A stretch of DNA of 64,000 nt, from the NCBI GenBank assembly GCA_037447435.1, contig JBBIGR010000012.1:1-64000 (forward strand), read 5' to 3'. This document shows positions 1 through 64,000 of the stretch, in pieces (the first letter of the stretch is position 1; each line of letters opens with the position of its first letter). The translations under genes were made by a program, and so were the position numbers. Below the pieces are notes generated by a model, which ran no database searches, was not told the DNA's origin, and was given only the letters and a program-made list of their open reading frames with translations. Origin of the DNA: Fibrobacteria bacterium (GTDB lineage Bacteria; Fibrobacterota; Chitinivibrionia; Chitinivibrionales; FEN-1185).

Positions 1-235
1 TATTCCCGATGGATTCTAAAAATTATTATTAATTGTTTAAATACTATTTTATTTCGATTATTTTCCGATTTTTCAAATATTTTAAGATAAGATTGAAGCA
101 TTTTTCTAAAACAATCATTTCAAAACGATTATATTTCATTCTCTTTGGAAATAATTATTATTTCGACTAAAACAATTTTGTCCTGAAGACTTCTTGCAAT
201 TTGCAATAGAATTCTTCGATGCGGCCCGCGGAATC

Positions 236-1603
236 ATGTTAGAAACAATCACACATCTTGTTACCAATTACGGTTATATAATCGTTGCGATATTTATTCT
301 TCTTGAATGTGCCGGGTTTCCATTGCCCGGAGAAACTGCGCTTCTTGTTGCAGCAGGTTTTGCGGGCGCCGGAAAACTTTCAATTATGACGGTCATCATT
401 ATAGCAGCTTCTTCTGCCATAATCGGTGATGCGGGCGGATACTGGATTGGTAGATTGCTGGGTCGAGGGTTCGTGGAACGATTCGGGAAATACGTTGGTC
501 TTAACAATAAAAAGCTGGATTTTTTACAAGGCTTTTTTGTCAAGCACGGTTCGTTGACTGTTTTCTTCGGAAGGTTTGTCAGTATTTTGCGCACCTATTC
601 CGCGCTTTTTGCGGGTATCAGTAAGATGTCGTATGTATCTTTTACAATATTCAATGCCTTAGGAGGGATATTTTGGGCTTTGATATTCGGCACTATCGGC
701 TTTTTATTTGGTCAAAATCTTGACGAAGTAGAGTTAATGATCAGAGTATTCGGTTGGGGCGCCCTGGTCGGCCTCGGTATTTTTGCTTCCGGATGGTATA
801 TGCAGCGATTTACTAAAACAACTACCGAAGACTTACGAAGGTCGCCGGGGCTTAAAGGCCTAATTTCCCGCTTTATTTCCGGATCTGCCTTGGTAACAAT
901 GCGCAACGGCGTTTCCCGATTGTCGCGATTTGCGGTAATTATGCTTTTTACCGTAGGCCTTACGATTACCGCCTTGATCATTCTTTTTATTTCGGGTACG
1001 ACACATACTTTTTCCGATTACGACCCGTTGGTGCGCTTTGAAGAGCTCATGTCCACGATGATAGATGCTTTATTGACCCAAAGTCAAAGCATGCTCTTTC
1101 TTTATATCGCCAAATTCGGTTCTGCATTAAGCGTTTACCTTGGGATTGGTACTGCGATCGTTTCCTTTTTCCTGCAACGCAGATTGTACATGTTCACTAT
1201 GATTTTCGGTATTATTGGCGGTGAAGCCTTAAATGCGTTGCTCGCTTTTTTAAACAGGGGTTATTCTGTTTTTGTTTCTTCGCATTTGTCGGTTAGGCTC
1301 AGCTATTTATTCATTTATGACAACATGATAATACCGATTGTGGTTTTCGGTATGCTCGCTTATTTTGCGATGAGCGCAACCAAGCAAATGCTCTCTGCAC
1401 TTTCCGTTCTCGTCGGTCTGAGCATTCCGGCATTAGTCATTGTCGTATGCTTCTTTTTATGCGGGTTACATGGCGGAATTGCCTTTTTCGAAGAGTTGCT
1501 TTGCGCAATTGTATGGTTATGGATTTGTATCGGCTTGATTCAATTTATTCGCCTTCGCCAGCAGCAAACGGCTCTTGCCAAAGAAATTGCCGAGGGAGCA
1601 TGA
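236..1603 (+). CDS. DedA/VTT-family membrane protein fused to a degenerate PAP2-like C-terminal membrane domain
   Basis: DedA motifs LECAGFPLPGE, GDxxGYWIGR, FFGRFVSILR; extra C-terminal TM bundle. ATG at 236 preferred over TTG at 194. Confidence 0.85.
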   Translation: MLETITHLVTNYGYIIVAIFILLECAGFPLPGETALLVAAGFAGAGKLSIMTVIIIAASSAIIGDAGGYWIGRLLGRGFVERFGKYVGLNNKKLDFLQGFFVKHGSLTVFFGRFVSILRTYSALFAGISKMSYVSFTIFNALGGIFWALIFGTIGFLFGQNLDEVELMIRVFGWGALVGLGIFASGWYMQRFTKTTTEDLRRSPGLKGLISRFISGSALVTMRNGVSRLSRFAVIMLFTVGLTITALIILFISGTTHTFSDYDPLVRFEELMSTMIDALLTQSQSMLFLYIAKFGSALSVYLGIGTAIVSFFLQRRLYMFTMIFGIIGGEALNALLAFLNRGYSVFVSSHLSVRLSYLFIYDNMIIPIVVFGMLAYFAMSATKQMLSALSVLVGLSIPALVIVVCFFLCGLHGGIAFFEELLCAIVWLWICIGLIQFIRLRQQQTALAKEIAEGA

Positions 1604-1622
1604 AAGATCAAGATCGCCGGTC

Positions 1623-1657
1623 AAAAAAACCCTTCGGCCCCCCCATGGAGCCGAAGG
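1623..1657 (-). terminator. Intrinsic terminator between convergent dedA and gpmA
   Basis: CCTTCGGC/GCCGAAGG inverted repeat with an A7 tract at 1623-1629 (U-tail on the minus strand). Confidence 0.6.
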
Positions 1658-1682
1658 AATATATGGTCAACATCCTTTTTTA

Positions 1683-2429
1683 CTATTTCGCTTTTCCCTG
1701 ATTCTTTACTGCGTTTAACGCTGCATCGAGTTCCGCTTGGTCTGCCAAATAATAGTGTTTTATCGGCTTAAGGTTATCATCCAATTCGTAAACAAGCGGA
1801 ATACCGGTTGGTATATTGAGGGAAATAATGTCTTTTTCCGACACATTGTCCAAATGTTTGACAAGGGCACGAAGACTATTGCCGTGTGCCGCTATAATCA
1901 CTTTTTTTCCCGATTTCATGGCAGGTACTATCATATCGTTCCAACACGGCATGAAACGTGCTACGGTATCCTTTAAGCATTCGGTTTTCGGAACATCGTT
2001 TTTATTCATAGAACGATATCGAGGGTCATTGATCGGATAACGCGGATCGGTTACTTCGAGAACCGGCGGTGGAATATCATAACTCCTGCGCCATACAAGA
2101 ACCTGCTCTTCGCCGTATTTTGCTGCGGTTTCCGATTTGTTCAAACCTTGCAAACCGCCATAATGACGTTCGTTCAGTCGCCACGTATGTTCGACGGGAA
2201 TCCACATGAGATCCAATTGATCAAGAGTGATCCAAAGTGTCCGTATTGCACGTCGAAGCATGGATGTATAGGCTATGTCAAAGGAATACCCTTCGGCTTT
2301 CAGCCTTTGGCCGCCTCGTTTTGCCTCTTCCAATCCTTTTTCAGAAAGATCCACATCGGTCCATCCGGTAAAACGGTTTTCCTTGTTCCAGACACTTTCG
2401 CCATGCCGTACCAGTACGAGCTTTATCAT
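1683..2429 (-). CDS. gpmA: 2,3-bisphosphoglycerate-dependent phosphoglycerate mutase
   Basis: [50 protein letters not shown]. Confidence 0.97.
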
Positions 2430-2719
2430 GTTTTTTCTCCTTATTGAGGTGATTAATAATAATGAGCTCTTTTAAAAAAGAATTGGTAAAAATACTTTTA
2501 AGCACAGGGAATAAAATATTTTCTTCTTTCTTCTTTTGCATAAGCAGCAAAGAACTATTTCTAATCTGTTGCGCCCCTCCTTTGCTATTGCTTGGGAGGA
2601 TATCACATTGATCATAACTGCGCATCCTGCGTAGATATTTTTATATTGGTACTTATCGAATGCAACAAGGAAATCTTTTTCATTAGCTAAAATCAGAACA
2701 TCCTGGTTAGGAGAAAAAA

Positions 2720-4207
2720 ATGTACGAGAAAAAACATGATTCTTTTTTTGATGAAGACAACGAAGAAGCAAAAGCTGAAAAGCAGTTATTAAATATGCTT
2801 CCCGGATATGTTAAGCCTGCGACAACTATGTTGGAAGTGGGAAACAAAGTTTCCGGTAAAATTATTAAAATCGGCAAGCAAAGCGTGTTTGTGGAGCTTG
2901 GCGGGAAAAACGAGGCCGCAATCGAATCATTTGAATTGACCAAAGAAGATGGCACACTTACCGTTAATGTCGGCGATACAATTGAAGCTTACGTCGTATC
3001 TATGAAGGGCGGGATCACGCTTTCGACAAAACTTTCCTCCAAAGCGGCATCAGAATCTTCAATGGCCGACATCATCAATGCAATGAATACGAAAATTCCC
3101 GTTGAAGGTAAGGTGACGGGTATCAATAAAGGCGGATTCAATATTAAGATCATGGGTCAAAAGGCCTTTTGCCCGGTTTCACAAATCGATTTACGACGCG
3201 TTGAAGATCAAAACGTGTATTTAAACCGAGTTTTCTCCTTTGTCATAACGCGCGTTACGGAAAACGGACGTAACATAGTCGTATCTCGCCTGCCGCTTCT
3301 CGAGGACGACATGGCAAAAATTCTTGACGATATTGCGGGAAAAGCCGTTTCAAAAACCAGCATTACCGGTACGATTTCTCGGATAATGGCCTTTGGCCTC
3401 TTTGTGGACCTTGGCGGATTCGAAGGACTTGTCCACATATCCGAAGTTTCATGGGAGCGAGCGGAAAACCTCGAAAAGAGTTTTGAAATCGGTCAAAAAG
3501 TGGATTGCGTCGTGCTCGGTGTCGAGCGGAAAGAACCTCTGCGGCTTTCGAAAATTTCTCTTTCCATTAAGCAAGTTCTTGCGAATCCATGGTCGACCGT
3601 GACATCAACCTTTTCCGTGGGACAGTCTGTTGAGGGGAAAATTACCCGACTGGCAAACTTTGGAGCTTTTGTACAGCTTATCCCCGGAGTTGAAGGGTTG
3701 ATTCATATTTCGGAATTGAGTTGGGAAAAGAAAATTAGACATCCTTCCGACATTGTAAATCCCGGCCAGATCGTGACGGTCACCATTCTCGGCATCAATC
3801 AGGACAAACAGGAAATCAGTTGCAGCCTCAAAGACCTTTCAAGTGACCCATGGAAAGAGTTGGAAAGCAAATTTTCTCCCGGGACATTGGTAAAGGGTAC
3901 GGTTGCTCAAAACACAAAATTCGGATATTTTATAGATCTCTTTGAAGGAATTACGGGATTATTGCCGTTTGGAAATATTGCCTCGGATAAAAAGGATTCC
4001 ATAAAAGTTGGCGCGCAATTGGATGTTATCATTGAATCGATAGACCTTGAGCGTCGTAGAATTTCCCTTTCTTACGGCAAAGCCGAGGAAAAGTCTAACG
4101 ACGCAGAAGTCAAGCAATTTCTTTCTTCACAAAAACAAACAAACACCGATAATTCAAACACTGAATTCGGTGCCGCATTATTGTCCGCGCTTGGAAAGAA
4201 AAAATAG
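2720..4207 (+). CDS. Multi-S1-domain RNA-binding protein (ribosomal protein S1-like, about five S1 repeats)
   Basis: Repeated S1 motifs FGLFVDLGGFEGLVHISEVSW and FGAFVQLIPGVEGLIHISELSW; RBS AGGAG. Confidence 0.88.
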   Translation: MYEKKHDSFFDEDNEEAKAEKQLLNMLPGYVKPATTMLEVGNKVSGKIIKIGKQSVFVELGGKNEAAIESFELTKEDGTLTVNVGDTIEAYVVSMKGGITLSTKLSSKAASESSMADIINAMNTKIPVEGKVTGINKGGFNIKIMGQKAFCPVSQIDLRRVEDQNVYLNRVFSFVITRVTENGRNIVVSRLPLLEDDMAKILDDIAGKAVSKTSITGTISRIMAFGLFVDLGGFEGLVHISEVSWERAENLEKSFEIGQKVDCVVLGVERKEPLRLSKISLSIKQVLANPWSTVTSTFSVGQSVEGKITRLANFGAFVQLIPGVEGLIHISELSWEKKIRHPSDIVNPGQIVTVTILGINQDKQEISCSLKDLSSDPWKELESKFSPGTLVKGTVAQNTKFGYFIDLFEGITGLLPFGNIASDKKDSIKVGAQLDVIIESIDLERRRISLSYGKAEEKSNDAEVKQFLSSQKQTNTDNSNTEFGAALLSALGKKK

Positions 4208-4216
4208 GGAGAAATC

Positions 4217-5203
4217 ATGACAAAACGGATACTTGTCGTCGGCGGCGCCGGTTACATCGGCAGTCATGTGACCAGGGCCTTTTTAGATAGTGGCGTCGAT
4301 GTTACTGTTTACGACAACCTTTCTCTCGGGAGAAAGGAGAACCTTTTCTCCGAAGCGAAATTCGTTTTGGGCGATATCCTCGATTTCCCGCTCTTAAATC
4401 AAACTATGTCCCAAGGATTCAACGGCATTATACATTTGGCTGCCTTAAAGGCTGCCGGAGAATCCATGGAATTTCCGGAAAAATATTCCACCAATAATAT
4501 TTCAGGCGCAATGAATCTTTTAAATGCCGCGTCATTAAATAATATTAAGGCAATTGTTTTTTCTTCAAGCGCCGCAGTATACGGATCGCCAACGTACGTT
4601 CCCGTAGATGAAAGCCATGCAACCGAACCTATTAATTATTATGGGTTTACAAAATTGGAAATCGAACGGTTTTTAAAATGGTATGAACAAATAAAGGGAA
4701 TACGGTTTGCCGCTTTACGCTATTTTAATGCGGCCGGCTACGATATACAAGGCAGAATAAAAGGTCTTGAAAAAAATCCGCAAAACCTGTTACCCATCGT
4801 CATGGAGGTTGCCGCTGGCGCAAGAAAAAGCATGAATATTTTCGGCAACGATTACGATACCAAAGACGGAACCGGCGTCAGGGATTATGTACATGTTTCC
4901 GATCTGGCAAATGCGCATGTAAAAGCCTTTGATTTCATTACACAAAACAATCAAAGCCTTATTGTAAATTTAGGCAGCGAAAATGGAATTAGCGTAATGG
5001 AAATGATAGAATCGGCACGGAAAATTTCCGGCAAAACCATTACCGCCAACGTTGTCCCCCGCCGTGCAGGGGATCCTGCAAAAATGGTTGCTTCGTCTGC
5101 GAAAGCTCATTCTTTACTTGGATGGAAAGCAAAGTATAGCGATTGTGATACGCTCGTTTCAAGTACATGGGAAGTATATAAGGAATTGGCAAAAGGTTGT
5201 TAA
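4217..5203 (+). CDS. galE: UDP-glucose 4-epimerase
   Basis: GGAGYIGSH, FSSSAAVYG, YGFTK, LRYFNAAG, GTGVRDYVHV, RRAGDP. Confidence 0.95.
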   Translation: MTKRILVVGGAGYIGSHVTRAFLDSGVDVTVYDNLSLGRKENLFSEAKFVLGDILDFPLLNQTMSQGFNGIIHLAALKAAGESMEFPEKYSTNNISGAMNLLNAASLNNIKAIVFSSSAAVYGSPTYVPVDESHATEPINYYGFTKLEIERFLKWYEQIKGIRFAALRYFNAAGYDIQGRIKGLEKNPQNLLPIVMEVAAGARKSMNIFGNDYDTKDGTGVRDYVHVSDLANAHVKAFDFITQNNQSLIVNLGSENGISVMEMIESARKISGKTITANVVPRRAGDPAKMVASSAKAHSLLGWKAKYSDCDTLVSSTWEVYKELAKGC

Positions 5204-5907
5204 ACAGTACCTCGAATGAAACATTGTTTAACATGTGGTGCAAATAATTCCTTGAAATTTTTAATCTCCTCATTGGGAATCAATTCTTTTTCAGCAAATT
5301 GCGGATCAAGCAATTCAACTTTGTTTTGCATAGGTTGCAAATACACTGTTGATATTCCTTTACAAAAATCACAGAGACTTTGAATTATTTCTCGCGAAAC
5401 AAAACCGGGAGCACAGGTGATACGTACCTCGGAATTTTCTTTCATGCCCCGTGCAATACAAAGGGATTGTCGGAGGCGACTTTCCGTGTCCTCATAAGGT
5501 GATTTGCACATTTCTTTGTAAAGCGAGGGCAACGTCTTAATATCGAGTCCTAAAAAATCGGGTTTTATTTGTTCGATGACATCCGGAAGCAAACCATTGG
5601 TATCGAGTTTGATTTTATAGCCGAGCTTACGCACCAATTCGACAGCAGCTCCCAGATTGGCATGAAGCGTTGGCTCTCCGCCTGAAAAAACAACGCCGTC
5701 TATGATATTCCAACGCTGCTGTAAAAATTCCCATATGGAATTTTCGGCTATTTGATTATCCTGCGACGCTTTAACAATGCCGGGATTGTGGCAATACGGA
5801 CATTGTAAATTGCATGAGGAAAAAAAAAGCACGGTGGATACCGTGCCCGGATAATCTATGAATGAATTTTTCTGCCAGCCTACAACGCCAGCGAAGGTTC
5901 CTTGCAT
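5200..5907 (-). CDS. nrdG: Anaerobic ribonucleoside-triphosphate reductase activating protein (radical SAM)
   Basis: SFIDYPG, CNLQCPYCHNP, FSGGEPT, KLDTNG; directly downstream of and overlapping nrdD. Confidence 0.92.
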   Translation of the reverse strand: MQGTFAGVVGWQKNSFIDYPGTVSTVLFFSSCNLQCPYCHNPGIVKASQDNQIAENSIWEFLQQRWNIIDGVVFSGGEPTLHANLGAAVELVRKLGYKIKLDTNGLLPDVIEQIKPDFLGLDIKTLPSLYKEMCKSPYEDTESRLRQSLCIARGMKENSEVRITCAPGFVSREIIQSLCDFCKGISTVYLQPMQNKVELLDPQFAEKELIPNEEIKNFKELFAPHVKQCFIRGTV

Positions 5908-8006
5908 GCAACATCCTCTTTGGCTACCGTTGTTGACACCCCCGGTTTAATCTCCGGTTTATAAATTTTTCTATCCCGGTATTCGGATTTCTTTCCCAAA
6001 TTCCAGTTCTGCACAGGCCGATAATATCCGACAATGCGGGAGTATACTTCGGTTTCTTCACCGCAACTTGAGCACGAAAAATGTTCGCCGCGAAGATAGC
6101 CATGTCGTTTACACACGGAAAAAGTCGGCGACAAGGTGAAATAGGGAATTTCGTAATTTGTGGCTATCTTTTTAACCAGTTGTTTGCATGCCTCGACATC
6201 ATCAATCGATTCACCCAAAAAGCAATGGAACACCGTCCCGCCCGTATAAAGCTTTTGAATGTCGTTTTGCATATCGAGAGCTTCAAAAACATCGTCGGTC
6301 GTCGTGACCGGCAGTTGGGTGGAATTGGTATAATAGGGATTGTCGCCGCCGGAAATAATCATTCGAGAAAATTTCTGTCTGTCTATTTTTGCAAGCCGGT
6401 AACTGGTCCCTTCCCCGGGGGTCGCTTCCAAATTATATAAATGTCCTGTTTCTTCCTGGAATTTAACGAGTTTCTCCCTCATGTAAACAAGGACGTCTTT
6501 CGCAAATTCTCGCGCTTCGGGATGAGTAAGGTCTTTGCCGAGGAAATTTTGCGTTGACTCGTTCATGCCGATAAGGCCGATTGTTGAAAAATGATTGTTC
6601 CAATGCCTCAAATAGCGTTGCGTATACGGGAATAGCCCCTGGTCCATGAGTCGGGTAATTACGCGACGCTTGATTTCCAGGCTATCGCGGGCAACGCTCA
6701 TAAAATGGTCGAGCTGGCTGAAATAATCTTCACGCGATGATGATAAATAACCGATTCGAGGTAAATTGAGCGTCACGACTCCGATAGACCCGGTAAACTC
6801 GTCGGAACCGAACAGACCGCCACCGCGGTTGCGAAGTTCTCTTTTATCGAGCTGCAATCTGCAGCACATGGAGCGCACGTCACTGGGATCCAGACTCGAA
6901 TTAATGAAATTCTGGAAATACGGCGTCCCGTATTTTCCCGTCATTTTAAACAATAATTGGGCATTTTCACTGTCCCAATTGAAATTATCGGTAAGATTAT
7001 AGGTCGGGATAGGATATGAAAAACCACGACCGTCGGCATCGCCTTCTATAAGAATCTCCAAGAAAGCCTTGTTGATCATGTCCATTTCTTTTTGGAAATC
7101 GCCATAGGTTACGTCCAATGCCACACCCCCGACAACCGCCGGCTGATCTTTCAGGTCTTCAGGAACAACCCAGTCGAAAGTAATGTTGGTAAAAGGCGCC
7201 TGAGATCCCCATCGTGACGGCGTATTCACGCCGAAAACAAAAGATTGAATGTTCTGTTTTACTTCGGCATACGAAAGTTTGTTCACCCGAACAAAAGGAG
7301 CCAAATAGGTGTCGAAAGAGGAAAAAGCCTGGGCTCCGGCCCATTCATTTTGCAGTATACCGAGAAAATTCACCATTTGTTGCACTAATGTTGACAAATG
7401 TTTTGGAGGTTTTGATGAAATTTTTCCTTTGACGCCGCCCAAACCTTCGGCAATAAGCTGCCGAAGAGACCAACCTGCGCAATAGCCTGAAAACATGGAT
7501 AAATCATGCAAATGAATTTCACCGTTGCGGTGAGCTTCCGAAATTTCATGCGGATAAATATTATCAAGCCAATAATTTGCCGTAATTGCACCGCTATTAT
7601 AAAGGATTAAACCGCCTAAAGAATAGCTGACATTCGAATTTTCATTGACGCGCCAATCCGATTGCTTCAAATATCCGTCCATTGTATTGACAATATCGAG
7701 AAGAATATCCTTAGTACTGCGGGCTCTTCGACGTTGTTCGCGATAGAGGATGTACGCTTTAGCAACTCGGGCCTGACCGCTTTCGATAAGTACTTTCTCG
7801 ACAATATCTTGTAATTCTTCGACTGCGGGTATCGAATTGGAATGGAATTTATTCGCGATTGCTTGTTCCACCTGCTTTGCGAGCTGAAGCGCAAGACCGA
7901 AATCCTTACCGCCGACAGCCTCTGCGGCTTTGAAAATGGCATTTGCGATTTTGTAATTGTCATAGGGAACAAGCTTGCCGTCACGTTTTCTGATTGTAGA
8001 AATCAT
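5880..8006 (-). CDS. nrdD: Class III (anaerobic) ribonucleoside-triphosphate reductase with N-terminal ATP-cone
   Basis: ATP-cone IRKRDGK, SMCCRLQLD finger loop, zinc site CKRH..CSSC, glycyl-radical loop YSRIVGYYRPV. Confidence 0.96.
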   Translation of the reverse strand: MISTIRKRDGKLVPYDNYKIANAIFKAAEAVGGKDFGLALQLAKQVEQAIANKFHSNSIPAVEELQDIVEKVLIESGQARVAKAYILYREQRRRARSTKDILLDIVNTMDGYLKQSDWRVNENSNVSYSLGGLILYNSGAITANYWLDNIYPHEISEAHRNGEIHLHDLSMFSGYCAGWSLRQLIAEGLGGVKGKISSKPPKHLSTLVQQMVNFLGILQNEWAGAQAFSSFDTYLAPFVRVNKLSYAEVKQNIQSFVFGVNTPSRWGSQAPFTNITFDWVVPEDLKDQPAVVGGVALDVTYGDFQKEMDMINKAFLEILIEGDADGRGFSYPIPTYNLTDNFNWDSENAQLLFKMTGKYGTPYFQNFINSSLDPSDVRSMCCRLQLDKRELRNRGGGLFGSDEFTGSIGVVTLNLPRIGYLSSSREDYFSQLDHFMSVARDSLEIKRRVITRLMDQGLFPYTQRYLRHWNNHFSTIGLIGMNESTQNFLGKDLTHPEAREFAKDVLVYMREKLVKFQEETGHLYNLEATPGEGTSYRLAKIDRQKFSRMIISGGDNPYYTNSTQLPVTTTDDVFEALDMQNDIQKLYTGGTVFHCFLGESIDDVEACKQLVKKIATNYEIPYFTLSPTFSVCKRHGYLRGEHFSCSSCGEETEVYSRIVGYYRPVQNWNLGKKSEYRDRKIYKPEIKPGVSTTVAKEDVACKEPSLAL

Positions 8007-8069
8007 GGTTAATTATCCTTTGACGCTTAGATATATCAGAAATTTTTATTGTCTTGGGAAAAACGGACA

Positions 8070-8116
8070 CCACAACATATGGTTTTATTTGATAAACAGT
8101 ATACTATATCTTCGGA
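8070..8116. promoter_or_regulatory. Tandem NrdR boxes upstream of nrdD
   Basis: CCACAACATATGGTTT (8070-8085) and ATACTATATCTTCGGA (8101-8116) resemble acaCwAtATaTwGtgt, with starts 31 bp apart as is typical of NrdR box pairs. Confidence 0.75.
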
Positions 8117-8273
8117 ATTAGTGTCAACATTCTCCTAATAAAAAAATTATGATTTTTTAATGATTTTTACAAAAAAAAACTTGCGTGGGAAATGACCTGG
8201 AATTTTTCCGAAGGAATTTCGCGACAGACAAGAATTTGGGTATTTTTATCTGCCGCTTTGAATAGTGCTTACA

Positions 8274-9683
8274 TTACTTAGAAACAGACGGGACCGCGTC
8301 CACCTTTTTATTGATGATATGCGGGGTCACAAACACGATAAGATCTCTTTTGTCTATTGTTTTTGTCGATCGTTTGAACAAATTTCCGATGAGCGGGATA
8401 TCTTTAAGCACCGGAATACCTTCTTCGGTGTTCATTGTCTGGTTCGATGTAAGACCTGCAATAACCACTGTTTCGCCGTCCGATACTACAACGTTGGTAG
8501 AAGCGCTTTGTTCGTCGATGATCGGCAGGTCATTGGTCAGGGTATAGCTTTTTTTCTTGGGCTCCAAGGCAAGCATGATGCGTTTTTCACCCGTAATATG
8601 CGGCGTAACGGTTAATTCCGTCCCTGCATCAACCATCTGGATGACCGTGTTAAAAGACTTATCAAGGTATTTTACCGGGACTTGGCTACCCATAAAAATC
8701 TTGGCTTCTTTATTATCGACCGTTGTGATTTGCGGCTGCGCAACTACTTCGGCTTTATTGTTTTGGAATAAATATTCAAGAGCAGCCGAAAATTTATCTT
8801 GCGATACAACGCCAAAGGTAAGTCTTTCCAAAGCGCCTTCAATGATACTTGTCGACGACACGGATGCTACCGCTCCCGACGCTGAAGTCGTTGCCGCACC
8901 TACAGGGATATGCTCTGCGCTGACATCGGTTCCGGCAACACGGTCAAAGTATCCCCATCGGACACCGAGGCTTTGCAAGGCGCCCGAACTGACTTCAATT
9001 ATCTTGCAGGATATTGAAACTTGATCGGTTTCCACATCCAATTGTTTTATAGTTTTTTTAATTTGATCGATATTTTGGTCGGTATCGAAAATGATTAACG
9101 CATTATTACGATCAACCACGGTAATTTTCCCTCTGGCCGAGAGCATTGACTGTATTGCTGTACTCATTTCCTGAGCTTTAACATTATCCAATTTTATTAC
9201 TTCACGTTTTAATTCTTGTAAGGCTTCTTCCGCTCTGTTCATAGAAGCATCCGACATTTCTTGTTTGCGATAATCTTCGGAAGGCACGATATAATAATAA
9301 GAAGACTCTTTGACCGCAGTGAGTTTTTCTATTTTGCAAACAATCCCGACGATTTCGCGCCATGTTTTATTGGAAACCGACAACGACACCGTACCGGTTA
9401 TATTGTCTGCCAAAACAATGTCGTAGCCGGCAAATTCGGACAATTGTTTGAAGACCGCCCTTACATCCGCATTGTTCACGGCAAAATGCTCGATGGGCTT
9501 TTCATTTTGCAAACGTTTCGACGCATCCGCCTGGGTGGGCATGGGAGCGGCACCTTCGGTAGAAGCAGCAGTAAGTTGCTCATTGTGCATTGCAGCCATT
9601 AAAGGCGGAGCAGACAGTACTAACAGCACAGCAACGACAACAACCGTCATGATACGGGCCATTGTGTCCATAGGTATCCTCAT
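8274..9683 (-). CDS. pilQ: Type IV pilus secretin
   Basis: STN/N domains and secretin C-terminus (PQITTVDNKEAKI, VVVSDGETVVIAGL, GIPVLKDIPLIGNLFK, LIVFVTPHII); last gene of pilMNOP. Confidence 0.92.
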   Translation of the reverse strand: MRIPMDTMARIMTVVVVAVLLVLSAPPLMAAMHNEQLTAASTEGAAPMPTQADASKRLQNEKPIEHFAVNNADVRAVFKQLSEFAGYDIVLADNITGTVSLSVSNKTWREIVGIVCKIEKLTAVKESSYYYIVPSEDYRKQEMSDASMNRAEEALQELKREVIKLDNVKAQEMSTAIQSMLSARGKITVVDRNNALIIFDTDQNIDQIKKTIKQLDVETDQVSISCKIIEVSSGALQSLGVRWGYFDRVAGTDVSAEHIPVGAATTSASGAVASVSSTSIIEGALERLTFGVVSQDKFSAALEYLFQNNKAEVVAQPQITTVDNKEAKIFMGSQVPVKYLDKSFNTVIQMVDAGTELTVTPHITGEKRIMLALEPKKKSYTLTNDLPIIDEQSASTNVVVSDGETVVIAGLTSNQTMNTEEGIPVLKDIPLIGNLFKRSTKTIDKRDLIVFVTPHIINKKVDAVPSVSK

Positions 9684-11632
9684 TGTTTTTCTTTTGTTAA
9701 TTTCAAGGCGTACGTCCTGGAAATACCGTATTCATTAAGCAAAAACAGAACTTTATCCGGCTGCACACGGAGAACATATCCATTTTGCACCGGATCGTTT
9801 TCCCGTAACGCATATGCCCGGGTTTTGTCCTGCTTATCTTCAAAAAGACCGATTCGGTCAACTTGATCGTAAAGGATACCCACGACGTTGAGATTTTCGA
9901 CCATGGGTACCGGACTATCGATATCGTGGGATAATGGTAAGAACGGGTCTCTTCCATACACGTGATAGACAACGGTTTTAGGGCCGGAATATCGCTTTGC
10001 ACGCTCGATACTGTCTTTGACAAGCGCCGCATAGTGTTGTGCAGAATCCAAAGCCGCCCTTGCTCTGGCTTCGTCATCGGCCTTTTTCTTTGCCAGGGCT
10101 TCGGCTTTCATTTTTTCTTTTGCAATTCGCTCGGCTTCTTTTTTTGCGAGCTGTTCTTCCAAAAGTTTTTGCTTTTGTGCTTTTTGATCGGCAATTAATT
10201 TTTCCTTTTCCAACGCCATTTGAGCGGCCCGTTGCTGACCTGCAGCTTTTGCCAATTGCTTTGCCTGAAACTGAGCCATAGATTCAAGAAGGTCGGGCGA
10301 TGCGGCCGTACTATCGGTAACCATACTCGCCAGTACCCAACCGTTTTGGGCAGATGTAGCAATTTTAAGCCACTGCCCTTGCTTTGCTAAAAGCGATGCC
10401 AATACACCTTTGGGCAACCTCTCGATAATACTGTCTTTGCTTGAAGGCCCCATCCTCATATTCACGTTGCTTTTTGCAATAATTATACGGGAAATTGTAT
10501 GTTGTTCTTTTGAAGCTATTTCATCGGCATTCAATGGCCGGGGCTGTGTTAAAACGGCCGCCTCATTGCTTTCAGCAACAGGTCTACTATCCTTAACCGT
10601 TTTCTTCTGAGTTTCCTCCCTTGGCGTAAACACGGAAGCATTATTGACTGTTGATTTTATATCTTCGTTTGCCTTTTGCTCCATTCCCCTATAATCGACG
10701 TTTAATTTCGGCATTTGTGCAAATCGAAAGATCGGGCCGTTCCCCTTCTTTGCAGACCAGGTTGAAATTCGCGGAAGCGAATCGCACGGGGCATATATCA
10801 GGAGCTTATCGGAAAAGGCCTGCAATAGCACCCCTGCCATGGCGGATTTCTTTACATAAATGGATGCCCCGAGCCACATGGTCCCGCCATGAGCGATTTG
10901 TTTGATTTCTATTGCAGCAATATTCGAACCCGGCACCGCAAGCTTAGAGACGCCGATATCGCTGGTCGAATTCACGAACAATACAACGATGCGGTCCGGC
11001 TCACGTTTCAGCCGTATTGCCGTCGGCTTGTCGAAAGAAAAAGTATATTGTTCCACCCTGTCGCGGACAAGCATAGAAACGTCCATGAGCCTTGCCTGAC
11101 CGTTTGCCTGCGTCACGGGCTGGGGCGCCGATGACAATTGACCCAGTGCGGGAGCCTTTTGCGTGTGAGCGGTCCAGGAAAAAGGATCACAAGGATTTTT
11201 CGTCAATAAAACAATACATTTTCCATTTTTTTGCCTGGTCTGAATATCGGGGAGCGGCATCGAAATTGCCATCACGATTTCAAATGACCCAGGGGCGTGA
11301 CTTTCGGAAACTGCAATTTTTCGAACAGGGCAATTTTCAGGAAAATCGGTAAATGTAAAATCATCTAGTCCGTAAATCACTTTTTGACATCGTAAGGAAA
11401 CCAACGACATATTGTTCTTTAAACCGGGTTTTTGCGTTATTGTTGCGGAAAACGCGGCGTCGGCCGTCAGGGTAAACGCAAGTCCCTGCGGGCCGCCTGC
11501 AATTTCCATATTGTTAAGTACCGCCGAGGCTGCAAAACAATGAACTACCGTCGCACACAGAATTGAAAGACTACAAAGCCGTACGGTTTTAAAAAGTGAA
11601 AGAAACGGATTTATTAAAAAATACAATTTCAT
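9680..11632 (-). CDS. Extended PilP-like protein (N-terminal AMIN-like region, SH3b domain, coiled coil, C-terminal PilP-like domain)
   Basis: Occupies the pilP position; C-terminal GRDPFLP..LNVVGILYD..ALRENDPVQNGYVLRVQPDKV is PilP-like; NVNMRMGPS..W..I...GWV is SH3b-like. Confidence 0.7.
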   Translation of the reverse strand: MKLYFLINPFLSLFKTVRLCSLSILCATVVHCFAASAVLNNMEIAGGPQGLAFTLTADAAFSATITQKPGLKNNMSLVSLRCQKVIYGLDDFTFTDFPENCPVRKIAVSESHAPGSFEIVMAISMPLPDIQTRQKNGKCIVLLTKNPCDPFSWTAHTQKAPALGQLSSAPQPVTQANGQARLMDVSMLVRDRVEQYTFSFDKPTAIRLKREPDRIVVLFVNSTSDIGVSKLAVPGSNIAAIEIKQIAHGGTMWLGASIYVKKSAMAGVLLQAFSDKLLIYAPCDSLPRISTWSAKKGNGPIFRFAQMPKLNVDYRGMEQKANEDIKSTVNNASVFTPREETQKKTVKDSRPVAESNEAAVLTQPRPLNADEIASKEQHTISRIIIAKSNVNMRMGPSSKDSIIERLPKGVLASLLAKQGQWLKIATSAQNGWVLASMVTDSTAASPDLLESMAQFQAKQLAKAAGQQRAAQMALEKEKLIADQKAQKQKLLEEQLAKKEAERIAKEKMKAEALAKKKADDEARARAALDSAQHYAALVKDSIERAKRYSGPKTVVYHVYGRDPFLPLSHDIDSPVPMVENLNVVGILYDQVDRIGLFEDKQDKTRAYALRENDPVQNGYVLRVQPDKVLFLLNEYGISRTYALKLTKEKQ

Positions 11633-11641
11633 AGTCAGACT

Positions 11642-12235
11642 CTATTTTTTAGACGAAAAGGTTGTCATTTGGAAAGAGGCCACAATGGTTGAAACCGGCC
11701 CGCCGTGGTCTTCCGCTTCTTTTTTTAGTTGCGCCAAATTCGGACTTACCCGTATGGACATATTAGTTAAATTGATAATCAGCGGCAGGTTTGCAAAAAA
11801 ACTGAAAAATTCCGCTAATTGATGGTAGCCTCCCGAAACTATCATATCATAGCGATTTTCAACATAATATTCCCTTTGAATATCTGGCAATGGATTAAAT
11901 CGGGTTGTATAAATTTCAGAGGCGCGCGCCACGCTTGTTATTTCCCTAATGAGTTTCGGGATTTCCTTTTGATCGGGGAACATTGACTTTAATGAATCTA
12001 AACGGATTTGGGCTGTGGCAATGTCCTTTTCAAGCTTTTTTAGTTGAGGCTTTAGGGCAAGAATGCTGTTGAGTTCGGTTTGTTTCCGGTCTAATTCGGC
12101 CTTTTTTGAGCTCAATATTTCCTGGTTGGGAACAACTGCCAATTGATATATCGAAAAGGCCAATGCAATGCCGATAACAACAATAATCGCGATATTGCGT
12201 ATATGAGGGTTTTTCAAATCCAATTTCATCGCCAT
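11642..12235 (-). CDS. pilO: Type IV pilus assembly protein PilO
   Basis: TM plus coiled coil, FPDQKEIPKLI, GGYHQLAEFF..LPLIIN; ATG at 12235 avoids overlap with pilN. Confidence 0.9.
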   Translation of the reverse strand: MAMKLDLKNPHIRNIAIIVVIGIALAFSIYQLAVVPNQEILSSKKAELDRKQTELNSILALKPQLKKLEKDIATAQIRLDSLKSMFPDQKEIPKLIREITSVARASEIYTTRFNPLPDIQREYYVENRYDMIVSGGYHQLAEFFSFFANLPLIINLTNMSIRVSPNLAQLKKEAEDHGGPVSTIVASFQMTTFSSKK

Positions 12236-12246
12236 AGGTACATCTT

Positions 12247-12861
12247 TCAACGAATGCTGTCTCTGACGACGGAAGCCTTTTGTTCGGTTTCGAGCCGGAC
12301 ATCGGGATTTATCGTACACGAAATATTAAAACGGAACGATTTTGATGCATCTTTGGTTTCTTCGATGCTCGACAAATCGACATTTCGTATGAATTCGCTT
12401 TCCGATAACCGCGTCATAAAATTAGCTACTTCCGGAAAAGACAATGTCCGTCCTTCGATGGCGAGAACCGGCGGGTTCTGATCTTTTTCATCGACCGAAA
12501 CTATCCACGTAAAATCGGGAAGACGTTGACAAAGTATTTCCAATAACCGCACCCATTTTTCCCTATTCACATTGATGCGTTCAAGTGCCAATATTTTTTC
12601 CTGAATCACGGCTTTTTCGGAACGCAATTTCGTGATTTGTTCTTTGATATATTTGTTTTTGCGAATTTGTTCGTCGACATTGCGGATCTCGGTTTGTTTC
12701 TGATTGATTTGCGATTCGAGCCCAATTGCCCATGAAATCATGACAAACCCGAGGAAAATGACGCCAAGTATGGGGTAAAAAATGGAACGGGAAAGCCTGA
12801 TGCCGTGTTTATGTACACGGTATTCAGCAGGAAGCAAGTTAATTTCAACCCGTTCTATCAT
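12247..12861 (-). CDS. pilN: Type IV pilus assembly protein PilN
   Basis: N-terminal INLLP motif, TM, coiled coil, LPDFTW, VANFMTRL. Confidence 0.92.
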   Translation of the reverse strand: MIERVEINLLPAEYRVHKHGIRLSRSIFYPILGVIFLGFVMISWAIGLESQINQKQTEIRNVDEQIRKNKYIKEQITKLRSEKAVIQEKILALERINVNREKWVRLLEILCQRLPDFTWIVSVDEKDQNPPVLAIEGRTLSFPEVANFMTRLSESEFIRNVDLSSIEETKDASKSFRFNISCTINPDVRLETEQKASVVRDSIR

Positions 12862-13925
12862 ACGCCGACCTTCCGTAATGCCAAGCCGACCGCAACACTG
12901 AATAATGCGGAAAATTTCCGCGGATCAGCGGCACCGAAAAGCGCAGGATCATAATTAAGACAACCCATGGGGTTTGAAATCGTCACGGTTGTTTGATGCC
13001 TTTTCTCCAAAAGCGAAACAATATTGGGTATATATGCACCGCCCCCCGACAAAACCACTTTATCGATGGTATCGGTTTTTTCAGAACTTTTAAAATATGA
13101 AAAAGCAAGATCAATGCCGGTTGAAAGCTCTTCCGAAGCATAATCGAGGCTTTGGCGTAAAACATTCACGTCCAAAGACTGATTGGTACGGCCTTTAAGG
13201 ATGTTTGCGGCTTCCTCGTTGCCTATACCCAGATTCCGCTGCAACGTTTTTGTGTAAAAATCGCAAGCTGTCGAAATATCGCGGGAAGAATGATAGACGC
13301 CGTCTTTGACAAACGTCACATTTGTAAGATTGTGGCCGATATTGACAAGAGCTACAACCCCTCCGTCCTGATGCTTAGCGCTTTCCAGCGCCCAACAATT
13401 ATTGACCGCAAACGACACCACGTCTACTATGACGGGTTTAAGCCCAGCCTCATAAAGAAGATCGATGTAATTTTGCATGATTTGGTTTTTTGCGGCAACA
13501 AGCAATACTTCGACTTCATCGTTGTTTGGTTTTCGATGAAGAATCTTATAATCGAGGGTTATATCGTCAACATCGAACGGACTTCTTTGGCCCGCTTCCC
13601 ACAAAATCATTTCTTCCGCATTTTCGTTTGGGTCGATTTTAAAGAAACATTTGTCGGAAATGATTCCATGCCCCGACATAGAAATAACTACCTCGACGGT
13701 AGAGGGATCGCATTGATTGACAAGCGTTGATATGGCATCTATCAAAGCATCCCTGTTTTTTATTTCGCTGCCTTCGATTGTTCCCGGCGGAAGTTCCTTG
13801 ATTCCTGCAGCTTCCAAATAATAACCGTTTTTAAGGTGGCGAAGCTTGACAAGCTTTAGAGAATGATTGCCGATATCCAACCCTGCAGTTGTAATTTCAC
13901 CGCGTAGTTTATGGAGAATATTCAT
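12858..13925 (-). CDS. pilM: Type IV pilus assembly protein PilM
   Basis: GLDIGNHSLKLV, LLVAAK, AGLKPVIVDV, LSGGGA, VAVGLALR (actin-like fold). Confidence 0.95.
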   Translation of the reverse strand: MNILHKLRGEITTAGLDIGNHSLKLVKLRHLKNGYYLEAAGIKELPPGTIEGSEIKNRDALIDAISTLVNQCDPSTVEVVISMSGHGIISDKCFFKIDPNENAEEMILWEAGQRSPFDVDDITLDYKILHRKPNNDEVEVLLVAAKNQIMQNYIDLLYEAGLKPVIVDVVSFAVNNCWALESAKHQDGGVVALVNIGHNLTNVTFVKDGVYHSSRDISTACDFYTKTLQRNLGIGNEEAANILKGRTNQSLDVNVLRQSLDYASEELSTGIDLAFSYFKSSEKTDTIDKVVLSGGGAYIPNIVSLLEKRHQTTVTISNPMGCLNYDPALFGAADPRKFSALFSVAVGLALRKVGV

Positions 13926-14135
13926 GAGTAGCGCTGCTCCAAGCCAATCCCGGTTAGTGCCTTAAAAAATATGTTATTACCAAAAACACTTAAGAACTGA
14001 AATGAAGCGATCTTCCTAACTACAATTAATTTTCGGAGTTATATATTATAATATCTATCAAGACTGCGCAAAATAGTCAAGGAAAAAAGGTGAAAAAACC
14101 TTAAAAAAATAACCCATACCATATGTTTTGAAGCA

Positions 14136-14173
14136 AATAAAGCCGCCCACTACTGGTAGTGGGCGGCTTTATT
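14136..14173. terminator. Perfect 18-bp inverted repeat, terminator for the minus-strand rlmH/pilX-like unit
   Basis: AATAAAGCCGCCCACTAC-TG-GTAGTGGGCGGCTTTATT. Confidence 0.75.
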
Positions 14174-14232
14174 GTCATTTCTATGGGTCCTTCAATTCAA
14201 GCATTCACGCCAAACATCGATTGACACACGTA

Positions 14233-14658
14233 TTATTTGATGCTTTGGCGGATCCAAACTGAATCGGCACCGTTTATTTCCAAGCGTAAGGTACAGGCCT
14301 GTTTTTTTGAAACGGATCCTGCATGCCCGATTGATTCCACGGCTAAAAAAACAGTATCGTTTGATGAGAGGCGTTTAAGCGTTGCGGTATACCAACCTCC
14401 TTCATACTCTGTTTTAGCAATTTCACTGGTTCGAGACGGATTATCTTTGAGGCGCTCAAGAGCTATAAGCAAACCATATTCACTAATTTCCGTAGCTTTT
14501 CGATTTAACACTTCCTGGTTTTGCTGACCTTTGTCCAGAAACCAATAAATTGCAATACTGACAATTACCAAGGTCGCGGCAATCCATAGGATCCGCAATG
14601 CAACTCCGCCGTATTGCGAGTCTAACCACTGTTTTTTCCCATATAGCATCATCTTCAT
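14233..14658 (-). CDS. Hypothetical PilX/minor-pilin-like protein
   Basis: Prepilin-like GGVAL followed by a hydrophobic helix, A..ISEYGL helix, and VESIG beta motif. Confidence 0.5.
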   Translation of the reverse strand: MKMMLYGKKQWLDSQYGGVALRILWIAATLVIVSIAIYWFLDKGQQNQEVLNRKATEISEYGLLIALERLKDNPSRTSEIAKTEYEGGWYTATLKRLSSNDTVFLAVESIGHAGSVSKKQACTLRLEINGADSVWIRQSIK

Positions 14659-14665
14659 TAATCCT

Positions 14666-15136
14666 TTATTTATGATATGGATGACCTTTTAATATAGTAA
14701 ATGCCCTATAAATTTGTTCCAGTAGAACGAGCTGAGCAAGAGCATGCGAAAAGGTCAAACCCGACAAACTCAAGGTTTCTTTTGCTGCTATCTTCAGGCT
14801 TGGCGCACAGCCGTAAGCACCTCCAATAATAAATATAAGCGGCTTGGCCTGCGCTTGTTTTTTTGCCACCCATTGGCTGAAATCATGACTCGACGCATAC
14901 CGTTTTCCATCTTCCGACAAAACAACGACCCCTGCATCCTTCGGGATTTTCGCCAAAACTATTCTCGCTTCGGCTTCCATAAGGTCTTTTTTATTTGCAA
15001 AATCGCCGGAAGGCGATTTTAAATATACGCAGGCTACATCGGCATAAGGCCTGCATAATTTTATATAATGCATAACATCCGTCTCCGACACTTCCCCTTT
15101 TTTGCAAAAAGCAAGAACCTGAATAGTAAAAGCCAT
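14666..15136 (-). CDS. rlmH: 23S rRNA (pseudouridine1915-N3)-methyltransferase
   Basis: FIIGGAYG, LSLSGLTFSH, LLEQIYRAFTILKGHPYHK. Confidence 0.95.
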   Translation of the reverse strand: MAFTIQVLAFCKKGEVSETDVMHYIKLCRPYADVACVYLKSPSGDFANKKDLMEAEARIVLAKIPKDAGVVVLSEDGKRYASSHDFSQWVAKKQAQAKPLIFIIGGAYGCAPSLKIAAKETLSLSGLTFSHALAQLVLLEQIYRAFTILKGHPYHK

Positions 15137-15357
15137 CGTTTTCCTTTTTTAAGATGCGTTTTAACATGATTCGTGCGGGATAGTAGTGCATCGCAAAAAA
15201 TATCCACGCAAAATACGCACATACACCCTCTATTGGCACTAACTATAAAATTTGTTGTATTGTCTTAATGTATCATTCATTATATATTTATACAAGCTCG
15301 ACAAACGGTTGAATTTTTATATGCACAAATGCATACTTAAGTAAAAACGAAAAAATT

Positions 15358-15678
15358 ATGAAACGAATACTTGTTGAAAACATCACCGATAAAATGGTTC
15401 TCGCCAAAGAAGTTTGCGGGACATCGGGTAGTGTTTTGCTGGGCAAAGGAACCGTTCTGACCGCTTCAATGGGCCATCGGTTAAAAAACTGGGGCGTATT
15501 ATCGGTGCATGTGGAAGGCGAAGACGAATCGCCGCAACAAAACGGTATCACCGGAATAACTCCGGAAGAAGTACGTACGGCGCTCGAAGCTAAATTTTCC
15601 CGTGTTATGGGCAGCGAAATTATGAAAAAAATTTTTGCCGCTGTTTACAAATTTAAAATCCAACACAACTCCCGGTAA
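15358..15678 (+). CDS. Hypothetical protein resembling the N-terminal module of HD-GYP proteins
   Basis: MVLAKEV...G.VLLGKGTVLT motif; 8 bp upstream of the HDOD gene. Confidence 0.65.
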   Translation: MKRILVENITDKMVLAKEVCGTSGSVLLGKGTVLTASMGHRLKNWGVLSVHVEGEDESPQQNGITGITPEEVRTALEAKFSRVMGSEIMKKIFAAVYKFKIQHNSR

Positions 15679-15686
15679 GGCCAGAC

Positions 15687-16547
15687 GTGAAAGATCCTGC
15701 TGCAATACGTAAAACACTTGAGAATGTCTCGACCATTCCGACATTGCCCATTGTCATTGAGAAAATCACCCGATTACTGCAAAATCCTCAGACCTCGGCC
15801 GAAGACATCGGCAGGGCTATCACAACAGACCAGGCGCTCGCGTCGAAAGTTCTCAAGCTTGTCAATTCTGCATTTTACGGGTTTCCGGGCCGAATTTCTA
15901 CCATTACTCACGCGGTGGTCATTCTCGGGTTTTCTACGGTAAAAAACGTAGTATTAACAGCTTCCATTTTTGACGCTTTTTCAAAACGCGTTTCCGCAAA
16001 CACAAATTTTGAAATGGAAAAGTTTTGGCTGCATTCAATAGCATGCGGAGCTGCAGCGCAAACTTTGGCAAAGCGGATCGGCCACAGCGCAAAGGAAGAA
16101 TGTTTTATTGCCGGTTTGATTCATGATATCGGTAAAATCCTCATGTGTAACTATCTGCCTGCCGAATTCGAATTGGTAATTCAAAACAGGATAAAGAAAG
16201 ATTGCCTGTTTTACGAAAGCGAACGGGAAATGCTCGGAATCACTCATCAGGAACTTGGCGGCATCATCGCGGAACGATGGAATTTGCCGCAGGCATTGCA
16301 AAGTGCGGTAAAAAACCATCATTATTTGGTCCAAGATAAGGACTTTTCAACTGTTTCGGGCATAGTCCATGCATCGGATATTTTTGTACGGGCCCTGGAT
16401 ATGGGGAACGGCGGCGACAATAAAATCCCTCAAATGTCGGAAATTGTTTGGAACAATCTCGGTTTTGAAAATATACAAATGCAACAATTGCTCGAAGACA
16501 TCGAAAGCGAAGTTGAAAAAGCAACCGTTTTCATGCAGCTTGTTTAA
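15687..16547 (+). CDS. HDOD domain signal transduction protein
   Basis: IPTLP, DQALASKVLKLVNSAFYG, FWLHS, AGLIHDIGK, H.ELG..IAERWNLP. Confidence 0.93.
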   Translation: MKDPAAIRKTLENVSTIPTLPIVIEKITRLLQNPQTSAEDIGRAITTDQALASKVLKLVNSAFYGFPGRISTITHAVVILGFSTVKNVVLTASIFDAFSKRVSANTNFEMEKFWLHSIACGAAAQTLAKRIGHSAKEECFIAGLIHDIGKILMCNYLPAEFELVIQNRIKKDCLFYESEREMLGITHQELGGIIAERWNLPQALQSAVKNHHYLVQDKDFSTVSGIVHASDIFVRALDMGNGGDNKIPQMSEIVWNNLGFENIQMQQLLEDIESEVEKATVFMQLV

Positions 16548-16745
16548 ACATCTGCAATTAAAACGCACCGTCTATACTCATTCCCCGTTACCATAGCCAT
16601 TTATCTGCAGACTCCGGCTTTCCCCGCTCTCTACATCCTTTTTCTGTTTTCTCTGAGAAAACACTATACGCTGTTGCCCATTGTACATTTTGGATTTCTG
16701 GTGCATATTTTAACTATAACAACCGAACCCATTCGGGAGGCACCC

Positions 16746-18206
16746 ATGGCATATGCAAACCGGGAAATTGATGTACTTCTCACCTATCCATCGGATCCAA
16801 TGAGGCTCTTTGACTCTATGATCCCTCTGGGGATTGCAAGTATCGCATCCGTTTTGCAGGAACAAGGGTACTCGGTACAAGTGATCGACTTCAACCATTA
16901 TTCGCATGATTTTAGAAAAGACCTAAGGATATTAAATCCAAAAATTATCGGCATCGGCGGGACAACCGCTTCCCGCGCAGGAAGTTTTTTGACGGCACGT
17001 CTTGCAAAAGAAATTATGCCTTTAGTCCCGATTGTTTATGGAGGCCCACATGCTTCATTTACCGTAAGGGATACCTTAACACATGTTTTAGACATCGATT
17101 ATATCATCAAAGGTGAAGGTGAATATTCATTTCTCTCGCTCTGTGATTTTTTAATTCGCCGAAAACCTGTTGCTCTGTCGACGATCGGCGGATTATGCTA
17201 TCGATCGGAAAACGATATCATTGAAAACAAAGTACGAAGAATAGACAATTTGGACGCCCTACCCATTCCCAGCAGGAATCTTTTTTCCGGGCCTTATAAT
17301 TTGACGCTCGATTTTTCGAATGTTCCTGCAGAATTTTTAATAACATCTCGGGGTTGTCCTGCATGCTGTTCATTTTGTTCAGCTTCACGCATGTTTATGG
17401 GCGGGGTCCGATTTCGAAGTATGGGTCATATCAAAAAAGAAATCGACCTGCTCATTTCAACAAATCATGTTCGTGCCTTGAAATTGTTCGACAGCACATT
17501 TACGGGAAACAGAGAACATGCATTGGCATTTTGCGAAATGATAAAACCGTACGATTTGATTTGGGAATGCGAATTACGGGCAGACTCGGTGGATGAATAC
17601 CTGCTTGAAACAATGAAATCAGCAGGGTGTGCATACATAAATGTCGGCCTCGAATCTTCGGTCCCGATTATTCAAAAAACAATAGCGAAAAACATTTCGA
17701 CCCAACAGGTTGAACAATGTCTATCATGGTGCAAGAAACTCGGAATTAAAACAAAGGTGTTTATGATTTTTGGTCATATCGGCCAATCGTTTGATCAATG
17801 CAAAACAGACGCGGCATATATCAATACCCATAAAAATGAAATCGATTTTTTTGCAACCACCATTGGGCTTCGGATTTATCCCGGAACCGCACTCGAAACG
17901 CAAGCGAAACGAAATATGCTTATGCCCGCCAATTTTTCCTGGGCAAAGTATACACCGACCATATTAAATTATTTAATTGGAGAATTTGGAAATTCTTTCG
18001 TACTGACGCAACGGAACCTCGGTTTTTTCAAATTGTTCCTGGTCGTCACTATATTGGCCAGACAAAACACATTCACATCGTGGTCGTATATTATAAAAAT
18101 GGTATTTACAAATACAAAAATCGTGTCGGGGAAGCTAGCGATGTCGATCGTACATTGCGGCCACAGAATAGTACGATTTTGGGATACCTTGCCTGCTCAT
18201 TTCTAA
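16746..18206 (+). CDS. B12-binding domain radical SAM protein (class B methyltransferase-like)
   Basis: PLGIASIASVL, YGGPHAS, GEGE, SRGCPACCSFC (CxxxCxxC), GLES; ATG at 16746 follows GGAGG. Confidence 0.9.
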   Translation: MAYANREIDVLLTYPSDPMRLFDSMIPLGIASIASVLQEQGYSVQVIDFNHYSHDFRKDLRILNPKIIGIGGTTASRAGSFLTARLAKEIMPLVPIVYGGPHASFTVRDTLTHVLDIDYIIKGEGEYSFLSLCDFLIRRKPVALSTIGGLCYRSENDIIENKVRRIDNLDALPIPSRNLFSGPYNLTLDFSNVPAEFLITSRGCPACCSFCSASRMFMGGVRFRSMGHIKKEIDLLISTNHVRALKLFDSTFTGNREHALAFCEMIKPYDLIWECELRADSVDEYLLETMKSAGCAYINVGLESSVPIIQKTIAKNISTQQVEQCLSWCKKLGIKTKVFMIFGHIGQSFDQCKTDAAYINTHKNEIDFFATTIGLRIYPGTALETQAKRNMLMPANFSWAKYTPTILNYLIGEFGNSFVLTQRNLGFFKLFLVVTILARQNTFTSWSYIIKMVFTNTKIVSGKLAMSIVHCGHRIVRFWDTLPAHF

Positions 18207-18397
18207 GTCTCTTTTTCCTTTTCAAGCGCCTCTTTTTCCAAGGCTTTTGTTTTTTCGATCATTTTGCGGATTTCCTGTTTTTTCGCCTCTTTTTTTTCAA
18301 ATGATTGCGGCATTGAAAATGATCGAACGACAACAAACAGACCGATAACGCCCACGCCCACCAAAAGGATAGGTAAAAAGGAAATTTCGGGAATCAT
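18203..18397 (-). CDS. Small single-TM hypothetical protein
   Basis: 64 aa, hydrophobic N-terminus and charged tail; ATGA overlap with gpgS. Confidence 0.6.
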   Translation of the reverse strand: MIPEISFLPILLVGVGVIGLFVVVRSFSMPQSFEKKEAKKQEIRKMIEKTKALEKEALEKEKET

Positions 18398-19338
18398 AAA
18401 ACCTCTCTTTTTGCAATATCAATATTCTGTAAATCTGCAAATGCAGGAATTTCTATTTCCCTGATTTCAGTTTCTTCCAAACCGTGCAGAGTCACGTTTC
18501 GCATTATTTTATGTATCGGCACATGAAGCGAAATAGCTTTCTCACGCTCAAGCTTTCGCATCATGGTTTGCAAAATACCCAAAGACATTTTCCCAAGTTC
18601 TGAAACCGGGCGATTTCGGTGAAAACGGACACCCATATCAACCTGCACAACTCTTTCCAATCCGAAATTCCTTTCGATGTCAAAAAGCATACCGATTTCG
18701 ACGCCGTAACCGGAGGAAAACGGAATAGATTGTATGGGAATCCTTCGAAACGCATATTCGCCGGATAAAGGCTGATGCAATAATGCTAGATCCGGCATAA
18801 AAGCGGAAAGAATCGGTCTAACCAAAATCTCTGTCACCCGGCCGCCATAGTTATCATATGAATGGTGATCTAATAATAAGGGTCTGTTGTAATAAGCTTT
18901 TGCAAAAATAATTGCAGGGTCATTAAAAAATGGACCGATTAATCCATATATAAAGTGCGAACCAAAATTTTTAATATCCGCATCCACACATAGTACTATG
19001 TCACCCTTTACCACAAATTGGGATTTCCATAATGCGCTGCCTTTTCCCAACGGAAGATTATATTCGGAAGCTATGTCGTTCACATTATAGACAATAGCGC
19101 CCGCCTCTTTTGCAATATCGCCCGTGCCGTCGGAGGAACAACTATCCATGACGACAATTTCATCAAGCAGGCAAACATCTTCCATGAGATCCTGTTTTGC
19201 TTTAGTGATGATGGCAGCAACATTGGCGGCCTCATTGAATGTCGGGATGACGAGACTTATTGCGGTTCTGGATGAGGCCTTTTTATGGGCCAAAGTCGAA
19301 AGAGGAAGAAAATCTTTATAATGAAATTCACGTATCAT
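18394..19338 (-). CDS. gpgS: Glucosyl-3-phosphoglycerate synthase
   Basis: VIPTFNEA, GKGSALWKS, VDAD, GGRVTEILVRP, QPLSGEYA, GYGVEIG, HRNRP. Confidence 0.88.
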   Translation of the reverse strand: MIREFHYKDFLPLSTLAHKKASSRTAISLVIPTFNEAANVAAIITKAKQDLMEDVCLLDEIVVMDSCSSDGTGDIAKEAGAIVYNVNDIASEYNLPLGKGSALWKSQFVVKGDIVLCVDADIKNFGSHFIYGLIGPFFNDPAIIFAKAYYNRPLLLDHHSYDNYGGRVTEILVRPILSAFMPDLALLHQPLSGEYAFRRIPIQSIPFSSGYGVEIGMLFDIERNFGLERVVQVDMGVRFHRNRPVSELGKMSLGILQTMMRKLEREKAISLHVPIHKIMRNVTLHGLEETEIREIEIPAFADLQNIDIAKREVL

Positions 19339-19383
19339 GCCGCTCCCTAAAAACTCAAAAACGAACGCGTAATAATATACATG

Positions 19384-19413
19384 TTGACACCCATTTCACC
19401 ATTGTTATATATT
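19384..19413 (+). promoter_or_regulatory. Putative sigma70 promoter of rplM-rpsI
   Basis: TTGACA at 19384 and TATATT at 19408 (18-bp spacer). Confidence 0.55.
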
Positions 19414-19467
19414 CTCTCACATTATACAGAATCCCTATACTGATTTTTTGACGGAGTAAGAGGAAGA

Positions 19468-19896
19468 ATGAAGACAGTCGTCGTACCTACAGAAGACATC
19501 AAACGCGAATGGTTTGTGATTGACGCAGCAGACAAAATAGTCGGCCGTTTAGCATCCACTATCGCGGGAATTATCATCGGAAAAGGCAAACCTGCATATT
19601 CTCCAAACCAGGATCATGGCGACTTTGTAATCGTCATCAATGCAGATAAAGTCAAACTTTCCGGAAAAAAAGAAGGTTTAAAGACCTATTTCCATCACAC
19701 CCAGTATCCGGGTGGGCAAAAGCATCGCCCATTCAAGGAACAGATGGAAAAAGATTCAACAAAAGTTATCACCCACGCGGTGCATGGCATGGTGCCCAAG
19801 ACAAAACTTGGACGCGCCATCATGAGAAAGCTCCATGTGTATTCTGGCACAGAGCATCCCCATGTTGCACAGCAGCCCAAGTCCCTTTCAATATAA
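19468..19896 (+). CDS. rplM: 50S ribosomal protein L13
   Basis: REWFVIDA, GRLAS, GDFVIVINADKV, HTQYPGG. Confidence 0.98.
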   Translation: MKTVVVPTEDIKREWFVIDAADKIVGRLASTIAGIIIGKGKPAYSPNQDHGDFVIVINADKVKLSGKKEGLKTYFHHTQYPGGQKHRPFKEQMEKDSTKVITHAVHGMVPKTKLGRAIMRKLHVYSGTEHPHVAQQPKSLSI

Positions 19897-19944
19897 TAAG
19901 TCTGAATACGATAGTATTCTCTTATAAACAAGGAGCGAGTCATT

Positions 19945-20334
19945 TTGGATAATGTATTCAAAGCAACCGGGAAGCGTAAGACAGCCATTGCAAGCGTCAT
20001 GGTAAAACCCGGCAAAGGCGAACGTATCATTAACGGTCTTCCTATTAAGGATTATCTTAAAAGCGAAGTGTTGATGCTTGATGTAGAACAGCCCTTCGAT
20101 GTCACTGCAACCGGTAGCACCTACGATGTTGTTGCTCAGGTTCAAGGCGGCGGACTTTCCGGTCAAGCCGGTGCCATTCGCCTTGGTATTTCCCGCGCAC
20201 TTGCCAAAGTAAGCGAAGAATTTCGCAAACAACTAAGGAAAAAAGGCCTCGTCACTCGCGATTCCCGAGTTGTCGAAAGAAAGAAATACGGTCAGGCTGG
20301 AGCTCGCAAACGGTTCCAATTCTCGAAGCGTTAA
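19945..20334 (+). CDS. rpsI: 30S ribosomal protein S9
   Basis: TGKRKTAIA, GGGLSGQAGAIRLGISRAL, ERKKYG..GARKRFQFSKR; TTG start with AGGAG RBS. Confidence 0.98.
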   Translation: MDNVFKATGKRKTAIASVMVKPGKGERIINGLPIKDYLKSEVLMLDVEQPFDVTATGSTYDVVAQVQGGGLSGQAGAIRLGISRALAKVSEEFRKQLRKKGLVTRDSRVVERKKYGQAGARKRFQFSKR

Positions 20335-20346
20335 TCGGAGAAGTTT

Positions 20347-20386
20347 ATACACAAACCCGTCCGTGCGGTATGGGTTTGTGTATTTT
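20347..20386 (+). terminator. Intrinsic terminator after rpsI
   Basis: ATACACAAACCC...GGGTTTGTGTAT followed by a T-rich tract. Confidence 0.7.
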
Positions 20387-20430
20387 ATTTCAATTGTAAA
20401 CCGGGAATATTCCTGGTGTTTTTTTATTCA

Positions 20431-20520
20431 TCACTCACACGCTGCCAGCACGGGATGGGTGCACTTCGATTCGAAGCGTAGTCCTATGCGTATAAACGGC
20501 GTGGAAGTATAACCCAAACT
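20431..20520 (+). ncRNA. rpsB 5' leader (t44-like, S2 autoregulatory element)
   Basis: CACTCACAC start; stem CACGCTG(20438-44)/CGGCGTG(20497-503); TGGGT(20456-60) complementary to ACCCA(20512-16) as in the known rpsB leader pseudoknot. Confidence 0.7.
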
Positions 20521-20532
20521 CAAGGAGTTGTC

Positions 20533-21411
20533 ATGTCCGCTCTTACCCTGCAAGACCTGCTCGAAGCAGGCACTCATTTTGGTCATCAAACAAAACGCTG
20601 GAATCCGAAAATGCAGCGTTTTATCCTTTGCCCGAGAAACGGCATTTACATTATAGACCTTAACAAAACGCTTATCGGCCTTGACAAATACATCAATTGC
20701 GTTAAAAACGAAGTCAAAAACGGCGGTCGGGTTTTGTTTGTCGGTACAAAAAAGCAAATCAAGGATTGCATTCAGGAAGAAGCAACCCGTTGCAATATGC
20801 CCTACGTTACCGAACGTTGGTTGGGCGGCATGCTCACCAATTTTCAGACCATTCGCCAGAGCGTAGCGAAACTTGATAAAATTGAGGCAATGGAAAAAGA
20901 CGGCACTATGGAAGCGCTTCCAAAAAAAGAAGTGCTCATGCACATGAAACATAAAGAAAAACTTTTGTCTGTCTTATCCGGTGTTCGTACAATGGTTAAA
21001 TTGCCCCGGGTAATTTTTGTTGTCGATACTATCAAGGAACAAATCGGCATTGCAGAAGCGCGCAGACTGAAAATTCCTATCGGCGCCATCGTCGACACGA
21101 ATTGCGATCCCGATGAAATCGATTTTCCAATTCCTGGTAACGACGATGCGATCAAATCGGTTCAACTCATAACAAAAACCGTTGCTGATGCGATCATCGA
21201 AGCCGGCGGCGCTCGTTTGGCGGCCGAAATGGAAAAACTCGAGAAACCAACAATGGTTCGCGCCGATGAATCCGAGGAAATTGCGGAACTTCTTGAAAAT
21301 GTCGATGTCCCGGATGCTCTCAAGCCCGATGAAGCCGGCGATGCAAAAGGCGCACCTAAAAAGCACCGCATCGTTCGCAAAAAAATCACCAAATTTGTTG
21401 AAGAAGAGTAA
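20533..21411 (+). CDS. rpsB: 30S ribosomal protein S2
   Basis: LLEAGTHFGHQTKRWNPKM, RWLGGMLTNF, DTNCDPD, PGNDDAIKS. Confidence 0.99.
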   Translation: MSALTLQDLLEAGTHFGHQTKRWNPKMQRFILCPRNGIYIIDLNKTLIGLDKYINCVKNEVKNGGRVLFVGTKKQIKDCIQEEATRCNMPYVTERWLGGMLTNFQTIRQSVAKLDKIEAMEKDGTMEALPKKEVLMHMKHKEKLLSVLSGVRTMVKLPRVIFVVDTIKEQIGIAEARRLKIPIGAIVDTNCDPDEIDFPIPGNDDAIKSVQLITKTVADAIIEAGGARLAAEMEKLEKPTMVRADESEEIAELLENVDVPDALKPDEAGDAKGAPKKHRIVRKKITKFVEEE

Positions 21412-21421
21412 TACTGCTTGT

Positions 21422-21458
21422 GAATATGCTGAAAACCTTTTAGGATTTCAGCATATTC
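21422..21458 (+). terminator. Hairpin between rpsB and tsf (attenuator-like)
   Basis: GAATATGCTGAAA...TTTCAGCATATTC 13-bp inverted repeat. Confidence 0.55.
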
Positions 21459-21559
21459 TCTTACGTATATAAGCACCGCGGGCGAACGCAGTGCTTTTGT
21501 ACCATGGGGCTAAAATCCGCAAGTACAAAACTAAGAATATTCAATAAGGAGATAGGGTC

Positions 21560-22450
21560 ATGGAAATTTCAGCCAGTGTTGTTAAAGAACTCCGGGAAAA
21601 AACCGGTTTGGGCATGATGTTGTGTAAAAAAGCACTATCGGACGCAAACGGCGATATGGAACTTGCCATTGAAACGCTTCGCAAACAAGGTCAGGCAACT
21701 GCCGCAAAACGCGCCGGCAAAGCCGCTAAACAAGGCAAGGTAACCATAGTTTCCGACGAATCTTGCTGCATACTATACGAAGTCAACTCTGAAACCGATT
21801 TCGTTGCCAAAAACGACGATTTCATGGGATTCATCGCAACGCTCGGAAAGCTGCTTTTAGAAAAGAAACCGGCGGATATCGCAGCGGCAAAAACTCTGAC
21901 TTCGCCCGCATTCAACGGTTTGACCGTTGAAGCAAAAGTTCTTGAACTTGTCGCAAAAATCGGAGAAAACATTTCTTTCCGACGTTATTGCAAGGAAACG
22001 GTTTCCACTGCAAATGAAAAACTTTTCACCTATAATCATGGCGACGGCCGCATCGGCATTGTAGTAAAACTCGCAGTTGACAATGCCGCGGCACTGTCGA
22101 ACCAGGCTGTTTTGGACATCGGTAAAGACATCGCGATGCAGGTTGCCGCATCAAATCCTTTGGCGATAGACCGTGCGGCCATGAATAAGGCCTTCGGACC
22201 TACCATCGAAAAGGAAAAAGAAATTTATTTTACACAGGCTCAAACCTCTGGCAAACCTGAACAGGTTTGGCCGAAAATCGTCGAAGGCAAGCTTGATAAA
22301 TTTTACAAAGAATCCACGCTTCTGGAACAGCCCTTCATCCGTGAACCGGAACGCACCGTAACGGCAAGAATCGCTGATGCGGAAAAAGCGGCCGGCACTA
22401 AAATCACTGTTTCATCTTTCGTTCGCTTCGAACTCGGAGCAGAAGCATAA
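21560..22450 (+). CDS. tsf: Elongation factor Ts
   Basis: VKELREKTGLGMMLCKKAL, EVNSETDFVAKN, GENI, IAMQVAA, LLEQPFI. Confidence 0.98.
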   Translation: MEISASVVKELREKTGLGMMLCKKALSDANGDMELAIETLRKQGQATAAKRAGKAAKQGKVTIVSDESCCILYEVNSETDFVAKNDDFMGFIATLGKLLLEKKPADIAAAKTLTSPAFNGLTVEAKVLELVAKIGENISFRRYCKETVSTANEKLFTYNHGDGRIGIVVKLAVDNAAALSNQAVLDIGKDIAMQVAASNPLAIDRAAMNKAFGPTIEKEKEIYFTQAQTSGKPEQVWPKIVEGKLDKFYKESTLLEQPFIREPERTVTARIADAEKAAGTKITVSSFVRFELGAEA

Positions 22451-22508
22451 TTTTTTTTAATTCCCCCTTTTGCATATTGTAAAAGGGGGATTAATCGAGC
22501 AATCCCCT

Positions 22509-23228
22509 ATGACGAAACCAGTTTACAAAAGAATTCTGTTGAAACTTTCCGGAGAGGTTTTTGCCGGAACCAAGGGTTTTGGCTTTGACCTTGCTATTGT
22601 CGACCGCATTGCGGCGGACATTCGCGAAATCCATGAATCTGGAGTGCAAATCGGCGTTGTTATCGGCGGCGGTAATATTTTCCGCGGCGCCGCAGGTGCC
22701 GAAAATATGGACCGGAGCCTTGCCGACAATATCGGTATGCTTGCGACGGCAATAAATTCATTGTATTTAAAATCTTCACTTGAGAAAATCGGCGTGAAAA
22801 CCGTTGTGATGAGCGCCATTCCTTGTCCAAAAGTTGCGGAATATTTCACTGCAGAATCTGCCAGGGCTCATTGTGAAAACAATCATGTCGTGATCATTGC
22901 CGGCGGCACCGGAAACCCATACTTTACTACCGACAGTGCTGCAGCGCTTCGATGCGCCGAAATACAAGCGGAAGTCCTTTTAAAAGCGACCAAGGTCGAC
23001 GGCGTTTACGACAGCGACCCAGTCAAAAACCCTAACGCCGTAAAGTTCACCGCTATAACGCATGCCGAAGCATTGAGCAAAAACCTCCGTGTCATGGATG
23101 CAACTGCTATAGCGCTTTGTATGGAAAACAATATTCCTATTATCGTTTTTAAATTGCTCGAAAGCGGATGCCTTAAAAAATGCATTGAAGGCGCTGCAGT
23201 TGGAACAATTGTCAAAAAGGGAGTGTAA
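22509..23228 (+). CDS. pyrH: Uridylate kinase
   Basis: RILLKLSGE, GGGNIFRG, GTGNPYFTTDSAAALR, KVDGVYDSDP; ATG at 22509. Confidence 0.97.
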   Translation: MTKPVYKRILLKLSGEVFAGTKGFGFDLAIVDRIAADIREIHESGVQIGVVIGGGNIFRGAAGAENMDRSLADNIGMLATAINSLYLKSSLEKIGVKTVVMSAIPCPKVAEYFTAESARAHCENNHVVIIAGGTGNPYFTTDSAAALRCAEIQAEVLLKATKVDGVYDSDPVKNPNAVKFTAITHAEALSKNLRVMDATAIALCMENNIPIIVFKLLESGCLKKCIEGAAVGTIVKKGV

Positions 23229-23230
23229 TC

Positions 23231-23794
23231 ATGGGGCTTAACGCTACTGTGTTTGCGGAATCCGATCAACGGATGAAAAAAACTATTGAAACCTTAAAAA
23301 AAGACTTTTCCCGCGTTCGCACCGGACGTGCAAGTACAACATTGCTTGAAGGAATTACCGTAGATTATTACGGATCACCCATGCCGGTAAATCAGGTAGC
23401 GGCCATATCGGTTCCCGACGCGAGAATGATTATGATTTCCCCGTGGGAAAAAAGCATGGTTTCTCCTATTGAAAAAGCAATTCAGACATCGGATTTGGGG
23501 TTAAACCCGCAAAGCGACGGCAATGTAATACGGCTTCCCATTCCGCCATTGTCGGAAGAGCGTCGTGCCGAGCTTTTCAAACATTGTAAAAAAATAAGCG
23601 AAGACTGCAAAGTCGCCGTCAGGAATATCCGCCGGGATAGTAATGAACAATTGAAAAAAGGTGAAAAAGACAAAGAAATCACTCCTGATGAAGTGAAAAA
23701 AGCCGAAGTTGAGATTCAGAAACTAACCGACAAATTCATTAAGACCATAGACGAGCAGCTTGCTTTAAAAGAAAAAGAAATAATGGAACTGTAA
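23231..23794 (+). CDS. frr: Ribosome recycling factor
   Basis: RTGRAS, VDYYG, LGLNPQSDG, PPLSEERR, VRNIRRD. Confidence 0.98.
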   Translation: MGLNATVFAESDQRMKKTIETLKKDFSRVRTGRASTTLLEGITVDYYGSPMPVNQVAAISVPDARMIMISPWEKSMVSPIEKAIQTSDLGLNPQSDGNVIRLPIPPLSEERRAELFKHCKKISEDCKVAVRNIRRDSNEQLKKGEKDKEITPDEVKKAEVEIQKLTDKFIKTIDEQLALKEKEIMEL

Positions 23795-23815
23795 AAGCTC
23801 TATGCAATTCCTTGT

Positions 23816-23851
23816 AAAAGGCCTTATCATTTTGATAAGGCCTTTTTTTTT
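23816..23851. terminator. Bidirectional intrinsic terminator between frr and suhB
   Basis: AAAAGGCCTTATCA-TTT-TGATAAGGCCTTTTTTTTT. Confidence 0.85.
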
Positions 23852-23854
23852 AGA

Positions 23855-24637
23855 TTACTTGTTTGCCCATTTTACAATTTCAAAAAATTCCTTATGAAAT
23901 TTGCCGTTGGAAACTACAACGCTTTGGGATTCGATTCCAAGCAATTTTCCGTACCTATCGCGGCAAACCCCGCCCGCTTCATTGACAATGAGTAACCCTG
24001 CGGCAAAATCCCAGGGAGAAAGCTTGTACTCAAAGTAGGCGTCGAACCTTCCACAAGCAACCCAGGCAAAATCTAATGCCGCACTGCCTTGTACTTTAAT
24101 GCCCCGTACTCCGGCTTTGAACAAAGTATGCATACTATTTAGGGTCTTTTCCATTATTTCACCTCTATCATAATAAAACCCGGTTACGATCATGGCGCAA
24201 TCGAGATCTGAACATCGTGAAGTTCCAATACGTTTATCGTTTAAAAAAGCACCCTTCCCTTTCTCTGCCGTAAAACATTCGCCCCTCATGGGGTCATAAA
24301 CCACACCAACCAGGACTTCCCCTTTATACGCATATGCAATGGAGACACAGTAGTGTGGAATTCCCTGGGCATAATTGTTCGTCCCATCCAAAGGATCAAT
24401 TATCCACAGATGTTCGAAATCGACTCCGGATTTACAGAAATTCTCCTCGGCTAAAAAAGCATGATCGGGAAATTCCCGTTTTATTTCAGAAACAATCAGA
24501 TTTTCTGCTGCAAGGTCGGCAGAAGTAACCAAATTATTTTTCCCTTTTTCACCGACACTGGCTGTAAGCTGCATTTCCTTTTCAAGAATCCCTGCTTTTT
24601 GGGCTGTTTGTAAGGCAACTTGGAGTTTCTTGCGCAT
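23855..24637 (-). CDS. suhB: Inositol monophosphatase family protein
   Basis: LVTSAD, AEE, WIIDPLDGTNNY, GSAALD, PWDFAAG. Confidence 0.9.
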   Translation of the reverse strand: MRKKLQVALQTAQKAGILEKEMQLTASVGEKGKNNLVTSADLAAENLIVSEIKREFPDHAFLAEENFCKSGVDFEHLWIIDPLDGTNNYAQGIPHYCVSIAYAYKGEVLVGVVYDPMRGECFTAEKGKGAFLNDKRIGTSRCSDLDCAMIVTGFYYDRGEIMEKTLNSMHTLFKAGVRGIKVQGSAALDFAWVACGRFDAYFEYKLSPWDFAAGLLIVNEAGGVCRDRYGKLLGIESQSVVVSNGKFHKEFFEIVKWANK

Positions 24638-24827
24638 TTTTTTACCCTATACTGGTAAATTTCGTATTAAATAATCCACTTAATCCTATGATTTTGTACG
24701 CTCTGGCATGACATAATCGTATATTTTGTATTCATAGTATACTTTGTTTTCACAACAAACCGCACTGGTTTGAATGAATCGATATTTTTCTTTCACTTTA
24801 TTTTACCTTTGCGTATAAAGGGAGATT

Positions 24828-25811
24828 ATGAAGGTAGTTATACCGGTTGCCGGAATGGGAAGACGTTTACAACCGCATACATTCTCGACACCAAAATCCC
24901 TCATGCATGTTGCCGGCAAACCGATATTGGGGCATATATTAGATCTTGTCAAGACTATCGATATAGAAGAAGTAATTTTCGTTACCGGGCCAATGGGCGG
25001 AAAAATAAAGTCTTTTGTAAAGTCTCAATATACGTTCCCGACCAGATTTGTTGACCAAAAAGAACCACTCGGGCTTGGCCATGCCATCAATTGTGCGGCT
25101 CCGTTTATCGGCCATTCGTCGGTTCTTATTATTCTCGGCGATACTATCCTCGATTTCGATATCACCAAATTCGTCCGTTCCAAAAATTCCGTCCTCGGCG
25201 TAAAGAGAATTGATACAAACGCCCGCCAGTTCGGAATAGCGTTTGCCGGAAAAAACAGTATCGTTAAAAAGCTCATAGAAAAACCGGATGTTGAATCCGG
25301 TTTGGCTATTGTAGGTATTTACATGATTAAAGACGGGGCGGCCTTGTGCCGAACATTGGATTCGATGATTACCGCCGGCAAGAAAAAAGCAAATGAATAT
25401 CAACTCACCGACGCTTTACAATTAATGATCGATAATGGCCATGTATTTTCAACATCCCTGATTGACGGGTGGTTTGACTGCGGGGGCGCCAATGCCTTAT
25501 TGGCAACCAACCGATATTTGCTTCCCAGAAACTCTTCGGTACCTAAGGATATTCTTAAAAACAATATCATACTAGAACCCGTTAGCATTCATCCTTCTTG
25601 TGAAATATATCAGTCCATTATCGGACCGTATGTAACTATCGCCGAGGGGAGCAAAGTTACCAAATGTCAAATGACCGACAGTATTATAGAATCCAATGCG
25701 GTTGTTTCGGAATGCGTGCTTGAAAATTCCATTATTGGCGCGAATGCCGTATTAAAGGGTAAGAAAATCAACCTGAATATTGGCGATTCATCGTTTGTTG
25801 AACTCGGATAG
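24828..25811 (+). CDS. Sugar-phosphate nucleotidyltransferase (long-form glucose-1-phosphate thymidylyltransferase-like) with C-terminal hexapeptide repeats
   Basis: VIPVAGMGRRLQPHTFSTPK, PLGLGHA, EKP, EYQLTDAL, WFDCG. Confidence 0.88.
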   Translation: MKVVIPVAGMGRRLQPHTFSTPKSLMHVAGKPILGHILDLVKTIDIEEVIFVTGPMGGKIKSFVKSQYTFPTRFVDQKEPLGLGHAINCAAPFIGHSSVLIILGDTILDFDITKFVRSKNSVLGVKRIDTNARQFGIAFAGKNSIVKKLIEKPDVESGLAIVGIYMIKDGAALCRTLDSMITAGKKKANEYQLTDALQLMIDNGHVFSTSLIDGWFDCGGANALLATNRYLLPRNSSVPKDILKNNIILEPVSIHPSCEIYQSIIGPYVTIAEGSKVTKCQMTDSIIESNAVVSECVLENSIIGANAVLKGKKINLNIGDSSFVELG

Positions 25812-25878
25812 TTGTTGTTTACTTTTATGTTATTAATGATTTCGGTTCCCGTGATCTAGGATCGTTGGAAAAATTGCC

Positions 25879-26493
25879 GTGTGGAATAAAATTGACAAAC
25901 AAATTATATTAGCTTCGCAATCTCCACGACGACGGGATATTTTAAAGCAAATGGGGCTCCAGTTCAATACTCGAGTTCCGCTCATTGAAAATGAATCCGT
26001 TTTTCTTGAAACCGGTCCAATTTTTGAGGCGTTGCCAAACCTTGCATTGGCTAAGGCAAAATCGATTGCTTCGGGCAACGAAGACGCATTAATTCTTGGA
26101 GCAGATACTATAGTGGTTCTCGGAAATACTATTTTAGGAAAACCGAAGAACAAATTAGACGCATTTGAAATGATTCGGACACTTTCTGGAAATGTTCATT
26201 CGGTTGTTACCGGCGTTTCCTTAATATGCAAACAAACAGGTTTTGAAACAAAAACATACGCGTCAACGAATGTCTGGTTCAGGAAAATTGCCGAAGACGA
26301 ATTAGAAGAATATATCGACAAAGGTGATTGGCATGACAAAGCCGGCGCATATGCAATTCAAGGAAATGCGCTGGTTTTTATCGATAAAATAGACGGTTGC
26401 TATTATAATGTCGTCGGATTACCCGTAAGACAAACTATCGATTGTTTTAAGGAGTATTCCGCCGATGCCGCAAAAATAAAAAGTATGTCTTGA
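25879..26493 (+). CDS. maf: Maf/YhdE nucleoside triphosphate pyrophosphatase
   Basis: ILASQSPRR, GADTIV, ILGKP, DKAGAYAIQG, NVVGLP. Confidence 0.93.
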   Translation: MWNKIDKQIILASQSPRRRDILKQMGLQFNTRVPLIENESVFLETGPIFEALPNLALAKAKSIASGNEDALILGADTIVVLGNTILGKPKNKLDAFEMIRTLSGNVHSVVTGVSLICKQTGFETKTYASTNVWFRKIAEDELEEYIDKGDWHDKAGAYAIQGNALVFIDKIDGCYYNVVGLPVRQTIDCFKEYSADAAKIKSMS

Positions 26494-26506
26494 AAGGACA
26501 TCGTGC

Positions 26507-27415
26507 ATGGCTGAAGAAAAAGAATTATCCGAAGATCCAAAGCCAGAGGTTGCCAATGAAAAGGTCGGCGATCTTTTGCGAAAAGAACGAATTACGAAGC
26601 GAATAGCCCTTGAAACCATTGCAAAGGACCTGAAACTGAATGTCAAATATATCAGGGCCTTGGAATCAAATGAATATCATGATCTTCCTGCTGACCCCTA
26701 TATACGCGTGTATCTGAGGTCTCTTGCAAAATATTTATTGCTAGATCCAGAGGATATTTTGAAAAAGTTCTATGAAGAACGCGGTATTCATGAAGAAAAA
26801 TATCGAAAAGGAAGTGAATCTAAAATTACCATAACCATGTCGGATCAGGAGAAAAAGAAAGAGACAAAACCCTGGATAATCATATTAATTGTTATTGTTA
26901 TTTTAGCCGGGATTTCACTCATTGCAAAAAAAATAGGTAACGGACCGGCGTCCCCATCGGCAGGCAACCATAAGGTTATGACTAAAGCGGATTCCTTAGC
27001 CGGGAAAAGCAATGGGAGCGGTGCGGAATCCAGTGACGACAGTATTTTGGGTTCCTTTATTCCTCATGAACAGGCTACTGCGAACGACTCGGCAACATCG
27101 GTTGTCAAGGATACTTCAACCATGACCTTGGAACTACATGTAAAGTCAACAAAAGACTCTGTTTGGATACAGGCTTTCTCGGACGGCATTTCCTGGAAAA
27201 ACTGGCTAAAACCCAATGGGATAAAACGTCTAGCTGCCAAAGACAGCTTTAATTTACATATTGGCAACAGCAAATTGATTGAATACACTTTTAACGGAAA
27301 GCCGTTGAAAATCGAAACTTTGGAAGTCGCCATATTCAAACTGGGTAAGCCATCAAAACAGCCCGAAATCTGGTCGCTCTCCAAATGGAACACTGTTTTC
27401 AAAGGAAAAATCTGA
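26507..27415 (+). CDS. rodZ: RodZ-like protein (HTH, TM, DUF4115-like)
   Basis: VGDLLRKER..IRALE..YIRVYLRSLAKYL HTH, single TM, C-terminal SVW...LHIGN. Confidence 0.8.
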   Translation: MAEEKELSEDPKPEVANEKVGDLLRKERITKRIALETIAKDLKLNVKYIRALESNEYHDLPADPYIRVYLRSLAKYLLLDPEDILKKFYEERGIHEEKYRKGSESKITITMSDQEKKKETKPWIIILIVIVILAGISLIAKKIGNGPASPSAGNHKVMTKADSLAGKSNGSGAESSDDSILGSFIPHEQATANDSATSVVKDTSTMTLELHVKSTKDSVWIQAFSDGISWKNWLKPNGIKRLAAKDSFNLHIGNSKLIEYTFNGKPLKIETLEVAIFKLGKPSKQPEIWSLSKWNTVFKGKI

Positions 27416-27430
27416 TTGTAGGTTAACAAC

Positions 27431-28210
27431 ATGTGGATTGATTCACATGCGCATTTAAGCGATGTCGGCGATAGCAAACTTGAAAATATCGTCGACACCG
27501 CAAAAAAGCACCGCGTTTCCCGCATTATCAATACCGCGACCTCCTTGCTATCCTGCCCAATCGTTTTATTGCAATGCAGTCGATTCACCGAATTGTCGGC
27601 TGCGGTCGGAATATCACCGTTCGACATTGAAAATGCTCCACCAAACTGGGTAAATCTTTTAGAATCGTACTCAATGGACAAACAAGTTATTGCCATCGGA
27701 GAAACCGGCATTGACGATTCCAATCCTACCTACCCGCCGTTTTTGCTTCAGTGCGAGTTTTTTGAAGCCCACTTGTCCCTTGCAAAATCCCGCAATCTTC
27801 CTATAATTATACACTCGCGAGGTTGCGAGAAAACTGCGCTTGAAATGTGCGTCAAGAGCCAAATTCGGCATGCTGTGTTCCATTGTTATACAGGGTCCAT
27901 GGAAACTCTTGCCAAAATCATAGATAGCGGATTCACCGTTTCGTTTTCCGGTATTGTCACCTTTAAAAAGTCATCGTTGTCCTCGTTGGTTGAATATGCT
28001 CCTTTGCAAAACATGCTTATAGAAACCGATTCACCTTACTTGGCCCCGCCACCACATCGAGGAAAACCAAATCAGCCCGCATGGGTTTCCTTGGTAGGAA
28101 AACGTATCGCCGAAATAAAGCGTATTTCTGATGAGGAATGTTCCCAAAAACTTTCCTCATCCTTTAACAGGGTATTTGGTCTGGCCACCTCTGTACAGTG
28201 TAGGGTATAA
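27431..28210 (+). CDS. tatD: TatD family deoxyribonuclease
   Basis: IDSHAH, AIGETGID, IIHSR, FHCYTG, IETDSPYLAP. Confidence 0.93.
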   Translation: MWIDSHAHLSDVGDSKLENIVDTAKKHRVSRIINTATSLLSCPIVLLQCSRFTELSAAVGISPFDIENAPPNWVNLLESYSMDKQVIAIGETGIDDSNPTYPPFLLQCEFFEAHLSLAKSRNLPIIIHSRGCEKTALEMCVKSQIRHAVFHCYTGSMETLAKIIDSGFTVSFSGIVTFKKSSLSSLVEYAPLQNMLIETDSPYLAPPPHRGKPNQPAWVSLVGKRIAEIKRISDEECSQKLSSSFNRVFGLATSVQCRV

Positions 28211-28541
28211 CTCCGTTTTTATACGCGCGGTTAATTTCGGTACCATGGTCTATGCAATACACGTGTATGACAGATACAAAATTACAAATAGGTACAATTT
28301 CGAATAACGGCATGCGCAAAATGTTATTTTATGTTTGGGTCGAAATTCGCCGATTGAGGAGTTGTACGTGGCGAACAACCATAATGACTTGTTTACAGTC
28401 ATTAAAAAGGGTACATTATGTGGATTTTATTTTTCATCTGCGGACTTATCGGCGCAATCATGCTTTTTATTCATATAAATTTGCAATTGAATACACTCGG
28501 CAAATCGGTAGACACCCTTGTTACGGAATTGAAGAAACATT

Positions 28542-29612
28542 ATGAATCTGAATGAATCTCTCTTATTAATAAATGAAAAAGTCCGCAGCCTAAAGAAGTA
28601 TCATCTGGAACCTGAGATATCTTCAATAAAGCTCAATCAAAATGAAAATCCATTTGATTGGCCCATGGAAATCAAAAAGGAAATTGCACAGTTTTGCGTT
28701 TCAAGACCATGGAACCGTTACCCGAATTTTGTTCCCGACCAGCTCCAAGAGAAACTGTCCCAGTATACGAAAGTTCCCAAATCCGGAATATTGGTCGGTA
28801 ACGGTTCCAATGAAATGCTGCTCGTTCTTTTATTATCGCTCGCAAACACAGCCCGAAACGTTATTATATGCCAACCGACCTTCACCGTTTACAGGCTTCT
28901 TGCAACCGGTTTAGGAGCCACCGAAAGATCGGTCGGGCTCAACGCCGACCTGACATTTAACATTCCCGATATTGTTTCCTGCAGCAAACAATATCCGGGA
29001 TCGGTTTTAATACTTTGCAGCCCCAATAATCCGACAGGATCGGTGTTGTCGGAAAGTGACGTGAAAACTATCCTTGCTGAACATAACGGGTTTTGCATTC
29101 TTGATCAGGCGTATATCGAATTCGGCGGGTATAATGCAATAGAGCTTCTTGATAAGTTTCCTAATTTAATTATTACAAGAACTTTTTCAAAAGCTTTTGG
29201 CGGCGCGGGCTTACGCTTGGGTTATATGCTTGGAAATCCCGAAATAGTTTCCCAGATTAATAAAATAAAATTGCCCTATAATGTCAATTTTTTCTCGGAG
29301 CATGTGGCCCAAACATTGCTATCACATACGTCAACGGTTGAAAAACAAGTTGAGTTTCTGATTAATCAACGTGATGACTTGCTTTCTTTTTTAAACAGTC
29401 TTCCGCTCGACAACGTGTATCCGAGTTCGGCAAATTTCATTATGTTCCGTTGCAGGGAAAAACAGGCTCTTTTCGACAATTGCAAGCAAAACGGCATTTT
29501 AATCCGCGATGTCTCATCTTATCCGTTATGCGAAAATTGTCTTCGTGTTAATGTCGGCACCGAACAGGAAAACAGTGCCTTTAAAAAGGTTCTTAAAAAT
29601 TTCTTTGCATAG
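28542..29612 (+). CDS. hisC: Histidinol-phosphate aminotransferase
   Basis: LNQNENP, NRYP, GNGSNE, CSPNNPTG, TRTFSKAFGGAGLRLGY. Confidence 0.93.
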   Translation: MNLNESLLLINEKVRSLKKYHLEPEISSIKLNQNENPFDWPMEIKKEIAQFCVSRPWNRYPNFVPDQLQEKLSQYTKVPKSGILVGNGSNEMLLVLLLSLANTARNVIICQPTFTVYRLLATGLGATERSVGLNADLTFNIPDIVSCSKQYPGSVLILCSPNNPTGSVLSESDVKTILAEHNGFCILDQAYIEFGGYNAIELLDKFPNLIITRTFSKAFGGAGLRLGYMLGNPEIVSQINKIKLPYNVNFFSEHVAQTLLSHTSTVEKQVEFLINQRDDLLSFLNSLPLDNVYPSSANFIMFRCREKQALFDNCKQNGILIRDVSSYPLCENCLRVNVGTEQENSAFKKVLKNFFA

Positions 29613-29641
29613 GAATTATTAATAATAAAAAAGGACTCTTT

Positions 29642-30232
29642 ATGACTCGAAAATCCACCATAACTCGGAAAACCAAGGAAACCGACATTCGCCTTTCATT
29701 GACAATTGACGGAAGCGGAAATTCCTCCATAAAAAGCGGCAATGGATTTTTCGACCATATGCTCACCTTGTTCGCCTCACACGGCCGGTTCGACCTTGAC
29801 TGCGTATGCAACGGCGATACCGACGTTGATTTCCATCATAGCGCCGAAGATATCGGCATTTGCCTTGGACAGGCTTTTCATGAAGCACTTGGCGACCATA
29901 AAGGAATTGTCCGCTTCGGAACATTTTATGTACCCATGGACGAATGTCTTGCCAGGGTTTGCATGGATATCAGCGGCAGGCCGAATCTCGTGTACGTCGT
30001 CCCGACATCCTCTACTCATGTCAATGATTTCGAATGCGACCTTGCAAATGATTTTTTCAAGGCATTTACCGATCATGCCCGCATTACGCTCCATGCCGAT
30101 TTGCTACGGGGCAGAAACACCCATCATGCCCTCGAGTCGATTTTCAAGGCCTTTGCCCGCAGTCTTGCAATTGCATGTTCGATAAATCCGAATGCCGCTT
30201 TCGAGATACCATCAACAAAAGGCATGCTGTAA
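29642..30232 (+). CDS. hisB: Imidazoleglycerol-phosphate dehydratase
   Basis: RKTKETDI, FFDHML, DFHHSAED, PMDE, NTHH, PSTKG. Confidence 0.97.
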   Translation: MTRKSTITRKTKETDIRLSLTIDGSGNSSIKSGNGFFDHMLTLFASHGRFDLDCVCNGDTDVDFHHSAEDIGICLGQAFHEALGDHKGIVRFGTFYVPMDECLARVCMDISGRPNLVYVVPTSSTHVNDFECDLANDFFKAFTDHARITLHADLLRGRNTHHALESIFKAFARSLAIACSINPNAAFEIPSTKGML

Positions 30233-30241
30233 TACTATCGT

Positions 30242-31357
30242 ATGGAAATTCCATTTTTCCGATATATTTTGCCGTTTTGCATTTTTTCTATTGTGCTGTT
30301 TGATAAACCGGTTTTTTCCAAACAGGAAATTTTACCTCAAGGATACGCTCTCTTAAAATCGGTTCGACTGCCGCAGCAATTGATCTCGCCGTTTTTCCCC
30401 ACAAAATATACGGTACCTATTTCCCTTTCCGGAAACATAGCGAATGAAATGCGTCAATCGCTGACCATGATGAATTTGGAACCCCCGCAATACGAAGAAG
30501 TGTTCGACAAAAAAGGACAATTTCATTTATATCTGTCAAATGCATCATATTCCCTTGAAACGAGGGACCTCTTGGTTTCGGCTCTTAATCCGATAGACAT
30601 GATTGACGCAATCATAACCTCGGTTATCAAATACCGCTCGGAAACCCAATTTAATGCGATTGTCCACGAAACAGCGGTTTCGGTTTCCCCTATTGCCAAG
30701 GAACAAGGCACAAGGATTGCGGTTGAACTTGTTCCCAAAGGGAACTATTTCTCCTATTCGTATGAAGATGAAGGCCCCTTCGTCCGAGAATCCTGGCTCA
30801 CGAAAATATCGTGCCTCATAGACACTTCAACGCATTTACTTTACGAATTAAAAATTATGCGCCATATGCGTACCTTTTCCGCAGACAAAACCGAAAAACC
30901 GCCTGTCGACAGCGTTTCGTATTGGTATTCATTTTCGTACACAACGCTCGGCACTGCAATAATGCCATCGGGTTTATCATTATCTGTAAACTCAATTCCT
31001 TCGCTCACCCTCAGCGCAACGTATAGAACCGAAGGCAAAAATCTCGTATTTAACACCCGTTCCATTTGTTATTTAAACCATGGGTCAGCGGATACGACAT
31101 CATGCCTGTATTTGAATTATGGAACCTATTCATGGAATGCCGCCTCGGTTTCAGCAGGAAAACCAGGAAAACCGGCCGAATACGCCTTACATATGGAAAA
31201 AGCCGCTTCGTTATGCAGAAATGCTCAGCAAAAGATTAAGTCGGGAAATATCGAGGCCAGCATTCCGTTGCTAAAAAAGGTTGTGGCTGAATATGGTGAA
31301 ACACCACAAGCTGTTGAGGCTCGCAAACTATTAATGGGACTTCCTGGAATTCATTAG
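30242..31357 (+). CDS. Exported hypothetical protein with a C-terminal TPR-like helix pair
   Basis: Signal-peptide-like N-terminus; C-terminal A..LLKKVVAEYGETPQAVEARKLL. Confidence 0.65.
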   Translation: MEIPFFRYILPFCIFSIVLFDKPVFSKQEILPQGYALLKSVRLPQQLISPFFPTKYTVPISLSGNIANEMRQSLTMMNLEPPQYEEVFDKKGQFHLYLSNASYSLETRDLLVSALNPIDMIDAIITSVIKYRSETQFNAIVHETAVSVSPIAKEQGTRIAVELVPKGNYFSYSYEDEGPFVRESWLTKISCLIDTSTHLLYELKIMRHMRTFSADKTEKPPVDSVSYWYSFSYTTLGTAIMPSGLSLSVNSIPSLTLSATYRTEGKNLVFNTRSICYLNHGSADTTSCLYLNYGTYSWNAASVSAGKPGKPAEYALHMEKAASLCRNAQQKIKSGNIEASIPLLKKVVAEYGETPQAVEARKLLMGLPGIH

Positions 31358-31466
31358 AGAATTTTATGGATTTTTCTTCACCAGTATAGTAGTTTTTTAT
31401 TAAGGAACATTCGTATTTAATTATAAATCAACACCTTTTGTTGACCGCACTTTCCAAGGAGGAAGT

Positions 31467-32477
31467 ATGCGCCCTCGCATGCAACTGAGGATGGCTGTTT
31501 GTGTTTTTACGGCGTCTATGATTTGTTTCGCCGTTTTTGGTTGTGGCAAAAAGCAAAAAGCTGCACCACCCCTTAAGGTACCGCAAGTCAGTAAGCCTGC
31601 AATGCCGGTTTCGGATACGACCGATATTTTCAAAGAATTTTATTCCGAAGATACGGCTTCCAAAAAAGCAAAAAATGTAAAGCCGAAAAAAGGCGCAAAG
31701 CAAGAAACCTTTTCAACTGCGTCTCAACAGGAACCGGCTTCATCCTCTGCGGCCGACTTTTCACAAAACGGAAAATACACGGTTCAGATTTCATGTGTAC
31801 GATCCGAATCTTTCGCCGGTAAACTTGCAGAAAAAATGAAAGCAAAAGGATATCCTGCCTACGTCTCTGAAGTTTCGAATCCGACTCCTGCATTGTCGGG
31901 CTCGTTCTATCGGGTGCGTATCGGCGGCTTTGCGGGATTCGCAGCTGCAAAGGCATTTGGAGAAAAAGTTTTAAAGCCTGCCGGAAACGATTATTGGGTT
32001 GACAAGAAATCAAATGATAAAGTCGGCATGGAAGGCTATGGCCTTGGATCCTCAAGTGCCGGGACCAATGCCGCCGGCAGTTACGAGGCTGCGTCGCCAT
32101 CATCTTCGTACCAAGCAACGCCGACGCCGAGTTCAACGCCCTATAAAGCCGAATCGAGCCCTTATTCGCCTCCGGTAGCAACGCAATCTACTCCGGCCGC
32201 GACAAGCAACTCTCCGTCATCGACGTCGACAACTTCACCATCGCCAGCACCGGCAGCGTCATCTCTGGGGGCAACGGCGACTCCCGCTGCGACAGTGCCC
32301 GCACAAAGCAGCCAAACAACAACGCAATCGCCTTCGGCTACATCGTCTCAATCTAATGCTGCCCCTGCAGGAAGCAGCAGCACAACAACAAAACCGTCTT
32401 CGGGTTCTTCCAGTTCAACATCAACGACATCAGGGTCCGGATGGGGAACCGACAGTACTTCCAAATCCGGATGGTAA
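31467..32477 (+). CDS. SPOR domain lipoprotein with Ser/Thr/Pro-rich tail
   Basis: Lipobox VFGC; SPOR motif YTVQI...KGYPAYV..FYRVRIGGF; low-complexity C-terminus. Confidence 0.85.
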   Translation: MRPRMQLRMAVCVFTASMICFAVFGCGKKQKAAPPLKVPQVSKPAMPVSDTTDIFKEFYSEDTASKKAKNVKPKKGAKQETFSTASQQEPASSSAADFSQNGKYTVQISCVRSESFAGKLAEKMKAKGYPAYVSEVSNPTPALSGSFYRVRIGGFAGFAAAKAFGEKVLKPAGNDYWVDKKSNDKVGMEGYGLGSSSAGTNAAGSYEAASPSSSYQATPTPSSTPYKAESSPYSPPVATQSTPAATSNSPSSTSTTSPSPAPAASSLGATATPAATVPAQSSQTTTQSPSATSSQSNAAPAGSSSTTTKPSSGSSSSTSTTSGSGWGTDSTSKSGW

Positions 32478-32498
32478 AAAAAGGTTAGAAAACATGGC

Positions 32499-32532
32499 AA
32501 AGGGCCGGTAGCAATACCGGTCCTTTTTATTT
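32499..32532 (+). terminator. Intrinsic terminator
   Basis: AAGGGCCGGTA-GCAA-TACCGGTCCTTTTT (GNRA loop, U-tail). Confidence 0.8.
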
Positions 32533-32626
32533 TGAACACTCCCAAAGGCCTCCGACAAAATCGGGGGTCTTCTGCATTGTGGGTAAAGTATTTTTGTCTT
32601 TCATATAATTCAAGGAACTTTTGTTT

Positions 32627-33895
32627 ATGCTTGTAGCGCTTCAAAATCTCGGATGCAGTAAAAACCAGGTGGATGGCCAACAAATGCTTGGCCATCTTGT
32701 CAGTGAAGGCTTTGTTGTTACCACCGATTTCAGCGTTGCCGATATCATAATTGTAAACACTTGTGCATTCATTCAGGAGGCGACCCAAGAAGCGATTCAT
32801 GAAATCCTTGAGATGATTGTTTACAAAACAGAAGGAAAATGCAAGACACTTGCCGTGGCAGGCTGTTTTTCCCAGCGATTTAGGGATGAGGCGAAAAAAG
32901 AATTCCCGGAAGTCGATTTGTGGCTTGGCGTCGATGATTGGCCCCGCATACTCAAACAACAATTCCATATATCGGTTTCACCTTCGTATATTCGAACCCT
33001 TTCGCAGCCATTGGCTACCCAATATTTAAAAATCGCGGAAGGATGTTCGCATCGCTGCAGCTTTTGCGCCATACCTCTCATCCGCGGCTCATTTAAAAGC
33101 AGGGCGAAAAACGACATTCTTGCCGAAGCGCGATGGCTTCAGACACAGGGGGTAAAGGAATGCATTCTCGTTTCACAAGACACATCTTCCTATGGAGCCG
33201 ACATCGGCTCCTCGCTTATCGATCTGTTGCGCGATTTATTGGATAGCACGTCGTTTCCGTGGATTAGAATCATGTATTTACACCCGCAATTGGTAAGCGA
33301 TGAATTTTTGCATGTTGTTGCCCAAAATCCTCGTATTGTTCCCTATTTCGATATTCCGTTGCAACATATCAGCGACGATATTCTCAAATCGATGAAACGC
33401 CGTCCGCTTTCAAAAGGCGTTTATTCGCTAATAGAGCGGATCCGAAGCATTGTACCCAATGCGGGAATTCGAACGACGTTCATCGTTGGATACCCCGGGG
33501 AGACGGAAAAGCACTTTTCCGAATTGTTAAAATTCGTCGAATGGGCTCGCTTTGAGCGCTGCGGCATTTTTCCTTTTTCCCGCGAAAAAGACACCGAGGC
33601 GTATTCGCTTAAAGGAAAACCGAAAAACAATACCGTTTCCGCACGATGCGATGAGCTTATGGCATTGCAATCACAGATCAGTTCACAGATTTGCTCTTCA
33701 CGTATCGGAAAAAACCTCGATGTTATCATAGACTGCCAAGGCGATGCCGGATTTGAAGCAAGAAGTAAATGGGATGCTCCGGAAGTGGACGGCACGGTTT
33801 TTATTCCACAGGGAAATTGTCCTATAGGATCCATACAACGCGTTACCGTTACGGGCAGCAAAGAATATGACCTTGTTGCAAAGCTCATTTCTTGA
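32627..33895 (+). CDS. rimO: Ribosomal protein S12 methylthiotransferase
   Basis: LGCSKNQVD, VNTCAFIQEA, YLKIAEGCSHRCSFCAIP, DAPEVDG. Confidence 0.95.
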   Translation: MLVALQNLGCSKNQVDGQQMLGHLVSEGFVVTTDFSVADIIIVNTCAFIQEATQEAIHEILEMIVYKTEGKCKTLAVAGCFSQRFRDEAKKEFPEVDLWLGVDDWPRILKQQFHISVSPSYIRTLSQPLATQYLKIAEGCSHRCSFCAIPLIRGSFKSRAKNDILAEARWLQTQGVKECILVSQDTSSYGADIGSSLIDLLRDLLDSTSFPWIRIMYLHPQLVSDEFLHVVAQNPRIVPYFDIPLQHISDDILKSMKRRPLSKGVYSLIERIRSIVPNAGIRTTFIVGYPGETEKHFSELLKFVEWARFERCGIFPFSREKDTEAYSLKGKPKNNTVSARCDELMALQSQISSQICSSRIGKNLDVIIDCQGDAGFEARSKWDAPEVDGTVFIPQGNCPIGSIQRVTVTGSKEYDLVAKLIS

Positions 33896-33986
33896 ACGTC
33901 GGCAGTTTTGACTTTAATTAAATGCATGATGTATCTTTGCCAAAGTTTCGTGTCTTTTTGCGATAAGATGAAGGAGTGATTTAGTT

Positions 33987-34262
33987 ATGCCGACCTATGA
34001 GTATGAATGTGAAAAATGCGGTCTTCTTTTCGAGGAATTCCAAAGTATAACGGCAGAACCTTTAACTTCCTGCAAAAAAGAGGGTTGTAACGGTCATGTC
34101 AAACGATTGATATCGCCCGGTGCCGGTTTCCTTTTTAAAGGAAGCGGATTTTATATCACCGATTACCGCTCGGAATCTTATAAAAAACAAGCAAAAAACG
34201 ATTCCGGCTCATCAAGTTCGGGTTCTTCAAGTTCTTCAGACGCTGGGAAAAAGTCCACCTAA
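33987..34262 (+). CDS. FmdB family zinc-ribbon regulatory protein
   Basis: MPTYEYECEKCG..C....C, FKGSGFYITDY. Confidence 0.92.
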   Translation: MPTYEYECEKCGLLFEEFQSITAEPLTSCKKEGCNGHVKRLISPGAGFLFKGSGFYITDYRSESYKKQAKNDSGSSSSGSSSSSDAGKKST

Positions 34263-34309
34263 CGGTGCATTCATTCCATTGTTTCACTTTTTCGCATTAA
34301 AGGCAAATC

Positions 34310-35317
34310 ATGTTTATTGATGAGACTACTATTATGCTCACGGCCGGAAACGGTGGGAACGGCTGTTTTGCCTACTTGCGCGAAAAATATCGCCCCATGG
34401 GCGGTCCAAGCGGCGGACGCGGCGGGAAAGGCGGCAGCGTTTTCATTCAGGCTTCGCATCATTTACACACGTTGCAAGACCTCGATTTCAGAAGACAATA
34501 TAAGGCTGAAAACGGGGCACACGGCAAAGGCGGCCATAAAGACGGTAAAGATGCTGAGGACATTTTAATTCTCGTTCCCATCGGAACGGTGATATACGAT
34601 GCCGAAACCGGCGAATTGCTTTATGACGCGCTCGACGAAAATAAAACGTTCTGCGCAGCTTTGGGCGGCATTGGCGGCCGCGGCAACGCAGCGCTTAAAA
34701 CCAGGAAAAACCCGCTTCCTGATTTCGCGGAAAAAGGAAAGACCGGTCAAAAACGCCGACTACGACTTGAGCTCAAAGTTCTTGCGGATGTGGGGCTTGT
34801 CGGCCGTCCGAATGCAGGAAAGTCGACGTTTCTGTCTACCGTCTCCGCAGCACGGCCGAAAATCGCCGACTACCCGTTTACCACGACGCAACCGTATCTT
34901 GGCATTGTCAGATGCGAGGGATATCAGTCGTTTGTCGTTGCCGACATTCCCGGCATTATCGAAGGTTCCCATACGGGGAAAGGTTTGGGCATCAGGTTTT
35001 TAAAACACATTGAACGAACACGCGTGCTTGCCATTTTAGTTCCCGCCGACTCGCCCGACCCAAAAGCAGAAGCAAAAATTCTTCTCAAGGAACTGGCGGC
35101 TTATAGCCCGCTTCTAGCCGATAAACCGACCTGTTTTATCCTTTCGAAAAATGATTTATTGACAAAAGACGCAAAAAAGTCGGTTCCAAAAGGTTGGCTG
35201 ACCATGTGCGCGGTAACCGGTGAAGGCGTTCCCGAAGTTCTTTTAGCCCTAAAATCACACTTGGAAAAGGCATTGGTCGACGCCTCGATTCCAACCGAAG
35301 ATATTTTCATGCCATGA
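34310..35317 (+). CDS. obgE: GTPase ObgE/CgtA
   Basis: MFIDE..AGNGGNG Gly-rich Obg fold, LELKVLADVGLVGRPNAGKST, PKIADYPFTT, DIPG. Confidence 0.97.
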   Translation: MFIDETTIMLTAGNGGNGCFAYLREKYRPMGGPSGGRGGKGGSVFIQASHHLHTLQDLDFRRQYKAENGAHGKGGHKDGKDAEDILILVPIGTVIYDAETGELLYDALDENKTFCAALGGIGGRGNAALKTRKNPLPDFAEKGKTGQKRRLRLELKVLADVGLVGRPNAGKSTFLSTVSAARPKIADYPFTTTQPYLGIVRCEGYQSFVVADIPGIIEGSHTGKGLGIRFLKHIERTRVLAILVPADSPDPKAEAKILLKELAAYSPLLADKPTCFILSKNDLLTKDAKKSVPKGWLTMCAVTGEGVPEVLLALKSHLEKALVDASIPTEDIFMP

Positions 35318-35760
35318 CCCGCGACATTGCGATACGGCTGGCAACGATTTCCGATATTCCGGCAATTTTGTCTATCGAAGCTTTGAGCAAAAGCGTCACC
35401 TGGACCGCGCAAAATTTTTCCGAAGAATTATCTAAAAGCAATTCGATTAACCTCATCGCCGAAAATGATGGTTCTGCCGCAGGTTTTTTATTGTCCGAAT
35501 ACGTTATCGACGAATGTTGTATCGACACGATGGCCGTCGCCCCCTTCTATCGGCGATACGGCATTGGTAAAAAACTCATCGAATCATTATTTTCAATCGC
35601 GAAACAGCGCGGCATCGCATCAATACATCTGGAAGTACGGGCAGGCAACAAACCTGCCATTTCACTATACAAATCAATGGGGTTTTGCAATCGGGGTGTC
35701 AGAAAAGCATATTATAATGATACGGGAGAGGATGGGCTCCTCATGTATTATAAGGACTGA
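35314..35760 (+). CDS. rimI: Ribosomal protein S18 alanine N-acetyltransferase
   Basis: GNAT motifs AVAPFYRRYGIG, LEVRAGN..AISLY..MGF, RKAYY..GED. Confidence 0.9.
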   Translation: MTRDIAIRLATISDIPAILSIEALSKSVTWTAQNFSEELSKSNSINLIAENDGSAAGFLLSEYVIDECCIDTMAVAPFYRRYGIGKKLIESLFSIAKQRGIASIHLEVRAGNKPAISLYKSMGFCNRGVRKAYYNDTGEDGLLMYYKD

Positions 35761-35762
35761 AA

Positions 35763-36347
35763 ATGCCATTGACAATTGCTAACCGCATTACGATCGTTCG
35801 AATTCTTGCCATACCTTTTTTCATAATGCTGCTTATGTATTATTCCAAAGGAGCTGTTTTAGGACAACAACACCCGATTCTCCGATGGTCGGCTTTTGGC
35901 ATTTTCCTCAGCATTTTCCTTTTGGACGCGGTTGACGGATATATTGCCCGATCAAGAGGCGAAATTACGCATCTGGGCACGATTTTGGATCCGCTTGCGG
36001 ACAAATTAGTACTTGTATCCGCGTTACTTCTTTTATCGATTCCGCCCTATGCTTCCGCGTTCCAACCGCATTTGCCGTTTTGGTTCATTGCAGTCATAAT
36101 CAGCCGCGACATTATTTTGTCTTTAGGAGCATTGCTCATACAAAACATTGTCGGCTCGCTTACCGTTCGTCCCCGAGTTACGGGAAAAATCGCAACATTT
36201 TTCCAGGGGACAATTATCGTTTGGGTGCTTATCGGTTTGCCTGACGTTCCCTTTTTCTGGCTTATTGGAATCGCGGCACTTTTCATAGTCGTATCCGCCA
36301 GCCAATACATCTTCGACGGTATACGTCAATTGGAAAAAGCTAAGTAA
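35763..36347 (+). CDS. pgsA: CDP-alcohol phosphatidyltransferase (PgsA-like)
   Basis: ANRITIVRI, DAVDGYIAR...G.ILDPLADK, IISRD, GKIAT. Confidence 0.85.
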   Translation: MPLTIANRITIVRILAIPFFIMLLMYYSKGAVLGQQHPILRWSAFGIFLSIFLLDAVDGYIARSRGEITHLGTILDPLADKLVLVSALLLLSIPPYASAFQPHLPFWFIAVIISRDIILSLGALLIQNIVGSLTVRPRVTGKIATFFQGTIIVWVLIGLPDVPFFWLIGIAALFIVVSASQYIFDGIRQLEKAK

Positions 36348-36430
36348 CGAAAAATAAAAACGGCGTATCCGCTACGGACACGCCAATTGTTTTAAATCGA
36401 AAAAAGCAACTCGTGCTTTATTTGAATCTT

Positions 36431-37327
36431 TTAAAACTTCTTTTCCTGTTTAAAATCCAAACTCATTTCTACAAACGGCACCCATCGGTCTTGGCTATGA
36501 TCGGTAATGAGTGAGTCGTAGGTTGCTTCGGATTTTTTTGTCCAGGTTTTCTTCGCAGGATCGAACGTTTCGAAATTCTGTCGTACCGAAGCGAATCTGT
36601 TTACAAAAATAAAAATCGTATCGCCAAGGCAATCGTAGGTCCCGTCCGAACGAAATTCGTAATCTTCCTTAAGGTTTTTGCTGCTCTGGCCTTTTTTGGT
36701 TTCGACAAGTTTCGCTTTACCGTCTTTACCAAAAGTAAATATTTTCTTTTCTACCGCATTAATGGCTTTGTCGGCTTCGCTTTTTGCCTTGTCGGTAAAA
36801 ACCCATTCGCCCGGTAAACGGGCAAGGATTTCCTTTGATCTGTCTTGATTAAATTTGAGTTGCGGCAGCATAGCCACGGCTTTTTTGGCATTATCTTCAA
36901 CTTGGTAAATCCAATTTTTTGCGGAGAAATCGTTGATAACCGCTATCGCACTATCGAGCTTTTTTGCCTGCATTCCGGTAAAAGAGCTTTTTGCGTTCAT
37001 GATAATATTGACCAGGGAATCGGTAAACGGTTTCAATTTCACCAGGTTTTCCTGATACAGAGCTTCAGCCTTTGCAACGACAATGCGGGCCGAGTCCAAG
37101 GATTTTCGTGCCGTTGTCTTTTCGTCTTTTTGTTTGGCATATCCCGCGCCATAAACGAACTTTATTGCATCCGACAATGAACTGTCCGGTACGCCCTTGG
37201 CTTTCAGCAAATCGATACGTTTTTGCATATCGTCAATTGACTTCTGGCTTACGGAACATCCGGCAAGCATTATAACGCTTAAGGCCAAAAGGGGAAGCAA
37301 AAGACAAGCGAGCAACGATTTCTTCAT
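36431..37327 (-). CDS. Hypothetical lipoprotein
   Basis: MKKSLL... signal with LAGC lipobox; ATG at 37327 after GGAGG. Confidence 0.75.
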   Translation of the reverse strand: MKKSLLACLLLPLLALSVIMLAGCSVSQKSIDDMQKRIDLLKAKGVPDSSLSDAIKFVYGAGYAKQKDEKTTARKSLDSARIVVAKAEALYQENLVKLKPFTDSLVNIIMNAKSSFTGMQAKKLDSAIAVINDFSAKNWIYQVEDNAKKAVAMLPQLKFNQDRSKEILARLPGEWVFTDKAKSEADKAINAVEKKIFTFGKDGKAKLVETKKGQSSKNLKEDYEFRSDGTYDCLGDTIFIFVNRFASVRQNFETFDPAKKTWTKKSEATYDSLITDHSQDRWVPFVEMSLDFKQEKKF

Positions 37328-37457
37328 ATAATTTCCTCCCAAAAAAAAGAGCGTAGAAAAATGGAACGGAGAAGTGTATTGTACCTATAGAAATAAGATA
37401 TGTATCAATTCATAGTCAAGAAGATTTATGGCGCAATTCGAAATCCAACCAACATGC

Positions 37458-37523
37458 AAAAAAAATCGCCCGGCTTTGCTTGGGACATCCCTTGTTTAAA
37501 ACATTCCTTGCAAAGCCGGGCGA
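37458..37523 (-). terminator. Terminator-like stem after degP
   Basis: 14-bp TCGCCCGGCTTTGC/GCAAAGCCGGGCGA with a 30-nt loop and an A8 tract. Confidence 0.55.
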
Positions 37524-37551
37524 AAATAATCGGCCTTATACTGTTGAATCT

Positions 37552-39132
37552 TTATTTTCCATGCAAGGTAAAAGCCAAATACAATGTGTTTGGCCCCCTT
37601 CGTATAAGGAATAGCACCGCAGATTCGGGCTTAATGGATTTCGCTATCTTCGCATAATCCTTTACCGATGTAATCGGCTGACGGTTGATTTCAACAATTA
37701 CGTCTCCCGGCATCACGCCTTCCCCTGCCGCTTGAGACGATTGGTCGACCTCGGTCACAATAACCCCTGTGACATCTTCATCAAGGTTATATTGTTGCCG
37801 TATCTGCTCATTTATGGCATTGACGGTCAGACCGAGTTGCACGGCAGAATCTGCACTTTCCTGCCCTTTTTCATTTCCTTTGGAAAGATTATTGATTTTC
37901 CCTTCATCCCGTTCATTGAGAACTACGCTCACGGTTATTTCCTTACCGCCACGGAATACAACGACAGGCACCTTTTTGCCAGGTTCAATAGTCGCTACCG
38001 TATTTTTAAGGTCATTTGAGCTTTCGACGGGTTTTCCGTCTATTGTCAGGACCACATCGCCGCGTTTAATACCTGCTTTTTCTGCTGGCTGATTTTTAAA
38101 AACATCCGAAATAAGTACACCCTTTTTGCTCCCCAAACCAAGGGCATTATGCATTGATTCGTTGATGTCCTGAATTTGAACCCCAAGCCATCCGCGAGTC
38201 ACCTTACCATGATAAATGATGTCTTCCATTACGCGTCGTGCCATATTAATCGGTATTGCCATTCCGATTCCCATAAAACCGCCCGAGGTAGTGTATATCA
38301 TGGTATTTATACCGATAAGCTCGCCATTTAAATTGATGAGAGCGCCGCCCGAATTTCCCGGATTAATCGCAGCATCGGTTTGAATGTAATTCTGGAATTG
38401 TGTCGGGTTTTTATCATCGCGCCTCCCAAGTGCGGAAACTATGCCTTGAGTGACTGTGGATGTCAATGCAAACGGATTACCTACTGCCATGACCCATTCA
38501 CCGACCCGTAATTTGTCGGAATCCCCGAGATAAGCAATAGTTAAATCCTTTGCCTGGCCTTTTATTTTAAGCACTGCTACATCGGACAAGGAATCCACTC
38601 CTACGATCTCCGCTGCAAAGGTACGCTTATCCGAAGTCTTGATTTCTATTTCGTCGGCACCGTGTACTACGTGGAAATTCGTGAGAATATAGCCCTCTTT
38701 GGATACGATGACGCCCGAACCAAGCCCCTGTTGTCGACGGAGTTGTTTTTTGTTTTGCTGAGGCTGTTGCTTGTGAAATTGCTGGCCACGGCGTGGCGTG
38801 CCGAAAAACTGATCGAACGGAGATCCGAAATCGTCGTCGCCGAAAAATTGATAAAAAGGATTATTATTAAAAATAACGGTGTCGATTTGGGTTGGGATTA
38901 CCGAAACCACAGATGGAACGACCTTATCGGCCAAATCGGCAAATACCGTTCGAAACGATTCGAATTCTGGCGTTGTTTTGACATTCGGTTTTTCTTTGGC
39001 TCCAAACGTTATGGATCCTTTCTCCGGCCTTTTCCCTTCTGCAAATAAAAACTTGCAATCGACAATGTACATTCCAAGCATTATTGCAAGAACGGTGGTG
39101 AACGGAATTACCCGCTTTTTTAAATGTAACAT
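37552..39132 (-). CDS. degP: Do/DegP family serine endopeptidase with two PDZ domains
   Basis: GLGSGVIV, ILTNFHVV, DVAVLK, IQTDAAINPGNSGGAL, two PDZ domains; start at 39132 is inferred. Confidence 0.92.
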   Translation of the reverse strand: MLHLKKRVIPFTTVLAIMLGMYIVDCKFLFAEGKRPEKGSITFGAKEKPNVKTTPEFESFRTVFADLADKVVPSVVSVIPTQIDTVIFNNNPFYQFFGDDDFGSPFDQFFGTPRRGQQFHKQQPQQNKKQLRRQQGLGSGVIVSKEGYILTNFHVVHGADEIEIKTSDKRTFAAEIVGVDSLSDVAVLKIKGQAKDLTIAYLGDSDKLRVGEWVMAVGNPFALTSTVTQGIVSALGRRDDKNPTQFQNYIQTDAAINPGNSGGALINLNGELIGINTMIYTTSGGFMGIGMAIPINMARRVMEDIIYHGKVTRGWLGVQIQDINESMHNALGLGSKKGVLISDVFKNQPAEKAGIKRGDVVLTIDGKPVESSNDLKNTVATIEPGKKVPVVVFRGGKEITVSVVLNERDEGKINNLSKGNEKGQESADSAVQLGLTVNAINEQIRQQYNLDEDVTGVIVTEVDQSSQAAGEGVMPGDVIVEINRQPITSVKDYAKIAKSIKPESAVLFLIRRGPNTLYLAFTLHGK

Positions 39133-39184
39133 ACTTCTAAATCCTTTCGAATATTGTATTACATAAAATGGGTTGCCTAAGAAC

Positions 39185-39218
39185 ATAAAAGAAGCGCTTG
39201 GCCGAGCGCCTCTTTTAT
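39185..39218 (-). terminator. Intrinsic terminator after guaB
   Basis: ATAAAAGAAGCGCT/AGCGCCTCTTTTAT inverted repeat. Confidence 0.55.
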
Positions 39219-39323
39219 GATAATCTTCCTTGTTTTCAGATAGGATTTCGATTCGTCGGAGAAAAAATTGTCATGATGCAGAAGGGCGTTCCAGTCAGGG
39301 GCTGGTCGCCTAAAAATCGTCTT

Positions 39324-40829
39324 TTACTTGTTACCTTCCTTATCGACGGTTTTAATATTGCCGGTACCGCCTTCCGCAAACGATTGTTCGGAAACGCGGG
39401 TAAGCACCGCATTATTCATAAACTCGCTTAATGTCAATGCGCCGGCATTACACATGGTAGATTTCAATTTCGCCGTTGTAACGCCCATTACATCGGACAA
39501 TGATCCCACGATAGGAACGTATCCGTCAACGCCTTCCTCAAATTTGAAATCGGATTCGCTTTCGCCGTTGTACCGTTGCCAATTCCGTGCACGGTTCGAA
39601 CCCTCTCCCCAATAGGGTTTAAATAATCTGCCGCCGATGGAAACTTTCGGCGTCGGGCTCTCGGTTGTCATTGCAAAATAACGGCCCATCATCACAAAAT
39701 CGGCTCCCATTGCAAGCGCGATGATGATTTGGGTATCATTGGCTAACCCGCCATCGGAACATACCGGCACGTAAATGCCGGTTTCTTTGAAGTAGTTGTT
39801 TCGTGCGGCAACCACATCCATGAGCGCGGAAGCCTGGCCCCTGCCGATTCCTTTTTGCTCGCGGGTAATGCATATTGATCCGCCGCCGATGCCGACTTTG
39901 ACAAAATCAACTTGGGCCTCCGTGGCCAAATACCTGAATGCTTCGCCGTCGACAACGTTGCCTCCGCCGATCACGACACTGTCGCCGTATTTTTTGCGCA
40001 CCCAAACGGCCGCGTCGCGCTGATATTCCGAGTATCCGTCGGATGAGTCAAAGCATAATGCATCCGCGCCCGCAGCGACAAGTGCAGGCACACGGTCCTT
40101 ATAATCGTGCGTATTGACGCCGCATCCGACCGCGATACGCTTCTTTTCATCGAGAAGTTCGTTCGGATTATTGATGTGATCGATAAAATCCTTTTTGAAA
40201 ACCAAAAACTGCAGTTTTCCGTCTTTATCGATAATAGGTAGACATTCTTTTTTATTTTGGCGCAACAGTTTATTCGCATCATGCAACGAGAGTCCGACAT
40301 CGCCGAACACGACATTTGCTTTTGCGGTCATGCATTGAGAAACGGGAACGTTCAGGTCATCTTCAAATTCCCAGAAATCCTTGTCCGTAAGAATGCCGAC
40401 AAACGTACCGTTGGGTGAACCGTCATGAGTGACCGGAATGGTGGAATGTCCGGTTCGTTTGCTGAGAGCAACGGCTTCGGCAAGGGTATTATCGGGTCGC
40501 AAGTTCGAATCCGAAAGGACAAAACCTGCTTTATAGTGCTTGACACGCGCAACCATTTCCGCCTGATTTTCTATGGATTGCGAACAAAAAATGAAGGAAA
40601 GGCCCCCTTTGCGCGCAAGGCCGATCGACAGGTCGACGCCCGAAACGGCTTGCATGCTTGCCGATACAAAGGGAACATTCAAAGAAAACCGTGACTCCCC
40701 GCCTTTTTTAAAACGAGCCATCGGAGTTTTCAAATTCACATTGGAAGGTATATGCTTTGTCGTGGTAAGGCCCGGAATAATAAGAAATTCCGAAAACGTG
40801 CGTGAAACTTCTTCAAGAATTTTGGCCAC
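39324..40829 (-). CDS. guaB: IMP dehydrogenase with CBS pair
   Basis: [14 protein letters not shown] (catalytic Cys), CSDGG, YWGEGS, EEGVDG; GTG at 40829 after GAGGTG. Confidence 0.93.
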
Positions 40830-41106
40830 AGTCACCTCGCTCGGATCAATTTGTGTTTCATGTAAAAAACGATATTCACACAAAAATATATCCCGATACG
40901 CCCAATTACATAAAAACCCATGTTTAACTTTTTTTAAAATACTGTTAAAAGTGTGATGATAATCACAACCTGAAATTTAACAGTATTATATATTTTGTTC
41001 ATGCCCATTGGAACTACATTGCGGGAAAAAGTTTTTTTCAATGAAGCATACGCACTTTTTTTGCGATAACTACCGATATGGTTAATAAAAATCAAGGAGG
41101 CCGTTG

Positions 41107-43278
41107 ATGCCGCCCAAAAAAGCCAATCAGGCGCAGTTTTATTTTTTCTCGGGGACGCTGAGTCATGACACCTTTGAAGTTATGAATTTTTCAGGTACGG
41201 ATAGAATATCAAGCACCTATAAATTCAGCCTTATGCTCATATCCCATCGCGCCGATATTTCACCCGATGACGTCGTCAACAAGGCAGGGACTTTGATGAT
41301 TTTTAGGGACGGCGAATATTATCCCTATTCGGGTATAGTTTCGGAATTTAGGTTTCTTGGAAAAAGCCTGGACCGCGCGACCTATTGCCTCACTCTTGTC
41401 CCGAAGCTTTGGTTGCTTAATCTGAATATACAGACAAGGATTTTCCAGAAAAAAAAGGTTAATCAGATCATAAAGCTCGTGCTCGACGGCGCAAACTTGT
41501 CCGATTATTACAGGTTCCAAATTGACGAAAGCAAATACGCTGAACAGGAATACGTCGTTCAATATCAGGAATCCGATTTTAACTTCATATCCCGGCTCAT
41601 GGAAGCAAACGGTATTTGGTACTTTTTTAACGAAAATCCGATTTTGGCCGAAGAACTCGACGGATCGACCGGCGTGGAACAAATGGTCATATCCGACAAG
41701 GCCTCGTCTTTTGAATTTATTGCAACGACCTCCGATGTTTTATTCCGCACGGTTTCGGGCATGGCGGAACAAATTGATACCGATGAAAAAGAGTCGATTC
41801 ATGACATTGAACTGTTCCGTCAGGTTATCTCAAAAGAAGTCCTTTTAAAGGATTATAACTACCGCACTCCGGAAATCGATCTGCGTGGTCGTAAACCGGT
41901 TAAAACCGGCGATGTCGGTACCGTGTACAGCTATGGCGAACATTTCAAAAACACTACGGAGGCCGACCGGCTTGCCGAAGTATCGGCAAACCGAATTTCG
42001 ACCCAGAAGATATCCATAGACGGAAGCGGCAATTGCCGCGGTCTTCGTGCCGGGAAACGATTTACCCTTCAGGAACATTTTCTGGATACGATGAACGGCA
42101 AATACGTTGTTACTCAAGTGACGCATCAAGGCAGTCATACAATGGAAGGCGACAGCATGAACGTCTACACCTATGCCAATAGGTTTAATTGCATTCCTGC
42201 CGCGTCTGCCGATTCATACAGACCCTTACAGCGGACGCCGGTTCCGCGTGTCCACGGAATCATGACTGCTCAAATCGAAGCAAACGGATCGAATTATGCC
42301 GCACTCGACGACATGGGCAGGTATAAGGTTCGTATGCCTTTTGATTTGTCGAATGCGAAAAATTATGAGGCCTCCCGTTATATCCGGCTGGCGCAGCCCT
42401 ATGCGGGCTCGAATTACGGCATGCATTTTCCTTCACATGAAGGCACGGAAATGGTTTGGGCGTGCATAGACGGCAACCCCGACCGCCCGCTCGGTTTGGC
42501 AACGGTGCCAAATGCGAATACCATTTCTCCTGTTGTCAGTGCAAACAAACAGCAAAATCTTATTCGAACCGCGGGAGGAAACGAGCTTTTGCTCGATGAT
42601 ACCGATGCCAAGCAAAAAGCGAGGCTCACGACAAAATCTAAGCATACGCTCGAAATGGACGATGATCTTAAACGGGTTTTTGTCTCGTCCAAAGACCAGA
42701 ACAAGCTTTTGCTCGATGATAAAAACGAAGTCGTGTCCTGGAACGGCAAAAGCCATTCCATAACCATGACGTATAAGAGCGGCAGCGAAAGTATCGTCAT
42801 TACGACAAAAGACGGCCATATCGTGAAAATGGACGACAAAAACAAAAAATTGACAATACAGACAAAGGCCGGCAACATCATCGACATGGACGATTCGGGC
42901 AAAAAAATTGCCATGGCCGATTCCGCGGGCAAAAACAAGGTTACTTTGGACGGCGACGGCAATAAAATCCTTATAGACTCCCAAGGTGAAATACAGATCA
43001 GCGCAGCAAAGGATTTAACGATAAAAGCCGCGAACATCAAAATGACCTCGCAAGGCAAAATCGACATGCAGGCTTCTGGTGATTTCACGGTCAAAGGTAT
43101 GAAGGTTTCCCAAAAAGCGGACATGGATTTCGAGGCTAAAGGCATGAATGTTAAAGTGGAAGCTGATATGAATATGACTATCAAGGGCGGCATGCAGACA
43201 AAAGTCGGCGGCATGATGACCGAACTTTCGGGTGATACAATGGCAAAGGTTAAAGGCGCGATCGTCATGATAAATTGA
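41107..43278 (+). CDS. vgrG: Type VI secretion spike protein VgrG/TssI (orphan)
   Basis: LVPKLWLL..RIFQ, VQYQESDFNFISRLME.NGIWYFF, DYNYRTP, DDMGRYKV, RLAQPYAG..YGMHFP, GNPDRP; C-terminal beta-helix ending VKGAIVMIN; RBS AGGAGG. Confidence 0.93.
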   Translation: MPPKKANQAQFYFFSGTLSHDTFEVMNFSGTDRISSTYKFSLMLISHRADISPDDVVNKAGTLMIFRDGEYYPYSGIVSEFRFLGKSLDRATYCLTLVPKLWLLNLNIQTRIFQKKKVNQIIKLVLDGANLSDYYRFQIDESKYAEQEYVVQYQESDFNFISRLMEANGIWYFFNENPILAEELDGSTGVEQMVISDKASSFEFIATTSDVLFRTVSGMAEQIDTDEKESIHDIELFRQVISKEVLLKDYNYRTPEIDLRGRKPVKTGDVGTVYSYGEHFKNTTEADRLAEVSANRISTQKISIDGSGNCRGLRAGKRFTLQEHFLDTMNGKYVVTQVTHQGSHTMEGDSMNVYTYANRFNCIPAASADSYRPLQRTPVPRVHGIMTAQIEANGSNYAALDDMGRYKVRMPFDLSNAKNYEASRYIRLAQPYAGSNYGMHFPSHEGTEMVWACIDGNPDRPLGLATVPNANTISPVVSANKQQNLIRTAGGNELLLDDTDAKQKARLTTKSKHTLEMDDDLKRVFVSSKDQNKLLLDDKNEVVSWNGKSHSITMTYKSGSESIVITTKDGHIVKMDDKNKKLTIQTKAGNIIDMDDSGKKIAMADSAGKNKVTLDGDGNKILIDSQGEIQISAAKDLTIKAANIKMTSQGKIDMQASGDFTVKGMKVSQKADMDFEAKGMNVKVEADMNMTIKGGMQTKVGGMMTELSGDTMAKVKGAIVMIN

Positions 43279-43431
43279 TCGCTCTTTCCAATCGTCTTTC
43301 GCAAAATCCATATTATAGGCATCCTGCTTTAATCGGCACGATGCCTTTAGTAATTTTATAGGTCATATCTGAGACGTGTAGATATGATCTCAGCTTAATC
43401 TATCCGGATCGGCATATTTAAGGAGCAATCT

Positions 43432-44472
43432 ATGAACCAAAGTCGTTGTTTTTGCACAAAGTCGTTCTTGCTTTTTTCCCTTTCTGCAATTTTATTTTCT
43501 TCGAAAGCAACGGTATTCATTGCCACCGACACAATTTCCCTCAAAGGTAAACAGGTCATTGTCCGGGCTTCGTCGGAGCTAAAATCCTTAAAAAACGATC
43601 CGGTGACGAATAGTTTAAAGAACCTTTACGACAACGATTCCACGACGCGTTGGATAGAAGGCAGCCAACTCACCGGTGCGGGCGAATGGCTTGATATTAA
43701 ATACCCTTCTAAAAGTAAATTCAGGGGAATGATTTTCGGGCTCGGATGCAGGAAAGATTTTATGTGTATGGAGGATTATAGCATACCTTTGACCATCAAG
43801 GTAAAAATAGATGACAAACCGACCTTCGATTATTCCATCGATTGGGACACAAAAGACGACGCTCGTAACAGCATTACGCGCCAGGAAGTTAATATGCGTA
43901 AAGCAATGTTCTGGTTCAATACCGACACCGCATTTACAACCGCGTCAATACAAGTAAAATTCGAAACAGTGCAAAACGGGCAGCGATACCAGAAACTTGC
44001 AATGTCGGACCTTGAACCGATCGATGCCGACAACACTCAATTCGATTTGTTAAACATCCTGAAAAACATCACCATTAACCCAAACGACATGGGTACGGTC
44101 AATTCGCCCGTAATTATGTTGGGCCAGGATTCGCCAGCCCGTATCAAGCAATGTCTTGATAGCGTTTATAGCGACCAGGGTTCTTCGTGGAAAAACGATT
44201 CAGCCAAAATCGATTTCGGCCTAAACGTTGGAATGCATGCTATTACCGATCCGGCAGAACTTACCGCCCTTATCGGTGTTTTAAAGCAGTTATTCTTAAG
44301 AGACAATAAACTTATCCGATTCAGGACTGTTGGCCGTACAATGACCTATATGATGAAGATCGGCCCAGTATCAATCGGCGACAATACGTGGGACATTTGG
44401 CGTTATATCAGCACTACTACGTCATCAAAGGGCATTGAACTGTCCATAAAATATGTTCCGTTTAAAAATTAG
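43432..44472 (+). CDS. Secreted protein with a discoidin/galactose-binding-like N-terminal domain
   Basis: Signal peptide; ASSEL..NLYDNDSTTRWIEG..G.GEWL motif. Confidence 0.65.
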   Translation: MNQSRCFCTKSFLLFSLSAILFSSKATVFIATDTISLKGKQVIVRASSELKSLKNDPVTNSLKNLYDNDSTTRWIEGSQLTGAGEWLDIKYPSKSKFRGMIFGLGCRKDFMCMEDYSIPLTIKVKIDDKPTFDYSIDWDTKDDARNSITRQEVNMRKAMFWFNTDTAFTTASIQVKFETVQNGQRYQKLAMSDLEPIDADNTQFDLLNILKNITINPNDMGTVNSPVIMLGQDSPARIKQCLDSVYSDQGSSWKNDSAKIDFGLNVGMHAITDPAELTALIGVLKQLFLRDNKLIRFRTVGRTMTYMMKIGPVSIGDNTWDIWRYISTTTSSKGIELSIKYVPFKN

Positions 44473-44520
44473 TTTTACCTGACAATATTCGTTCTCGATT
44501 TGAATGAATCCTGCGATTTA

Positions 44521-44676
44521 AGCTTTTCCGGGGGGCAACGCTTGCCGATTTATCGGTCAGAGCGTTTTTAGCCATTCCAGGATTTTTATTAGCAAGCATA
44601 CACAATTCGCGCAATGATATCTTGGTATCGCAAGGAAAGGTTGCCTTACTAGGAGAAGCTGGAACCCTTCGGGTTC
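44521..44676. ncRNA. Candidate structured RNA or element, family unassigned
   Basis: Nested stems 44521-29/44652-60 and 44532-39/44640-47, an internal hairpin, and terminal GAACCC-TTC-GGGTTC; GC-richer than the adjacent AT-rich DNA. Confidence 0.35.
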
Positions 44677-44918
44677 TTGCTGGGAATAAATCATATTTTG
44701 TATTTTATTTGACTTCGGTTGAAAATTTAAGAATATATAAAATTACAATGTCATAATCTATTTTATTTATAAAACATAACTTAACTAATAAAATCAAAGC
44801 ATTAAACAGTATAAAAAATTTTATAAACATATTTTAGAAAACAATATGACACATTTATAGAAAAAATCGTTATATTTAGGATTATAGTTCTTCAATTTTT
44901 TAAAGGAGCAAAATTTCC

Positions 44919-46031
44919 ATGAAAAAGTATTATTTGCTTTTTGTAGGCATTGTAATATTCACAACTACTTTAAGCGCTCAAACCGCTTCAACATGGCCTC
45001 ACAATAACGGCAAATATGGGAAAGGAACAAGGTTTATTAGTGTTTTTAATGAAATGACAAAAAATATTACTGTTTATTTTAGGTCCACAAGTGATAATCC
45101 GACGTTGGTGAAATGCTCTATATTGCCGTCGAAAGATACAATAGTCCAACTTCCAAATTCCTGGTCTTCTGGCCAAATATATGCAACGTATGATACGTCA
45201 TACCAGAAACCCTATGTCTCGTTAGGTGAATGGACTCTCGGAGCCTCTGGCGCCGGTTATGCGGATTTTTACGATGTTTCTTTTGTTGACGCGTTCAGCT
45301 TGCCTATGCTTATGGGGCCGGTAGTCGGAACATATACAAAAAGAAGACCGGCCGCTCCGGATAGTATGTATGACTGCGGAGCAGTTCGATGTACAACAGA
45401 CTTGATTCCTATTTGTCCGCTCCTACAACAAAAGAAAAATGCGGCCGGAGTTTGCATAGCTTGCCTGTCGGGTTGTCAGACTGCGCATCAAAATAACTGG
45501 CCACAAGCACGGATAGATTCCTTTTGTTGTTCCGGCCATGACAGTATTCCGGCAACTTGTCCTGCTTATACCATTTCCAATTGGTTTAAACAACTAAACT
45601 CCGACGGCTATAGTTATGCGTATGATGATCTGAAAAGCACCTTTGTTTGTGTGCCGCCAACAGCCGACCATTATGGCCCCGATTATTATGTCATATTCGG
45701 AACCTCCTATCCGCCATCCGTCCAAGACCCTCGGAAAATCGGAACATCCGTTTTATCAAATACCACAACAAATATGAGAATGAAGGGGTTGACCTTTTAT
45801 GTAGACCGTCATAATATCTTGCAATACAACATTGCTTCCGAGCAGTTCTCCCAAATGTCGCTTTCAATTTACTCATGCAACGGCATGCTTGTATCAAAAC
45901 AATCGTTGAATTGCGCTAAGGGAAAAATCTCTATGGCAAGCTTGCCCCCCGGGGCGTATGTCCTCAATATTAATTCCGCTCGGATTTCGGCTTCTCAAAG
46001 TGTTTTCGTAACCAAAAACGAAGGCAATTAA
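44919..46031 (+). CDS. Secreted thaumatin/PR-5-like protein with C-terminal sorting-like domain
   Basis: Thaumatin motifs SLGEWTL, DFYDVSFVDAFSLPM, C..DL...CP, CLSGC, CC, FK....GYSYAYDD..STFVC; signal peptide; C-terminal LSIYSCNGMLV..LPPGAYVL. Confidence 0.88.
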   Translation: MKKYYLLFVGIVIFTTTLSAQTASTWPHNNGKYGKGTRFISVFNEMTKNITVYFRSTSDNPTLVKCSILPSKDTIVQLPNSWSSGQIYATYDTSYQKPYVSLGEWTLGASGAGYADFYDVSFVDAFSLPMLMGPVVGTYTKRRPAAPDSMYDCGAVRCTTDLIPICPLLQQKKNAAGVCIACLSGCQTAHQNNWPQARIDSFCCSGHDSIPATCPAYTISNWFKQLNSDGYSYAYDDLKSTFVCVPPTADHYGPDYYVIFGTSYPPSVQDPRKIGTSVLSNTTTNMRMKGLTFYVDRHNILQYNIASEQFSQMSLSIYSCNGMLVSKQSLNCAKGKISMASLPPGAYVLNINSARISASQSVFVTKNEGN

Positions 46032-46044
46032 AAATCGTTTGCGA

Positions 46045-46066
46045 GGGGCACAAAATTTTGTGCCCC
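46045..46066. terminator. Hairpin between the convergent thaumatin and spermidine synthase genes
   Basis: GGGGCACAAAATTTTGTGCCCC palindrome. Confidence 0.6.
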
Positions 46067-46072
46067 CCCCCT

Positions 46073-48052
46073 TTACGGCACGGTTGTTGTCGCAAGATAC
46101 GACATCAATTTGTTGTATTCAAACATCAAATGCCCCAGCATATATTTGGTATGTCCATCGTTTGAATTGACCGTCAATGCCTTTTCATATTGTGAAATTG
46201 CATTTTCGATTATCGTCTTGCTTGCATACAGATTTTGCAAAGTTTCCCCATATGATTTGTCGAAATTCTGCTTCATACGCAGCATATATTCTTCGAATTC
46301 CATATTTTGCGCATTCATACTGTATCCCATCGATTCGAAATCGGTATCTATGGTCTGCTTGACGGCAACGACATTGCCCGAATCCAAATCAAACAATTGG
46401 GGAAAAATATTTTTCCGGAACTTTGCAATTGAGATAAGGCCGACACACGGTTCATTATGCGAATCGATTTTCGAAAACAGTATTTCGGGCTTATCGTCCG
46501 TGCTGATCGGCACAGTACCGGCATATTCAACAATGCCGTCCTGATCCGTGACAAAGGAATTGAACACATCATATACAGATGTGATATTGACCTGACCAAG
46601 GTCCTCTTTGATTTGATTGTCCTGAAGCAGTTTCTGCGCCTTAGTAAAATCTATGCGCAGAGGCATTTTGCTCCCGAGAAGCACGGTATGTCCGGTATTC
46701 TTGCGCCCTCCCGAATAATATACCGCGGCATACGGAAATGCCTCATGAAACGTTTTAAGCAATACCTTATAATCCCGTTCGACAATTCCATGGAGCGGTA
46801 TCCATTGACACATAATTCCTTTATCCGTAAGCTTACTTTTGCACAGTTTGTAAAACTCCTCCGTATAGAGCACCCAACTATCGCCGCTTGTTGGATGCGT
46901 GGCATCGGCACTGATTAAATCATATCGTTTTTTTGTCGTGAAAACAAAATTCCTGCCGTCGTTGACAATGAAGTGTATCTTTGGATTATTAAGAACGTCG
47001 TGGTTATCGTAATTGAAATATTTGGCAGCCTCAAAAGCCTTGTCGCAAATCTCGACGCAATCGACCTGTTCGATTCCGGGCGAAGTCGTTATTGCACCTG
47101 CCACGATCCCGCTGCCAAAGGTAACGACGAGTGCATTGTGCGCATCGGGCATATAAAGAATAGGCAAAATACCGAGAAAGCGAAAAGCGCGCATGCTGAA
47201 ATAATCGGTGCTTACTTCGCCTATCCCGTCTATCAACATATATCTTTGTAAATTTTGCCTTGCATTTTGGAATACCGTGGTTGTTCCATTTATCGCTTCC
47301 TTGCAATACAGCATGTCGTTTTCCGGAGCCGGATATTTGGCGCGATAAATATTTACAAAAGAATTTTGCGGAATTATCCAGAGCACAAAACCGACGGAAA
47401 GAAAAGCAACTGTTGATAAAAGGATTTTTAACCGACGTTCAATTGTCGATCCGATACACACACATACCAAACCGATAATCGCATTCACGAGGGAAATTGC
47501 AAAAATGCTGTTCTGGACACCCACAAACGGGATAAGAATAAACCCCCCTGCAAAAGATCCGAATGCGCCGCCCAAAGTATTAAACGCAAACACATTTCCT
47601 ATCGATTTCCCTATTGCGTTGGATTGTACCGAATAGATCTTGGTGAAAACGGGAAATGCCCCTCCTGCCAATAGCGTGGGTATTAGCATGACTATAGAGA
47701 AAACTAAAAACCGTATAAAGATTTCCTGTCCCCAATTTGTTCCGAGCACCCTATTGAGCTCTATAATCAAATTATTCGATTGAAAAATGAGAGGGATTGA
47801 AATCAAACTGAAAATCCCTATGCCGATTTCCATGAGGCCCAGAAGAAAGTAGGAATCTTTTTTTGAATCTATGATTCGCGAAAAAAACACGCTGCCGGCT
47901 GTAAGACCGAATAAAAACGTGGTGAGCATAATACCGAAGGAATAAATACTTGTATCGACAAAATATTTCAGAATCCTGAACCATAATACTTCATACGACA
48001 TTGTGCAAAACCCGGCAAAAGCGGCGATTATCAATAAAAAAGAAGCCTTCAT
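46073..48052 (-). CDS. Fused membrane (MFS-like)/spermidine synthase-like protein
   Basis: YEVLWFR, GGAFP, NTLGG TM block followed by SAM-fold motifs LVVTFGSG, VDCVEI, NDGRNF, YDLISAD, GIMCQWIP. Confidence 0.88.
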   Translation of the reverse strand: MKASFLLIIAAFAGFCTMSYEVLWFRILKYFVDTSIYSFGIMLTTFLFGLTAGSVFFSRIIDSKKDSYFLLGLMEIGIGIFSLISIPLIFQSNNLIIELNRVLGTNWGQEIFIRFLVFSIVMLIPTLLAGGAFPVFTKIYSVQSNAIGKSIGNVFAFNTLGGAFGSFAGGFILIPFVGVQNSIFAISLVNAIIGLVCVCIGSTIERRLKILLSTVAFLSVGFVLWIIPQNSFVNIYRAKYPAPENDMLYCKEAINGTTTVFQNARQNLQRYMLIDGIGEVSTDYFSMRAFRFLGILPILYMPDAHNALVVTFGSGIVAGAITTSPGIEQVDCVEICDKAFEAAKYFNYDNHDVLNNPKIHFIVNDGRNFVFTTKKRYDLISADATHPTSGDSWVLYTEEFYKLCKSKLTDKGIMCQWIPLHGIVERDYKVLLKTFHEAFPYAAVYYSGGRKNTGHTVLLGSKMPLRIDFTKAQKLLQDNQIKEDLGQVNITSVYDVFNSFVTDQDGIVEYAGTVPISTDDKPEILFSKIDSHNEPCVGLISIAKFRKNIFPQLFDLDSGNVVAVKQTIDTDFESMGYSMNAQNMEFEEYMLRMKQNFDKSYGETLQNLYASKTIIENAISQYEKALTVNSNDGHTKYMLGHLMFEYNKLMSYLATTTVP

Positions 48053-48696
48053 AACCGGGCATCCTCAGGCTTCGAAGCGTTGATATTTACAAAAGCAACA
48101 ACGCCGATGATCAAATCGATTCCCGCCGCGCCTATCATCGTGCCTTTCATTCCCGCGAACCTTAAGAAAAAAAAGACGGTCCCCATGCACCCGATAACAC
48201 TTCCCAAGGTATTTACGGCATAGAGCACGCCTATTTCCTTGCCCGCAGTTTCTTTACTCGTAACAGCTATTTTCCCCACAAGAGGGAATGTAGCGCCCAT
48301 AAGTGTGGTTGGAACTATTAAAAAAAGCAAGCAGAGGAAAAACAATGCGATCCTGAGTGAATAAAAACCGGGATTCAAAACCGTATTGACTGCATGGTAA
48401 AAATCCATGAAACCTGGGAAGGCAAATACTAAAATGATGGTCGAAACGGATATTCCTACATGAACGAATGAAAATGTCGGCATTGCGTTTTGAAGTCTAT
48501 CGGCAACACGGCCGAAAATAATTCCTCCCAATGCCAATCCGAGCATGAAGGAAACCAACACAGTGCTTATGCTAAAAACCGTTACGCCAAAAACCAGATT
48601 AAGCATTCTTGACCACACAATTTCGTAGATAAGATTGCAGAATCCGGATAAAAAGAACAAGAGGAGAATTGTGTTGATTTTGGGTTTTATTCGCAT
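48049..48696 (-). CDS. Stand-alone membrane repeat of the fused MFS/spermidine synthase family
   Basis: FFLSGFCNLIYEIVWSRML.LVFG.T, FMLGLALG, PTTLMGATFP, LYAVNTLG; ATG at 48696. Confidence 0.85.
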   Translation of the reverse strand: MRIKPKINTILLLFFLSGFCNLIYEIVWSRMLNLVFGVTVFSISTVLVSFMLGLALGGIIFGRVADRLQNAMPTFSFVHVGISVSTIILVFAFPGFMDFYHAVNTVLNPGFYSLRIALFFLCLLFLIVPTTLMGATFPLVGKIAVTSKETAGKEIGVLYAVNTLGSVIGCMGTVFFFLRFAGMKGTMIGAAGIDLIIGVVAFVNINASKPEDARL

Positions 48697-48744
48697 GGCA
48701 TTTTTGAACTTAAGGAAAAATCGGAAGCGATTATTGAAACTAAA

Positions 48745-48790
48745 AATACTTTCAGGGTCTTTGCACAATGTCAAAGACCCTGAAAGTATT
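48745..48790 (-). terminator. Long inverted repeat after GH2
   Basis: AATACTTTCAGGGTCTTTG...CAAAGACCCTGAAAGTATT 19-bp stem. Confidence 0.7.
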
Positions 48791-48806
48791 ACACTGTTCC
48801 TGGTTT

Positions 48807-51602
48807 TTATTGAAGCCGGAAAATCCGTTTAATACTTGTCGAACCGTTTACCGATGCACGTATGAAATAAATGCCGTTTCCTGCTGCATCCCGGCTTAAT
48901 TGCAGCTGATGCCACCCTTGTTTTTGAATAGAAGGGACTACTTTATTCAGAACTCTGCCGGCTGCATTGAGAATTTCAAACGACACATTTGCAGTACTGC
49001 TGATATAATAATGCACCGTTCCGCTTTGGGTTTCTATTTTCAATACCGGAATTGCCATTTGCGACATCGTGGGCGCGGAAGGCCATTGCACCGCGGTAGG
49101 CGGAAGACCAACAACGGGAAAACTTACCGTTCCATCGCCGAGTCCGGGAGACTTAGCGGTAACCGTCACCGTCCCCGAAGTAAATGTTGTGCGGACTGCG
49201 ACTTTGCACATACCGCCTTCTATGGCCAGTTCGGGATCAAGGGGTGAATGATAAGTCAATGGTTTTCCAGGTGTGACCAATTGATCGGTGCCGCCCCTGT
49301 AATTCCCCGGTCCGGAAACGCTCCAAGTTATGTTGCCGCCGGCTGTCGGACACCAATTATTGTTTTTGTCAACAATTGTCGCGAGAATGAGGGCCGCATC
49401 GGTCCCGTTTGCCTTAAAAGTGAATGCTTCCCCACCGGGTTTTACAATATGATCATCTACTTTCAATGCGATATGGTCCGGCGCTTGGGCTGTCACTTTT
49501 TGGTCGGAACAAACGACGTTGCCGCTTGCGTCGAGGCCTTCTGCCTTTAATGTACCGGAGGCCCATGTGACGTCCCAGTAGCATTGATAAGGCATATCCG
49601 TGGATGTCTGGCTCATTCCATCGGTGGCCGTGTTCCACACATTCGGAACTTTTTCACTCACCGTTGTTCCATTGATGGAAAGTCGCACTTTGGGGCAATT
49701 GCTGAACACATTAACACGAACATTTCCCGACCTGTTCCAGTGATGGGCAATAGAAACCCTCGGTTTAATTGAAAACGGTGTCCAGGCTGCGCCGTAGATA
49801 TAATATAAGAATTTTGGAATACGGTTAAAATCCATCATAGAGCATCCAAAGGACCTGCATAATTCCCCTGCGGTGCCGTCGACCAAATCATGGTTTTCTC
49901 CCGGAGTTTCGGCCAAATACCATTGGGCGATGCCGAAACAATTTGCCTTTTTGGCACTTTTCCATTTCTGGAGGAATTCGCCTGCAAATTGAAGTTCGTA
50001 GTCATATGCATATCGCGTAGATGCGCCGCCCCAATACTCCGCACCCCATGCGGGATTGTTGGGATAGGTGCTCTTAACAAGATTCTCGCAACCGCTCAAA
50101 GTACAAGAGAGAATGTCTCCATTCGCCGGGTTTGGCGTTCTATCCGCTTGGACCCTTGTATGTATAGAGTCCCACTTAGCTGATATCGCTTTTAGCGACT
50201 GGGCAAACGGCGTTGCAATTGCCCCATTGCTCGCTTCCCAAGAAAGAATGGAAGGATCGTTTCGATCGCGAATGATCATGTCCCTGTGCAATTCACTCTT
50301 TAGAATGCCACGCGGATCGGTTGCTACCGTGGCGCTAAAAGCACCCTCACCCTCGCCGCTGGGCTGTATAAGCATTATACCGTAATTATCGCACGCATCA
50401 ACAAATCCCTTGCTGCAGGAGGAGTGCCCGGGTCTCCATAAATTTCCCCCGATGTCGGCAAGCAGTTTTGCGTCCCGCCATTCCACTTCAGGAGGCAGTG
50501 CCGTACCCAATGCCGGATAATCGTATCGGGCGGATGCGCCGTATAAATAATGCGGATGTCCATTGAAACTGGGCAAATCCTTGTCCCAGGTTATGGTTCG
50601 TATCCCCAAGGGACTCTCAAAAACATCCAGGGTGACTCCGCCGACCTTTACAATATGGTATACTTTGTACATGTACGGCTTTCCGAACGTGCTGTTATTC
50701 GGATACCACAAGGTGGGGTTGGAAACAGTTCCGGTTTGACTGAACACATAACTTTGACCGGCAGCGATAGACTGGGTGTTATCAACACTCGAAACGACGG
50801 TGTTACCATTGCGAACGTCGACAATTTTAGAAGTAAGAGTAACATTCTGGGCCGTTGCGCTTTCATTTTGCACATTCGTTTGTATATTTATCGTGGCAGA
50901 TGCAGTCGTAGCGCTTACTGTCGCGACATAGGTTCCCCAATTATTCACAACAGAATACACGTTGAGCGGAACATGAACTTTGTCGGTGATATGCATCCAT
51001 ACCGGCCGAAACAATCCACCGTCACCCTGGCCGAACCGGAATACCAGTGAAAAACCGGGATCGGTGAAATAATTCCCATCTCCTTTGATCAGTCGCAATG
51101 CAAAAACATTGTCTGCGCCTCCAAAACGTACATATGGGGTGATATCAACAACAAATCCAATGAATCCGATGACATGCGTCATTTTCGGGTTAATTGCGCT
51201 ATTACCTTTTAGCAACGTATCGTTGATATATGCCTGGACGCCGACGTGAGCGCCCTCGATTTCGATGAATATTTTCCTTCCGGCATATTGATTGTCAAGA
51301 GTGAAATGCTTCCGGTACCAGCATGTTCCGCCGAACATGGACCCGTCGCCGCCTCCCGCATTTTGGTTGATGAACGTATCGGTATCGTTATACGTATGGG
51401 GAATGCCGACGTCTTTCCATGCGGCATCGTTAAAGGTGAGGCTTTGGGCATTTGAAGGATCGGACTTTGTAAATTTCCAGGGAGTCTCACCAAGATTGAT
51501 TTTAATCCGGTTGCTCGCCTCCGGCGTATACGTTTCCGCCTGTGAGAATCCTATTCCCGTTATCAGGAAGATTGTTGCTGCAACCATGATTTTTTTAAGC
51601 AT
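48807..51602 (-). CDS. Secreted glycoside hydrolase family 2 protein with C-terminal sorting-like domain
   Basis: W..VGIPHTYN, CWYRKHF, GGLFRPVW, LGIRTI, RDRNDPSILSWEASN, DUF4982-like HHWN..V.VFSNC; start at 51602 after AAAGGA. Confidence 0.88.
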   Translation of the reverse strand: MLKKIMVAATIFLITGIGFSQAETYTPEASNRIKINLGETPWKFTKSDPSNAQSLTFNDAAWKDVGIPHTYNDTDTFINQNAGGGDGSMFGGTCWYRKHFTLDNQYAGRKIFIEIEGAHVGVQAYINDTLLKGNSAINPKMTHVIGFIGFVVDITPYVRFGGADNVFALRLIKGDGNYFTDPGFSLVFRFGQGDGGLFRPVWMHITDKVHVPLNVYSVVNNWGTYVATVSATTASATINIQTNVQNESATAQNVTLTSKIVDVRNGNTVVSSVDNTQSIAAGQSYVFSQTGTVSNPTLWYPNNSTFGKPYMYKVYHIVKVGGVTLDVFESPLGIRTITWDKDLPSFNGHPHYLYGASARYDYPALGTALPPEVEWRDAKLLADIGGNLWRPGHSSCSKGFVDACDNYGIMLIQPSGEGEGAFSATVATDPRGILKSELHRDMIIRDRNDPSILSWEASNGAIATPFAQSLKAISAKWDSIHTRVQADRTPNPANGDILSCTLSGCENLVKSTYPNNPAWGAEYWGGASTRYAYDYELQFAGEFLQKWKSAKKANCFGIAQWYLAETPGENHDLVDGTAGELCRSFGCSMMDFNRIPKFLYYIYGAAWTPFSIKPRVSIAHHWNRSGNVRVNVFSNCPKVRLSINGTTVSEKVPNVWNTATDGMSQTSTDMPYQCYWDVTWASGTLKAEGLDASGNVVCSDQKVTAQAPDHIALKVDDHIVKPGGEAFTFKANGTDAALILATIVDKNNNWCPTAGGNITWSVSGPGNYRGGTDQLVTPGKPLTYHSPLDPELAIEGGMCKVAVRTTFTSGTVTVTAKSPGLGDGTVSFPVVGLPPTAVQWPSAPTMSQMAIPVLKIETQSGTVHYYISSTANVSFEILNAAGRVLNKVVPSIQKQGWHQLQLSRDAAGNGIYFIRASVNGSTSIKRIFRLQ

Positions 51603-51631
51603 ATCAAATCCTTTGTTGTAATAATTCTGCA

Positions 51632-53272
51632 TTAATGCAAATTCCAAGGGACCTTCTGGGAAACCGCTTGCACCGGAGAATCGTCCTGGTATTGTACCGT
51701 GAGCGTATCGTTATCCTGAACGGCAATATTATTGGCGCCGGAAACTGCCGTGGAAAAGCCCACCGACCCGCTGAAATACCGTATCGACCCTGCAACCGCT
51801 TTCAATGTGTCTTTTATCCCTACGGGATTCACTTTACTTTTGACCGTAACGATTGCGGTGCTGTCCGTGATGTCATCATCGATTAATTTTATCGACATTT
51901 TACTTGCCACGCCATGATATGCGGTCGAATCCATGGTTATTGCCGCAAGATATGGCTCCCAGACGCAGGTACTGCCGATAATATCTTTCGCCGGCGTCAG
52001 ATCGTGGTATTTAATGAGTATATTGTCATTTGTTGTTCCCATAACCGCAAGAACACTATCGCCTTGCGAGGCTTTTAAGGAAAAACGAATCTGGCCTGTA
52101 TAGCTGCCGAAAGATCCTACTACCTGTCGCAACTTGGTGATTATGCCGACGTTGTCTTTGTCGCTTGCGACAGTGACCGTTACAAATGAGTCCGCGACAT
52201 CGGCATCCCACAAATTAACGGTCATTTTTTTCAAAACCCCTTTATACGGAGATAATCCGGGCTGAACATTGCCCGGTGTTCCGCTCCAGGATACCTCGGT
52301 AGAATCGAGTTGGAGCGGAGTTGCGTCGGAATAATAAGCCGAAACTACATCTCCATCAAGTACCTTGATGAGGTGCTTGACGGAATCTGATTTGACAATA
52401 GACAAAAAGACGGTGTCCGAATATGTTCCTGCCGATGACGTAACTTTCCGTAGCGGCATCGTAAATCCTTTGCCGTCCGAAGTGCTCTTTACCTTAATCA
52501 ACACCGTCGCTGCGACAAGATCCGAATCGGTAACCGTCACGACAATCGGGTTCTGGCACCCCTGATAAGACCCGTTTTCGAAAGAAATACTTCCCTCACT
52601 TCCCGCTTTGGCAGTGAGAAGAAAGTTATTGGTACCAACATAAGCGGTGATCGCTTTCCTGACGGTTGCGTACCCCAGGGCCGACACCATCAACGTATCG
52701 TTGATCGCCACAGCCTTTATCAATCCGCTTCCAAAACGATTATTCTTCTCGTTTCCAACGAAATCAATTGCGGATTCGGACGCGTTTTTTGCATAGGGGA
52801 TTCTCAAAGTATATGTTTTTTCGGAAATTTGAACCTTGGCAAAATACAGTTGACCTGCAAGCGGTTCCTTAAAGGGATTGACTTGATAAGTTCCTTTTGA
52901 AAGTCTGGTATTGACAATAGACGAAATGTGTTTTCCGCACAAATCAAAAAGGTCAATTTGCACGGGTTCTTCGCTTTTTGAAATACCGAAGAATATTCTA
53001 CTTTGGTGTGAATAGGGTGTTTTAAACTGAACGGCGTTTATGGATCTCAAAAATTTTACTTGGGACCCACTGAGCGAATAGTTACCATTCGCGTCGGTTT
53101 TTGCAGAAATAAGGGGTTCCGCTATAAGACTCACCGTTGCGTTGGCAATTCCTATTTGTGTAGAATTGTCCTTTACGGTTCCGGTCAGGTTAACCGCTTG
53201 AGCGTTTATCGAAAATGCCGATAACCCCGCGAACAGAATTGTGTTCGCAACAAAGATGCGATATTTTTTCAT
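51632..53272 (-). CDS. Secreted hypothetical protein with three tandem ~105-aa beta-rich repeats
   Basis: Signal peptide; LTGTVKD..IANATV carboxypeptidase-regulatory-like start; three repeats sharing Y.G, DxD, V.S, Y.D..P and a terminal W. Confidence 0.7.
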   Translation of the reverse strand: MKKYRIFVANTILFAGLSAFSINAQAVNLTGTVKDNSTQIGIANATVSLIAEPLISAKTDANGNYSLSGSQVKFLRSINAVQFKTPYSHQSRIFFGISKSEEPVQIDLFDLCGKHISSIVNTRLSKGTYQVNPFKEPLAGQLYFAKVQISEKTYTLRIPYAKNASESAIDFVGNEKNNRFGSGLIKAVAINDTLMVSALGYATVRKAITAYVGTNNFLLTAKAGSEGSISFENGSYQGCQNPIVVTVTDSDLVAATVLIKVKSTSDGKGFTMPLRKVTSSAGTYSDTVFLSIVKSDSVKHLIKVLDGDVVSAYYSDATPLQLDSTEVSWSGTPGNVQPGLSPYKGVLKKMTVNLWDADVADSFVTVTVASDKDNVGIITKLRQVVGSFGSYTGQIRFSLKASQGDSVLAVMGTTNDNILIKYHDLTPAKDIIGSTCVWEPYLAAITMDSTAYHGVASKMSIKLIDDDITDSTAIVTVKSKVNPVGIKDTLKAVAGSIRYFSGSVGFSTAVSGANNIAVQDNDTLTVQYQDDSPVQAVSQKVPWNLH

Positions 53273-53532
53273 GTTTTGCCTCTGCTAAAAGTATACAACT
53301 TTAATCTTTGCTTTTCATCGTCTTTTTTTAGCAACTAGAAATATAACCGGAAAAAATTTCTTTTGCACGCAATATTTTCTAAAAAAACAATGTATATAGA
53401 TATATTTAATATAAGATGTTGAATTATAATATATAAAATTGATTTAAATATACATTTATTATGTTAATTTAGTTGAGGCGCTTATGGGTATTCCAAATCA
53501 CAACACATGACTTCTCTGGAAACCTCTAAATA

Positions 53533-53565
53533 AAAGAGGAGGCACTTTATAGACACCTCCTCTTT
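53533..53565 (-). terminator. Intrinsic terminator
   Basis: AAAGAGGAGG...CCTCCTCTTT inverted repeat downstream of the 1289-aa gene. Confidence 0.65.
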
Positions 53566-53600
53566 GCGATAATGATTAATTGATGCTTGATTACATTGTC

Positions 53601-56600
53601 CTATTGGGGTAATAAGGATTTATACGCCGTATAGCTGTTTCCCACCATAAAAATAGATGTGCTGTTTACCGCGAGGCCCGATACATATGAACCACTCGGG
53701 AGACCGGTATTTACAGCTCCCCAGTTTTCTCCATTATTTGTGGATAAGTAAACACCATTACCTGAAGTTCCTGCAAAAAGATAGGTTCCGCTCACAGCAA
53801 GGCTTGAAATAGCCACGCCGCTAGGCAAACCAGTGTTAACGGCGCTCCAAGTTCCTGAATTATTATCGAGTTTGACAACACCGCCAGCAGTTCCGGCAAA
53901 AAGTGTATTCTGGCAAATTGCAAGAGCACTAACAGACGTACTGGGAAATCCGGAAACATTATTCCAATAAATGCCGGAAGGAGTCGTATAGGATAAGCCG
54001 CTATTTGTTCCTGCATACACATAGCTTCCGTTCCCAATGAGCGCCTGTACGTTAGAAATACTTCTGCCGTCGGTTGACCAACTTGCACCATTATTAGTTG
54101 AAACTAAAACCCCTGCATCTGTACCGGCATAAAGAGTGGAAGTACCTACAAGAGCAAACGCATGTACATCGGAACCGGGAGTGTTTGTAGTCCAGGTGGA
54201 TCCATTATTAGTGGAAGAGTAAATGCTGGGTCCTAAACTCGCTTGTCCAGTACCATACAATGAAACGCCTCCGCATTGCGCAACACAGTAGCCATATTCG
54301 GCAAAGCCGGGGCCGGATGACCAAGTTTTCCCATTATCGGGCGATATTTGCAAACCATTTTTTTGAACTCCTAACAAAATGGTATTACCGTTTGTTGCAA
54401 CCGAAAAGAAGTGATTTGTTGCACTACCGGCATCCAATATTACAGACCATGAACATGCTAAAGCGGCAAAATTAGCAGTCACCGTAGCATTACCTGAAGT
54501 CAATGATATGGTGGTTGAGGCACTGGTACTACTTGCGATTGTTCCTGAACCCGTAGTTACAACCCAATTTACAAATTTATAGCCGCCGGCAGCAGTCGCT
54601 GTTATCGTGGTGTTCACACCGTAATTCACTGGAGTGGAAGAAGAAGGCGACACCGTTCCGCCACCATTCGGACTGACGGCTGTTGAGAGCATATAGGTAA
54701 TTTGCGAAAATGTCACGCTTATCGAATGATTTGCAGTTACATTGTTGAACGTATAGCTCGGTGCAGCAGCCTGCGACACGCCGTCTATTAAAAGATTAGC
54801 AACCGCAAACCCGGTATTTGGCGTAATGGTATAACTTTGCGATCCATTGTAGGGAACGCTTTTGGAACCTGCAGGCGAAATCGAGCCGTTTGCCCCGGCA
54901 CTAGCATTAATAGTAAAGAAAATCCCCGTAAAATTAGCGGTCACCGATGCATTGCCCGTTATCAAGGTCACCGTTGTCGAGGCATTATTGGCATTGGCAA
55001 TGGTCGCCGTTCCATTGGGTACGGTCCAATTGACAAAAGTATATCCGGCATTCGGAACGGCATTTATCGTCGTAGCCTGTCCGTAATTGACGGTAGCGGG
55101 TGAGACAGACGGCACGGTTATTGTCCCGCCAGTTTGCGCAGAAACAGTCAGTTGAAACGATTTTAACGAAAAATTTGCCGTGTCATTTTTCGAATTATTC
55201 ATGACTATTGAAATAGAATCGGAAGTGCCGGCCGTATCGCCGCTCCACGTTACGAATTGATATCCGGTATTCGGGACAGCCTTAAGCCCAACAACTGTGC
55301 CTGAATCATATAGTGCTGCGTTCGGTGTTTTTGTAACTGTTCCGTTAACGCTCGCCATGTTCAGCATAAATTGTTGTTTGGTGCTGAATTTCCGCGATGC
55401 GGACCAATCGCCTTTTCCTGAACTATTTCGTGCACTTACCCGCCAGAAATATGTTGTCCCATTCGAAAGACCCGCAAAAGTTTTTGATGTATCATTCAAG
55501 GTTGAGTCCTGCAAAACAATCGTTCCAAAAGTACTGCTGGTTGATACTTGTACGTGATAGGTGTTTGCATACGCAACAGAGTTCCATCGTAGGGTCGTCC
55601 CTGGGGACTGGGCCGCAGCCCCATCGGCCGGCGACAAAAGAGTCGGCGCCGAAGGAACAGGCAAATTGCTGCCCACCAAGACCGTCACTGTTATTAAGAC
55701 GGAATCTGTTTTGTCTTTTGCTTTCAGGATAACCTGATACGTCCCCGAATCCCCAACATTCGATGTCCAATTTAGAGAATCGTTTTTCAAAATTGCCGTT
55801 GTAGGACGTTTGAGCGTTGTACTGGAAATGGAAATGACAGGAGTATCCCCGTCAGGGTCACTTGCTTTTACCGGAAATGACAGCACTGCGTTTCCCGAAA
55901 CATCGTACGTTGCTTTAGGCATGTTTGCGATGAATGCCGGGGGTCTGTTGACGTTCGTGATATGCAATAAGATTGTTAGCACGCTTGGCGAACCAATCCC
56001 GTCTGAAGCCTGGATTTTGATAACCTTCTCACCCGAATCCGAATAGGTCGCCGTATCTTTCCAAGTAGAAAAAACCAAGGAATTCTTTAGCGGATCACCG
56101 GTGACCATTTGATAGGTTATTTTATCGCCATTCGCATCGGTTATGGAATCGGCAAGATTCAGAGAAATTGAGGAATTTTCCGGAATTTCAATTCGTATAG
56201 TATCATGCACCCATTTTGGGGGAACATTGATTGTTGTTGACAAGATGCGCAAAGATGACTTCGACACACCTTGAGAATTCGAAGCAACTATATAATAGTA
56301 AAAAGCCGTATCATTGATGAGATTCGAAATTGTCGTATCGGAGATTGTTTTGAAAAGCGAAAAACTTAATGTGTCCCGTCCTCGGTAAATTTTATAGAGA
56401 TCCGCATTTTTGGATTTATTCCAACTAAACACAAAAATTCCGTTGTTTCGGGAAATGGCTTTTAATCCCGTAATACTGTCGGGCAAGGGGATCGACGCCG
56501 ACATGGTAAATTGCACCGTCTGCGTATCTGCCAATTGCGGAGTGCCGTTATCTACAACCGCAAAAACAACGGAATCCGTTCCACTAAAAGCCGCCGCGGG

Positions 56601-57470
56601 TTTAAACACAAAGATATTGTTGACGAAGGAATATCCCGCGGGTGCCTTTACGACTGAAACGGTGTCGGATGCGCCAGAATCCGGATCGGTAACTGATACC
56701 GAAAGGGTACAGATTTCTCCTATCACATAACTTTTTCTTCCGGTTATCGTGAGCTGTGGCTTTGTATTGATTTTAACTATGGATTTAGGAATAACCGCAA
56801 GGTGTGCCGAATTGGAAACGGCAGTATCTCCATATTGGTCTGCCGTGCGGCACGAATACAAACCGGAATCAGATGCGGTAAGGCCGGCAATTGTCAAGGT
56901 TGGCCCGGTTTTCCCGGGCAAAATTGTTTGATTGCGAAACCATTGATATGTCAGGTTCGTGTCCCCTTGCACTAAGGCAATAAAGGTAGAGGCATCCCCT
57001 TCTTTTTCGGTATCCGTAACCGGCTTGACGACTGCTGCCAGTGTTTTGCCCACGATGGTAATTATTCCATTGTAATCCCGGGTATTTCCGCCTTGAAAAT
57101 AGGCACGGGCAATAACGTTATGTATACCCTTCGTTTTTATGGAAAATGTTACCCATTGAGTATCTTCATCTGATTTAAAATTATGGCCTTTAAAACTTAC
57201 GTCCGGATTTCCTGCGTCTTTGGCAACCGTTACGGTAATCGAATCCACAAAATTATACAAATACGGGCAAACTCCTATTGTGATAGGTTTCCCAACCGTA
57301 TCTGTTATTTCATTGGATGAACTGATGTGCTGATTGGAATCGATAATTATAAGCGATGCCTTGGCATTTTCAGGTAGAGTAAACGGATTTTCAATATTGG
57401 CAGTACATAAAAATAAAAATGGCATCGCAATACCAAGGAACCACCAAATAAATACTGGTTTTTTATTCAT
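53601..57470 (-). CDS. Large cell-surface protein, probable lipoprotein (Ig, cadherin-like, FN3 and InlB-B-like repeats, C-terminal beta-propeller)
   Basis: FLFLC lipobox-like; YQWFRN..DSGLYSC Ig; TDPDSG, DANGD, DPDGD cadherin-like; YFWRVSARN FN3; P..GY.FV.W repeats; S.NNG..W BNR-like repeats. Confidence 0.8.
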   Translation of the reverse strand: MNKKPVFIWWFLGIAMPFLFLCTANIENPFTLPENAKASLIIIDSNQHISSSNEITDTVGKPITIGVCPYLYNFVDSITVTVAKDAGNPDVSFKGHNFKSDEDTQWVTFSIKTKGIHNVIARAYFQGGNTRDYNGIITIVGKTLAAVVKPVTDTEKEGDASTFIALVQGDTNLTYQWFRNQTILPGKTGPTLTIAGLTASDSGLYSCRTADQYGDTAVSNSAHLAVIPKSIVKINTKPQLTITGRKSYVIGEICTLSVSVTDPDSGASDTVSVVKAPAGYSFVNNIFVFKPAAAFSGTDSVVFAVVDNGTPQLADTQTVQFTMSASIPLPDSITGLKAISRNNGIFVFSWNKSKNADLYKIYRGRDTLSFSLFKTISDTTISNLINDTAFYYYIVASNSQGVSKSSLRILSTTINVPPKWVHDTIRIEIPENSSISLNLADSITDANGDKITYQMVTGDPLKNSLVFSTWKDTATYSDSGEKVIKIQASDGIGSPSVLTILLHITNVNRPPAFIANMPKATYDVSGNAVLSFPVKASDPDGDTPVISISSTTLKRPTTAILKNDSLNWTSNVGDSGTYQVILKAKDKTDSVLITVTVLVGSNLPVPSAPTLLSPADGAAAQSPGTTLRWNSVAYANTYHVQVSTSSTFGTIVLQDSTLNDTSKTFAGLSNGTTYFWRVSARNSSGKGDWSASRKFSTKQQFMLNMASVNGTVTKTPNAALYDSGTVVGLKAVPNTGYQFVTWSGDTAGTSDSISIVMNNSKNDTANFSLKSFQLTVSAQTGGTITVPSVSPATVNYGQATTINAVPNAGYTFVNWTVPNGTATIANANNASTTVTLITGNASVTANFTGIFFTINASAGANGSISPAGSKSVPYNGSQSYTITPNTGFAVANLLIDGVSQAAAPSYTFNNVTANHSISVTFSQITYMLSTAVSPNGGGTVSPSSSTPVNYGVNTTITATAAGGYKFVNWVVTTGSGTIASSTSASTTISLTSGNATVTANFAALACSWSVILDAGSATNHFFSVATNGNTILLGVQKNGLQISPDNGKTWSSGPGFAEYGYCVAQCGGVSLYGTGQASLGPSIYSSTNNGSTWTTNTPGSDVHAFALVGTSTLYAGTDAGVLVSTNNGASWSTDGRSISNVQALIGNGSYVYAGTNSGLSYTTPSGIYWNNVSGFPSTSVSALAICQNTLFAGTAGGVVKLDNNSGTWSAVNTGLPSGVAISSLAVSGTYLFAGTSGNGVYLSTNNGENWGAVNTGLPSGSYVSGLAVNSTSIFMVGNSYTAYKSLLPQ

Positions 57471-57841
57471 ATAATTCCCCTTCGAATAGTATGTTTCGAC
57501 AATTGATTTTTTTAAATTTGCACGAATAACTTGGCATGAAGCCGAAGCAGGTCCTCTTGGCGCAAATTTTAATTATCTGCGGCCAATCGTAATGCTAGAA
57601 TCTGTTTAATTAGCAACACCTTATAAAGAACAATATATAATCCGGTATTAATGCGGAAAACATATAGATGGTGAAAAACAAAAAATCAAAAGGAAGGAAA
57701 AACGAAAAATGGAAGAAAAAGGATCAATGCATTTTCGTCCAACGTATTGATTATGCAAAATCCCAAAGCCGGTAACTTACTGGGACTGTTTTCTAATCCT
57801 AAACCTGACTTTAATTCATTGATAGATGTAAAATTTAGATG

Positions 57842-58114
57842 TTATATGCCCATATTATTCAGGGTGCTGACGACAGTCCGAATCATGGCTGCCAGCGCGG
57901 GATGAGTAGCGTTAAAATGCCGGGCCGATTCCGCAAGGCGCTCTTTTACTGTTGAATGTTGTTCGGACGGATTCTCGCTTTTATGGGCAAGCAAAAATTG
58001 GACATCGCTTTGTATTTTTTCAAGAAGTATTGTTGATTCCTTGTCAACAGATTCGATTGTTGCAAGTTCCTGATGGAGATTCTTCAGATGTTCTTTTAGG
58101 TCGTTGTTGCTCAT
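57842..58114 (-). CDS. DUF4404 family protein
   Basis: L..LHQEL, F.ATHP.LA, terminal LNNMGI. Confidence 0.8.
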   Translation of the reverse strand: MSNNDLKEHLKNLHQELATIESVDKESTILLEKIQSDVQFLLAHKSENPSEQHSTVKERLAESARHFNATHPALAAMIRTVVSTLNNMGI

Positions 58115-58272
58115 ATAATTCCCTTTTTGTTATGATACGTATTTTGTTTTAATTAAAGATAAGGCATTCCGTATCATAAGATAATATACCGGTTGTATGA
58201 TGACTATAATCTTATTTTCCCATCAAATAGCGCCTATTGGAATTATTTTGGTTTCGACTTGCGCCTACTAAT

Positions 58273-58304
58273 AAAGATCCCCGCAGCAAGCTGAGGGGAT
58301 CTTT
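58273..58304 (-). terminator. Intrinsic terminator
   Basis: AAAGATCCCC..CAGC AA GCTG..GGGGATCTTT. Confidence 0.65.
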
Positions 58305-58351
58305 CAATCCTTGTTTCACCCTAAAAAAAACTTTTGCCTTTCTGCATACAT

Positions 58352-60046
58352 TTAAAGCAAGGGAATCGTCTTATAGGTAGCAATTTTATTTCCAATTTTA
58401 ATGCGCATTATGACTGATCCGGAAGAAATTCCATTGGTCCGCGGTGACCAACGGACGGTACCTGATCCGCCGAAATCGGACCTGTGCAAAACGCCGAGGC
58501 ATTTTCCGGATATTGAAAACATTGTCAATTCAATCGGTTCGTTTCCATCTATAGTATTATAATGCAAAGTAATTATAATACATTTATTAACATATGTCCA
58601 CGTAACCGGATCAACCGCCTCGAAATTTCCGATTAATGATTTCCCTGAATTTATAGTATTGACACGATAGACATTATAATTAGGATCGTACAGCCCGGTT
58701 GCCGGAATGCTTACCATATCCGACGTATCGGCAAACACATCTTCTTCGTTGCAAACCGGCACTCCGGTATTCTCATAAAATGCCGCCAACTGATTCGGCA
58801 ATACATCATCTTCAAGCGCGAGCAAAGCAAATGTGGTGTCGACAAAACCAAATGTCGCAGCCAAAGACTTTGGCAGTTTCTGTTCAAGCGATATAATGGT
58901 TTGCGATCCGGCAATAAGCTTGGAAGTTACGGCAGAATTCAATGATGCGGATATATTTGGAACCTCAATTAACTTATAAATCATTTCACCGTTTACATAA
59001 GCACTCCATATGACCTTCGGCACAATTGGAGTTACGGTATATATATTCAGCGACCTGCCCCAGTCTATATTGGAGCTCAGTTGGGCAACATCGTTGAAAC
59101 TCATCGAAACTCCGGTACTACAAGCAGATGTTCCGTTTCCGATTGATGCAAAAATGTTAAGAGTTCCAGCTTTTTTTCCTGCGCCGAGTGTTGCTATATA
59201 CGCTTTAAGGGAATCAAGGAATTGTGATACGGCGAAATTACTCACCTTTACCAATTCTCCCGGCATGAGAACATTATCAATATTGGAAACTTCCATTGTT
59301 GTTTTTTTAGAAAGAGAATCTGTTGGAAATTGCGGTATAATAGTATTGGGTGTTCCGGAAACAGAATAAGAATAGGCTAGGACATTTTTAAATTGGACGG
59401 AATCGGTACAGGTTACGGAGGTTCCTGCGGAATTGGTGATTTTAAAGCCACTCAAACCTTCTCCTTTTTTAACCGTTACAACACCATCACTTGTAAAAGC
59501 ATACGGAAATCCCGCCTGCATGCTCCCGTTAGCCAAAGTCATGGGTACAAGATATCGAAACCGTAATCTCCTTGTTCCCTGAAAAATTACCGGAAAAATT
59601 GAAATATCGTAATTATCGTTTCCGCGATATTCTAAAATGACAGGATCCCGTGGCCGGGGCGGCACAACAGCATTTCTGTCTACAACTTGTTCATATTGCT
59701 GACGAGCGATTTCTTTCCGTTTAAGCTTAGCCTTAAGCATTTTGTCTTTATACCAAAGAATCATGCCAACGACAACAGAACCTTGATTCAAGTTTAGGTT
59801 CCCCACAATTTCCAATGAGCTGTCATATTGGGCAGGTTTAACACCATCTGCTTTAAAAATCCATTCCAAATCCACATCAAGGTAATCCCGTTGTACCGTC
59901 ACTTTCATATCTTCTTTAATTATTGTTGCAGTCCCGGTCCACGTTGCACCTTGCGTTGCTTGACTGCGAAAAATTCCATGCTGAAAACCGATAGCAAATG
60001 TTGCGGATACAAATAACAGCACAAAAACAGACGTGGAACGGATCAT
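58352..60046 (-). CDS. Secreted VIT-domain-like protein with C-terminal sorting-like domain
   Basis: Signal peptide; LE....L..GSVV.GM.LW....A.L..K..ARQQYE.VV..RDP..LE....IFPV (VIT-like); C-terminal MFSISGK..V.W. Confidence 0.7.
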   Translation of the reverse strand: MIRSTSVFVLLFVSATFAIGFQHGIFRSQATQGATWTGTATIIKEDMKVTVQRDYLDVDLEWIFKADGVKPAQYDSSLEIVGNLNLNQGSVVVGMILWYKDKMLKAKLKRKEIARQQYEQVVDRNAVVPPRPRDPVILEYRGNDNYDISIFPVIFQGTRRLRFRYLVPMTLANGSMQAGFPYAFTSDGVVTVKKGEGLSGFKITNSAGTSVTCTDSVQFKNVLAYSYSVSGTPNTIIPQFPTDSLSKKTTMEVSNIDNVLMPGELVKVSNFAVSQFLDSLKAYIATLGAGKKAGTLNIFASIGNGTSACSTGVSMSFNDVAQLSSNIDWGRSLNIYTVTPIVPKVIWSAYVNGEMIYKLIEVPNISASLNSAVTSKLIAGSQTIISLEQKLPKSLAATFGFVDTTFALLALEDDVLPNQLAAFYENTGVPVCNEEDVFADTSDMVSIPATGLYDPNYNVYRVNTINSGKSLIGNFEAVDPVTWTYVNKCIIITLHYNTIDGNEPIELTMFSISGKCLGVLHRSDFGGSGTVRWSPRTNGISSGSVIMRIKIGNKIATYKTIPLL

Positions 60047-60200
60047 ACTTACCTCCTTAAAGAAGTGAAGGGCATCATAGGGCCGATTATAAATTCGCAG
60101 GGTTTGTCTTGCTTAAATATAAAGATACGGCAAAGTATTTTGGATTGCCATTATGCGGAAAGAAAGTGTTTTCTGGTGGAAAACGCCGGTGGTTCGGGTG

Positions 60201-60482
60201 CTATGCAGGAAAAACCACTAAAAAAGCGCTATAGAGACTTAAAAAAATCATCAGCAGTTGGACAATTGAATAGACAAAAGCCCGTTTCAATCCTTTTTCC
60301 TTTTTAGAAAGAATTAATAAAATATGGCACACGATGTTTATTGACATGTGAACAAAAAACCCGACTGCTGTCCCGATGAAACAATAAAATTGCCACATCG
60401 CACGGGGAGTTGTCCAAAAAGCATAAAAAACAATACAGAACATCGCAAGCAGAATAACGTCTATAAGCAGATGTCGGCTCAT
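60201..60482 (-). CDS. Small three-TM membrane protein (candidate immunity protein)
   Basis: 93 aa with three hydrophobic segments; starts 14 bp after the preceding gene. Confidence 0.55.
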   Translation of the reverse strand: MSRHLLIDVILLAMFCIVFYAFWTTPRAMWQFYCFIGTAVGFFVHMSINIVCHILLILSKKEKGLKRAFVYSIVQLLMIFLSLYSAFLVVFPA

Positions 60483-60496
60483 TCTTTTCCGGTCGA

Positions 60497-61615
60497 TTAA
60501 TTTTTAAAAAGCCCGTCAATAGTATCGAATATTTTGTCAATAACGGAATTATCCGCTTTTGTATGCGCCGGATCAGACGGATTCGGATCCGAGGTTCCGA
60601 CAATCGTACTACCTTTATGTTTGTGGTTGTCCAACAATGCCTCGACAAATATCTTGGAGATTTCTGTTGCAATTCCAGGCACATGACGTAATATCGAAAA
60701 TATTATGTTCGAAGTCAAGGCGTGATTATCCTTTAATCGAACAGTGATATACGGCACTGCAAAAATTTCAATTTTCCCGGCAATACTTTTCATAACCGCA
60801 TCTTTATTCGTTATTGCCCCAGAAGCGTCGAATGTTGCGCTGTTCATGGATAAAAAATATCCGGCTCTGTTTTTCCAGAGGTCGGAACCGGCATCAAGAT
60901 ACGCTGTCAACGCATCGGCAAGCGACGGTTTATTCTTAAAAGCAAGATCGCATGGACCGGTAAAAGGAGGCGTTTCAGATGCGATTAAATATCCGGCCAC
61001 ATCACCTTCGAGATTTACAGAAGCGCCGTAATCATGTTCATTTGTAAAAAGAGTCTTTGCCCGCATTTTTGGGTTTGAGATTCTTTTGTACGCGAGCATT
61101 CCCGCGCCGCCGCCGATATCGCCAAGCCAAGTAGAAGTTTCAAGGCCTGTCCCCCCGGTTGGCAATGGCACGGATCTTGAGGTGAAGCTAGCACGAGCTT
61201 GAAGCCCGATTATCGTATGGCCAACATCAAGCGATCTGGAACCATCCTTTACTTCTGCACTGTTTTGTAAAGCTGCGAATAACTCCTGGCCAAGAGCGGG
61301 TCTGGGGTCGGCAGGCATCATTGAAGCGGTGAATATTTGAAATCCGTTATTTCGTGTTGTACTTTTTTCCTTTAAGAAATCCATGCTCCAGGGAGTTCCA
61401 TAATAAATGCCCCGCAACATCGAGATGCGATCGAGGATATCCGTGACACCATGATCAGTCATTTTTTGTTCGGCTACTCTAATCAAGCCAATTAACTCTT
61501 TAAAATTGCGGGCTTTTCTATAATGTGAGACTCGAATGGCGTTACCGGACAATACTTTAAATTTATCGGGTTTGGAAAATTCTATCATTACGGTTTTACG
61601 ATCGTTACCGCTCAT
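60497..61615 (-). CDS. Hypothetical protein, candidate secreted toxin
   Basis: 372-aa ORF with AAGGA RBS and no signal peptide; motifs LRGIYY, DVGH..IGL, TWLGDIG, LEGDVAG. Confidence 0.7.
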   Translation of the reverse strand: MSGNDRKTVMIEFSKPDKFKVLSGNAIRVSHYRKARNFKELIGLIRVAEQKMTDHGVTDILDRISMLRGIYYGTPWSMDFLKEKSTTRNNGFQIFTASMMPADPRPALGQELFAALQNSAEVKDGSRSLDVGHTIIGLQARASFTSRSVPLPTGGTGLETSTWLGDIGGGAGMLAYKRISNPKMRAKTLFTNEHDYGASVNLEGDVAGYLIASETPPFTGPCDLAFKNKPSLADALTAYLDAGSDLWKNRAGYFLSMNSATFDASGAITNKDAVMKSIAGKIEIFAVPYITVRLKDNHALTSNIIFSILRHVPGIATEISKIFVEALLDNHKHKGSTIVGTSDPNPSDPAHTKADNSVIDKIFDTIDGLFKN

Positions 61616-61636
61616 TGAAAGGTCCTTTATTGTAAA

Positions 61637-63640
61637 TTAAAAAACGGCAACTCCGCTGTTCCGTTTTACCAATGCCAACTTACCCAAATGAATTCTGCGT
61701 ACTTGATTCCAATTAAAACCGATAACGCCGTATTGTTGGCCGGGTATTTGTCTAAATGTCGTTGCCGTTGCCAGAGCGGGATCCGAGGCGGGGTCGGCAG
61801 AAGGCTCATCAAAATTGGTTTTCATTTTTTCGAACAGGTCATTTTCGGAAAGTGTGCCTAAAATGCCATGTCCGATATATTTATCAACCCCTGCCTCTTT
61901 GCCGATATAAATGACATTCTCTCCCGCCCACGCGCCTTTCGGATGCTTTGCTCCGTAACGCTCGTCATTTTTATAATAAAGCCAATCCCCTTTTTTCAAT
62001 TCCGAAGTATCGGCAACAGTCACTTCGTCTATCAGCGACTCTAATCGCGGGCAAGCTAAAGATTTTGATAATATCAATCCAGGATTTAAGACGGATTGCC
62101 ATTTGAAATATTCGGAAAAAACATCTTTTCCCAATGTTTCAAGAATTCCCTTTAAATACACCGCAAGAAGCGCCATATAGCATTCCAATATGCATGGCGA
62201 ATGATAAAAAATCGAATATACCGCTTTCCATGGCAACATACCTTCCCGGAGAACGCAAATCAAAGGATTTATCGTTTTCCAAAAAATCGGATCAACGGTT
62301 GTCGTACCTCCAAAATCAATTGATTTGTTTTTCATTTCCTGAACAATGCTATTTCGTACCATTAAGACATCCAGAATCGACAGCGTTTGCGGGCCAACGC
62401 TTCCCTCTTGCAATATCGGCGCCTGCGCATGATTGTATTTTTTCTGGAAATTTACAACTGCACTTCTGGTTTCTTGACCGAAATCCCTATCGGTTTTGTA
62501 AACAGGCAACACAGTAGAATCATCTTCGAGCAGGGTGTTCTGAACTTTTCCAACACCTTCGCCGGAATCCCCTTCGCGAAGATAATATGACTTATTTCCT
62601 TTAAATGCAAATTCGAGGTTTGCGCTATGAATCATATCATTTCGCAGCTGACGCCCGTTTTTTTCTCTATCAGTATTACTTTGTTCATATATAGCATCCA
62701 AATCGTCGGGCGCATTTACAATTTTATAAGCATCCGATACTTCGAGTGCGGGACTTGGATCTTGTTCGACATTAAATGCAAGCTGTACCGGGCCCGGCGG
62801 TATGTCTAGTTCCGAAATAACCCCCGAGGAATCGATTGTTCCCTGACGTTGAGACCCGTCTGCAAATTGCAAAGTGTACGGAATATTAATCTGATCGAAA
62901 TCATTAAAATTCGTAAGATCGAGATTCAGATCGTCCTTGAATTTCAAAAAGCCACTCTCTTGTTTTTCTCCGATTCTTACACCGTCTATGATTACGATAA
63001 AAAAATATTGCACGGGAACATAGTGTTTATGATGCTTTTGACGTTCTTCTTCCGTCACAATCGATTCCGCATCACCTGTGTAATCGAATTCCCAATTAAC
63101 ATCTATTTTGTCATTTTGAATTTCTACGGGAAACGAACAATACGCTTCATGATGGCCGTCGGGATCGTATTCATACACAACCACTTTTGCTTCAGTTCCG
63201 GCAAGCGGATTGACAAATTGAACAGAAAGCGTAACGACATCACCACGGCGGACCTCATTTTTATCCCAGCACATTTTTGATATCTTGATTGGAGGTCCCA
63301 CTGGTATTGTAGACAATGAATCCGTTTTTAAACCATGTTTCGGCAGCTTGGCTTCGAATCCGATTTGAGCGCCCAACTCCACCTTTTCGGGTATCGGTAA
63401 ACTCCCGATAAATTCATTATTGTAAATTTTGCCTTTTATCGTTCCCGGCGCTTTACCCTTGGAGCTGAAACCCTTTATTTCTATGGATGAGCCTTCGGCA
63501 ACCGCATAGGTAACGACTTTGACTTGTGCATCCAGGCCGCCGTGCGCGGCTGTTGACAGCCATGAAGCCTCGACAATTTCCGAATCGAGTTTGATTTTCT
63601 CTTTTTTATCGGTTGAGACTTGATATTCGCCGTCCATCAT
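61637..63640 (-). CDS. Putative T6SS cargo: N-terminal beta-rich modules, peptidoglycan-binding domain, and Tgl-like transglutaminase (NlpC/P60-like) domain
   Basis: PG_binding_1 motifs LREGDSG..V..VQ, DFG.ET..AV..FQ, G.VGPQT; Tgl motifs P.FW, LREGMLP..A..IF, LECY, YLKG, KGDWLYYKN, WAGENVIY.G, YIGHGI. Confidence 0.8.
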   Translation of the reverse strand: MMDGEYQVSTDKKEKIKLDSEIVEASWLSTAAHGGLDAQVKVVTYAVAEGSSIEIKGFSSKGKAPGTIKGKIYNNEFIGSLPIPEKVELGAQIGFEAKLPKHGLKTDSLSTIPVGPPIKISKMCWDKNEVRRGDVVTLSVQFVNPLAGTEAKVVVYEYDPDGHHEAYCSFPVEIQNDKIDVNWEFDYTGDAESIVTEEERQKHHKHYVPVQYFFIVIIDGVRIGEKQESGFLKFKDDLNLDLTNFNDFDQINIPYTLQFADGSQRQGTIDSSGVISELDIPPGPVQLAFNVEQDPSPALEVSDAYKIVNAPDDLDAIYEQSNTDREKNGRQLRNDMIHSANLEFAFKGNKSYYLREGDSGEGVGKVQNTLLEDDSTVLPVYKTDRDFGQETRSAVVNFQKKYNHAQAPILQEGSVGPQTLSILDVLMVRNSIVQEMKNKSIDFGGTTTVDPIFWKTINPLICVLREGMLPWKAVYSIFYHSPCILECYMALLAVYLKGILETLGKDVFSEYFKWQSVLNPGLILSKSLACPRLESLIDEVTVADTSELKKGDWLYYKNDERYGAKHPKGAWAGENVIYIGKEAGVDKYIGHGILGTLSENDLFEKMKTNFDEPSADPASDPALATATTFRQIPGQQYGVIGFNWNQVRRIHLGKLALVKRNSGVAVF

Positions 63641-63663
63641 GTATCCAAACTATTCTTCGTGTT

Positions 63664-64000
63664 TTAGGCTTGGGGCTTTAATAATAAAAAACTTGCGACG
63701 ATTTTATCAAAGTCGTTCGCTATGGTTTTTAATGTTTTTTTGGAAAATGTTCCGGTAATCACAAACGCCTTTGCTTCTTTGATAAAATAGAATTGTTTTT
63801 GGTATAAAACATAATTTTCCGCAGGAACATATTTGTAAACGACTTCCAACGCCTGGGTTCCGTCGGGGAGTTTTTTATCAACCTCGCCGAGCATTTCAAA
63901 ACCGGGCATAACCTGTTTGGGGCCGCTCAGTTGCGCTTGCGCGTAATCTTTTAATGTTGTTTCTTTTGAAATAAACGGGTCTATGAGCAGAACCAAATTA
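63664..64000 (-). CDS. DcrB/DUF1795 (Eag-like) family protein, 5' end outside the window
   Basis: L..YAQAQL, LYQKQFY, ITGTF, FDKIVASF (PsbP/Mog1-like fold motifs); the reading frame runs to the window edge. Confidence 0.65.
   Translation of the reverse strand, partial: NLVLLIDPFISKETTLKDYAQAQLSGPKQVMPGFEMLGEVDKKLPDGTQALEVVYKYVPAENYVLYQKQFYFIKEAKAFVITGTFSKKTLKTIANDFDKIVASFLLLKPQA

Follow-up and report, generated by a model that had tools for sequence, protein, structure and literature searches.

The Tgl transglutaminase of Bacillus subtilis has been described as a structural enzyme of the spore coat (PMC6490927, PMC10318531), controlled through substrate docking and acting with a dyad of Cys116 and Glu187, with Glu115 able to stand in. 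The residues at its tunnel entrance are F69, W149, Y171, W184, R185, N188 and H200, of which H200 is a substrate-interaction residue and W149 is required for the labelling of BSA (PMC6490927). Within the literature covered, the Pfam family, PF20085, is described only as a spore-coat cross-linker, and no paper was found on Tgl as a T6SS effector or toxin, although the supplements of PMC8213781 and PMC3482391 could list the domain unnamed; the searched terms were likewise absent from the main text of bioRxiv 2021.10.19.465003, the supplement of which could also list the domain unnamed. The nearest precedent for a toxin of this kind is EAT14 of Chitinophaga rupis, a DUF4157-LysM-transglutaminase protein with Cys-dependent killing of E. 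coli and yeast, the authors of which were unable to exclude protease activity (PMC11297309). EAT14 resembles the protein considered here in being a transglutaminase-like Cys enzyme placed at the C-terminus as the cargo of a contractile injection system, and its layout is that of the eCIS_core-LysM-TGL homologues P0031, P0048, P0102 and P0113. It is set apart by its description as a PF09017 enzyme (the Streptomyces type, compared with PDB 5M6Q) with a Cys-Asp-His triad, whereas ours belongs to PF20085, and by its delivery through an eCIS rather than a T6SS, with no immunity gene listed. An N-terminal DUF4157 domain with a C-terminal toxin is the typical layout of eCIS toxins, and many that have been validated are without an adjacent immunity gene (PMC8213781). 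Tox-TGase, also a papain-like toxin tip and proposed to cross-link, polyaminate or cut proteins, has AvrPphE-like prototypes and a C-H-D triad and is another family than Tgl; Bacillus Tgl is not mentioned in the available part of that source (PMC3482391).

The subject of this analysis is a 667-aa Tgl protein, a candidate T6SS cargo effector by ORF call, domain matches and hydropathy, encoded at 61637..63640 on the minus strand of the window (the whole stretch of DNA analysed, 64,000 nucleotides from a Fibrobacteria bacterium). From its N-terminus, it comprises a carrier module (Ndom, aa 1-290; 62771..63640), to which no Pfam family could be matched, an acidic linker, a PG_binding_1-like domain (aa 360-422; 62375..62563) and a Tgl-family papain-like catalytic domain (aa 426-667; 61640..62365), all on the minus strand. 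Neither a signal peptide nor a transmembrane segment is evident from hydropathy, the one marginal peak (1.62) being on the catalytic helix, and eCIS_core has no match in the protein. The PG_binding_1 match (PF01471) is below the Pfam cut-off at 17.3 bits versus 23 (E 0.0055); in P0002, a relative at 52% identity, the same domain scores 25.1 bits and is above it. The Tgl fold, which the sequence-only reading had proposed for the C-terminal domain, was borne out by Pfam (PF20085, 55.9 bits versus a cut-off of 23.7), profile and structure comparison, and by alignment to B. subtilis Tgl. The domain is 28% identical to spore-coat Tgl (Bacillus subtilis PDB 4P8I, PF20085, NF002869; Geobacillus 7C9J), a stand-alone enzyme, whereas here it is one part of a fusion with a carrier and a PG-binding-like domain, and the gene belongs to a PAAR operon. 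A spore-coat orthologue was considered and rejected on the basis of that fusion, a score of 43.8 bits versus a cut-off of 307 on the spore-coat equivalog NF002869, and the lack of a match to Spo0A_C, the single sporulation marker searched, in the 99.6% complete genome (completeness 99.57%). As the Spo0A_C control rang in B. subtilis, the earlier view of a host without sporulation genes held for that marker.

Alignment pairs Glu486-Cys487 (62180..62185, minus strand) with Glu115-Cys116 of B. subtilis Tgl, W571-A-G-E574-N575 (61916..61930, minus) with W184, R185, E187 and N188, and His591 (61868..61870, minus) with His200. The remaining tunnel-entrance counterparts are F443 and Y555, alongside W571, N575 and H591. 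Our protein differs from the spore-coat enzyme in having no Trp at the place of W149, which is beside an alignment gap, an Ala at R185, and an extra KHP loop that holds His566 (61943..61945, minus; placed by profile alignment and homologue rows) and is found in neither of the solved Tgl structures, 4P8I and 7C9J. A Tgl search of 1.84 billion representatives returned 365 matches at E<=0.001, and in the 152 domain rows from the best 150 of these 365, the Cys487 position is Cys in 147 of the 148 filled rows and the Glu486 position is Glu or Asp in as many (147/148), conservation which argues that the catalytic pair is under constraint in the family. Among the same rows, E574 is kept in 120/152, N575 in 126/152 and W571 in 104/152, and the His566 position is His in 130/149; the His591 position is His in 20/152 and Phe in 106/152. 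The sequence-only reading had listed Cys, Glu and His as intact catalytic residues, and Cys487, Glu574 or Glu486, and His591 are indeed all present, but His591 is far from family-wide, and the dyad is described as Cys116 with Glu187 or Glu115, the H200 counterpart being a matter of substrate interaction (PMC6490927). If the domain is active, we lean slightly towards chemistry on protein glutamine rather than hydrolysis of wall or peptide; the missing counterpart of W149, needed for BSA labelling, counts against this.

The Tgl gene is part of a same-strand run that encodes, in order, PAAR, a 785-aa protein, a DUF3592 membrane protein, a 264-aa protein (p264), DcrB, Tgl, a 372-aa protein (p372) and a 93-aa protein (p93), with gaps of -1, 37, 86, 50, 23, 21 and 14 bp that suggest co-transcription. 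The DcrB/Eag-like gene (145 aa, minus strand), 23 bp upstream of the Tgl gene, is cut by the window edge (63664..64000 in the window, C12:63664-64101 whole), and the only PAAR gene in the genome is farther upstream, beyond the window (C12:68534-69025). Both the DcrB/Eag-like neighbour and the T6SS-type context noted in the sequence-only reading were confirmed; the T6SS genes covered by profile searches, namely TssA, TssB, TssC, Hcp, TssF, TssM, VgrG and PAAR, were all found in the genome. These genes are scattered: TssA-B-C-Hcp are on contig C1, TssM is on C25, TssF is on C28, and VgrG and PAAR are 25 kb apart on C12. The VgrG gene (41104..43278, plus strand; TIGR03361 321.7 bits versus 186.35), the only one found in the genome, is 18 kb from the Tgl gene. 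The eCIS gp19 tube had no match in the genome, its control being likewise silent. Several features of the region are recorded in their own right. The gene behind VgrG (window 43432-44472) encodes a NADase-type glycan-binding domain (PF25302), and a homologue is also found behind VgrG in G066 (L070), while window 44919-46031 encodes a Thaumatin-family domain, here in a bacterium, together with a weak match to a secretion C-terminal sorting domain. The PAAR and 785-aa genes (C12:66177-69025 = L001:10178-13026) share a single base where the stop of one meets the start of the other; PAAR and a homologous extension form a single protein in L072, L073, L075, L076 and L080, and G039 (L071) is also split near there, either as a conserved split or through independent breaks.

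The carrier module has matches in 54 of 296 genomes of the phylum, including all 7 of the family (a tally that includes the genome itself and G253). In relatives, it is either a separate gene of ~300 aa before a cargo gene or is fused to the cargo; by alignment, its second half extends the PAAR proteins of L072, L073, L075 and L076, and in L078 the module follows an Hcp domain. The enzymes fused to it include an amidohydrolase, a C39-like peptidase (Peptidase_C39_2), SLT and a beta-lactamase-like domain, and its cargo also includes a weak M15-like peptidase. In another fusion, the cargo domain matches PDB 4HZ9_A (E 5e-19) and the gene is followed by one for DUF3828; 4HZ9 is the T6SS amidase Tae3, so that this relative has a Tae-like domain on the same carrier. 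In G039 (L071), PAAR is followed by homologues of the 785-aa protein, DUF3592 and the 264-aa protein, then by DcrB and a separate carrier module, with an amidohydrolase in the place of Tgl; since DUF3592 and p264 are kept there without Tgl, a partnership of either with Tgl is unlikely. Tgl itself is patchy, i.e., found in 3 of the 296 phylum genomes and in 0/5 in the genus, and polymorphic effectors show this pattern, in which the carrier is conserved and the C-terminal enzymes are patchy and interchangeable. Among 20 regions hand-picked from the best carrier matches on long contigs, all but one contain the module; DcrB is present in 8 of these 19 larger loci and PAAR, VgrG or Hcp in 7, and the 12 of 19 with none of these three count against a T6SS reading. 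DcrB is within 1.5 kb of the module in 13 of 29 short carrier loci. Some of the cargoes deserve separate mention. Across L037-L085, the module (window 62771-63640) is before or fused to many of them, several without a Pfam match (L085:2229-4646, L074:6800-8758, L073:10978-12462). The commonest behind it is a TIM-barrel amidohydrolase (PF04909; L066, L067, L068, L069, L071, L077, L079, L080, L081, L083), a T6SS cargo that may be undescribed, its genes being followed by signal- or lipoprotein-like genes. In L057 and L058, from two environmental genomes of the phylum, the carrier is fused to the beta-lactamase-like PF13354.

The mostly wall-directed look of the cargo on this carrier favours an explanation in which delivery is the same and the Tgl domain hydrolyses peptidoglycan stems, which we consider unlikely though worth serious weight. 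NlpC/P60 endopeptidases cut the gamma-D-Glu-mDAP/Lys bond, which closely resembles in its chemistry the gamma-glutamyl-lysine bond made by Tgl, and T6SS NlpC/P60 or CHAP effectors (Tse1, Tae families) share with our protein a papain-like NlpC/P60 core and a T6SS context. Those effectors have a Cys-His pair, in contrast to Cys-Glu here, with Glu574 presumably in the place of the catalytic His (an equivalence drawn from the Tgl alignment and the NlpC/P60 motif), and the Tgl domain is about twice the length of an NlpC/P60 or CHAP effector domain, with a structural score of at most 7.2. A further point against wall hydrolysis, from the distribution of a putative immunity family between compartments, is given below.

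Domain combinations in other bacteria extend the picture. In the best 150 of the 365 matches, Tgl is accompanied by eCIS_core (DUF4157), scoring above its cut-off, in 42, PG_binding_1 in 8, LysM in 6 and an Rhs core motif in 1; 108 of the 150 are without eCIS_core, and 136 of their 152 Tgl domains end within 60 aa (<=60) of the C-terminus. Homologue loci (23 genome and 35 metagenome) were taken from pattern scans and are a biased sample because one short pattern was used; those from genomes include Nitrosomonas, Saprospiraceae, Myxococcales, Gordonia, Solirubrobacteraceae, Chitinophagaceae, Planctomycetes and Sorangium. L096, with a ClpV-like ATPase, VgrG, Tgl, a gene of the family termed Imm-II below, DUF4123 and DUF2169, is an independent T6SS effector locus. 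In L120, an eCIS_core-Tgl gene is near Phage_base_V and gp25 baseplate genes, the Tgl gene of L013 is amid several eCIS_core genes, and L031, L114, L115 and L122 have an Rhs-core-like segment ahead of Tgl. Among the neighbours scanned (81, mostly from 140 listed, plus an earlier set), no injection-system gene was found at many homologue loci, the actinobacterial ones above all, nor at the PG-binding-Tgl-Imm-I pairs of L020, L024, L029 and L106. The expected linkage of homologues to T6SS loci therefore held in part: they are linked to injection systems, T6SS included (L096), but the commonest link is to eCIS (DUF4157). Gene arrangements of other kinds were also seen, e.g., a tandem of two PG-binding-Tgl-Imm-I units in a myxobacterial MAG (L021), two stand-alone Tgl genes with neither immunity family in a Bdellovibrionales MAG (L027 and L110), and two Tgl domains in one chain in P0007.

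Two gene families recur behind Tgl and were defined on the same 58 loci in which they were counted. Downstream of the 61 Tgl genes of these loci, Imm-I was found 29 times and Imm-II 9 times, with neither in 18 cases and too little room in 4; in 1 case, Imm-I was upstream. After clustering, one of the two is downstream in 28/46 clusters at 90% identity and in 14/28 at 60%, with neither in 12/28 at the latter. Imm-I is a 175-aa family with an invariant Pro-Pro, and Imm-II a family of 230-300 aa in which most genes, by eye, start with a signal-like stretch; their position suggests that both may inhibit Tgl. Also by eye, the start of Imm-I is lipoprotein-like in 7/29 and without a signal peptide in 22/29, and protection in two compartments is easier to reconcile with a protein substrate than with the wall. 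In a control of five whole genomes, Imm-I matched only at five known Tgl-adjacent places, with none in one genome. In the reverse test, 25 of 301 unselected genomes from the phylum of G297 matched and 19 new loci were examined: the single full-length match was directly behind an eCIS_core-Tgl gene, and the 18 partial matches (18/19) had no Tgl within 1.5 kb, the 7 that were read being fused to a thioredoxin-like domain. The loci L133-L150 of that phylum hold an exported thioredoxin-like family that ends in a distant Imm-I relative without the Pro-Pro loop. As judged from such gene layouts, members of the Tgl family behave like the toxin tips of T6SS, eCIS and Rhs systems, and Imm-I and Imm-II are their candidate immunity families.

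At the Tgl locus studied, and in its 99.6% complete genome, profile searches gave no match to Imm-I or Imm-II, although Imm-I is present in all four of the nearest homologues with context (L013, L014, L088 and L089), and the next gene follows the Tgl stop after a gap of just 21 bp. This departure from most homologues counts against an antibacterial cross-linker delivered by a T6SS. The producer may have an unrelated inhibitor or lack the substrate, or the effector may be disarmed in practice. One explanation of this kind is that the protein is T6SS-linked and is no working antibacterial toxin in this strain, i.e., a cassette that came in without its immunity gene and either does no harm, stays silent or links together envelope or spike proteins of its own cell. 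Along with the absence of both families from the genome, the unlikeness of the neighbours p264 and p372 to Imm-I speaks for it, as does the precedent of a structural, docking-controlled Tgl in B. subtilis (PMC6490927). We consider it improbable, as the catalytic residues are all kept in a full open frame, relatives carry other enzymes in this position, as would not be expected of a structural component, and many validated eCIS toxins do without an adjacent immunity gene (PMC8213781). The missing gene would also be explained by a cysteine protease or deamidase aimed at non-kin (protists, fungi or distant bacteria, for example); among transglutaminase-like toxins, those that lack immunity genes have been called eukaryote-directed (PMC3482391), and EAT14 kills yeast (PMC11297309). 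This we rate as quite improbable, given that a PG-binding-like domain directly precedes the enzyme and that the immunity-like genes behind 38/61 homologues imply bacterial targets for the family.

The gene immediately downstream, which encodes p372 (60497..61615, minus strand; 21 bp from the Tgl gene), is probably another cargo and not the immunity protein of Tgl: in G048, its homologue makes up the C-terminal portion of a 623-aa protein that also has a PG-binding-like segment; neither p372 nor p264 has any likeness to the Imm-I profile. Behind the G048 homologue is a 139-aa membrane protein, and in G047 a small membrane protein is also behind. By its position, p93 (60201..60482, minus; ORF call and three hydrophobic segments by hydropathy) is a candidate immunity protein for p372. 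The p372-type pair is found in 4/296 phylum genomes, one match being weak and with stops. The pairing of p372 with a small membrane protein (window 60201-61615; L124, L125) is a second candidate cargo-immunity pair, and p372 is unannotated, with a weak YkzU-like Atlas lead.

The Tgl fold, the intact residues, the gene context and the swapping of domains are what is observed. It is likely that the protein is secreted, as a T6SS cargo of some kind, and it is probably toxic. The fuller reading, that of a T6SS cargo effector with a Tgl domain that acylates on protein glutamine and damages its target by cross-linking or deamidation, is the one we favour among those considered, though taken by itself it is a close call that falls just on the doubtful side. 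The N-terminal module would attach the protein to the PAAR/VgrG spike or the Hcp tube, with the DcrB-like chaperone probably aiding loading, and injection would take place into a neighbouring bacterium, where the PG-binding-like domain might hold the protein in the envelope, a tentative step. Cys487, with Glu574 or Glu486, would form an acyl-enzyme on protein glutamine side chains, to be resolved by lysine (cross-linking) or water (deamidation) to the detriment of the target. The antibacterial envelope effector suggested by the sequence-only reading is consistent with the Tgl fold, the T6SS genes and a cargo slot behind PAAR and DcrB, and is weakened by the lack, at this locus, of the immunity-like gene behind most homologues.

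A broader and somewhat unlikely view is that Tgl is mainly a polymorphic-toxin domain, common in several phyla, with which T6SS, eCIS and Rhs systems would deliver a weapon that cross-links proteins. It would be blocked by the undescribed Imm-I (its invariant Pro-Pro in a loop) and Imm-II (helical and exported), and the protein studied would be a T6SS-delivered member on an undescribed carrier. The spore-coat enzyme might then be a domesticated branch, a direction of descent put forward beside a family tree that took in no Bacillus sequence. The position of Tgl where a T6SS carrier has its toxin, together with the toxin-like gene arrangement of its relatives, points to an unrecognised family of bacterial weapons. 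If true, this would extend the known antibacterial activities to the cross-linking or deamidation of proteins by a Cys-Glu enzyme, and would provide two candidate families of natural inhibitors for a minimal, cofactor-free transglutaminase, along with many diverged Tgl enzymes for use in protein engineering. The carrier module, for its part, is a marker for the discovery of T6SS effectors in a little-studied phylum.
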